From: Blastocystis sp. Blastoise
Lineage: Eukaryota > Protista > Bigyra: Opalinata
Reading direction: 5' to 3'
DNA: 64,000 nt
NCBI GenBank assembly: GCA_039096225.1
Contig: JBBPEB010000032.1
Coordinates: 930,001 to 994,000 of the forward strand
Shown here piece after piece: positions 1 through 64,000 of the stretch. The notes below the pieces were generated by a model that saw only the letters and a program-made list of their open reading frames with translations, did not search any database and had not been told where the DNA came from. A program made the translations under genes and the position numbers. How positions within the stretch are numbered: the stretch's first letter is position 1; each line of letters begins with the position of its first letter.

Positions 1-70
1 AAAAACAAAAAACAAAAAACAAAAAACAAAAAACAAAAAACAAAATAATAATAATAATATATCTATATAC

Positions 71-1018
71 AGTATAACTATTGGGTTTGAACTTAACGGT
101 ATATATACTTCCTTTATGTCCTTTAAATTCTTCTTTCTGTTTCCCGCCTTCTCTCACATCAAATATACGTATATACTGATCTTTCCCGCCACTGGCAAGA
201 AGGTTCCCATCAAATGCAATATCAACACTATATACATCTCCATGGTGACCTTTAAAGTTCTTTAATTCTTCAGTATTCCCGCGGGTCTCGCGACATCCCT
301 TGAAATATGTGACTTTCTTTCCTGTTTCGATATCCCATTGGATAATATCACAGTCTTTACTACCAGTATACACATAATGCTCATCAGGAGACAAACAAAT
401 ACAAGTTGGAGACAACTATATATATATATATAGATATAGATACAAATATTTATTATATACTAAAGATAGAATATTAAGAAAATAAGATATATACATGATG
501 ACCAGTGTAAAAACTTGATTTACCAAAACTTGTACTATCTAATTTATCTGCATATGTTGTGAATACATTTCCACGTTTCTATATATAATCAATCATAAAT
601 AAAGGATAAAATATTTAATCAAGTTTCCATATAAAAAAAAATATATATATATTTCAAATAAATAATATACTTCTTGAACATCTTGCTCTAAACGTTTTTC
701 AACTAAATTATCTAAATCATCAGAGTCTTCATCATCATCACCTTCCTCATCAGAACCTGCTTTGTTAGATCCTTCTTCTTGTTTAATCTTTGCTAAATAT
801 TCTTTAGCCATTCTTAATTTAGCTTCTTCTACAGTCTCTTGAACTTCTTCTTCACTAGACTCCTCACTGTTTTCAATGTTAGCAGCTTCATTATCAGAAA
901 TCGCAGACTCATCATCACTTGAGATTTCCCAATTATAGTCTTCTTTTTCTACTTTTTTGGTAGATTGATTTCTTTTTGATTTAGGTCTATTAGAACCACC
1001 AATTGGTCTTTTAGGCAT
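71..1018 (-). CDS. RRP9: U3 snoRNP-associated WD40 protein U3-55K/Rrp9, 5' part (3 exons seen; continues beyond window start)
   Basis: Acidic N-terminus with ETVEEAKLRMAKEYL motif, spliced via GT-AG introns to WD40 repeats (GHHLSPTCICLSPDEHYVYTGSKDCDIIQWD; GHHGDVYSVDIAFDGNLLASGGKDQYIRIFD). Confidence 0.85.
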
Positions 1019-1837
1019 TTTAATAAAAGAAAATTCAATAAAACAATATATTGCCTTTTACTCAAGAAAAACCAACACTATTGAAATATCCATTTAATCA
1101 GGGTTAATTCTATAAACTATAGTGAGATTTCTAAAATTTTCATGTCAAGTTATTATTTATAATTTTCATTCTTTCTATGTGGTTGTGTTGGTATTCTTTT
1201 TTTTATTCTTACCTAAGTCATCTTTATTTGTCCCGTCCTCTCTAAATACATGCATAAATCGATTAAAAGCAACGATTTTATCAATGTTAAAAAATTTCTA
1301 TTTTTTAAATTTAAGTTGTTTCATACAACATACGACAAACACTATAATTCTTATAAGTTTGAAATATGAAGACACTGCATACATTTTGAAAAATGATATG
1401 TGTATTTGGAAATTTTCTCTATTTATTGATCTTTATAACAAATAATAAATCCCGATCTATTATAGATTTTATGAACTCAATGAATTTGCTTTGAAATGTA
1501 TAGAATCAGCTCTATATTCAGTTTGATTAATTTATACAGCTATTTTTGCTTTTTACATTGCTATATTTTATATTTAAGCATTAAAAATCTTTTTGTAATA
1601 TACTAAATATATTTATATTGCTAGAATCATAGAGTCTAAGGTATTTTTTGGTTTCATGTTTTGCATCAACAGTGTCTACTTTTATACTTAGAGTCTACTT
1701 TATTAAGGAAATATTCATTTTAGTGTATAACAGATTATTAAAGATAATAATATATTATAAAACATGTCATCAAACAATAAAAAAGTGAGTTTTGTTCTAT
1801 TTTTCTTTTTGCTATCATTTAGTTATTTCAAAACAAT

Positions 1838-3109
1838 ATGAGTTCCCAATCATTGGATATTAATATAAATAATGATAACGAAACATTTAGACCTATTTCA
1901 TTGATAGAACCCCCGGTTACATCAACCACATTCGGCCAGAAAGTAGTTACAGAGAATCGAAAACACGGTCTAATGTTTGGACCATTCCTTCCTATTGATT
2001 TTTCTAATAAAAATGATGCAAGTCATGTCTCTTTTTCTGTTAAATATATTAATAAGGATCTTCAGTTATTGCTGAGAGTTCCTTTTATTCACTTTATGTC
2101 ACATTTCCTCTATGATGATGAATTTAAACTAACGTTATTAACTTTTTTTGAGTATATGCCACGAGTATACGACGAGGTCTGTAAGTGTCTTTTAAATTTT
2201 TTTATGTGTAATCTTTATTCGTTTTGTGTTATTCTTATTTGTTTCATGATTGTCTTTTTTTATGTCTTTATGTATTTATGGCATATTTATAGATGTGTCT
2301 AATTCCATAAAGGATACATACTCATTAATTTTCAGATGTTTCTTGAGGTTAGTAGAAGATCAACAAGGAATTAAGCAATTCATTTCAATGAGTCCTTCTT
2401 GTGGAGGTCTAGGAACGGAGTACTATTCTATTCTTAAAGAGAAATGTGGAATTAACATGACTCTCTTTTTAGATCTCTGCTCTATATATGGTGAAAAGAA
2501 TAAGTATATAATTTCTTTTTATATGAAGAACTATTTTTCTCTTTTTATACTACGGTTCACGTGTTTCTATTTATATTATCTTAATTGATATAAATCTAGT
2601 GATAATTATTACTATTTTTAATAATTCTCTATATGTCGTTAATTCAAATTATAGTTGTTCTCTATATATAACTATATGTATATATAGAATAACGTTAAAT
2701 CGGTTTTTACAGCCTCTTCTCACTTCTCCTATATATATAACGGAATTTCAATCTTTCTCTTCTTCTGTCTCTACAAACATTTCAGACGTAATCAGTCAAC
2801 TTCGGTCGCGACTGAATGAGGATGAATATATTAATACACTAATGGTATTAGCAGATGTATTTCAAGCTACACAACAATTTATGTTATGCTATCCTGATGT
2901 TACATTATTATTGCTTCCTTCTATCCAATCAATGGATGACGCTAATTGTGTTTTCACATCACTTCGTACGGCGTACAATTTCATCAAAAACATTAAACTT
3001 TATGATCAACCAAAGTCTCTGGCCCTCACTGCTATCCAATCATTTGCTTTGAATATAATCAAATCCCTCTATATATATAACGACAACAAACCAGATCCTG
3101 ATGTGTGGA

Positions 3110-3155
<46 letters not shown>

Positions 3156-3170
3156 CTATATATATATATA

Positions 3171-3248
<78 letters not shown>

Positions 3249-4707
3249 TGAGTTATTTTTCCATCAATGGATTAATCGATACTTAAAAGCATCTCCTAGT
3301 ATATAACTATATAAATATATATATAACTATATGTATATATATATCTATGTATATAGCGAATAGTTTGGATAGTGCATGTATTCACAGTGACCTCTTTAAA
3401 GATATATATGTATATATATCTCCCTCTATTCCTGTTACTCACTCTAAACAAGTAGCTACAGCACTCGATATTGATTTATCTCAATCACTTCCGGAAGAAG
3501 AGGATTCCCACGGGGATGAGCCTGAAAATGATGATACTATGATTAATGGGAAGGTGATTTCGGAGGAGATGAAAACTAATATTGCTCAAGTAATGTCAAT
3601 ATTTCCTGATATAGAGAAATCGGTTATATATAAGTATTTAGTTCAGTACAATGGAAACGTCAATCGATTGGTCGATGACATTTTAAATAACAAAATTAAC
3701 GTCCATCCTCACGTGGTAAAGAATTCTGAAGAAAAGGAATCTAAAAGAGATAATGTATATATAATATATATATAATATATATATTACTATATATATTACT
3801 ATATATAGGGTAAACGTACTTTTAAACAAGTTTTGAGTGATTTATTTAATAACAGAGAAATAGAAGAAGTATATATCAATCTATATAACTATATCTATAT
3901 ATCAATCTATATAAAACTATATATAATTGAAATGTTTACGTATAGGGAAGAAGCCCGCCACTCATTTCTTGGCGGGATATGATCCTGATGTATATAATGA
4001 GGCCAGTGACGAACCAGACTGTAATCTAAATGTTGATAAATACCGCCAATTCCAGAAGCGCCTTCTCCATCGATATGAATATGCTGATGAGTACGATGAA
4101 GATTTAGAAGGAGTATATATATACTATATAAATACTATATAAATACTATATAAATACTATATAAATACTGTATATATAACTATATATATATAGTCAATTC
4201 CAATGGAAGAAAATCCTAATCATAAACTTCGTATATATATAATATATATATATATATATTATATATATATTATATATATATAGAAGAAGAAGATAATCAG
4301 GAGGATGATTTACCTGCTCCCGAGGAAGTTTCTGCAGTATCTGCTAAGAATAATGGAAAAACCACGGGGAAGAATAATGAGATGAAAGATTCTCGTTCAA
4401 ATCAGAATACTCGAGATCCCCGTGGAAATGATTCACGAATTAATTCACCAACTTTAGGTCCAAAGGATAAGAACCGCGGGAATGTAGAGAAGTCGAATGG
4501 AGTTGCAAATATATCGAATTCGATGAATAAGGACAGTGTTTCTGAAGGTGATATGAATGAAACGAAAGAAAGTAACAGTGAAAACACGAATACTGTGAAT
4601 AATAAGAGAGATAATAAATATGGCCGAGGTGCAAATAACAGGGGATATAAACATGTGGAGAGCCATCGTGATTCTTCTGTAAAGGCTAATAACACGAAGA
4701 AACAGAA

Positions 4708-4762
<55 letters not shown>

Positions 4763-4963
4763 TCTATTAATACTAATAATAATACTCCTTATACTCCTAC
4801 TATTAATAAAGATACGACATCTTTGCCTAAAACAGGAAATACAGATGGGTCTCAGAAGGCAGATTCCCGTGGGGATCGACGTGAGAAGAAGAAGGGATTT
4901 CAACACGATAATCATAATAGAAAAGAGGGACATATGCGTAAGATGAATAGAGGTATGATATAA
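1838..4963 (+). CDS. ASCC2: CUE-domain protein, ASCC2/Cue3-like (8 exons)
   Basis: Spliced protein has PRVYD and LDLCSIYG motifs, a CUE domain ([10 protein letters not shown]...[13 protein letters not shown]), a YEYADEYDE motif and a basic C-terminus ([15 protein letters not shown]). Intron 3869-3929 appears to have a non-canonical acceptor. Confidence 0.75.
3111..3246. repeat. (TA)n microsatellite filling an intron
   Basis: Near-pure TA repeat between the GT donor and TAG acceptor of the ASCC2-like gene. Confidence 0.95.
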
Positions 4964-6115
4964 GAACCGCGGTTATTGGATCATTTATAAATAGTCCTTT
5001 TGTTTTGAATGGCATAATTATATGGATGTATGAATAAAATCGTTATTATTTATTTTGTTTAGTTATTTATATACGTATGCATTATTTATTAATAGGAACA
5101 CTTTAAGGGTCTATTATATATATTCTTACCAAACATTTTTATAGTGTTTTTAATAATCAAAGGAAACATTCTTTGTTTGTATATACATATTCAATATGAT
5201 TTATAACATCTTATTATATGATAATTCTTTAATAGAATAATAGTATATATGATTATAAAATAGATATTGAAAGAAGAATATCAGTTAATAACGTCGAAAT
5301 ATTTATCTATTATTTATATAGAATTGAAATTAAGGTTTTTATGATGTTTCACATAGATAGCAAAGAATAATATTTTGTTATATATAAACCATAAATTTTA
5401 CATTATTAAAGAAATATCATAGTAATTTTATTATATAAAAATAAAAATCATTTTTTCTACACGAAAACAAAACAAATAAATACAAAAAACATATTAATAT
5501 ACATTCAATAAATAAGTGAACAAATTAAGAATGAAAATAAAAACATTATTTTTAATGAAATGTAAATGGTTGACAAGTAAGTATTATTTAGAAAAAAGTC
5601 AATTATTAATTCAATAATAAATAATTCAATAATGAATAATTCAATAATGAATAATTCAATAATGAATAATTCAATAATAATGACTTTAAAATACATTGAA
5701 TAATTGATTAACAATATAGAGAGTATACATATATATATAATCAATAAAAACTTGAAAAACAAATTGAAAATGAAAATGAAAAAAAATGAAAAATTGAGAA
5801 AAAAAGAAGAATAATCTATTGACAATATATGAAAAACACACATAAATATACATTAGTATATCTAGAAAATAATATATAAATATATAAAGTATAGGAATTA
5901 AATGAATACAAGAGATATGAAAATCTTATATATATATATATAATAGATAGAGAAGAAAAAATATAGTATAGAACAAAAAACTATTCACAATAGAATAGAA
6001 TGAAAAAGATGTATATGTATATATAAATAATATAAACTCTATTAAATATTTAAAGGAGAAGAAGAATATGTATATAAACATATATATATATATATAATAG
6101 AGACTGTGGAGTCTC

Positions 6116-9100
6116 TTATAAGAAGTTTGTGTCTTTAATTGGATATTGTTTATATACTTTTCGAATGTTTCTCGTTCTAAATTCTCCATCTTGAAGATTC
6201 TGTTCTCTCTTCCATTTTGTATATAGAATTAAAAACACAATGAAGATAACCAATAGAAGTAAAGCAATCCCTACTATTACACCAATCAAAATGCCTTGGA
6301 ATACTGTATTTTCGCACGTGAAAATCAGTATTGTAGCGACAGATCCAACACTATTCTTGCACGTGACTCTATAACGTACATTTGTAAATACTTCTTGAAA
6401 CGACCCGCCAATAGTTCCCTCGTAAGTATCAAAAGTAACAGTACTAGGTAACGTAGGTTCGATAGAACAACTATATTCTGCAGCTTCTATTTGTGGAGTC
6501 ATATGAAAACTCTCTCCTATCTGTAGTGACTTGGTATTAGTTGGATACGTAATAGACTCAGGTTCCATTAAAGAACAATAATTACGTTCATCCGTATAAT
6601 TCCCGCGTATACATTGGCGCTCATAACGTCCCTCATAATATTCAGGACATGTTTTATATGCATATCCTTCTTCTACTGCTCCTCCATACTCTTTATCATT
6701 ACAAGACTGATATACTATATGACTATATAGAGAAATATCTGCCAATTGAAAACCATAAGCTAATTCACTTTCAGGATATATACAGATATCGTCACTCTCT
6801 AAGTTTGTTCCTTCTAACGGCAAATTATTACATTCCGTACTAGTATAACGGAACATGTGATAACTAACTTCGTTATAAAATGAATAACTTAATGTTTGAC
6901 GGAAACTTGTGAATCGTGCATTTTCAACGGCATGTAACAGAACCCACGTGTCACCATCATTACTAGCCTCTAATTTCCATCCACTAGGATGACGACGATT
7001 ACAATATGGACCACTAGTAATACTATATTGTGATATATACTCTTTCAATCGATCTTTAAATGTATATATAAAAGAAGCACCAACACAACGTGGACCCGAA
7101 AGTGCTAATGTTCCTATATGATTATCAAATAACTTATCTACTTGATTATCACTTGATAAATCACTTGTAGCAGTTCCTTCTATTAATCTCCAACTATTAT
7201 CTTGTATAGCATATACAGTACTATCAAAATATAAATTATTTTCAGAATCTTTACATTTATGAACTTCTACACTTAATACATTCTGTTGGTTCTCTTCATA
7301 AAGTATAATAATAGTTCGATTATTAATAAAGAAAGAACCACCATAAACTTTTGTTTGACTATATATAATATTAGCACTTGTAGTACTATCTATTTTCCCT
7401 TGAGGCATGTTTTCTCTAAATAATTCAACACCATTCAAATAAGCTACAACTCCTACACGACTTTTTATATTAACATATATACTAGAAATACTATAATCAT
7501 GATTTAAAGAGAAACGATGCTTAAAATAAGCAGTATTTCCAACAAAATTAGGGAATTCCATCGAAGTACCGATATTCCAACCTTCTTCTTCTTCATTGTA
7601 ACTACTGTAAATCCAATTAGGTTCAACTGTACGTATAACATCAAGGTAATACCATGTACTTACTTGAGGTGTAATTGATATCATAGAGGATAAGGGGAAT
7701 ATAGTATACCCATATCCTTTTCCTAATCCTCCTTGCAACATAAATGTATTCCAATTTAAATAAAGTTTAAAGAATCCTTGTTCCCATCCATTTGCATCAT
7801 GATCATATAAAGTAATTTGTTGAATTGTTTTATTAGTACAAACATGATAATAATTATCAACATCCGATTGAACACCATCTTTTTCTAAATAGACGTTAGG
7901 ATCTTCTCCTCGATCGACCAATCGGATGCCTTGTTCACTTCCATCACGACCCCCACGTACATAAACAGTATATAACGTCATAGGTGGTTCACATGTATCA
8001 ATAGTAATAGAAATAGTTGTTTGTTTAACAGTACCACTATAGAAAGTAGCTTTAATAATATAATCAGTAGTTTGCATAATTGAAGTAGGAGTACCAACAA
8101 TTAAACCAGTACTACTATCTAATCGTAATCCCGCGGGAAGAGTGCCGCCAACTATTTCAAAATTAGTGAAATAAGAAACTTGAGGTCGAGCACTAAAGAA
8201 GGGTAAATTAACATAACTTATAATAGTAGAAGGAATATAGAGTAATTCTCTTTCTTCATATTTTTTATAGTTCTCAATAAGTAATCTAATTTCTGAGAGA
8301 GCAAATATATAAGGAGAAGACTCATCATCACTAAGAGATGTGAATACAACATTATAATATAACCAAGGTTGATTCATATCATTTATTATAGGAAAACATT
8401 TCTCTTCTCCACGTTCATTAAAGAAAATATTCTCACGTTCATCTAATTTAACGTAATTCTCACCTGTAAGACTACCAAAGAGATTCCAAGATGCTGGATC
8501 CCCGTGGGGATTATTGGTATTACTAACAAAACAGTATTTGTTAATGAATTCTGCTCTTCCTACAGGGAAGTTAAGAGAGAGTGTAATAGGAACTTTGTTA
8601 TCGACAGTAACAACACAATCATAATCACGGGAAAGATCAAAGAAAGCATCTTCGTTTGTATAAGGTAATAAGAATACAGGTGTAATATCCCAATTACGAG
8701 TTAATTTATCACTTGTTGAACTAAGAATTAAATTACAATCAAAATCAATAACTGCTATAGAAAACGTATTATCATTAAATATACCAATAGCAATATAATT
8801 TTCTCCTGTAACAAAAGTATCTAAAGGTCCAGTTACACTATGCCAAGAAGGAATACCGCTACCACTAGTAGGATGAGTATTAATATTTAAATCTTCACCT
8901 AGACGATAACGAAACACTTCTTTTCCATTAATAAATACAACTACACCAGCTCTTAAATACATTCGAAGAATAAATGAATGAAAATTAGTTGAATTATGAC
9001 CACCATATGTGAATTTCCCACGAAATAACCATAAATAGATATCAGCAGAAGGAATAGCAGCATCATACGATATTTGAATAAATCCTGCATCAGCATCAGA

Positions 9101-12100
9101 ATTAGCAGCATACCAATTAGAAGGATATTGTCCTTTGACATACTTCCAAGTCAGACTTTTATTTGTGATAGCCATTTTGGTATTCATATAATAAGTAACA
9201 GAGAATGAATCTGAAAGATAGAATTGTTGGTACTCATATTGTTCATCGCCATTAAGTAAATATACGGTTAAATACGCTTTATATCCCCAACCATCTCCTA
9301 AAGTATCTGTAAGAGTAATAAGAAGGGTTTCTGCTTGGATACACTTCGTAACTGTATATGTCTTATAATTCTGAAAAGGAGGAGATAAATATATAGTAGT
9401 AACAGCTGAAGTACCTAATAATTGGAGATAATATCCCTCTTCAGTCCCCCACTCACGTGTCTGCTTGCGGAAACGAACAAATGTATATCGATCCTTAGAA
9501 CATTCTATAGATGATCGAATATTGATAGGTTGTATATAATATATATATTATTAAGATAATTCTTTTTTTTATTATTATATTAATATAATAACAATCATAA
9601 ATATAGATATATATACCCATAAAACGTAAGGAGATGACAGCAGATACTGATATATTACTGCTATAAGGAAGAGCAGAAATAGTATATAATCCATTCGTTT
9701 CAAAAGTGGTCATTCCCGTGATTCTGCCTGATATATAATCCATAGTGACTCCCGTAGGCAAAGAGGGTGATGACGTATATTTCCAATAGCCTGAAGATAA
9801 TGGATATATATCTATAGGATCTTCACCATAGAATATAGAAGTTATAGTAGGGTAGGTAAGAGAAGTAGACACACTAGCATAATTACATATATTTATAGTA
9901 AATAAAGAGAGAGCCAATGAGGATGATGAAGTAGAGTTTTCTATATATATATATATAAGAGAATTTCTATAGAATTATGATGAATGAATAGGAAATGAAT
10001 CAGGATTATATATATATAAATCAATTAGAATACTTATATTAATAGGTATATAATAAATATATACCAACAACAAGTTTGAATTGTTTGAAAGCGAGTCTAT
10101 TCGATCGAAGAGAGAATGTCACGTTTTGATTTCTATCCACAAATGCATAATTTGTTATATACGATAATAATATCCATTCATCTTCTTGTGTATAGCTATT
10201 TTGAGCTCCATATACCTTCCAAGAGACAGGATCCGAAATAGGAAGATTCCCAAGGGACGGAGAACTCATTAATGTATAACTATTGGCCCATTGGGCACTA
10301 TATATATATATATATATAGTATTTAGAAATATTCATTGTTATTGAAATGAAGAATAATATATAGAATAAGAATAAAAAGGAATATATATATATATATATA
10401 GAAATACTTTTCATTAGGGAATTTATAGACAAGCGATAGATGTTTGCTTTGCGTATTTAGATAATAACTATAAGAAGTACAATCAGTGCCAAAACCTGAC
10501 AACCCTTATCGTTTTCAATAGTTACGGGGAATTTTTTGACGCGGTTTTTTTTGTTTGAATTGTAATAACATGTAGAATATATTCTAGAAATTTCTAGAAT
10601 ATATAATTAGTGGTTTTGGAAAAACAGAAATTTTAATTGGAACACAATTACTCTGAGACCTTTTTTAACCCTTTAAAAATAGTTTTATTCTTTAAAAATA
10701 AGTTGTGTATGGGTAAATACGTCGTTATAACTGAAAGAGAGTTTAGAAAGATGATAAGAGACGGGTACACGGATGAACAGATTGCCATTCATTTTCATTG
10801 TTCGCTTAGAACTGTTGCCCGTAGAAGGTCCCAATACAATATGTCCAAGTCAACTAAGAAAGGTGGAAGACCACAAGTTTTAACTCCTTCTAATTTACGA
10901 GAAATCAATAATATTGTCCCAAAAAGCTCTGAGAACTCTAGCGTTTTATTGGATATCTTCCAAAAGAAAACCGGTACTCATGTCTCAAAAAGGTCCTTTA
11001 TTAGAGGACTCCATGCTGTTGGTTACGTCGCCAAAAAGAAGCTTCATAAACCACTCATATCGGAGAAAAATAGAAAAGTCCGATTGGATTGGTGTTTAAA
11101 ATACCGAAATATGCCAATAAGTTTCTGGGAAAACGTCCTCTGGTCTGACGAGTGTTCTATTAGAACACATCAATCAACCTTTCAAGAATACTATTGGAAG
11201 AAACCTGGTTCTCCAAATAAGCCGTCAGAAATCATTCCAACCATGAAAAACGATGGAAAATCGATTATGATTTGGGGATGTATGACGCAACATGGTGCTG
11301 GTCAAATGGAGGTCCTTGATGGTCATGTGACATCATTAAAGTATGGAGAAACTCTTGGTCGAACTCTTCCGTCAACCGTGGAAAAATTGCAAATTGACCC
11401 CAAAACTATGGTATTCCAACAGGATAATGCTCCTATTCACAAGTCAAAAAAGATGAATAGTTTCTTTAAAACTGCTCAACTTACAGTGATTGATTGGCCT
11501 CCACAGTCCCCAGACCTTAATCCCATTGAACATCTTTGGGTCTATATTAAAAGAAGATTACAAAGAAATTCCCATTGCGGATATACTTTGAGTCAACTAA
11601 AGGTCGAAGTTGACAAGATATGGAGGTCAATACCTGTAAATGTATGTGAAAGGCTTGTTTTATCAATGCCGAAAAGAATTGAGGCAGTAATAGCCAATAA
11701 TGGTGGATTTACAAGATATTAATATTTGTGTTTCAATTCAAAAAAATGGTTTTTTAAATTTTTTTCCATGACGCTTATTTGTTTTGTTTCCCTGTTTTAA
11801 TAGTCAATACAACCTTTGATGACAAATGACTTAATAAAAAAAAAACAAAGAAAAACTCGCCAGTTTAAAAAAAAAACCGAGGTTGTCAGGTTTTGGCACT
11901 GATTGTAGGATCTAAGAGATGTTCACAGCCGTTATCAGGGTAATGGGGATCCGTAGATTCAGAGCACGTGACTGACCCTCCCATCAATATATTCTTATAA
12001 CAATATATATATATAGTAGAGTATATAGTATAGTATATAATAGAGTATAATTAATAGTAGATCAATATATTTTATATACAATATAGTAGAGTATATAATT

Positions 12101-12349
12101 ATATATTATAAAATAGATCTAAATACAATCTGTGGGTCCCTTCTTAGCAATAATAGCTATATCCATGACATCGTCTATTCGACCAACATCTCCTGTACTA
12201 TTCTGATACTGATGCACTTCTATACCAAAGAGACTGTCAATTCCCACGGGAATCGATGACTTAGGGACAGAGAATGTACGGATAACAGTTTCATTGTGGT
12301 TGTCAATTAATGCTGGTGTGTCAAATGTAACAGTTCCACTATATATTAT

Positions 12350-12383
<34 letters not shown>

Positions 12384-12408
12384 GTATAATAATAATAATA
12401 ATAATAAG

Positions 12409-12471
<63 letters not shown>

Positions 12472-13410
12472 CATATATATATACCTTGGCATCCCATAAC
12501 GATGCACTTCTCTTCCCCCCAAATAAGCTATAAATGCACATCTTGTACGGATAACAAAAGTGATGGTAATCGAATTCTGATTGCTTACACGCATTGTCAT
12601 TTTATAGTAACGAGATCGCTGAGATAATCGCGGGAATTCTCCAGGTAAGGCTTCATACCAACCAATAACAGAAGTATCCGAAAACCAATTCTCTGCAGGA
12701 GTACTAATATAATAATGTAATGAACTTCCGAAATCTAATAATGTATTCACTATATATAAAGAATATAATATGGATAATTTATAATATTACTAATAAATAT
12801 GTTTTATATAAAAAAAACAAATACAAAAAATAAAAATAAAAATAAAACATATAATTCTACTATAAATATATATAGAAATACCTTGAAAAGTTTCACTTTG
12901 TACATAATATTGTTTGCCTACTTTATAAGGCATAGTAGTTGAATATAAGAGAACACCATATAACCATATAGTGATCATGGCAGGAGATGTGGAAGAACCC
13001 CAACCATTACCTTCACTATTTATTGAAACAAATAACATGGTTTTCATAGATAATTAATTAAAAAAAAAAGATATAAAAAGAATATTATTTTTAAAATGAA
13101 CATCAATATACCTGTCTCTCATAGTAATAGTATGATACGTCTCTGTTGTACTTGAAACTTTATCACCTTCAACATCTTCATAAGTACATATAAACCATGT
13201 TTTAGTTAAGCCTGAATCTTCAGCAACACTTTGATATGAAAAAAGTTTAAGTTTTGAATCACCATTGGGTCTCCAAATCTCAAAGGATTCAGCACTTGCT
13301 TCTCCATGAAACTCTTTTTGTACTTCTATTTCAATTTGGCCAATTGGACACTCAGACAAACAGAACCGAACGAGTATCAAAATCAGTAGAAGATACTCAA
13401 AGAATCTCAT
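6116..13410 (-). CDS. Giant type-I membrane surface protein (signal peptide; repeated jelly-roll/lectin-like, F5/8 discoidin-like and putative-Ig modules; C-terminal TM), interrupted by a Tc1 insertion
   Basis: 8 exons joined in frame. Signal peptide MRFFEYLLLILILVRFCLS; motifs GNGWG/GDGWG, GVVAYLNGVE, DPASWNLFGS/HPSGWKLEASNDG, LPAGLRLDSSTGLIVGTPT; TM GILIGVIVGIALLLLVIFIVFLILY. The exon flanking the Tc1 reads open once the element and one TA are removed. Confidence 0.8.
10480..11905 (+). mobile_element. Tc1/mariner DNA transposon, full length (1426 bp), DD34E class
   Basis: Perfect 25-bp TIRs CAATCAGTGCCAAAACCTGACAACC (10480-10504) and inverse (11881-11905), flanked by TA at 10478-10479 and 11906-11907; intact transposase. 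Confidence 0.97.
10709..11722 (+). CDS. Tc1-family transposase
   Basis: HTH with GGRP motif; WSDE...IMIWG...FQQDNAPIH...WPPQSPDLNPIEHLW. 34 residues lie between the second D and the E. First ATG at 10709; intronless. Confidence 0.95.
   Translation: MGKYVVITEREFRKMIRDGYTDEQIAIHFHCSLRTVARRRSQYNMSKSTKKGGRPQVLTPSNLREINNIVPKSSENSSVLLDIFQKKTGTHVSKRSFIRGLHAVGYVAKKKLHKPLISEKNRKVRLDWCLKYRNMPISFWENVLWSDECSIRTHQSTFQEYYWKKPGSPNKPSEIIPTMKNDGKSIMIWGCMTQHGAGQMEVLDGHVTSLKYGETLGRTLPSTVEKLQIDPKTMVFQQDNAPIHKSKKMNSFFKTAQLTVIDWPPQSPDLNPIEHLWVYIKRRLQRNSHCGYTLSQLKVEVDKIWRSIPVNVCERLVLSMPKRIEAVIANNGGFTRY
12352..12470. repeat. (AAT)n intronic microsatellite
   Basis: Trinucleotide run inside an intron of the minus-strand surface-protein gene; source of the spurious poly-N/I/Y ORFs. 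Confidence 0.9.
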
Positions 13411-13915
13411 TATCTAGTGGGTAATACGTATAAATATATAAACAAATTCTTTTCTTTTCTTGAGTTGTGTAGATTCCCAGGAAATGGCGATAGTTTTGAG
13501 GGAAGAAACGGTTTTTTTATTATTCGTAAACATTTCTGAGAATTTTAAATATTTGCCTAATTTTTTGTTGTTTATCATGGGGAGACACAATACTAAGAAA
13601 TTAACAGACAGTCAAGAATTTGTATCTTTTTTTTTTATTTTTTTATTTTTGTCTGCTATTAATATTATTAATAGCATTTTACAATGGAGCATCATGCCAA
13701 TTAAAAAATAAAATATGAAATAAAAAAATCATTTTTAAAAAGAGGAATTGTGATGGTGTAATATATATTCTTTAAAAGTTATAACTTGAAAGGATGAGTA
13801 GTGTTTAATATGTAGAAAAACAAGCAAAACTCAAAAACATTGAATACTATGAAAAAAATATAATATTATCATTTTTGAACAATGTAACGATATTGAATGT
13901 CTTTTTCATTATTCA

Positions 13916-16900
13916 TTATTGATCAAGAACATCGTGAAGAGAGAAAAGAAGAGTTTCTTTGTTCATAACAATTCCAAATGAGAGACTGTAAGAAGAAAAA
14001 TATAAATATTATAATGATGTTTAACAATATACGTGTTTTGATTAATAATGATTTTCTTTGCTTTTTGATTGCATTTATATATATATATGTAATCCTCTTC
14101 TTTGATTATCTATAATGAAGAATAATAGATCAAATAAATAGAATACCGAAATGATATATAAAAGATATATACAGTAGTAGTGTCTGAACATGGCTGACTG
14201 TTGCTTAATGTGTGAAGTTTATATATATATAGAGAACACGTAGAAGTTGTAGTAGATACAAGAAGAAGAAGAAACGTAGAATTATTTGCAACTATATTTA
14301 TGAGAATATATTATATATATAAAGTAATATAGATTACGTAATATATATATGGATAAGATAATAGTTGTATATAATGTGATATATATATATAGAATACTTA
14401 TAATTTGGAAGTCTATGATAGACAGAGAGGTGTCTATTTGATATATAGAAGGATCTATATATTTATATTGTTTGTGAATAATGATTGGATAAAAATAGAG
14501 ACAGTTTGAAGTATCCAATGTACATAGCGAAGAACAACTAAAGAATAAAAAAGATAGTTAATATATATTATATGCATATATTAATAATATGTTATAGGTA
14601 TATAGAATAGAATCATATATATATATATACAATAAATGTAGTTGTGTCCCTTGTAGTGAAACCGTATTTGTCAGAGCTATATATATATATAATAATGAAA
14701 AGTGAATAACTATATACATATAGAAGATTGGAGAGATGATGAAATGGGTATCAAATAATCGTGGGAATGACTTGAAATAAACTGATATTTATTTTGTAAA
14801 GAATTCGGATTTCTATAATATATAATAATAGTAGAATAAAATAAGGTTATTGTATTTCATGTTTGATAAGAAGTTTTTCAATTTAATTGTATATATAAAT
14901 ACATATATACTCTGATTCTGCACCAAAATATGTATTTAAATGTTGAAAATAGAGGTCTTGACCATTTTTTTGGTTGAATAAATCTTCAAGATATTCAATA
15001 TTAAGAGAATCAACAGAAAATGAATCGTTTTCAGACTATATATAATCATACTAAGAATTCTAATATATGATATACTGCAAACACTATAATAGTATTAAAA
15101 ACATGAATATAACTATAAACAATTCTAAAAACAGTATATATACAATTTGATAAAAAGAATAAAGCCACGAAATGAATGTCACCATTGTTTCACGGGAATT
15201 TATCAAAATAGACTCAAATTGACTGATATATTCTTGAAAAGAAAATAGAGAGGACAAAAACAGAGATATTTCCTGTGATGTTACACTATATGATATATAT
15301 ATATATATGTATTTGTAAACTACATACTTTAGTTCATTAAAGACATATTCATATCTGTGAATATATGTCAATATTTGTTTATATAATTGTATTAATTGCA
15401 CAATGGAATGTATAATTAATTTTAATTTGGATATAGTCTATATAGCAGTCAAAATAGTATTAATAGAATATATATATATATATCTATACATCATTAGTAA
15501 ATTGTTGATATTCTTCTTTTAATCGTAATAAAGACTATATACTATATATATAAACATATATAATATATATACATAGTCTTTAAAGTGATTTGAGATATGT
15601 GTGACCATATTTATATTTATAATCCCTGTCCTATAGAGCGAACGAAATAAATCTAGAACGGTCAGAGTAGAATTCTATAAAGATATATATATATATATAT
15701 ATAGAGGAGACTATAGTAAATACAATAAAGAAAAGCTATTGTTTATTTAAATGCAAGAAATAGTATATATGTATAAAGTATAAACAAGATGATATATATG
15801 TATAATAAAATAATGTAGATAAAGAATAAAATACATGTTCCTGAAGTGCGTCATTCACACTTTGCATGAATGACATGTATTTTTTGTACGGTGTTTCCCA
15901 TTGTTTTGAAATAGTGTGTATTTGTGTTTCTATTAGATGAAAATAACCTGTTACTAATTGATGAATACAAGCTAAAGTCATAAAATGATGAATATATTTA
16001 TATAGAATGCGTAGATTCATAGTCAGAAGATAATACCTATATATATAAATATGTATATAATATTAGAAGAAGAAATTCAAGTATATATAAGAGGAAGTCA
16101 ATCCATCAGAAAATATATCTATATGGATAAAAATATAGAATACTAAATACTGTTTATTGGATTCCAGGCAGCAGAAAAGTGTTTTATTAGATACACGCGC
16201 GTCCTATATATAATGATAACATAATGTATATATATTGTTTAGAATTATAGAATCCATATCTATTTATAATCATAATTAAAGAATAGTGTAGAATGAATAG
16301 ATACAATAATATGGGAATCAGTTGAGAATAATGGAGAGAGAGATGGCAAAGAAATTGTTGTTATTTGAAAATATGGATATATAGAAACATTCATTGAGTC
16401 TAATGAAGAATTAATAATATAATTCATTATATAATAGTATATAATACAATAATATAATATAATAGTATATAATACATTAATATAATATAATTGTATATAA
16501 CATTATTACTTTTAGTATCAATCAAACAAAGGATAATCGGCTATGTATATAATAATAAACATATTTAAAAAATATAACATATAAATGAATAATATCAAAC
16601 ATAATAATTATGTAACAAAACATATAAGAAATAGTATAATAATACTATATATAAATATATACAGAAGGAGGGATATGAGATGCACTGTTATTTGAGAACT
16701 ATATGAACTCAAAAAAAAATAATAAATATAAACTAAATACTTCTATTCGAATTCTAGAATATAAATCGTTTTGAATTACTTCTAATTCTTGAATTGTATT
16801 ACTACTATATAAAATCATCAAAAACTAAGTAATATATACATTTGAAAAGGAAACATATTATTCTGAGAAATATTCTGTTTATTGAAAACAGAACTATCAT

Positions 16901-17297
16901 TAACAAAAAGCATTCTTTGAACTGGATTCTCACTTATATATTGATAAGGCTCTGCATAGGGTATTCCCTATACATTTTGTCATATTCAACAAATCTAAAA
17001 TACAATTTCAGTATTCAACATAAAAATTGTTCCAGATTCATCACAAAATAGAAGATCTTGACCATTTGAAGACCACATGAAAAATTGAATATTTGTATTC
17101 AAGCTATTCTGATAATCTACTAATCTTAACATCACATTCTCTTTCTAATCATATAATATTCGAGCCATAATTAATCAAAATACTTCAATTTTCAAATGCT
17201 TATTCTTCAAATAAAAGTAAATGAACATATTTTTAGATATATCTACTGTTGTGATTAAAGAATTAACAACTTTTCTTGATCGTAGCGTTAATTCCAT
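13916..17297 (-). CDS. Multi-exon (~17 exons) protein, tentatively anaphase-promoting complex subunit 4-like
   Basis: A continuous frame can be built with GT-AG introns from ATG 17297 to TAA 13916. N-terminal WD40-like segment FMWSSNGQDLLFCDESGTIFMLNTE and central helical segment ISKQWETPYKKYMSF loosely resemble APC4. The gene model is better supported than the product call. Confidence 0.45.
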
Positions 17298-18187
17298 GAT
17301 GATATGATTGTAAAAAAAATGCTGAAAAAGTCTGAAATTATGTTATAAATTGTTATTGATAAATGATACTATTCATGATTAATTTGACGATGAGATACCG
17401 CAATTTATAAAGTAAGGATTGAGAGGACACATTTAGTTATATATTTGACTTTTTTGAAAATAAATCTGATTGAGTACAATGAAATTATTAATGGGAGTGT
17501 TCTGTTAATTAAAGATTTGCTATTCAGATAAGTTGAACAACATATTTGTTGACATTAGAACATGCTTTTATAAAAATGAAAATGATTAAAGCATTTATTT
17601 CTTTTAATTTATTCTATAAGTTATGTAACATGTATATTCTAGCTTTTTTGAAATGTAACAAACTAACAGAAATGATTCTGAAATACTTAAAAAATAAATT
17701 CACTTGATAAATACAAATATTTTGCTTTTAATTGACTACATATGTTAAATTCATTAATTTAAGCGATGTTTTTAATTAGTGATACTAAAACTGATTAATA
17801 AAAAAAAAGAGAATAAAACTAAAGATATAATAATCCATGAACATATTCTTATTATTTATAAACTTGATCACTTACAATACTTTAAGATATTATTGTCATA
17901 AAGAATAATATATATATATATCAAAATAATCATATATAAAACAATAAAAATATATTTTGAACAGTTAATGAATATATATACAGAATTATTATAATAACAT
18001 CGAAAAAAAGTATATATATATATTATTTACACAAAACATATTTAAAAAACTTGTGTATAAACGAGATATTACGGTAATAGAACATAAAAACATCAATAAA
18101 TAATAGAATAGGCATGTATATATAATAATAATAGAACTAAATCAAAAAGATAGAAGTAATAATAGATAAAAAACTATATATATATAT

Positions 18188-19978
18188 TTAATGACATAAT
18201 CGTTTGAAATGTATATATTCAGTATGATGTAAATAGAATAGACTTGAGTTCGATAGAACAATATTCTTCTTTATAAATATATCTGCATTCAATTGTTGTT
18301 CATTTAAGAATATAGGTTCAATATTATTATATAGAGATAATTGAGATAATATAACGTCATCAGATTGATATAGATACTCCATATAAGGGAATGTACGAAC
18401 ATGTTTCTCAATTATATCTTTAGACAAAAGAACCGCGGGACCATACACAAAAGGTAAATCCCAAGGTAAACAATAATAAGGTTTATTCCATTTAGTAATA
18501 ACAGATATACCTGGAATAGAAACACGTCGAATACCCGAATAGAGTGTATTGTTTCTTTCTTTAGGAACATAGGACATAAATCGAGGGACATTTAAACAAA
18601 TATCATCATCTCCTATAACAAAATAATGAGTAGTAGTATTAGATTGTACAATAAGATCTTCTATCATAAATACTTTTAAAGTATTATTCATATAATCTTC
18701 AACTATATTTGTACCTATAATATCCTGATAAGTGTCTTCTTCTTCTTTAATTAGCTTCATAGAAGATGAAGGATATAGGTCTTTACTTATTACAAAATAA
18801 ACAGTAAAATTATATTTCTTTTTATTTTCATTATTTGCCCATGTTTCCCGTATACCTTTTCGTTTATTAATATTCTTAGAACTGGATTTGAATATAAAGA
18901 CAAGATGATAGTTATTAAATAAATCTTGAATCTCTTTATGTTTAGGAAACATAAAAAAGGAGAATCTTGTTCCCACGGGAAAGAAGAAGAATGTAGGTTG
19001 ATAGAGTGAAGATAAACCAGGAATAGAAGAAATTCCTTGATCTCTATATTCTTGATATAAATATTTTATAGTAGTATTTGAATCATAGATTTGAATAGGA
19101 TTATAAGGATGATAATATTCTTCATAATCTATAGTACTAATATGTGAAGGGGGTAGAACTATATATTGACCATAGAGTATAGAATCTTCATAGAAATATG
19201 TAGGTTTCTTTTGATCTTCTAATAAAGAATTATATATAAATGTATAATTCACAGGAACAGGAGAAACATGTAATTTATATTGTCTATAGGAATAAAAACA
19301 TTCTTCAAATTCTTCTTTAGAGAGTGACTTGTTTGTATTTGGATCACAATATTCATGGGAATAATAACTCGTTTCATTCATTATCATTTGAAGAGAGGGA
19401 AGAAATGTATGTGTGTACTGATTATTAAGAATTGGCTTTAGTATGACCGAAGAAGGAAATGTGTCTAAAGTAATTAAATCAAACTTACTCTTATTTAAAT
19501 CCTTAGCAAAAAAGAGATGTTGACGTAATGTTTCATGTGGACGAATAAAATGAGAAGGAGAATGCTTTAGATGAATCTCTGTAGAATTCACATAATCTAT
19601 AGAATGATCTATATTATTTGAATGATTGAGATTTGACGATAAAGGAGTAATAACTGTTATATTTGAAACTGACGTCATATTATTTGTGAAGTCTGAAGGT
19701 AAACTATTGATTTTATGATTCAATCCAAATTGTGTAGAGTATAGAAAAATACTTGCTTTTGAATTCAACAAATCAATAGAATGATCTAATCATTATATAA
19801 TAAAAATGTATTATATTCTATAAAAAAACATACCTGATGCATCTTGAATGGTTTTCAATGAATCTGATGTGCAAAAGAAGAAAGAACGCTCAATTTGTGC
19901 AGCGAAAGACATAAGAATGGTAATAAATAATAGCAGACTTGGAAGAGTGAAGTGATACATCACATATCCAAATCTCAT
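18188..19978 (-). CDS. GT31-family beta-1,3-glycosyltransferase (type II membrane protein, 2 exons)
   Basis: N-terminal TM in exon 1 (ATG 19978); motifs RKGIRETW, EEEDTYQDII, EDYMNNTLK, DDD, GPAVLLSKD, DDV. Confidence 0.85.
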
Positions 19979-21685
19979 GTTACTTTATTAAGTATAATGA
20001 AAGACAAAATATACTTAAAACAAATAGTAATACGACACTTTAAAAAAAAATTTATTTTTATTTTTTATTTTTATTTTTATTTTTTATTTTTATTTTTATT
20101 TTTTTGCTAAAAAGACGCTTCAATTATTTCCAAGGGACAAAATAATTCATACCCTATAAATGCTATATTTTTATGGAGATTACTTGTTGATTAAAAAATG
20201 AAAATTCTTGCTCTATATGTAAATAGTATAAGAAAGAGAAGCATGGGCACACTGCTCATTCATTAAGAAAACGTTTAGTTACTAATATAAGTAATACAAA
20301 AAAACAATGTCAAAAAAAGTATTACAAAAAGATTTAGATTATTCATGATATTAGAATAAAAGATGATGAAAATCTTGATAGATGATGATGCTATATGACT
20401 TGAGATTTATTTGCTGTTATTTAAATCGGAAACTAAATAATTGCTCATAAAACGATGATGTTAATATTTCAAATAGCTATAGTTGTAGTATGAATCAGGA
20501 TTCAGATTATGTGTTACACTGAACTGTTTTACCCTATTACAGATACGTCTTTGTATCAGAAAATGATCAATGGCTCTTGTGTATATGGTTAAGGGTGCAC
20601 GAATTTCATTTTTATTATTTTCTTTTCATGTGGAAGAATATATGATTTAAATTAATTTTCATTATGATATGTAAAAACTATAAATAATTGGATATTAATT
20701 CGGATTCTAACAAGCATAATTTGCAGTACCTTTATTATGAAAAGTAACATTGTTTTTATTAAGATTTTCTTTTTATATAATTATTTAAATACATAATCTT
20801 ATATATTCAAACGGTATAAAAGATTTTTTTTTCATATTAAATATCAGTTTATTCTTATAAAAGTATTACAAATAAATATGTAGAAATGGATTACTTTGGA
20901 TATATTTTGGAAATAAATAGTATTAAGTAGAATGAATAAAATGATTAGTAACAAAAATTGTTCTCAGAAAGATATTAAAATAAGTTAATTTGGTAATAGA
21001 AGTTATACAGGAAAATATAATAAATATGTATTATTATTTAATGAATTTAACTAGTATGTAAGTATACTATTCTTCCGAGATTGATGTATTTGATAATACT
21101 ACATATATACATCTATCTATAATTATCAATAGAAATCATACTATCTTAATAAAGAAATGATATAGCTAAACAAATCAAAGTCATGTCTATAACTTGTACT
21201 AAAAACTAAAATAAAAAGGAATAGCAATAAGAATAAAGAGAAAAAGAAGAATATATTCATTACCTTTTAAAATTAAATAAAAATAGAAATGAATAAAAGA
21301 AGAAAAAAAGTTAAATCATAAAAATAGCATTGTAATCATAACTTGTATCGAAAAGAATAGTAATCAAACGATATATAAGGAGAAAAAATTATAATTTATC
21401 CTATTATCCCAACATATATAAAGAAATCAATAAAGAAATTGAGAATAAGAAAAAGGTATAAACACGGCATTAATAAAAGGTTAAGATAATCAATAAAATA
21501 GTATAATATAATTTATTATATGTAGTTAAAAAAACTCTAATATAATATTTAAAAAAAATAATAATTGTGAAAATATGAAAAAGAAAAATCATATTTTTAA
21601 ATATTAAAAAAATAATAAACAGATAAAAAAATAAAAGTCAGAATATTTGTACTTGAAGATTATATATATATATATATATATATAA

Positions 21686-23635
21686 TTAATAGTTTTTTCC
21701 TTTTTTATCACAGAGATACGTAACGCTTTTATCCGTAAAGTTTTGATGAAGTTCTTTAATGAATTGAAACCATAGAATATTCATATCAACCGAGAGAGGG
21801 TCATGAGTTAACTGTTTATAGAATGTATTCGCAAAATCAGATCTATATTTATATATATAGTTATAGATATATAGTTATATATATATAATGAATTCATATG
21901 AGTATGAACTAGTTATTATTTATGATTATAATTATAGTTATTACAATAATTTCAATTCTATATATTTATTCTATATATACCTTGGATGTGGAATATCTAT
22001 AGCAAAAGCATCTTTCATAACAGCAAATATATAGCCACTATATCGAAGGTGTTCAATCCAGCTGATTTTATCTTTCCCGTAATTAATAAACCGCTCATCA
22101 AATGGCGGTAAAGACTCAGTTCGCTTCACCATTATATAACTATATAGAATCATATTATATAAATATAGATATATTTATGGATATATAATATAATAGTAAA
22201 CAATAAAGAATAAAGAGAAATAGAAACATGAATTAATATATATATATATATATAAGGTTCTTGTTTGACTGATTGAAAACAAGGAACTAACATCAACGGA
22301 TTATAATACTCCGCTTTATACCAATCCTCAGTTAAATAGTTCTATAGAGCATATATAATAATAATAAAACATATATAATAATAATAAACCATATATAAAT
22401 TAATAAACCATATATAAACTAATAGTATATATATAATAATAATATATATACATGAACCCAAGCATTGGGTCGAAAAGGTCGACAATTTTGTTCCGAAATA
22501 CAGTTTTTCAGTTCATCGTGGTTACGAGGGATGTGAGGGATCACTCTAACAGATGGAAACAGGTAATAAAACGTAATAGAAATTAATAATAATAATAATA
22601 ATAATAGTAATAATAAACATAATAATAATAATAATAATAGTAATAATAAACATAATAATAAATATCTTCTTAATAAAGTAAATATTACAATGATACTATA
22701 TGTAAATGACAAAAATACTTATAACAATATAAAATAGAGCAATATACTTATTAACACAAGCCTCAAATTCTTTACATTCGATATTATTCTTATACTCAAA
22801 GGCGGGCACAATGATCGCCATTAAATCATTCGATAAAACTTGTTGAGGTAAACTACGAAGAGATTCATATGTCTTCTCTATATATATAATATAATAATAT
22901 AAAAATAATATAATAATATAAAAATAATATAATATAATAATAAAAATAATAATAATAATAATATATATACCTGAGGGCCACATGTCCATGTCTGTTAACC
23001 AGAAATGAGAAGTAATAACATTAGCTACAGCGATGTTACGTAATTTGTTATAAGGATAAATAGATTCATTTAAAGGATGAAATTGAATGAGTTGAAGTCG
23101 TTGGGATAACGAGGCACTATTAACAAATGTGTCGAAATCATTCTGATCTTCTTGTTTCAAGTATATAGTGGCGACCATTGGACTATTAAAAAGAATTAGA
23201 ACAATAAAAGAGGTGAAGAAATGGTATATACCCTGACCATCTTTGCACGATATGTGCAAAATAAAAGAGTCTTTCACTCCTAAAAATTAATGAATAAATA
23301 AAAAAATATATAAAAATATATTAGTTACGACGTTTGAGTAATTAGAGTCACATCATAGTCTTCTTTTTGACTAACGGAACTATTAGAAAATACCATATCA
23401 TTCATATCGATCATCGACTTATTTAAATCACCTCTTAAAACCTATATTATAGACAGTTTAGATTATGTTAACATAAAATGATCTCCTTACTAATTCATTT
23501 TTAGGGAAACCTCCTTTAACAAGTAATCCAATTAAGCTGATATCAATAATAAGTAAAATAGTAAGAAACATACAAAACAAAAATTAAGAATGCTATAATT
23601 TCCATAAAAAAAAGTATTCTAAGATACTTCTTCAT
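21686..23635 (-). CDS. GT49-family (LARGE/B4GAT1-like) glycosyltransferase, 10 exons
   Basis: N-terminal TM; motifs DVTLITQ, RWSGP, YPYNKLRNIA, DMD, IVPAFE, EPY, PPFDERFINYGKDKISW. One intron needs a TT donor. Confidence 0.88.
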
Positions 23636-24863
23636 ATTACTATCAATATTTTGTGCTATTATAGTTAACATATAGAATCAAATAGATCTTCAACAGTGTT
23701 TTTATATTTTAAAAATATTATATTTCTTGTTAATAAAATAATCTTGGGGATTCTCAAATGGATATAGCAATTGTATTCTTCTTTTATGGTTTTAAAATTA
23801 TTCATACAGAATTCATAATTCTTATGACCAAATAACTATAGACAACTTGAATGGTTGCACAAAAAACAAGGTAAGTTTAACAAAAACAAGAGTGGAAAGA
23901 AACTGTCTTTAAATGTTATTTTGGCTCTAATCTTATTAGAAAAGTCTTTATACTATTTTTTAAACCCATCATATTTATGATGAACTCTATGATATTATGA
24001 AAATAATTAAAAGAAAAATAAAGAAAACAATTTATGATTGTCTAGAAAACAGTAACATGTGTGTTTATATAGTTATTTGCATATTGAGTATGTGATGATT
24101 AGAATATAAAGTTATATAAAATATAAGTAGAGATGAAATCTTAAAAAATAATTTTTTAAAAACATGACTCTTTAAAAATAACCCAGAACTGCCTTTAGAT
24201 GCATAAATTTTCTCATAAGTAACTGGTATAATAATTGAGCATACTTTATTAATAGTAAGACGCTTTGTTCTTAAAAAAAGCGCGACGAACATGAATTTAA
24301 TGTTACTGCAGGGATTGCTACTCATAGAATAGTGATGTGACCATAACAAATTATAGAATATATTTGAATATATCATTCTAAGTAATTATTTCCATGATGT
24401 AATAATTTCTTTTGTTAAGAATTTGAATTCTATTCTAATAGTTTGATGAAAACTTATAGAGATCAAGTTTACGTATTTAATAGCTTGATTAACGAAATAT
24501 ATAGAAACTTTATTAAATGACTTCAACTTTCTATCCTAGTAAATTGAATTCAATTATCTTTTAGATCTTGGCATTATTTGAGTTACAAGAAACATGAATA
24601 TTATGATAGTTACATCAAATCAATTAGTTCCTTGGAAAAAAGTTCTTTAAGAAGAATATAGTTCACTTATTAATAGTGAGATACATATGTTTACATCCAT
24701 ATTTTATATTAATTACAAAGAGTATCTATATATATATGATGAAATGCAACAACAAAAAATTCAATTTTGTTTTCACTGATTTTTTTAAACATTCTGTTTC
24801 TTTCTATTTTAGTGGTGTTTCTCATAATAGAAACTAATAAATTTTATTCTAAATATAGCAGCC

Positions 24864-25586
24864 ATGGATTGTACAGTAGCAAATCATATTATCGATGGAA
24901 TATATATTGGTTCTATACATAATGCTCGCGATCTTGAATCCTTGCATAGAGACAATATTCGATGTATTATTAATTGCTCAGAAATGGATTATACACTTGC
25001 TGATGATTCCATAGAAATATACTCCTTCTTCGTTACTCCTTCTCCTTCTCAAACACCACTAAAGTATTTCCATGATGTTTTTGAAAAGATAGACTCATAT
25101 CTATCAAAGAAAGAACATGTATTGATTCATTGTTATTATGGTCAAACACGATCTGCTGTTGTGACAACTGCCTTTTTGATTTGGAAAAATAAATTATCGT
25201 TAAAGGAATGTTATCGGATTCTTATGAAAGGAAGGCCGATTTGTGACATTTCTTATGAATATTATGATCTTCTTGAGAATTTAGTGAATGAATGGATATA
25301 TGGCAAAGAGATTCAAATCAATAATGATAACTATGAGTCAAAATTAATTCAATTCTCTTTAAATGATATAAAAGATGAAAATGAATTAAAAGTCTTAGTT
25401 TCCAGTATTCAAGTAGATGGTATCAAATGGGGAAATTGGAATATTGAAGAAACTCCTTTTAATACTTATAATTATATTATAGAAGTCTTTGTATTAAGTG
25501 GAATGTGTGATTTTAATAAAGTTTTTTATACTATTCAAAATACTGTGAATTCTATTTGTTCTGATGTTACTGTTTTAGATGAATAA
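24864..25586 (+). CDS. Dual-specificity phosphatase with C-terminal EF-1beta-GEF-like domain (paralog 1)
   Basis: IYIGS, IINCS, VLIHCYYGQTRS (CX5R), AFLIW, RPIC; tail SIQVDGIKWG. Intronless. Confidence 0.85.
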   Translation: MDCTVANHIIDGIYIGSIHNARDLESLHRDNIRCIINCSEMDYTLADDSIEIYSFFVTPSPSQTPLKYFHDVFEKIDSYLSKKEHVLIHCYYGQTRSAVVTTAFLIWKNKLSLKECYRILMKGRPICDISYEYYDLLENLVNEWIYGKEIQINNDNYESKLIQFSLNDIKDENELKVLVSSIQVDGIKWGNWNIEETPFNTYNYIIEVFVLSGMCDFNKVFYTIQNTVNSICSDVTVLDE

Positions 25587-25970
25587 ATTCTACTCTTTCT
25601 ATTTGAATATATATATATATTGTTGTTTCTTTTCTCTTTTTCTTTAGTTTACTTCTTTATATATATATATATTTTAATAATTATTAATCTACATATACTA
25701 TACAAGTAATAATATATTCTTCTCTTTTATAACAAAACTTCAACATTCATTTAAAACACACAAAACACACTTGATCTTCCATATTTGTTTTCAAATCTCA
25801 TTTGAATATTCGATTTCTGACAGAGGATGATGTGTTCGTATTCAAGCCACTTTTAAAGATTATTTATAACAGAAGACTAAAAAAGATTTCTTCCAGCCTT
25901 CTAAAAGAAACAAATATAAACAAAATTTATTTTTTTGTTTTCCTCACATTTCTTTTTATTAACTGTAAAC

Positions 25971-26705
25971 ATGATGGGTTCTCTAATATCTCTTGAGCCA
26001 AACAAAATCATTGATAATCTATATATTGGATCTCTTGAAAATGCTAAAACACCTGCTATACTTAAAGAGTATGATATCAAGTGTATCATTAATCTCTCAG
26101 AAACAGAATATCCGTTGAGTGATTCTTCCATCGATCGTTATAACTTTACTATTGATCCTTGCACAACGTTAACTCCTCTAACGTATTTCCATGATGTATT
26201 TGAGAAGATGAATTATTATATTTCAAAACAGCAGAATGTACTTATTCATTGTTTTTATGGAAGATTACGATCTGCTTGTATGGCAACAGCGTATATTATT
26301 TGGTCAAAGAAACTAACTGTTGATGATGCCTTTGAAATAGTTCATAGTCATCGTCCAATGTGTGGTTTGACTGTTGAAAATAAGGCATTTCTGACTAATC
26401 TCTATGATGAATACATAAATCACAAAGTGATTCAAAACGATTGGGCTGATTATGACAAATATACATTTATGTATGTTTTAAAAGATGATAAAGATATATT
26501 TGAATGTCGTGGTTTATTATTAGGAGTACAAGGATCTGGTATTCATTATGGAAAATGGAATAGACCCGATACAACTCCAGGATACTATCAATATATGGTA
26601 GATATTTATCTCAATCCAAAGTTTGTCCATGTAAATGATTTCAAACAAGATATTCAAAGTAAATTAGCTCCTTTCTGCTCAGAAATGTCTTTTTCTAAAG
26701 CTTAA
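25971..26705 (+). CDS. Dual-specificity phosphatase with C-terminal EF-1beta-GEF-like domain (paralog 2)
   Basis: PNKIIDNLYIGS, VLIHCFYGRLRS, AYIIW, HRPMC; tail GVQGSGIHYG. First ATG at 25971; intronless tandem duplicate. Confidence 0.85.
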   Translation: MMGSLISLEPNKIIDNLYIGSLENAKTPAILKEYDIKCIINLSETEYPLSDSSIDRYNFTIDPCTTLTPLTYFHDVFEKMNYYISKQQNVLIHCFYGRLRSACMATAYIIWSKKLTVDDAFEIVHSHRPMCGLTVENKAFLTNLYDEYINHKVIQNDWADYDKYTFMYVLKDDKDIFECRGLLLGVQGSGIHYGKWNRPDTTPGYYQYMVDIYLNPKFVHVNDFKQDIQSKLAPFCSEMSFSKA

Positions 26706-27196
26706 AAGTTTTATTTTTTAGTATCTTTTCTTTTTATTGGTTTTTTATTTATTTATGTTAATAACATATATATTTACATTTGTATCCTATATTTAGTTTT
26801 TTATTTTTGATAGATTTATACACATGTGAAGTTGTATACAAGCATATCCTGAAATCTCATGTTTTGTTAAACAATAATATACCTTCAATTATGTTTTTAT
26901 AATATGTTTTTTGGATATATTATTTTTTTTATACGATATATATTCATTTAATGGAATATATTCAATTCATGAGATTCTTTTAAAATTATATATTCTTTTT
27001 TCAGAACAACAATGACATTCATTTTTATATACTTATGATACTGGATAGAAATATTAATATAATGCATATTAATTTAGTTTTCTATCAGAAAAAAAAGATA
27101 TAGTAAAGAATAAAAAACAAATGACTATATATAATTGAATAATAATGACAACAAAAATGATCAACGTATATAGATCCTATATTTATATCAATGAAA

Positions 27197-27710
27197 CTAA
27201 CTCTTGTTACTATTCATTTGATTCATAAATTCTTCAATTTTTTGCATCTAGAAATTAATAAACTAATTGCTATGAATATTTAGAAATACGAAAAGAGGAT
27301 CTTTGCGAGCACATAGTTTGACATCACTCACGTTGATTGTGCTTCGTTTTCCATGTGTAGCAAACATTTCAAGATCTTTCGAATAGGATTCTAAAAAAAC
27401 TATTAATTTTATTAAATATTTAATTACCAGAGTAATTCATTAATAATTCACATAAAGTAGCAACAGCCTATTTTTATACAATTAATCAATCATATTTTAT
27501 ATATACATCTCTCGTAACAGTGAATCCATTCTTTTCTCCTATATAATACTGCTATTAAACAAGAAATTAAAGTCAAAATTACCTTCTTCCTCACAAATCT
27601 TAAGAATTGTAAAATAGATAGAATTCTTCAAAGACTATGGATTATAATAGGTCTGGTAAAAATCAATTATTTACTGTCATCGCTTGAACATCTTGATTTG
27701 TATCTGTCAT
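27197..27710 (-). CDS. CENPS: Centromere protein S / MHF1 histone-fold protein (6 exons; absent from ORF track)
   Basis: Five GT-AG introns give MTDTNQDVQAMTSLKNSIYFTILKICEEEG...SKDLEMFATHGKRSTINVSDVKLCARKD..., containing the CENP-S DLEMFAxHxKRxTI signature. Confidence 0.9.
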
Positions 27711-28107
27711 TTTGAACAATAAATTATTAAATAGTATATATATTATTATGTAATACTTAAATCAATGATTTAATTTAAATAAAAAATAGAAATAAATATT
27801 AAAAATCAAATCAATTCTTTTCAGAAAACAATTTATATACAGATACTAGAGAGGATCTATTTTCAGATTATTTCAAGAAGAATTCCAATAATATTTCTGA
27901 AATGAAAACTCTAGACTTTCTAGGATTTTCTGTTTTTCTCTATAAAAAAATAAGAGAAATCCAGGGGGTCATGCAAAATGGCAGCTTTCTATTATTTTTC
28001 CTTGTGTAAATGAAAACTTAGGGGTTGTCGCGTTTTTGATAAAATGTTTTTATTTTTGGAAAGGCAATATATATATATTGTTGATATTCCCACCTACACA
28101 ATTTAAT

Positions 28108-29276
28108 ATGGCTACTGCTAACGATATTAAGTTATTTGGCAAATGGTATGAGATGATTCACTGAATAATTTTTAAATATGAATAATTATCATTAATATTA
28201 TTTTTTAAATGTCAATTAAAATGATTTTTTCTTATTTTTATATTCTATTGGAGTTTCGAAGGAATCGAAATTACCGATATGGCTGTTAAGGTATATATAT
28301 TTTTTGTATTTATTTGTAATTAATTGTATATAGGATCACATTGCTGCTCATCCTAAGAACGCTACTTATCTTCCCCACACTGCTGGTCGTTATCAACTCA
28401 AGAGATTCCGTAAGGGTCAAGTATGTGAATTTTTTATTATTATTTATTGTCATTTTATTATTTTTTTTTATTATTTGTGTTATTTTTATTATATTATTAT
28501 TAATTTATTATTATTATTATTAATATTCAATTAAATATTTATAAATTAACCTTGATTATATATTAATCCATTATAATGTCCTCTTGTTGAAAGACTTGCT
28601 AACTGTCTTATGTTCCATGGTCGTAACACTGGTAAGAAACTTAACGCTATGAAGATTGTTGAATCTGCTTTTGATATCATCAACCTCATGACCGATAGAA
28701 ACCCCATTGAAGTATTTATATATATTTATTTATTATTGTGATTATTCATTTATTATTATTCATTTATTATTATTATTCATTTATTATTTATTATTGTGAT
28801 TATTCATTTATTATTATTCATTTATTATTATTCATTTATTATTATTCATTTATTATTATTCATTTTCTATATTCTTCTTCTATAGGTCGTCATTGATGCC
28901 GTTATCAATGCTGGTCCTCGTGAAGATTCTACCCGTATCGGTAGTGGTGGTGTTGTCCGTCGTCAAGCTGTCGATGTCTCCCCCTTCAGACGTGTTTCTT
29001 ATGCTCTTAGTCTTCTTACCCAAGGTGCATGTATTTTATTTATTATTTTTATTATTAATTTCTATATCATTATTATTTCCTAATATATACATCACAATAT
29101 AAATAAACTTAATAATAATTCTATATAAATGTGCTCGTGAAGCTTCTTTCCGTAACCTCAAGTCTATGTCTGAATGTTTAGCTGATGAACTCATCAACGC
29201 TTCTAAGGGTTCTTCTAACTCTTATGCTATTAAGAAGAAGGATGAAATTGAACGTGTTGCTAAGGCTAACCGATAA
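28108..29276 (+). CDS. RPS5: 40S ribosomal protein S5 (uS7), 6 exons
   Basis: [90 protein letters not shown]. Introns 1, 3 and 5 lack an AG at the junction implied by conservation. Confidence 0.97.
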
Positions 29277-30130
29277 GGGCTCTACCTTATACAGATATTT
29301 ATATATTTATTTCTTATATATATTATCTGTATTAAAAGGAGGTGTGGTGGTCTCCATTGTTTTTATCAACGATAATCCAAAAATAGATGTCCATCGTTTT
29401 GTTTTTCATTTTTTTATTATTCATTTTTCACTTTTTTTTTCCTATTATTCATTATTTGTCATTTAAATTTTTTTTTGACTTTGAAAAAACATTGCCTTGT
29501 TCATATTTTATGGTTATTAAAGAATAATGAATAAAAATAATAATAAGGCAAATTGTGAAATAAAATGAAAGTCAAACAAAACAAATGACGATAATAATTA
29601 TTAAAACATTAAACTAGTGAAAAAAATTAAATTGTTATGTTCTCATTCCCTCAGAATAAGTCCTCAAAGAGTAATCAGTACCGAAAAAAAATAATCATTG
29701 AACATAACATTACATAATAATAATAATATATATATAAATAAACTTTCACTTACTAGAATACATTAAATTCACTATGACAATAGCATAATTATCACTTTAC
29801 AAACATTTCATAAAGAAGAAAGATTAAATAATAAATTATGTCTACAAAAAAGGATTGAAGAGAAACAAATCACATCAGAATCAAAAGAATGACATTTCTC
29901 TTAAACACTGGAAATTACTAACACACAACAACCTTGGATTGATTGAATAAAGAAAAGAGATTCGGATGTGTAAAACCATGAGAATCACAATTATTCTGAT
30001 ACCTTTCTTTTTTGCTGACAATTGTTGAAATCATATTCAGTTCCGAACGAAAATTCATAAAAATAATTTTGTTTTATAAAAAATTTTGTTTTATTATTTG
30101 TGAATTATTTCCAAATTGAATTATTTAAAA

Positions 30131-31270
30131 ATGTTAAAGAGGTAATTAAATAAAGTATTGAATCATTTATCTGCGTAGTCATATTTCTCCTTCTGTTTTA
30201 TCTTCCGATTTCTCTCATTTAGCTGAAGAATCAAATAGAATGCTTTCTGTATATATTCTTGTTTGATTAAAAATATATTATATAACTATTATAGAGTGGT
30301 GCTGACTGGATTCATTTAGATGTCATGGTATGTTTTCATTATTTTGTTTTTATTCATCCTTTATTATTATTTATTTTATCTATAGGATGGGTAAATTATA
30401 TCATACAATCAATTATAATCATTTTTTGTAGACATTTTGTTCCTAATCTCACTTTTGGTGCTCCTGTCATCAAATGTTTACGTAAAAACTGCACTGGTTT
30501 CTTTGATTGTCATTTGATGGTTGAGAATCCTGCTTTTTATATTAATGATATGGCTAAAGCTGGTGTAGATCAATTTATATTTCATGTAGAAGCTGTAGGT
30601 ATGATTTTATTCATTATAAATATATTATTATGAATGTTATTTATGAATATTTTCTTGGGTAAAATAAAATAATTGGGTTTTTTTTATAATATAATAATTA
30701 TATAATATGTATATATATATGTCTTCTTCTTATAGAGAATGTAAAGGAAGTCATGGAAGCTGTTAAAGCTGCAGGAATGAAGGTAGGTCTCGCTGTTAAA
30801 CCCAATACTCCCGTTGAATCTGTATTCCCCTTTGCTAAAGAACTGTATGTTATTGTTATTAATTTTATTATTATTATTATTATTATTTTTATTTTTATTA
30901 TATATATATTATAAATAAAAAATAAATTATTATAAATATAAAGTGATGAAGTTTTAATTATGGGTGTTGAACCTGGATTTAGTGGTCAGAAATTTAAACC
31001 TGAATGTGTTAATAAAATAAAAGCTTTAAGAACAAATTTCCCTTCTTTAAATATTGGTATTGATGGTGGTGTTAATAACGAAACTATTGGTGCTGTCACT
31101 GAAGCTGGTACATATAATATATATATATATAATAATATATTCAATATTATTTTTTATAAATACATTATATAGGTGCTAATGTTGTTATTTCTGGTTCTGC
31201 TCTTTTCAATTCAACTGAACCTGCAAAATTTATTCAAGAATTAAGATCTGAAATTGAAAAACATTTATAA
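30131..31270 (+). CDS. RPE: Ribulose-phosphate 3-epimerase, 8 exons
   Basis: [51 protein letters not shown]. Seven GT-AG introns, including a 5-nt microexon. Confidence 0.95.
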
Positions 31271-31639
31271 ATTAGTATTTTTTAGTCTTTCTGTCCCTCA
31301 TTGTTTTTTTTATTTGTTGTTATTTACTTGTTTTTATAATCTTCTTTTGTTCATTTCATCTGTTTCATTCTGAAAACATATATATATATATATCGAATAA
31401 AAATCTATGTTATAAAAAAAGAAAACTATAAAAAACATTCACTAGTAGGCACGTTTTTCGCGTTAGATATATTTTTGGGTCACGTTAGATAACGAAAACG
31501 CACCAAAGCGTTCTCGCCTTTTTTTTAGACATACTTTTAAAATTTAGACAGACATCTAGCTTTTTAAGAAAGGATAAAATTTGAAAAATTAGAAATGAAT
31601 TATGAATTCATATATATTTTTTTAAATTTATTGTTTATA

Positions 31640-34600
31640 TGAACAAATTAGAACTTATTACAGTGATTATAGATGTTTCTAAGCAGTGTTCATGATGTGT
31701 TAGTATTTATTTATAAAATTTATCATAGTGTTTTACATCATTCTTATAGGTTTTCCATTCTGGATATCCTCTTCCTTTCAGACATTCTCCTTGACCAGTT
31801 TTAGAAAGGTACATAACATGGATGCGTTGTTTTATTTATTATAAGGTATTTTATTACATTTCTTTTTTAATTCACTTAGATTTCTCAGTTATTCTCGTCA
31901 GTACTTCTTCTAAATAACAAGTCAAGACAATATAGAGCGTATATAAATATATCTATTTAATTTTTTATTGCATTGGCACATTTCTCTTTTTTCTCTTTTC
32001 CTATCAAAAATATTCATTTGATTTTTATTTACCCTATTCATATTTTATATATATTTACAATTTATATATTATATAGAAATGTTATTTCTTACTCCATTCT
32101 TGAATCTTGTGGTTTCTCTGATATTTTCAAATACCAAATACGATATCAGTTGTAAAATAGTTTGTATATATATATGTTTATTTATTTGTATTTAATTATT
32201 TATTTTATCTATTTAATTATATTATTAATATAAGAATTTATTTATTTGTATATTTGTATATAGAATATATGCATTATATATATAGATGAGAAATGAGTTG
32301 GTATTCGTGATTATAATATTCATTATACAGATAATTTTATTACAAAACAACCTTCAAATTATCAAAAGTATATATATATTTATTATTATTATATTTTTTT
32401 ATATAGATATATATATTCAAATTTATATTCAAAAGAAGATAGAGTAGAAACAGTATGTGATAAAGTGAATGATTATGCTGATAATAATATTCGGGCTTTT
32501 GTTGCTATTTCTCGTATATATATATATATAATTAATGAATATAATTCTATATAGCTATAATATATACAATGAGTACCTATTATGATTATACTGCTGCAGG
32601 AGATGGATGTTGTTTCGTAGAGGATATTACTGATGATTTCCATAATAATGAAGTGATTTCTCGATTATGTTGTTTAGATCCCCAAGGGAATACTGACTTT
32701 CAGAAATGGGGAAGTTCTAAAGAAACTGGATTTGTGGAATCAGAACTCAATGATTATTATCTTCCTGTGTATATATATATTATATTTTTTTTTATTCTTC
32801 TTTTTATAGTGCATCTATGAAATCTACATATTCTACATTCAATACATGGTTTACAGAAAGTAATAATTCTTATTCTTTCTCTTTTCCTCTTATTGGTATT
32901 ATTGGTACCAAAAACCTTCTTACACTTAATTAGTATGTATATATATTATTATTATTATATTTTAGTTTATTATTCTATTAATTATCAATCTATAGATTGA
33001 ATCTATTTTGTTACCTGATGTATCATTTCTTTTCGTCATTTATTCTTACAATATACATTCGAAATAACAACTTACTTATTACTGTAAGAATAAAAAGTAT
33101 ATTATTTATATTATATATATATATATGGTATTTATATAATAACATATTTTTTATCTCTGTTTCTGATAAATATAATTCACTTATATATATTAATGATAAT
33201 AGGTTTTATATAAATATTTATTTATAGTTTCGATGTACATCCAGATATATAGAAGATTCTAGATATCTCATCACGTGATCACCTCGTGACTCCCTCAATC
33301 CCCCTTTAACGGATACTATTCTCGGTATGTACCTCAAGTTATATGTTGAGGTATATAGAGATAAACTACATTATTATTAATATTATTACTCTTTATATAA
33401 ATCTATAGAGGCTTCTTTATATGAATATATGAATCTATTACAATCATTATGGGCAGATATCGACTTTGGAAAAGATGTATATATATATATTATGTTATTA
33501 CTGTTATTACATATATAGTTTGAATACTTATTTTCTATGTATAAATTAAGCATATATATATATATATATAGTTACTCTCTTTCTTCACTTGAAACTATTT
33601 GTAATGAAAGGTGTATACATATATATATATTATGGTGTATTTATTATTATTATATATATAGTTATTAGAATTTTTTACCAAGTGATTTTCCCTCGCCAAA
33701 TTGATGTTGATGAATATATTAATACACTGAAATTTGCTGAAAAATGAAAAATGTAATTATATTAGTTTTTATTATGATTTATTTATATATATATATATAG
33801 TTATCAAGATCCTTATGATTATCAAAAATTATATATTAATATATATATATATATTGATGAGATCAAATATTAAAAATAAAATTGATGTATATAATAATAA
33901 TTATTATTATATATATATATATATAGGGAATTACTAATTTAACTACATTATTTCATGATCTTCAAACGATAAAGAAATCTGCTATTTATAAATCACTTGT
34001 TCAATACATACGAGACAGAGTATATAACTATATATATCTATATATTACTTATATATATTACTTATTATATATAGGATATATTAGATGTATTATTCCAACA
34101 GTGTTTAAATACACAAACATTACGATTGTCTCTCTCTCTCTTCTTCAACATATATGTACTGTTATCCTTGTATTTACTTATTATTATTATATTCTTTATT
34201 ATTATTATATATATACATATTCTTATTCATATATATATAGTTAACAAATAAGAATATTGATATATTTTATGAAGCTGTTCATAATAACCGTATATATGAA
34301 TTCATTCAAGCAACTACCATTATATGTCAACTCCTCCCTCTCTTCCCTAATCAACGTATATATATAGTATTATTATTATACTTATTATTATATATAGAAC
34401 ATGAATATTTACAAAATTTATTATTAAATACAAGTGTTGATATATGTACAGAACAAGTATATATATATATTTATATTTATATTATATATAGAGTATTAAA
34501 GTATTAAGTAAATTGTTAGTATTATATATAAATGACATCCCTGAATCACAACCTATTCCTGATTCTATTCGAAATTCTATTGTATATATTATGTATTATA

Positions 34601-35631
34601 ATAACATTCTTATTATTATTATAGAAAACAGTTGGTGAATATATTTTCCGTTAAGGATGCATTTGTACTCCCGAATCAAATGAAGAAAAGCACGTGATAT
34701 TCTCATTGATTCCACTTTATAAATCAGATAGCTTTGTATATATATATATATATATATATTATTATTATTATTATATATTATCATAGACTTCTTAACAACA
34801 TGGTTTAAGAATGCAATATATTTAAATGATGGTTATAAATCATTCTTCAATTTATTATATACTTTTGAACCTTCTCTGAAATCCATTTCAGTTATATACC
34901 TTACTATCTCGTTTCTTACTATAATATTATATCATATTATTATATATAATACAAAGAAGAGAAATAATATTAGTAAGTCTATATATATATAAATATGAAT
35001 CGAATTATATTCCTCAAGATATTATGTATACATTATTAGCAAGAACAGAAGAAATTATTCAAATAACTCGTTGTCCTTCTTCTTATATACCTCCTCAATT
35101 ACATACATTAAAGAAGATAAATAGTCATTCTATTTCCTTTAATATGAGTCATAATAGTTTAGAAGAAGTATATAGTCCTCCTTTTCCTCCTCCTCCTACT
35201 ACTACTAATTATTTCATAGGTGCATATAAAGATACAGGAAATGATTTGATGGATGATGATGATATGGAAGTACCTGAAGAAGAAGAAATAGGATTAATGA
35301 ATACATATGAAGAGAAAGAAAGAGGAGAAGGAGAAGAAAAACCTATTGGTGAACTGATTTATGAATTGAGTTATATACTGAATACTGTTGAAATTGAAGG
35401 TGAGAAGAAATAGGAAAGAAAAAAGAAAAAGAAATGATAGATATGTTTAGGTATATAGGAAAAAGAGAAGAAAATGAATATTGTATGTTTTATATTTATT
35501 ATATTTATTACATTTATTATGGTTTTATTATGTATAATATATAGCTATTGGTGTTCAATATGCATATTCTCTTCTTCGTAATCGACTGAAAACCGCGAGT
35601 AAAGAAGAAAAATATGATGTGAATATGATTT

Positions 35632-35717
<86 letters not shown>

Positions 35718-36620
35718 CAATCTATAGATATGTGAATCTTTCTTCATCTACTTATATGATCTTCTTATTAAATATTTTATTAGATATACTTAATTATTCC
35801 CGTGGTTATATACTACTTTCCTATTATCTTCTCCTTCATCATCCCTCCTTACAGTGGCTTGTTGTCTTTATAAATCAATAATCGCGGGAAATACTTACTC
35901 TCAAGAATATTTTAATTATGTATATATATATTCACTTTATATAACTTTTGATGTAGCATATTATATATTATTTACTATTTTATATTTGTTATTAATTATA
36001 TAATATATATATATATAGATAGATATTAGACATACTACAAACAAGGCTTATTATATACTTATGAACTACAGATACATCAATATATATACTGCTACATACC
36101 TCCTATAATACCAGCGTTTTATATCCCTCATTGAGAGCCATAATTATCAAAACATTATTATATGTCTTGTATATATATATATATACTATTATACTTATTA
36201 TATTTAATATTTTTATTTTATTATTATATATGTTATATAGACTGATAGATAATGCGCTTTGTATATTGTAGATGATGAAAAATCTCATATATATATATAT
36301 ACTAAATTATAGATATTTTTATAATTAATTTATATAGGATAAAGAAAGAGTCATATACATATATATATTTTTATTGTCTATTAACTTTTATATATGTCTT
36401 CTATTATGTTATATTTAATTATATATTATTCATTTTGTTTTGTAAATATTATAGAATGAGATTATTGTAAAGAATTCTTTTCGAATAAAGTAAAATGGAA
36501 TACGTATTAATCCTGTTTATATTTTTATTAGATTTTATTATTTTATGCTGATAACAACTTGCAAACCTTCTCAATTCATTCACTTACTTGTAATATCAAC
36601 AATCCATTAAAATAAAATAT
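31640..36620 (+). pseudogene. Decayed multi-exon gene copy inside the CACTA element (product unknown; boundaries approximate)
   Basis: More than 20 GTATAT...TATAG introns separate exon-like blocks with host-like codon usage. In-frame stops occur in the best frames (e.g. 32294, 32931, 33276, 33745, 34652, 36106), and some adjacent exons are frame-incompatible. Confidence 0.6.
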
Positions 36621-37118
36621 ATTATAATAAAAATGTTTGTAAAATGTGAATAATGAGGTTATAAACAACTATGTCAAATATATATTTTTATTCTCTATGG
36701 CATTTATATTATGAATCAAATACTATTATATATATATTACTCACAAATATTTTAAATTGAAATTACATTCTGTTAAAAATAACATTTTTTTGTTCTTTTA
36801 AGTCTAGAAACATGTTGTAATGAAGTAATCTAGCTTAATACATATAAAATACATTTATAACTCAATTTAGCATTCAAATAGACGTTTTAGTAGAAAAAAG
36901 GAGAATTTTAGAGAATTGATAACCCCTGGAAATAAAGAAATTTATAGAGACTTTTATTATAGAAAAAAAAGATTTTCTGTATTTTTAGGGCCATGTATGT
37001 ATTTTTAAAATAAATTCTAAAAAATTTCATATTTATTTTTATTTTTAATTGATTCGCAACTATTTTATATAGTTTTTAAAATGTATACTATATAATTTAT
37101 TTATTTTATATCATATAG

Positions 37119-37608
37119 GCTTACGGGTCCGTCGAAATAGCTTCAAATAGGTCCTGATTCCTCTTCATATTTTAAAGTTAACTCATGAGTTGTGTGGTTT
37201 AGGTGATCCGAAATCCGGTGCTATAAAAGGTATATATTTTTACATTGTTGTAGTTTTTTATTAATATTATCTTCTATAGGTTCAGATGTTGTAGGAGGTC
37301 TCGCTAGTCGACAACTTCATGGTTCTAAAGGTATTTAATTATATTAATATTTTTTGAAATTAACTATTTTTTATTTTTATATAGGTTCTAGGTTTTCTCA
37401 GTGGTTCCGATTGGTCAACAATTTCTTGGTGGTTGAAGGTATATTATTATATTATATATATTTGTTTACATCTATTTTTATAGTTGTGGTTTTTCTTCAT
37501 GGAGTCGCTTTAGAAGTTTCATTACAAGGTATATATTAATTTATTATCTATATTATTATTATTTCTATTATTTTTATATGTATAGTCATCAAAATGGTTC
37601 CCACTTAG
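37119..37608 (+). other. Short spliced locus (at least 5 GC-elevated exons) without a convincing ORF: second cargo fragment or ncRNA
   Basis: Four AAG|GTAT...TAG junctions separate GC-richer blocks; the first block has stops in all three frames. Confidence 0.45.
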
Positions 37609-37859
37609 TTAAAACAAACAAAAATAATTATTATTTTTCTTATTTTTCTTATTTTTCTTATTGTTTTAATTATTATATTATTATTTATTGTCTTTTGTTA
37701 ATATAATTTTAATTATCATTCACACAACGATTAAATTAATAAATAAGACAGGTTTTATCCAACAAATAGCACCCAAATTCTATCTTTAAAATACTTGATA
37801 ATGTGTTTAAAATGTGTATTAGAGAAAAATATAGATACCTTTAGAGCAGATAAAATACA

Positions 37860-38270
37860 AATAGACATATATTTGCCTTGTGTTAGAAAAGAAAAACACC
37901 AAAAACTGCTCTTAAAAAAAAGATGCCAGCTGTGTCAGACGTGTTAGATAACTTCCTGGCATATGGTTAGAGAAGAAAATGGCTCATTTTTTAGATAAGG
38001 TTTTGTTACCCAATAGATAGATTTTTTTACTAAAAACAAAATGCCTACTAGTGAATAGACAGATATTTGCCTTGTGTTAGAAAAGAAAAACACCAAAAAC
38101 TGCTCTTAAAAAAAAAGATGCCAGCTGGGTCAGACGTGTTAGATAACTTCCTGGCATATGGTTAGAGAAGATTTTTTGTCGTTAGATAAGAAAATAGCCC
38201 TTTTTTTAGATAAGGTTTTGGTTACCCATTAGATAGATTTTTTTACTAAAAAACAAAATGCCTACTAGTG
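37860..38270. repeat. Imperfect tandem duplication of the CACTA right end (37860-38053 and 38054-38270)
   Basis: Both units start AATAGACA(T/G)ATATTTGCCTTGTGTTAG and end ATGCCTACTAGTG; unit 2 has a ~20-bp insertion. Confidence 0.92.
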
Positions 38271-38445
38271 ATTGTTGAACACAAAAAAAAATAAAAAAAA
38301 ATATCGAAAACTGGAAGTTCGTTTCTTTTTTCAGAACTTTCTCTTTTTTATAAAAATGAACGAGAAGTACCTTTTAAAATAAAAATTTTCATCTAAAATT
38401 TTTTGCTTATTTAATTATTTATTATCATTTTAATTATACCCTTTC

Positions 38446-41060
38446 ATGATTAAAATGTCTTTAAATATGATTCATCTCTTCTTATTTTTCATGACCATTG
38501 TCAATGCAGCTATTCTTGGTATCGATTATGGTTCTGATTTCATGGTAGTCTCTATTATTCGTCCTGGTGCACCTGTAGAAGCTGCATTAGATTTCAACAG
38601 TAAACGAAAGACACCTACAGCTATTCTCTTCGAAGACTCTGCAACTACTTTTGGTTATGATGCTGTAGGTGCTGGTGCTAGAAAACCTCATAATGTATTA
38701 AATCACTTCAGTCGTTTCATTGCTCAAGGAACACAATCTGAATATGTTGGATATTTTAAAGATTTAGCTTATCCTTTTGAATTTGTTCCTAATAATCGTT
38801 CTACTTTAGATGTGAAGTTCCCTGAAAATACTGGATTCAAGGATATTGAAACTCTTTCTTCTGAAGAAGTTTCTGCTTTATTATTAGAATATGCAAAGAC
38901 TATTGGTGAACATGCTGATGATGGAAAAGAAATCAAAGATGTTGCTATAGCTGTTCCTGCTTTTTGGACTCATCACCAAAGAATGGCTATAAAGAATGCT
39001 GCTCGTTTAGCTGGTTTAAATGTATTAACTTTAATTGATTACCCTACTTCTGCAGCACTTCAATATTCTATTAATAAGATATTCCCAAATAGTACTCAGA
39101 AAGTTATGTTTTATGATATGGGAGGTTCTTCTACTCATGTTGTTATAGCTGAATATTCTACAAAAGTAATTCCTAAACAAGTTCCTAAGAGATATTTTAG
39201 AATATTATCAAAAACTTGGGATGAATTCTTAGGAGGAAATAATATTGATATTGAATTAATGAATTATTTTATTAATGATTTTGAAAAGAAAACTAATTTG
39301 GATGTATCCAATCAATATAAAGTACTTCATAAATTCCGTACTTTAGCTACTAAATATAAAGAGGTCATGACAGTAAATGAACGTATTCCTGTACATGAAG
39401 GAAGTATATATCAAGAGAAAGATTATAGTTTATTATTAGAACGAAAAACATTGAATTCACTTATAGAGAAAGATATTGCCGATCGTATAGCTGCACCTGC
39501 TCTTCAAGCACTCCAAGATGCTGGACTTACTAGTGTAAGCTTTATTTTTATTTTTGTTTTTATTTTATTTTTATGTTTATTTTTGTTTTTGTTTTATTTT
39601 TATTTTTATAATTATTTTTATACTTGATTTTATAAATTTTTTTTATACTTTATTTTATAACTTATTATAATAATGAATACCTATATCTTTATATAATAGG
39701 GTGATTTATATGGTGTTGAGATTATTGGTGGAGGTGTACGGGTCCCTCTTATTCAGAACATTCTTAAGAAGGCTCTTCATAAGGAGACTCTTGATACTCA
39801 TATGAATGGAGATGAAACTGTTGCTTTTGGTATATAGATATATATATAGATATTGATGGCTTAATTTATTTTATTATTTAATTATAGATCTATTATATAT
39901 ATATATATAGATGACTTGATTTGATTTATTATTTCATTATAGATCTATTATATATATATATATATATATAGGAGCTGCGTTCCGTGCTGCTAATTTAAGT
40001 CGTGCGTTTAAAACTCGATTTATAGGTATGACTGATTATAATCCTTATAGTGTGAAACTTCATCTCTATCGAAATAATGATGATGAATCATTTAATGAAG
40101 AAGAAGAAGAACCTAGAAATCAAGATTTCATATATAATAAAGGAGAAGAAGGATATACTATTGATCTTTTCAAAAAAGGAAGTAATTATAAATCACAAAA
40201 AACCGTGGGATTCCATGCTTACAAAGATTTCTATGTTCATGTTTATTATAATGATTCTACTCAACTCTCCAAAGGCAATCCTACCACTATATATCGTTAC
40301 AAAGTGTCTGGTGTTAAGGAGGCGTTGAATTCCGTTAATAATCGTATTGGATCCCCCAATATTACTATGATTTATGTGAATGACGCTGATGGTACTATTT
40401 ATGTACGTGACGCATTCATGAAGATTCGCTATGAAGGACAAGAAGAAATTGAGATCGATGTTCCGCTCTCTGAACAGACAGTTGATAACAATAATACTAC
40501 TACTGCTTCTGATAATAATGATACTACTACTACTACTACTACTGCTTCTGATAATAATGATACTACAACTGCTACTACTCCAGAATCAGATACTGTTTCT
40601 GATGATGCTGAAACACCTGCTGAGAATACGGAAACACCCAGTGAAGACACAGAAACGCCTGCTGAAAATACAACTGAAACTTCTGAAAAACCAAAGGGTG
40701 AAGAGAATAATTCTACAGAAACTGACACTGATAATGAAGAGAAGAAGAAAGAAGAAAAACCAAAAACTATGAAGAAGAAGATTATGGTTAATAAGAAGAA
40801 GATTCGTAAGATTCGTTTAACGTTGACTCCTGTTTATCTGGATAATGAAGAATATATATATCAACTCAACGATGATGAATTTAAAGCTAGTCAAGAAAAA
40901 TTAAAGTATATTCGTCGTATGAATGAGAAGAAGAGAGAGCATGGAAAAGCAGTCAATGATTTTGAAGGATATATATATTATGCTCAACAGCGTATTACTG
41001 AAGATGATTATATCAGTCATAGTCAAGAAGGAGAAATACAAGTATATATATTATAATATT

Positions 41061-41152
<92 letters not shown>

Positions 41153-41728
41153 GAGATTGAGACTTTATTATCTTCCATGGATGATTGGTTTGCTGAAGAA
41201 GCTGATGATACTACACCAACGAAAGTATATAAAGATAAATATTTGGAGATGAAGAGCGCTGTAGAAGTCGTAGAGAATCGTATTGCTGAAGAAAAAGCAA
41301 AGATTGAAAAAGAAAGAAAAGAAAAAGAAGAAGCAGAACGAAAGAAGAAAGAAGAAGAAGAAAAGAAAAAGAAAGAAGAAGAAGATAAGAAAAAGAAAGA
41401 AGAAGAAACAAAGAAAAAAGACAATGAAAAATCTTCTTCTGAAGAGAATACAACAGCTACAGAAGTAAAGATGGAGAAAGCTGATGAAGAATCAAAGAAT
41501 ACTAATTCAGCAACTGAAGATGATAAAGAAACTGAAGAATTCAAAAATATGTCTGAAGCTGAACAAAAAACCTATTTTGATAATAAATTAAAAGATTTAA
41601 AGAAACGATATAGAGAAGAAATGAATAAAGAAGGAAAAGAATTCAATGAAAAAGAATTCGATGATATTTTCAATAACATTAAATTAAAGAAAAACCCAAA
41701 TCTCAAGAAAGAAGAGCCTGAATTATAA
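38446..41728 (+). CDS. HYOU1: ER Hsp70-family nucleotide exchange factor GRP170/HYOU1 (4 exons)
   Basis: Signal peptide, ILGIDYGS, SKRKTP, FYDMGGSST, IGGGVRVP, MNGDETVAFGAAFRAANLS, acidic insertion, NDFEGYIY, C-terminal EPEL. Confidence 0.9.
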
Positions 41729-42377
41729 TCATGTTGTTTTTGTTCTATGTTTTTACATACTTTATTTTCTTCAATGTATAATATAATTCATAATTATTAT
41801 ATATATTATATATTGTTTTGCCTTATTGGGTCGTTCTATTATTTTTCCTCTACTTGTTTTCTCTTTTTTTCATTAATTGTTGAGGTATTTTATTTACTCT
41901 TTTAACTATGGTTTTCTTATTTGTTTTGTCTTTCATTTTATTTATATTAAATAATATACGTTATTTTTGGTGTGTAAGTAAATCAAGTTGACTATTCATA
42001 TTTGAGTATTTAATATATTAAAATGCATTAATTATTTAAAGATTACTTAGTGTGAAAAATAAGAGAATTTTAATAGAATATATAGATGATATTTTCAAAG
42101 AGTTATAAGAATGATTTTAAAATAAGCTAAAAAAAAACAAGATATGTGTATGTATATCAACTGATAAATACGAATAATAAAGGCAAATGATTACAATAAC
42201 AAATAAATAAATATAAAAAATAGAAAAAAAGTGAATAATACATCACAATATTTATGACAATGATGATTATTAAATGCCTAAATAGATAAAAATGAAAGAA
42301 TAGAATAGAAACGAAAGGATAGATTATAGATCCTATTCATATATAGAATCGTATCACATATGTCTTTCTTATTATAT

Positions 42378-43321
<944 letters not shown>

Positions 43322-44391
43322 CTATAAAGTCTATGTGAAATTATAAATACAAAGAATAATGCTCTTACTTACGTTCTTATAAAGGAAATAAACGAAAACA
43401 AAATGCTAAACCATGCTGGAATTCTCATGAAGACATTCTCACGATTTTTTTGAACTAAACGAGAGAGCAAGTGTCATTTCTAATTACAGTGTTTTTCATT
43501 AGAAATAGCAAATGTAAAGAGAATTTCGCTTTTTATTTTGTAAAAAATACAATTAAAAACGATTATTGTACTATGGTAGTTTCTATGTTTATATCTTTAT
43601 TATACTGGAAACTGTGTATATTATTTAAATGTTAATGAATATACAAATAGAGTATATTGCATACATTTATTTTTTCACTGAATATTTATATATAAACAAC
43701 AAATATTATTATTAGTAATTCTTACCTTTTAAAATCTTAATCTGGTCTTTATTAATTCCTATTTTATTGAGATATTTCTGTTAAGACATACAATTAGTTA
43801 CAATCATGTTTTTATAATCTGATTAAGAATGAAAAAAGTTTTTTACATATATTTTTATAAAAATATTTAATATATATTGTTTAATGAACGAAAATTGTAT
43901 TTGCAAGAGATGAACAGTCATATATATATAAATAAAATGAAAAAAAAATATTATGAATGTTATTAGAAACTAAAATCGTTAAATTATCTTTATGCAGATA
44001 TAGACTTTTCATCTCTAATCAAGATATTTGAAAAAGCACTCAGAAATAAGAAATCAAGTTGTAATAAAAGGAAATAAAATAAATTTGAGAAAAATTACAG
44101 TAAATTGTTTTTTAAATTGCTTTTATAGTTGTTTTACTAATTTATGTTTTATTATTATGCAAAAAAATCACATTTTAAGACATTTATCTTTATTCTATAT
44201 ATTCTACTATTTATTGTTATTTTTAAAACCATTCTTATTTTTTTATGCTTAGAGAATTACCTAAGAATACTTGTTTTATCTGTTTATGGAATAGAGATAC
44301 ATCATATCACAATAAATTCATATACCAATTTATCACATTACATTAGAATCTACCCTATAAGTTTCATTTGAAAAATAAAAGAATAAAAATT

Positions 44392-44473
44392 CGACAACTG
44401 CAGGATTCGAACCTGCGCGGGCAAAGCCCAGTAGATTTCTAGTCTACCTCCTTAACCACTCGGACAAATTGTC
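44392..44473 (-). tRNA. tRNA-Ser(AGA)
   Basis: Reverse complement GACAATTTGTCCGAGTGGTTAAGGAGGTAGACTAGAAATCTACTGGGCTTTGCCCGCGCAGGTTCGAATCCTGCAGTTGTCG: anticodon loop CT-AGA-AA, long variable arm, T-loop TTCGAAT, discriminator G. Confidence 0.96.
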
Positions 44474-45092
44474 TATAAAAATTCTTTTCTAACTTATATG
44501 ATTAAAATAATATTTTGTCCAATATGACTCTTGTTTATCCATTTTATTTCGTTACTTTTATGTTATTATACTATTTTAAATCACTTAATTGAAATTATAC
44601 GATAATTACAAATATTTTAGTAATTTGTTTTGATAAAAAAATGATTATCTATTTATGACTAATTTATTCACAATATCTATTAACAATATTTTATTCTAAA
44701 AATAATAATGAGTATGAATAGCCAAAATTAGATAGTTTTTCTCAGTCTTCTCTTTCAATAAGAATTTTGCAACGAGCAATTTCTTACGAGATTAATAACA
44801 GATTATTGGATTTAATTCAAGAATTATTCTGAAAACTCTTTTGAGAAAAACAGAACCAGTCTAATTGACATCTGTGCTAATTTAAGATATAGAAATAAAT
44901 TTTCTTGGAGTATATTTTCTACTTAGGGTATAGTTTGACACCTCGTGGAGTCACGTAAAGCACAAAGTGTGTTTAAAGAATGAAGAAAAGAAATAACCGT
45001 GATTAAATGATGCAAGAAAAAGGGAATCTTTCCAAAAAATTTGGTTTAATTATTTAACAACAAAGAGTTCTATTGATAATAGAAGCATTCAA

Positions 45093-45912
45093 ATGTATCT
45101 ATTCTGTTATATAATTGTCTTGCTAGGATGGATAATACAATGTAATTTTTTTATTTTTCTACAATGATTATGGTTTGTAGGTAATTCTATTTGTTATTCT
45201 CCTACAATAACAATCAATCTCGTGCGGAATATATCTAAATATAATAAAGGTGAGAAATTAACACTTTATGAAGGAGATGAAATTACTGGAGTCATTCAAT
45301 ATCAATGGGAAAGTAAATCCTCAAGTGTTGGAACTATAACTGAATCCATTTGTTTGTTACCGAAGCGTCATACGATTGTAATGGAAAGTTTGTATGTAAT
45401 TATTGTCTATTTTTGTGAATAGTTTTATTTAGAACTGGAAATGGTTGGGGTGATGCGTCAAATGAGAATATATACACGTTCAGTGACAGTAGAAATTTAA
45501 ATTTTGTTGCCTATATGCCATATCATATAGCAAATACATATTTTATTGATTATCTTGTTGTAGATAGTATATATATATTGTGTTATGGAAAGGATATATT
45601 CTACTGTGTTATCTAATATATATATATATATATATATTGTTATTGTTATTCTTTCTAGTTAATATGATTCGTGGATTTGGGACAGAATATAAGTATTTAT
45701 TTTCAGATGATATCGAATATAGTTGGACGTCTTCAGATTTCGATGATTCGACATGGTTAACTACTTCTTCTTATATGCCTTCTTCCTCTTTGTTCTTATT
45801 ATCTCGTAATCCATTCACTATTGATGACTCTATTGTCGGTCTACGTATATACGTAAAAGCTTATTATTCATTTCATATTTTTGTTAATGGAAGAGAAGTA
45901 GGATTAATAACC

Positions 45913-45952
<40 letters not shown>

Positions 45953-47404
45953 GATTATATTATAGATTACATAATACTAATCCTGATGTTCCTTTTTCAA
46001 AGTATATATTATAATGATTATAATAAGAATAATTATTATAACTATTTCTTTTATTCACTGTCCTATCTTTTTATTCTTTAATTATATATATATATATAGA
46101 TTAGAGCCTTATATAATTATTGTACCTCGGTATTACCTTCTCTATACAACTACTACGAATATAGTTTGCTTATTATTCTTTGCTAGTCGTTCTTCTACTA
46201 TTATGTATGAATATAGTGTCACTACTATTGTCTCCAAAGAAGGTATATATATAGATATATATAGATATATAAATCTTATTCTATATAAATAATAACTCTT
46301 ATTTTATATAGATTATCCAATTACAATACAGAATTCGTATTTATTTGGCGCTATGACGTGCAAGGCAGTCGAAACACCATCCTGCGACAGTCTTCTTGCC
46401 CCATTCTCAACGACTTCTCTCTCTATCGTAGGAAATACACTCACTGCCACATTAACTGTCGCAAATAGAACGTATATATCATACTATAAATAGATATTAT
46501 GATTTATTCTTATTCATATATATACTCTTTTCTTTCTTCCTCTCATTATATGTATATGTGCATTTTTTTTTCTCTATATATATATATATATATTTCTCTC
46601 TCTCTCTCTATATATATATAGTATTCTTTGGTTCAATCAATATGTATTAAGCTTAAGTCATTCTATGGCTACTTCTATTTCTGCTTCTTGGAATGTATAT
46701 GGTGTTACGAATGGGTATCAAAGAATTGTATTAGATCGAAAGAGAGATATTCAATTCACATCTACATATACTTCAGAAACTTCTAAACTATATACATCAA
46801 ACTATTTATTCTCTCAAGTCACATTAGAATTATGTATATATATTTATTTATATATTTATTAATATTTATTTATTTATATTTATTTACTTATTTATTAATT
46901 AATTAATTTATATTTATTTATTTCTACTTCCAAGTATATATATATATATATCTATTCTATTCATAGATGATGTTGATCCCAATAATTTTAAAGTAGATAT
47001 GTTTGGGTTATTTATTAATAATTTCCCTTATCAACCAGATACTCTTCTTTATAATTCTCAAGTCAATCTATATGTTGGAAAAGAACCTGTATTCTTATAT
47101 CCATATACAAATGTATATACATCATTTTCTGTTCAACCCCAATTCCCCGCGGGAATCGAGATTAATGAGGAAACAGGTACTATTGCTGTGGATCTATGGG
47201 GAGATTATCCATGGACATCTACCTATAAAATAACAGCTATTCATAGTCAGGAACAAACAAATAGCTCTTTCTTTTTGACTGTTTATTTTCATAGTATTTA
47301 TATAGATATACAATAAAATTGTTATATATATATATATTTTTTTTTATATATTGTCTTTTTTATTATATATATAATATTATTTATCATTTTGTATAGTAAC
47401 TTTA

Positions 47405-47440
<36 letters not shown>

Positions 47441-50400
47441 TTTTTTATTATATATACTATTATTTATCATTTTATTTATTTTGATTTCTACATATATATA
47501 TATATAGCTTGTCTTTATCCTCAGTATATTCCTGTATATATACAATGGCAAGTTACGAATACTACTCAATATTCCTATACAATAACCTCTTTTTCAAATA
47601 CTGTTCTTCATTCCTCTACAACACCTTATTATGAACCTTATACTTATCTTTGTATACCTGCTGCCGACTTCACTGTAACTCTATATTATAACGGTATATC
47701 TCCTCTTCCTACAAATGATGATGGACCCAATAATCGACTGTTTATTAATCTCCGTTATGAACAAGAGGAACAGTTCTTAATGAATACCATTAGCTTCAAA
47801 GGATCTACTACTTCGAATAATACTACTGTTCCTGTAGCTTATCCTCTTTACTATGGATTTTATGACAATTTATATATAGATCAACAAACAATTAATAATA
47901 GAGTATATACAGAATTAACTATACCTGATACTCCATTTAAACAAGGAACTCCATCTGTTAGTCGTCTTTGGATACTTAAATATCGTATTAATATTCCAAA
48001 TATAGAAACATTTGTAGGTTATGAAATCAAGATCCATATTCACGGGGGATTCGTGTTTTATTTGGGATCACAGGAAGTATTTCGTTATAATGTCGAAAGA
48101 GGGGATATTTCTGATTCTTTAGGTCTCCTTAATGATCAAGATCAATATATATGGTATACATTCTTTGGTGATCTTCAATTCTTTTCGAAAACTAATAATT
48201 GGTTCTTATTCTTTATTCTAAATCCGACTGAAATCGATCTGAAAGCTGTTGATTTTCAAATGACTTATCGTTATATTCCTGTCGATACATCCCTCACTTC
48301 CTTATGGTCTATATATACTACTATATCTAATGTTATTTATAATATCCATAGAACTCCTATTATTAATAATTCTTCGAATCATTCAAATACATTAAATGGT
48401 ACTAATCCTCTTCATAAATATACTAATTCTCATTCATTTTCTTCTTCTTCTTCTTCTTCTTCTCATTCATTTTCTTCTTCTCCTGATTCATTTTCTTCTT
48501 CTCCCTCTTCTCCTCAGAATACTTATGTTACTAATACTATTATTAGTAATGCTATGACTACATCTACATACTCCAATCCTCTATATCTCTTTGATCAAAA
48601 TTACTATACATATTTCATATTCCAAACAAAAGATATTTCGAAACCTGTTAATATATCTATAGAAATGGATCTTCATATGGCTATTTATTTCAATATGTAT
48701 TGTATCATTAGTTCTTATTCTCCTTCTATTACCGATCCCTCCAATTGGAATCTCTATGGCGTTCTCTATACTGGGGAAGAAGTTCTCCTCGACACACAAT
48801 TAAACGTCCATTTCTCTATAGCCCAAGAACGTAAATGTTTCTATATACCAACCTCTACATCATTCTATACTAAAATCATTATAAGATTTCTACATCATTT
48901 GATTGAAACTGCTACTACATATTCTATATCAGATATTGAATTCTATATAGAGAATCTCTCTAATAAATATCTTACAAAGATGGATCTATATATATCATCT
49001 TTAGATAGTTATTATCTTAATAATATCCCTGTTATCTATACGAAATCACCTTATTATTATAAATTATTTATTACTCCTTCTCCCAAACATCTTCTCTTCG
49101 ACACTAGTACAGCTACATTATATGGAGTTGTAAAAGAAGATGAATATGATTCATTTATTATTTCTGGATATGCATTAGATAATACTACTGTTTCTAAATC
49201 TATATCGTTTCATCATCAATATTGTTATTATCCTTATGTAGATCTCTCTATTGTTATCTATACAAATATATATGGCTATGATTATTACTTTAAATTATCT
49301 TCTTTTACTTCAGGTACTTTATTCTCATTACCTTCTCTTGTCTCTAATTATACCCAAACTATTCATATATGTCATGTAGTTACTTACTTTTCAATTAGTC
49401 TTTATCAGAAAATATATATTCCTGAAGGATATATAGATATACAATATAAAGTTGGAGATATTATATATAAACATATAAGCTTAACAGGAAAAGTCCCCAA
49501 TTTATCAGGATTCTTTTTAAGTTATATTATTACTCCTAGTAATTTGCTATGGAAGATTAATAATGATAATTATGATTTCGATCCTTTTTGGATGAATTCT
49601 TATAACGATAAACCATGGACTCGAGTTATTTCTAAAAATATACCTATATTTCATAGTAATACTATATATGTTATATCTGAATTCACTTTAGAAAATATAG
49701 CTACATATGATGGTTTATATATAGAAATGACTTCTTCTTATGCTTATACATTTTATATAAATGGAAGAGAAATCATTCGTCTCGGACTTCCAGAAGGACC
49801 TTTAACGAAAGATACTTTAGCTTTTGAAGTATATCCTGAAACATGTGTTCAAAAGAGACTTCTACGTCTTGGAGATATATGGATTCCTTTGAATAAGAAC
49901 GTTACTATTGCTATTGAGTTTCATCGTACACTTATAGATCAATCAAATCCTTTATTTTCATTATATATCTCGTTACCTTCTGTTACTATTCTACGTAATG
50001 ATGGACTATATGCATATTCGAAATCTAAAGAATCTAATTCTATGCTTAATCACATGCTTTCCTCTCCATTAATTGTAATACCTCCTTCTGATTCCTTCGA
50101 TGATAATGATCCACCTTATTCTCTTCAGAATGTTAATAAGATACCGGGTTCTTTTATAAAGAATGATTATATGATGAATTTATTTCTTACTGAATCCACT
50201 GATGTATATATAACAGGACCTGATTGTATAGGAACAGAAATATACTTTATATATGAAGAAGGACATCGTGAAATCATTAATTCCTATTCATTTACTTCAG
50301 GTCCAACATGTAATATGCGTCATCCCTCGTCATGGGTATTTGAAGGATCAAATGAAGAAGATGATTGGATAGTGCTAGATTACCGTAAGGATATAGTCTT

Positions 50401-51460
50401 TACGCTTTCTGAAACGGTACATTTTGAGTTATTTACCTATGACACTCCATATAAAGCTTTTCGATTTCGTATATTAGAATGTGCGAACCAAAGTGATCCT
50501 CCAAATGACCCTAAATGCTTATATGAATTATATCCAAATAGTTATGGATTTCAACTTAATAGTATACTCTTATATCATATGAAACAAGAGATCTCTTGTA
50601 CAGGTACTGATTCTCTTTCAGATGCTATTGATACAGGCTATGCTTACGGGAAATGTCCTATAGATTATGTAGGCTTTGTGTCTGCCTTGTGTAATAAAGG
50701 TGAATTCACATTTACTGAGAATTACTGTCAGGCTAATAGTACTTGGGCTATTCTTTATCCAAATTCTATTTATCAATTTTATTTATTTCAGTCTATTTCT
50801 CCTTTGATTCCTTCTCGTCAACTCTCCTTTGCTTATTGTTCTATAACACCAGAATTACCACGGGGACTTTTATTTAATACAACTAATGCAGCTATTTCAG
50901 GAACATTCTATTTCTCATTCTCTCCTATTGAATTCAGTGTTCTTTGCCGTTATAATAATGATGTTGCGAAAGGGTCCGTCACTATTGGATGTTCTTTAAG
51001 TTTTCAACAAATTATGTATATCGTTCTCATTTGTATAGGTATTCTACTTATAGCAGGACTGGTAATTCTTATACGATATATTTCATGTTGTCATATTGCT
51101 AAGAAGAAATCTGGACCATATGCGTCATTGATGACGCAGTCATCGTTAGCTCCGCATGAGTCGATTGAATTATCAATTGTCCCGAAAACCAAGAGAATGT
51201 CTTATATTTATGGGAATGAAAATGGATATACAATGGATAATATATCTTCAAGAGATACTATTATTAATATGAGATCACAATTAGTACCTCCTTCTGTATC
51301 TAGTATGGGGTCTGTATACTCACAATCATCTATATCCAGCTTAGAGAGGGATCTGGAGGGATCTATTTCTCATATGCACGTGATCTTGAAAGGATCTTAT
51401 AGTAAAGAAATCGTTTCTCATTATACACAAGGAAATACTGTGAAATATACTTCATCATAA
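45093..51460 (+). CDS. Giant type-I membrane surface protein, paralog of the 6116-13410 gene (~10 exons)
   Basis: Signal peptide; GNGWG, FVNGREV, DPSNWNLYG, RHPSSWVFEGSN, PELPRGLLFNTTNAAISG; TM IMYIVLICIGILLIAGLVILI; all introns GT-AG. Confidence 0.82.
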
Positions 51461-52884
51461 TTGAATTGAATTTATTTTTGTTCTTCTTTTTGTTCTTCTT
51501 TTGTTCTTCTTTTGTTCTTCTTTTTATTCTTCTTTTTATTCTTCTTTTTATTCTTCTTTTTGTTCTTCTTTTTGTTCTTATTCCTATTATTGTTTATTAT
51601 ATTCCTATTCTTATTCTTATTCCTATTCTTTTCCTATTTCTATTATTGTTTTTATTATATTTTTATTGTTATTTTTATAATTTGATATTTGTTGATAATT
51701 ATGAATTTTTGTCATTTTTATTATTTCTAGAAAAGTACTGTATTTATGATCTTTTTTCTTTTGCTCTATATGCAGTTATCATATTTTTCTACCCCTTATT
51801 ATTATATAAGAACAAATCTTCATTTCATATTCACTATTATATTTTATTTAAATACTTCTTTATATATATATGTGTAAATTCTTCTATTCTGTTATATGTA
51901 TGTGATTATTCATTACAATATTTTATTTATGTTTCTTTTATTTATCCTCAAACGCTCTCTTCTTATTATACTATTCAACTATTATTTATAAGCATATTCT
52001 GACATATGTTTAAATTAAGTTGTAGTTATTATTATTCATTTTATATTTATACATATTCTTGTTGTTATTGTTATACGTTTTGTGCTTTTTTTATAATCCA
52101 GAGAATTAGATATATATATATGATATATATATGTTATATACATTTTATTTTTATATTTATTTTGTAATTCTATATATTTATACACCATAGATCATTTAAT
52201 TAATTCATTTCATTTATATATATATTTGTTTTGGATTTTGTGTTTTCTCTTTTCGTACTATTCCTATTTTTTTTGTCATTCAAATGTATATATCATTATT
52301 CTATTTACTTTACATGTTCATACTTTATTAATTATATAAAAAGAAGCATATTCTTTTCGTTTATATATTAACCGTCATCGTTTTATTTGTGCTTTGTTTA
52401 TATCCTTTTTTTTTTTGCATTTAAAAATAAATATGTTTTGGTATTTCTTCATTCAAAAGATGTGAAATGTTCAGTCTTAAATATAGACAATAAATATAAC
52501 TACTAGCATATATATATTTAATGATAAAATTAACACAAGAATTTAATAATAAATAGAAATATATATATTTAATTCCTCTTTAATTATTGCTTGGTGCTTC
52601 AATGAATCCGAATAAGTTCATGTATTAGAATAATAGACACATATAATTCTAACATGTTCTCGTTAAATTAGTTTATTCTCTTATATTACATATATTTTAC
52701 TATAAATGATCATTCCTTAAATGTACTCTAAAAAGTTATGGAATACATTCTTGAAGAATAAAATAAATGTACAAAAAACACAAATTGTGAGAAATATCTA
52801 AAAAAATAATGGAAACACATAAGAATACCACGGTTATCTTTTAAGAATACTTTTCTTATTCTTTATTCAGGTTACCCACATATA

Positions 52885-60388
<7,504 letters not shown>

Positions 60389-60843
60389 TTTTCTTTTAGG
60401 ACTAGTCACTCTTATTAATTTAAATTGATATATTATCTTTTTGTTGTTTGTTTCATAACTGTTCATTCTCCGTAATTACTATTATTTACTATAACGGATA
60501 TTTCTATTATGTAAAGAGAACCTTTATTCATTTATATGATTTGTAGTCTATATATTTTATCAACTATTTTGCATTTCGACTGATTTGTCATCATTAAAAG
60601 TAATCAAATCATGCTGATACATGCATTTCTCTTCATAACTAAAGATGTGGCACACAAATATATATCTTTAAACAAACGGAAAAAATACAGGTTATTCATG
60701 GTTATTTCCAAAGAGAGAAACATTTTTACATTTTTTACATTATATTTTTCCTTTTTAAAAAAGTCTGCTAGAAAAGTGTATAACTGGATTATATCCTATA
60801 TATAACAATAGTTCAGATCCTACAGAATAGTCCTTAGTAAAAC

Positions 60844-62679
<1,836 letters not shown>

Positions 62680-63359
62680 TTTACTATCTATTTCTATTTC
62701 TCTCAGAATAATCAGGTTATCAAGTTAAATAATCTTCTATTTAATTATATTATTATACTCTATATATGTATATTATTTTCTTTTCTTTTTCTCTCTTTAT
62801 ACTTTGTTGTTGTATTTATTATTAGGATTATACACATTGATCTTTTTATTATTATATATGTATATTAGCCATGTGTTTTATATATCTTACCAGCTGTTGC
62901 GTATATATTCATAATTATACTTGTATTGCTTATATATACACCTCTTCTTCAATTTTCCTCTTATGTTGTTCTTTTGGCTTTATTCTCAACATATAAACAA
63001 CAATTATATTCTTTGTGGCCTAGTTTTGTTTATATCTTTTATATTATTATATTACTATTGTTGATATTCATATAATAACTATAATTACTTCTTCTTAGCG
63101 ATAGCAATGAAACAGTCAAAAGCATAAAGTATATATATTATTTTTGTACTAATATTTTCATTAAAGAATTTTAAAACTATAATTTATAAAAAAGGCATAT
63201 TTAAGTCACTGATTTAATAGAATTGCATGATAGAATATGTGATTATTCACTAGAAACCATTGTTAAGATACAAAGAATTACTACTTATTGAAAATAAAAC
63301 AAAAAAAAGTATTAAGCTTAGCAAGAAAAAAAAAGTATAATGATATAGAAAGCGAATCA

Positions 63360-64000
63360 CTATAACAATTTATTTTTCGATATAAATGAACAGATAGGTT
63401 GTGTGAACGCGCCTGATTCAAAGTTAAGATCATTTCGTTGATCTCTCTTAATCATAAGTATCCAAATAATAACTATATAAGGCATTCCGACATTGAATTC
63501 AATCAATGAATCAAATAATACAGTTCGTAAAGATTGTTGACGAATACCAGATAAATATAAAGAAAACTCAAAGAAACCTTCAGCAGTTGTTCCTATAGCT
63601 AATAATTTTAAAATATCACGTAACGACACTCGTTGATAACATAAATACATATATCCTAAACATCCAAAAAGAATAAAAAAACCTCGTTGAGAACTCATAG
63701 TACGAGATACTGTAATTAAATCGTCAGTATGATAGGATAATTGAAAGAAAGCAGGACAGAATTGAACCATAAAGAAAAAGAAAGTCCAGAATGTACGATT
63801 AATTTTTTCTCTCATTTCCTTGGTTCCAAATGTACCCTCAATCATTAGACATACCCAGGAGGGATGGATAACACCAGGTCCAAGCTGTAACCAAATTTGT
63901 AACAACCACGGGTTAATAGAACTATCAATAATACGTATTTTAAGGATTTCCATCCAGAAAACTGCATCTACCAAGTAATATACGATAAAGCCAATTGCCA
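63360..64000 (-). CDS. Hypothetical multi-pass membrane protein, 3' part (begins beyond window end)
   Basis: Open frame of more than 200 aa with several hydrophobic helices, ending TAG at 63360. Confidence 0.65.
   Translation of the reverse strand, partial: AIGFIVYYLVDAVFWMEILKIRIIDSSINPWLLQIWLQLGPGVIHPSWVCLMIEGTFGTKEMREKINRTFWTFFFFMVQFCPAFFQLSYHTDDLITVSRTMSSQRGFFILFGCLGYMYLCYQRVSLRDILKLLAIGTTAEGFFEFSLYLSGIRQQSLRTVLFDSLIEFNVGMPYIVIIWILMIKRDQRNDLNFESGAFTQPICSFISKNKLL

Follow-up and report, generated by a model that had tools for sequence, protein, structure and literature searches.

The AG at the 3′ end of the intron is recognised in the catalytic centre of the spliceosome, and few signals of eukaryotic genes are as constant. 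Euglenid nonconventional introns do not follow the GT-AG rule and have borders that are ambiguous through short repeats; they lack a GT donor and need pairing between the intron ends. In human, tandem TG/AG acceptors are known. Transcriptome-wide, 184 non-canonical splice sites have been described in human, many of which are alternative or editing-dependent (PMC4176328). In the tunicate Fritillaria borealis, 95% of the introns are off-rule, and the new 3′ ends are bound by U2AF subunits that have been duplicated and have diverged (PMC13326754). The non-canonical elements of Amoebophrya form repeated families, carry inverted repeats of 8-20 nt that fold into hairpins, and occupy mostly strain-specific positions (PMC7789003).

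Here, we analyzed a Blastocystis gene for the ribosomal protein uS7 (RPS5) in which three of five introns end in TG, AA, and AT, respectively. These introns resemble the human U2-type GT-TG sites (GNAS, TSPYL2) and GT-AA sites (PMC4176328) in having a consensus donor together with an end one base off AG, and their putative branch region would correspond as well. Unlike the human sites, however, the three lie in a single essential gene and appear to be spliced constitutively, and 8 of 25 introns in conserved genes of the same genome are off-rule. The situation also differs from that in Fritillaria borealis, since most introns here are GT-AG and the departures are single-base. The RPS5 introns are set apart from known cases by these single-base departures, by their inherited major-type positions, by the concentration of such introns in ribosomal protein genes, and by the ordinary cores of the spliceosomal snRNAs.

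The window, i.e. the whole stretch of 64,000 nt that was analyzed (C21:930001-994000), has a GC content of 20-33% and is part of an assembly of 33.34 Mb in 34 contigs. The host of the gene is best read as a Blastocystis from the tortoise gut, strain Rus-B, listed as 'Blastoise' at NCBI. RPS5 lies on the forward strand, and sequence reading together with a script resolved it into six exons and five introns, with a coding sequence of 585 nt. Exon 1 (28108-28145) begins with the ATG, ends two bases into a Trp codon, and covers residues 1-12 of the 194-aa uS7 of Blastocystis ST1 (P0155). It is followed by intron 1 (28146-28250; 105 nt, phase 2), which reads GTATGA...TATTG and is thus GT-TG. Exon 2 (28251-28290) and exon 3 (28334-28420), the latter ending in ...RFRKGQ, are separated by intron 2 (28291-28333), a canonical GT-AG intron of 43 nt. 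Intron 3 (28421-28576; 156 nt, phase 0, 8% GC) reads GTATGT...TTATAA (GT-AA), and exon 4 (28577-28711) starts with CPLVERL. Intron 4 (28712-28885; 174 nt) is again canonical GT-AG; its body consists of an ATT-rich simple repeat. After exon 5 (28886-29024), intron 5 (29025-29130; 106 nt) reads GTGCAT...ATAAAT (GT-AT), and exon 6 (29131-29276) ends with a TAA stop codon. The sequence-only reading that preceded this analysis had proposed the ends TG, AA, and AT, and they were borne out base for base. It had also held that these junctions restore the conserved uS7 sequence, with which the exon alignments agree. Exons were searched one by one, neighbouring exons being joined only for local frame and stop tests. 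Aligned singly, including exons 2, 3, and 5, their translations tile the ST1 protein without gaps, and exactly one residue remains for each of the split codons, namely Trp at intron 1 and Gly at intron 5. Exon 4 aligned end to end with uS7 chains from solved ribosomes, and the positions of the Pfam profile PF00177 (Ribosomal_S7) are consecutive over exons 4, 5, and 6 (21-59, 61-104, and 107-148).

None of the three introns has the terminal AG of a U2-type intron; TG, AA, and AT are each one base away from it and each keep one of its two bases. AG is absent from introns 3 and 5 along their full length, and intron 1 has it just once, close to the 5′ end at 28151. A further AG is located in the exon 3 nt downstream of the TG junction of intron 1, an arrangement that resembles the tandem TG/AG acceptors of human, and the K-W-S-F of all relatives is obtained from the TG junction only. 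Intron 3 contains in-frame stops, and its read-through is therefore impossible. The junction of intron 5 can slide over a 4-nt direct repeat, GTGC; placed at the orthologous position of a relative (phase 0, see below), this intron is GC..GT. A script confirmed the earlier observations on the missing AGs and the sliding junction. The consequences predicted for the use of the next downstream AG were also correct, that is, a frameshift and stop for intron 3, replacement of WS by C for intron 1, and loss of GARE residues for intron 5. When all in-frame, stop-free pairs were enumerated, no GT/GC..AG pair kept the length of the protein for any of the three introns. The least damaging options remove 3 nt at intron 1 and 6 nt at intron 5, and at intron 3 either remove 60 nt or add 39 nt of junk. 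The best GT/GC-AG options cost 1, 20, and 2 conserved residues at introns 1, 3, and 5, respectively, as in the public NCBI models.

These public models correspond to the view that the mRNA uses GT-AG sites only and that the cell makes a shortened uS7 of 171 aa. In-frame GT-AG alternatives do exist for all three introns, and they are used by the models of both gene copies in the assembly, P0269 and P0178. The model of the window gene (P0269; 171 aa) reads GKCFEG, omits 20 residues past RFRKGQ by counting the initial 60 nt of exon 4 as intron, and reads QGASSF. The first 12 nt of exon 6 are counted as intron in the public models, and the model of the other copy (P0178; 126 aa) starts at an internal Met. 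A protein shortened in this way would miss Trp-Ser, 20 core residues (CPLVERL...RNTGK), and Arg-Glu. However, the discarded DNA has a GC content of 42%, is identical in both copies, and differs from relatives by nearly only synonymous changes. Compared with L019, a contig of human-gut Blastocystis, these 60 nt at the start of exon 4 comprise 8 identical codons, 11 codons with synonymous changes only, and 1 amino-acid change. The almost exclusively synonymous changes and the exon-like GC content indicate that this stretch is translated, and we regard a cell that makes the shortened protein as very unlikely. An annotation procedure that combines BRAKER3 and StringTie does, to our knowledge, not model introns of this kind. 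Such a pipeline was used for the public annotation (PMC12129017). A cDNA-derived uS7 of the Blastoise strain was present neither in the protein collection nor among the cluster representatives that were searched; the matches were the two public models and relatives of other subtypes.

Four candidate sequencing runs were retrieved, two of which bear on the RNA level. These two, X1 and X2, of which X2 is recorded as a polyA metatranscriptome, contain 0.32 and 0.31, respectively, of the sampled 31-mers from 28050-29350. The computed expectation is 0.32 for the coding exons alone, 0.42 if all flanks are counted as UTR, and 0.68 if introns 1, 3, and 5 are retained, so that the observed share argues against retention of these introns. 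The public GT-AG model (0.26) and the six-exon model (0.32) are not separable by this measure, which is based on 134 words with an error of ~0.04.

The whole assembly was searched with Pfam in six frames and also at the DNA level, which revealed two nuclear copies of RPS5, the gene in the window and one at C1:170126-171261, as well as two further, identical genes for organelle-type S7. The sole other nuclear copy, the existence of which had been raised as a question by the sequence-only reading, has the identical three non-AG ends. A single exon base out of 585, synonymous and located in exon 5, distinguishes the two copies. In the introns, 29 of 531 aligned bases differ and there are 73 gap columns in addition (Fisher p = 7.5e-9 compared to the exons). 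Differing introns next to near-identical exons indicate that these are two separately assembled sequences and that the exons are constrained. The end of intron 1 is identical in both copies. In intron 3, the last 21 nt are identical, yet 50 gap columns lie upstream, and the end of intron 5 is conserved although a 4-nt indel sits 10 nt upstream of it.

This comparison bears on the possibility that the genomic bases are wrong due to assembly or polishing errors, or that editing of the pre-mRNA restores AG. The genome was assembled from long reads and has a GC content of 23%, which could favour errors, and A-to-I editing that turns AA acceptors into AI occurs in humans (PMC4176328). However, the three ends are the same at two separately assembled loci, the introns of which differ in other places, and the assembly methods cite short-read polishing (PMC12129017). 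Three different types of substitution would be required, and the pattern recurs in other genes. A-to-I editing could account for AA only, as it cannot make AG from TG, AT, or CG. We therefore give error or editing hardly any probability. Decay of the gene had likewise been considered unlikely, together with error, by the sequence-only reading, in line with the equal ends of the two copies and with purifying selection on the exons.

The three off-rule introns occupy old positions. L019 contains GT-AG introns at the codon positions of introns 1, 2, 3, and 5, and no counterpart of intron 4. Its intron at the position of intron 1 interrupts the Trp codon in phase 2, is 72 nt long, ends in TAG, and has a TACTAAC branch site. 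The one at the position of intron 3 precedes the Cys codon (phase 0) and has 30 nt (GT..TAG), and the one at the position of intron 5 follows the Gly codon and also has 30 nt. In addition, read-through ORFs from other subtypes contain two matching insertions of 30 nt with Val as the first and Gln as the last residue, i.e. GT...CAG. A further relative, the ENA contig L009, carries an intronless RPS5 that is colinear with the six-exon model. The metagenome contigs that matched were of human-type subtypes only, and these served as the outgroup. Introns 1, 3, and 5 are orthologous to undoubted major introns of L019, and the GT-AG introns found there indicate that the non-AG state is derived.

We also examined the components that would act on the introns. 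The donors of introns 1, 3, and 5 (GTATGA, GTATGT, and GTGCAT) are of U2 type, the consensus of the genome being GTAT(A/G/T) according to 25 introns. The genome encodes canonical U2 (GUAGUA), U6 (ACAGAGA and AGC), and U5 (loop I) sequences, and Slu7 and Prp18 are present. Loss or divergence of these factors had been put forward as something to look for, and all of them turned out to be ordinary; among the U2, U5, and U6 cores, Slu7, and Prp18, we found no feature that would explain tolerance at the acceptor. A search for the large subunit of U2AF (TIGR01642) gave generic RRM/UHM matches only. A U2-type branch site is expected 10-40 nt upstream of the 3′ end. Intron 3 contains a putative branch site, TATTAAT (28561-28567, forward strand), at -16 to -10, with the branch A ~11 nt from the junction. 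The motif is TACTAAC-like, lies within a block common to both copies, and could pair with the GUAGUA of U2, with the proviso that chance motifs are expected in sequence of 10% GC. Introns 1 and 5 possess YTNAY motifs, which likewise arise by chance at 10% GC. In intron 5, the distance between candidate branch sites and the 3′ end differs by 4 nt between the copies, and a simple ruler from branch to end therefore does not explain the choice of the site; the 4-nt indel weakens a strict version of such a ruler.

Removal by the minor, U12-dependent spliceosome was considered at this point. U12-type branch sites of the form TCCTTAAC are expected 10-26 nt from the 3′ end. The genome contains a full-length candidate for U12 snRNA (E = 6e-7), although its 46.8 bits fall short of the gathering score of 53. 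The candidate has the canonical GUAAGGAA; since it keeps this sequence, minor introns in this organism should bear TCCTTAAC-like branch sites. Blastocystis ST1 has ~250 minor introns, and non-canonical minor introns usually have ends such as AT-AA and AT-AT (PMC10639083). The RPS5 introns thus resemble minor introns in that a 3′ end other than AG or AC is tolerated, in a lineage that has a minor spliceosome (PMC10639083). In contrast to minor introns, however, they do not have the defining donor and branch-site motifs. The U12-type donor RTATCCTT is absent from introns 1, 3, and 5, the donors of which read GTATGAGA, GTATGTGA, and GTGCATGT, and a TCCTTAAC-like branch site is absent from introns 1 and 5. 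The sole CCTTGAT, in intron 3 upstream of TATTAAT, is deleted in the C1 copy. On these motifs, U12-type identity of the three introns was rejected. The orthologous introns of L019 are plainly U2-type, with TACTAAC in the one corresponding to intron 1. Excision by the minor spliceosome is thus improbable, and the major spliceosome would be the most economical reading for introns 1, 3, and 5.

We also compared the introns with structure-defined nonconventional introns. As in euglenids, the off-rule borders are made ambiguous by short repeats; unlike the euglenid introns, those of RPS5 have GT donors and show no pairing of their ends. The z-scores of the minimum free energy compared to shuffled sequences were +1.8, +1.3, and +0.2 for introns 1, 3, and 5, respectively, and the ends were unpaired. 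A structure-defined intron of the euglenid or Amoebophrya type was rejected, as no stable end pairing was found. Short direct repeats that overlap the exon/intron boundaries and the failure of standard annotation pipelines are features in common with Amoebophrya (PMC7789003). Unlike the elements of that organism, the introns of RPS5 are single-copy except for bodies made of simple repeats, are unstructured, and occupy positions common to other Blastocystis. A search of the assembly with the DNA of the whole gene retrieved the C1 copy and simple-repeat matches to the bodies of introns 3 and 4, while introns 1 and 5 were unique. Origin from a family of introners or transposons was rejected for RPS5, given the lack of repeated copies and positions that are common to another subtype.

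Additional off-rule introns were found in other genes. Conserved genes were located by Pfam exon matches, the length of each intron was derived from the gap in the genome relative to the gap in the profile, and the junctions were then read; this procedure recovers introns 4 (174 nt) and 5 (106 nt) of RPS5. Among 25 introns resolved in 10 conserved genes, a small sample drawn from conserved genes, 17 are GT-AG, 6 have a GT donor and a non-AG end, and 2 are GG-AG. The non-AG group comprises RPS5 introns 1, 3, and 5, eL15 intron 1 (GT-CG), eL15 intron 3 (GT-AA), and an intron of an HSP70 paralog (GT-AT), and the GG-AG introns are located in eS1 and eS6. The genes for uL3, actin, and cytosolic HSP70 are intronless and contributed no junctions. 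The count omits uL4 (C33), uS2, and two gaps in HSP70-C7, where small exons were undetected, as well as a second eS1 intron that is GT-AG or GT-GC. Whichever register is chosen, the intervening sequences in eL18 and in intron 2 of eS7 offer neither a GT nor an AG; they lie between direct repeats of 13 nt and 8 nt, respectively, which hints that something besides ordinary splicing may act in this genome. With eL18 and eS7 counted, 9 of 16 introns in ribosomal protein genes are non-canonical compared to 1 of 11 in HSP70 paralogs (p = 0.018). A G at donor position +5 is found in 5 of the 6 non-AG introns and in 3 of the 17 GT-AG introns (p = 0.009), an excess that may reflect gene class only.

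The intervening sequences in eL18 and eS7 raise the question of whether excision is guided by the short direct repeats at the borders, at the RNA or DNA level, rather than by splice-site dinucleotides. Every resolved non-canonical intron has a border repeat (RPS5, 2-4 nt; eL15 intron 1, 7 nt; eS7 intron 2, 8 nt; eL18, 13 nt), and the two sequences just mentioned have neither GT nor AG to offer. Boundary direct repeats of 3-5 nt are also known from the non-canonical introns of Amoebophrya (PMC7789003). However, the repeats in RPS5 have just 2-4 nt, and canonical introns show a microhomology of 0-6 nt as well. The RPS5 introns retain consensus donors of the GTATG type at old positions that are GT-AG in the sister lineage, and they lack an end-pairing structure (z ≥ 0). 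For RPS5, we consider repeat-guided excision to be unlikely.

Taken together, the data are probably best explained by a working uS7 gene in which introns 1, 3, and 5 would be old U2-dependent introns with an acceptor AG changed by one base and still be removed at the old junction, with a tolerance that would be lineage-wide. That such tolerance characterises the lineage and not just the gene is suggested by the GT-CG, GT-AA, GT-AT, and GG-AG introns in other conserved genes. In the first step, the normal, strong donor (GTATGA, GTATGT, or GTGCAT) would act together with a putative TACTAAC-like branch site. In the second step, a 3′ end with one of the two AG bases would be accepted without a search for the next AG, the use of which would frameshift uS7 or delete conserved residues. 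We infer both that a spliceosome, specifically the major spliceosome, forms these joints and the efficiency with which it does so. Relaxed recognition of the 3′ splice site was one of three ideas of the sequence-only reading, the others being editing and a regulatory use in ribosomal protein genes. It fits best among them, and corresponding ends recur in eL15 and the HSP70 paralog, with variants at the 5′ end in the GG-AG introns of eS1 and eS6; it still has the standing of an interpretation.

If several introns of essential, highly expressed genes are apparently spliced constitutively without AG while the U2, U5, and U6 cores are ordinary, this genome may provide a natural system for studying by which other features a 3′ splice site can be defined and how far proofreading can relax. 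There is also a practical consequence, since the public gene models of this genome are wrong wherever such introns occur, as exemplified by RPS5 with 171 and 126 aa instead of 194 aa. BUSCO values are 42-43% for tortoise isolates compared to 55-61% for human isolates (PMC12129017). Broken gene models may contribute to the low values of the tortoise isolates and to inflated estimates of protein divergence. The genome paper does not use the term 'non-canonical', and 'splice' occurs only within the title of one reference (PMC12129017).

The off-rule bases themselves follow a pattern. Of the 6 GT-nonAG introns, 5 end in the same two bases as the exon upstream of them (TG, AA, CG, AA, and AT). When junctions were re-paired at random, 5 matches out of 6 acceptors were reached in 0 of 20,000 trials. 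The exception is RPS5 intron 5, which has its 4-nt repeat on the other side. Correspondingly, both GG-AG introns, in eS1 and eS6, adjoin a downstream exon that starts with GG. Overall, the off-rule base equals the base of the far-side exon at that place in 7 of the 8 introns that vary at one end. A possible, albeit doubtful, explanation is that the off-rule bases are non-random and that spliced cDNA or mRNA has repeatedly templated short conversion tracts that reach past the junction while the intron is kept; such a process would need a tolerant spliceosome or repeat-guided excision. If this were true, it would account for the fact that ribosomal protein genes are hit most often, and if the pattern held genome-wide, it would suggest a new way for splice sites to erode or move. 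In the eL15 paralog on C2, intron 3 has lost its initial 7 nt, GTATGTT, and carries in their place the 6 nt GATGCT, which equal the start of the next exon; the remaining DNA is near-identical. Similarly, in a putative TT-AG intron elsewhere in the window (22140-22255), the first 7 nt are the same as the first 7 nt that follow the intron.

In other conserved genes, variant donors match the start of the exon downstream. An intron beginning GGATG and ending AG is present both in eS1 (fetched piece L090, contig C19) and in eS6 (L095, C4), and in each case the exon after it begins GGTGA. No GT-AG solution exists for either of these two introns, and their lengths of 105 nt (eS1) and 303 nt (eS6) are those predicted from Pfam coordinates. 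A putative TT-AG intron on the minus strand of the window (22140-22255) begins TTATATA, the same 7 nt that open the sequence after it; judged from sequence, this candidate agrees with the rule by which variant donor bases are copies of the downstream exon. At the acceptor end, an HSP70 paralog on C7 contains a GT-AT intron (L097, 1925-2112) with an AG 3 nt downstream, use of which would lose the conserved Glu in EFKR. Its layout is the same as that of RPS5 intron 1.

Two further genes are interrupted by segments that lack a GT donor. The eL18 gene, which is single-copy, carries a 336-nt interruption on the minus strand (L102, fetched from G000:C18:739000-740700; reverse-complement coordinates 905-1253), made up of a 323-nt AT-rich insert and one copy of the repeat that flanks it, a perfect 13-nt direct repeat (TCTACTACTAGAC). 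In no register does this interruption start with GT, and AT-AC or AC-AG are its sole possible end pairs. Reading through it truncates the conserved C-terminus of eL18. The fold of the segment is more stable than those of shuffled sequences (z = -2.7). Intron 2 of eS7 (136 nt, minus strand; L103, from G000:C20:151300-152800, reverse-complement coordinates 839-982) is bordered by an 8-nt direct repeat, ATGATCTC. Whichever register is chosen, this intron lacks both GT and AG at its ends. The exon downstream of it starts with the donor-like GTATAT.

The two copies of eL15, on C33 and C2, were compared in an alignment (A3) of L092 and L093. Intron 1 is identical in both, a GT-CG intron with the 7-nt direct repeat AATATCG. 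Intron 3 is GT-AA in the C33 copy, whereas the C2 copy has GATGCT, a copy of the start of the next exon, in place of the donor GTATGTT; with this change the GTATG donor is gone and a 10-nt direct repeat results. A GC-rich stretch roughly 250 nt past the stop codon of eL15, on the opposite strand to eL15 (which is on the minus strand of L092), is a candidate tRNA gene. This tRNA-like stretch is present on C33, is missing from the C2 copy and marks the end of the duplicated eL15 segment.

A comparison of positions 28000-41000 of the window with G000:C1:170000-175100 shows that RPS5 and the HSP70-like gene downstream of it belong to a segmental duplication (or a haplotig). The spacing between the two genes is 10.4 kb on C21 compared to 3.6 kb on C1. 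An RPE gene also lies downstream of RPS5 and includes window positions 30679-30714. The public NCBI models of RPS5 from C21 (P0269, 171 aa) and C1 (P0178, 126 aa) fall short of the 194 aa of the full protein because the public annotation forces GT-AG introns. If such forcing is common, it may depress both the BUSCO scores and the protein identities that have been published for the tortoise isolates.

Both copies of uL3 are open and intron-free over the full Pfam profile, and the same holds for actin, present as two tandem copies, and for five HSP70 genes of cytosolic or ER type. Many other ribosomal protein genes retain several introns. The intronless loci are at G000:C3:1632298-1633389, C2:230369-231451 and C29:218631-222224, with the HSP70 genes on C25, C16, C4 and C8. 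We also found a full-length U12 snRNA candidate at G000:C24:844725-844868 (L100, 1501-1644). Its score of 46.8 bits is under the Rfam gathering score of 53, and its branch-site-binding sequence is canonical. The candidate suggests that a minor spliceosome is retained in the tortoise lineage.
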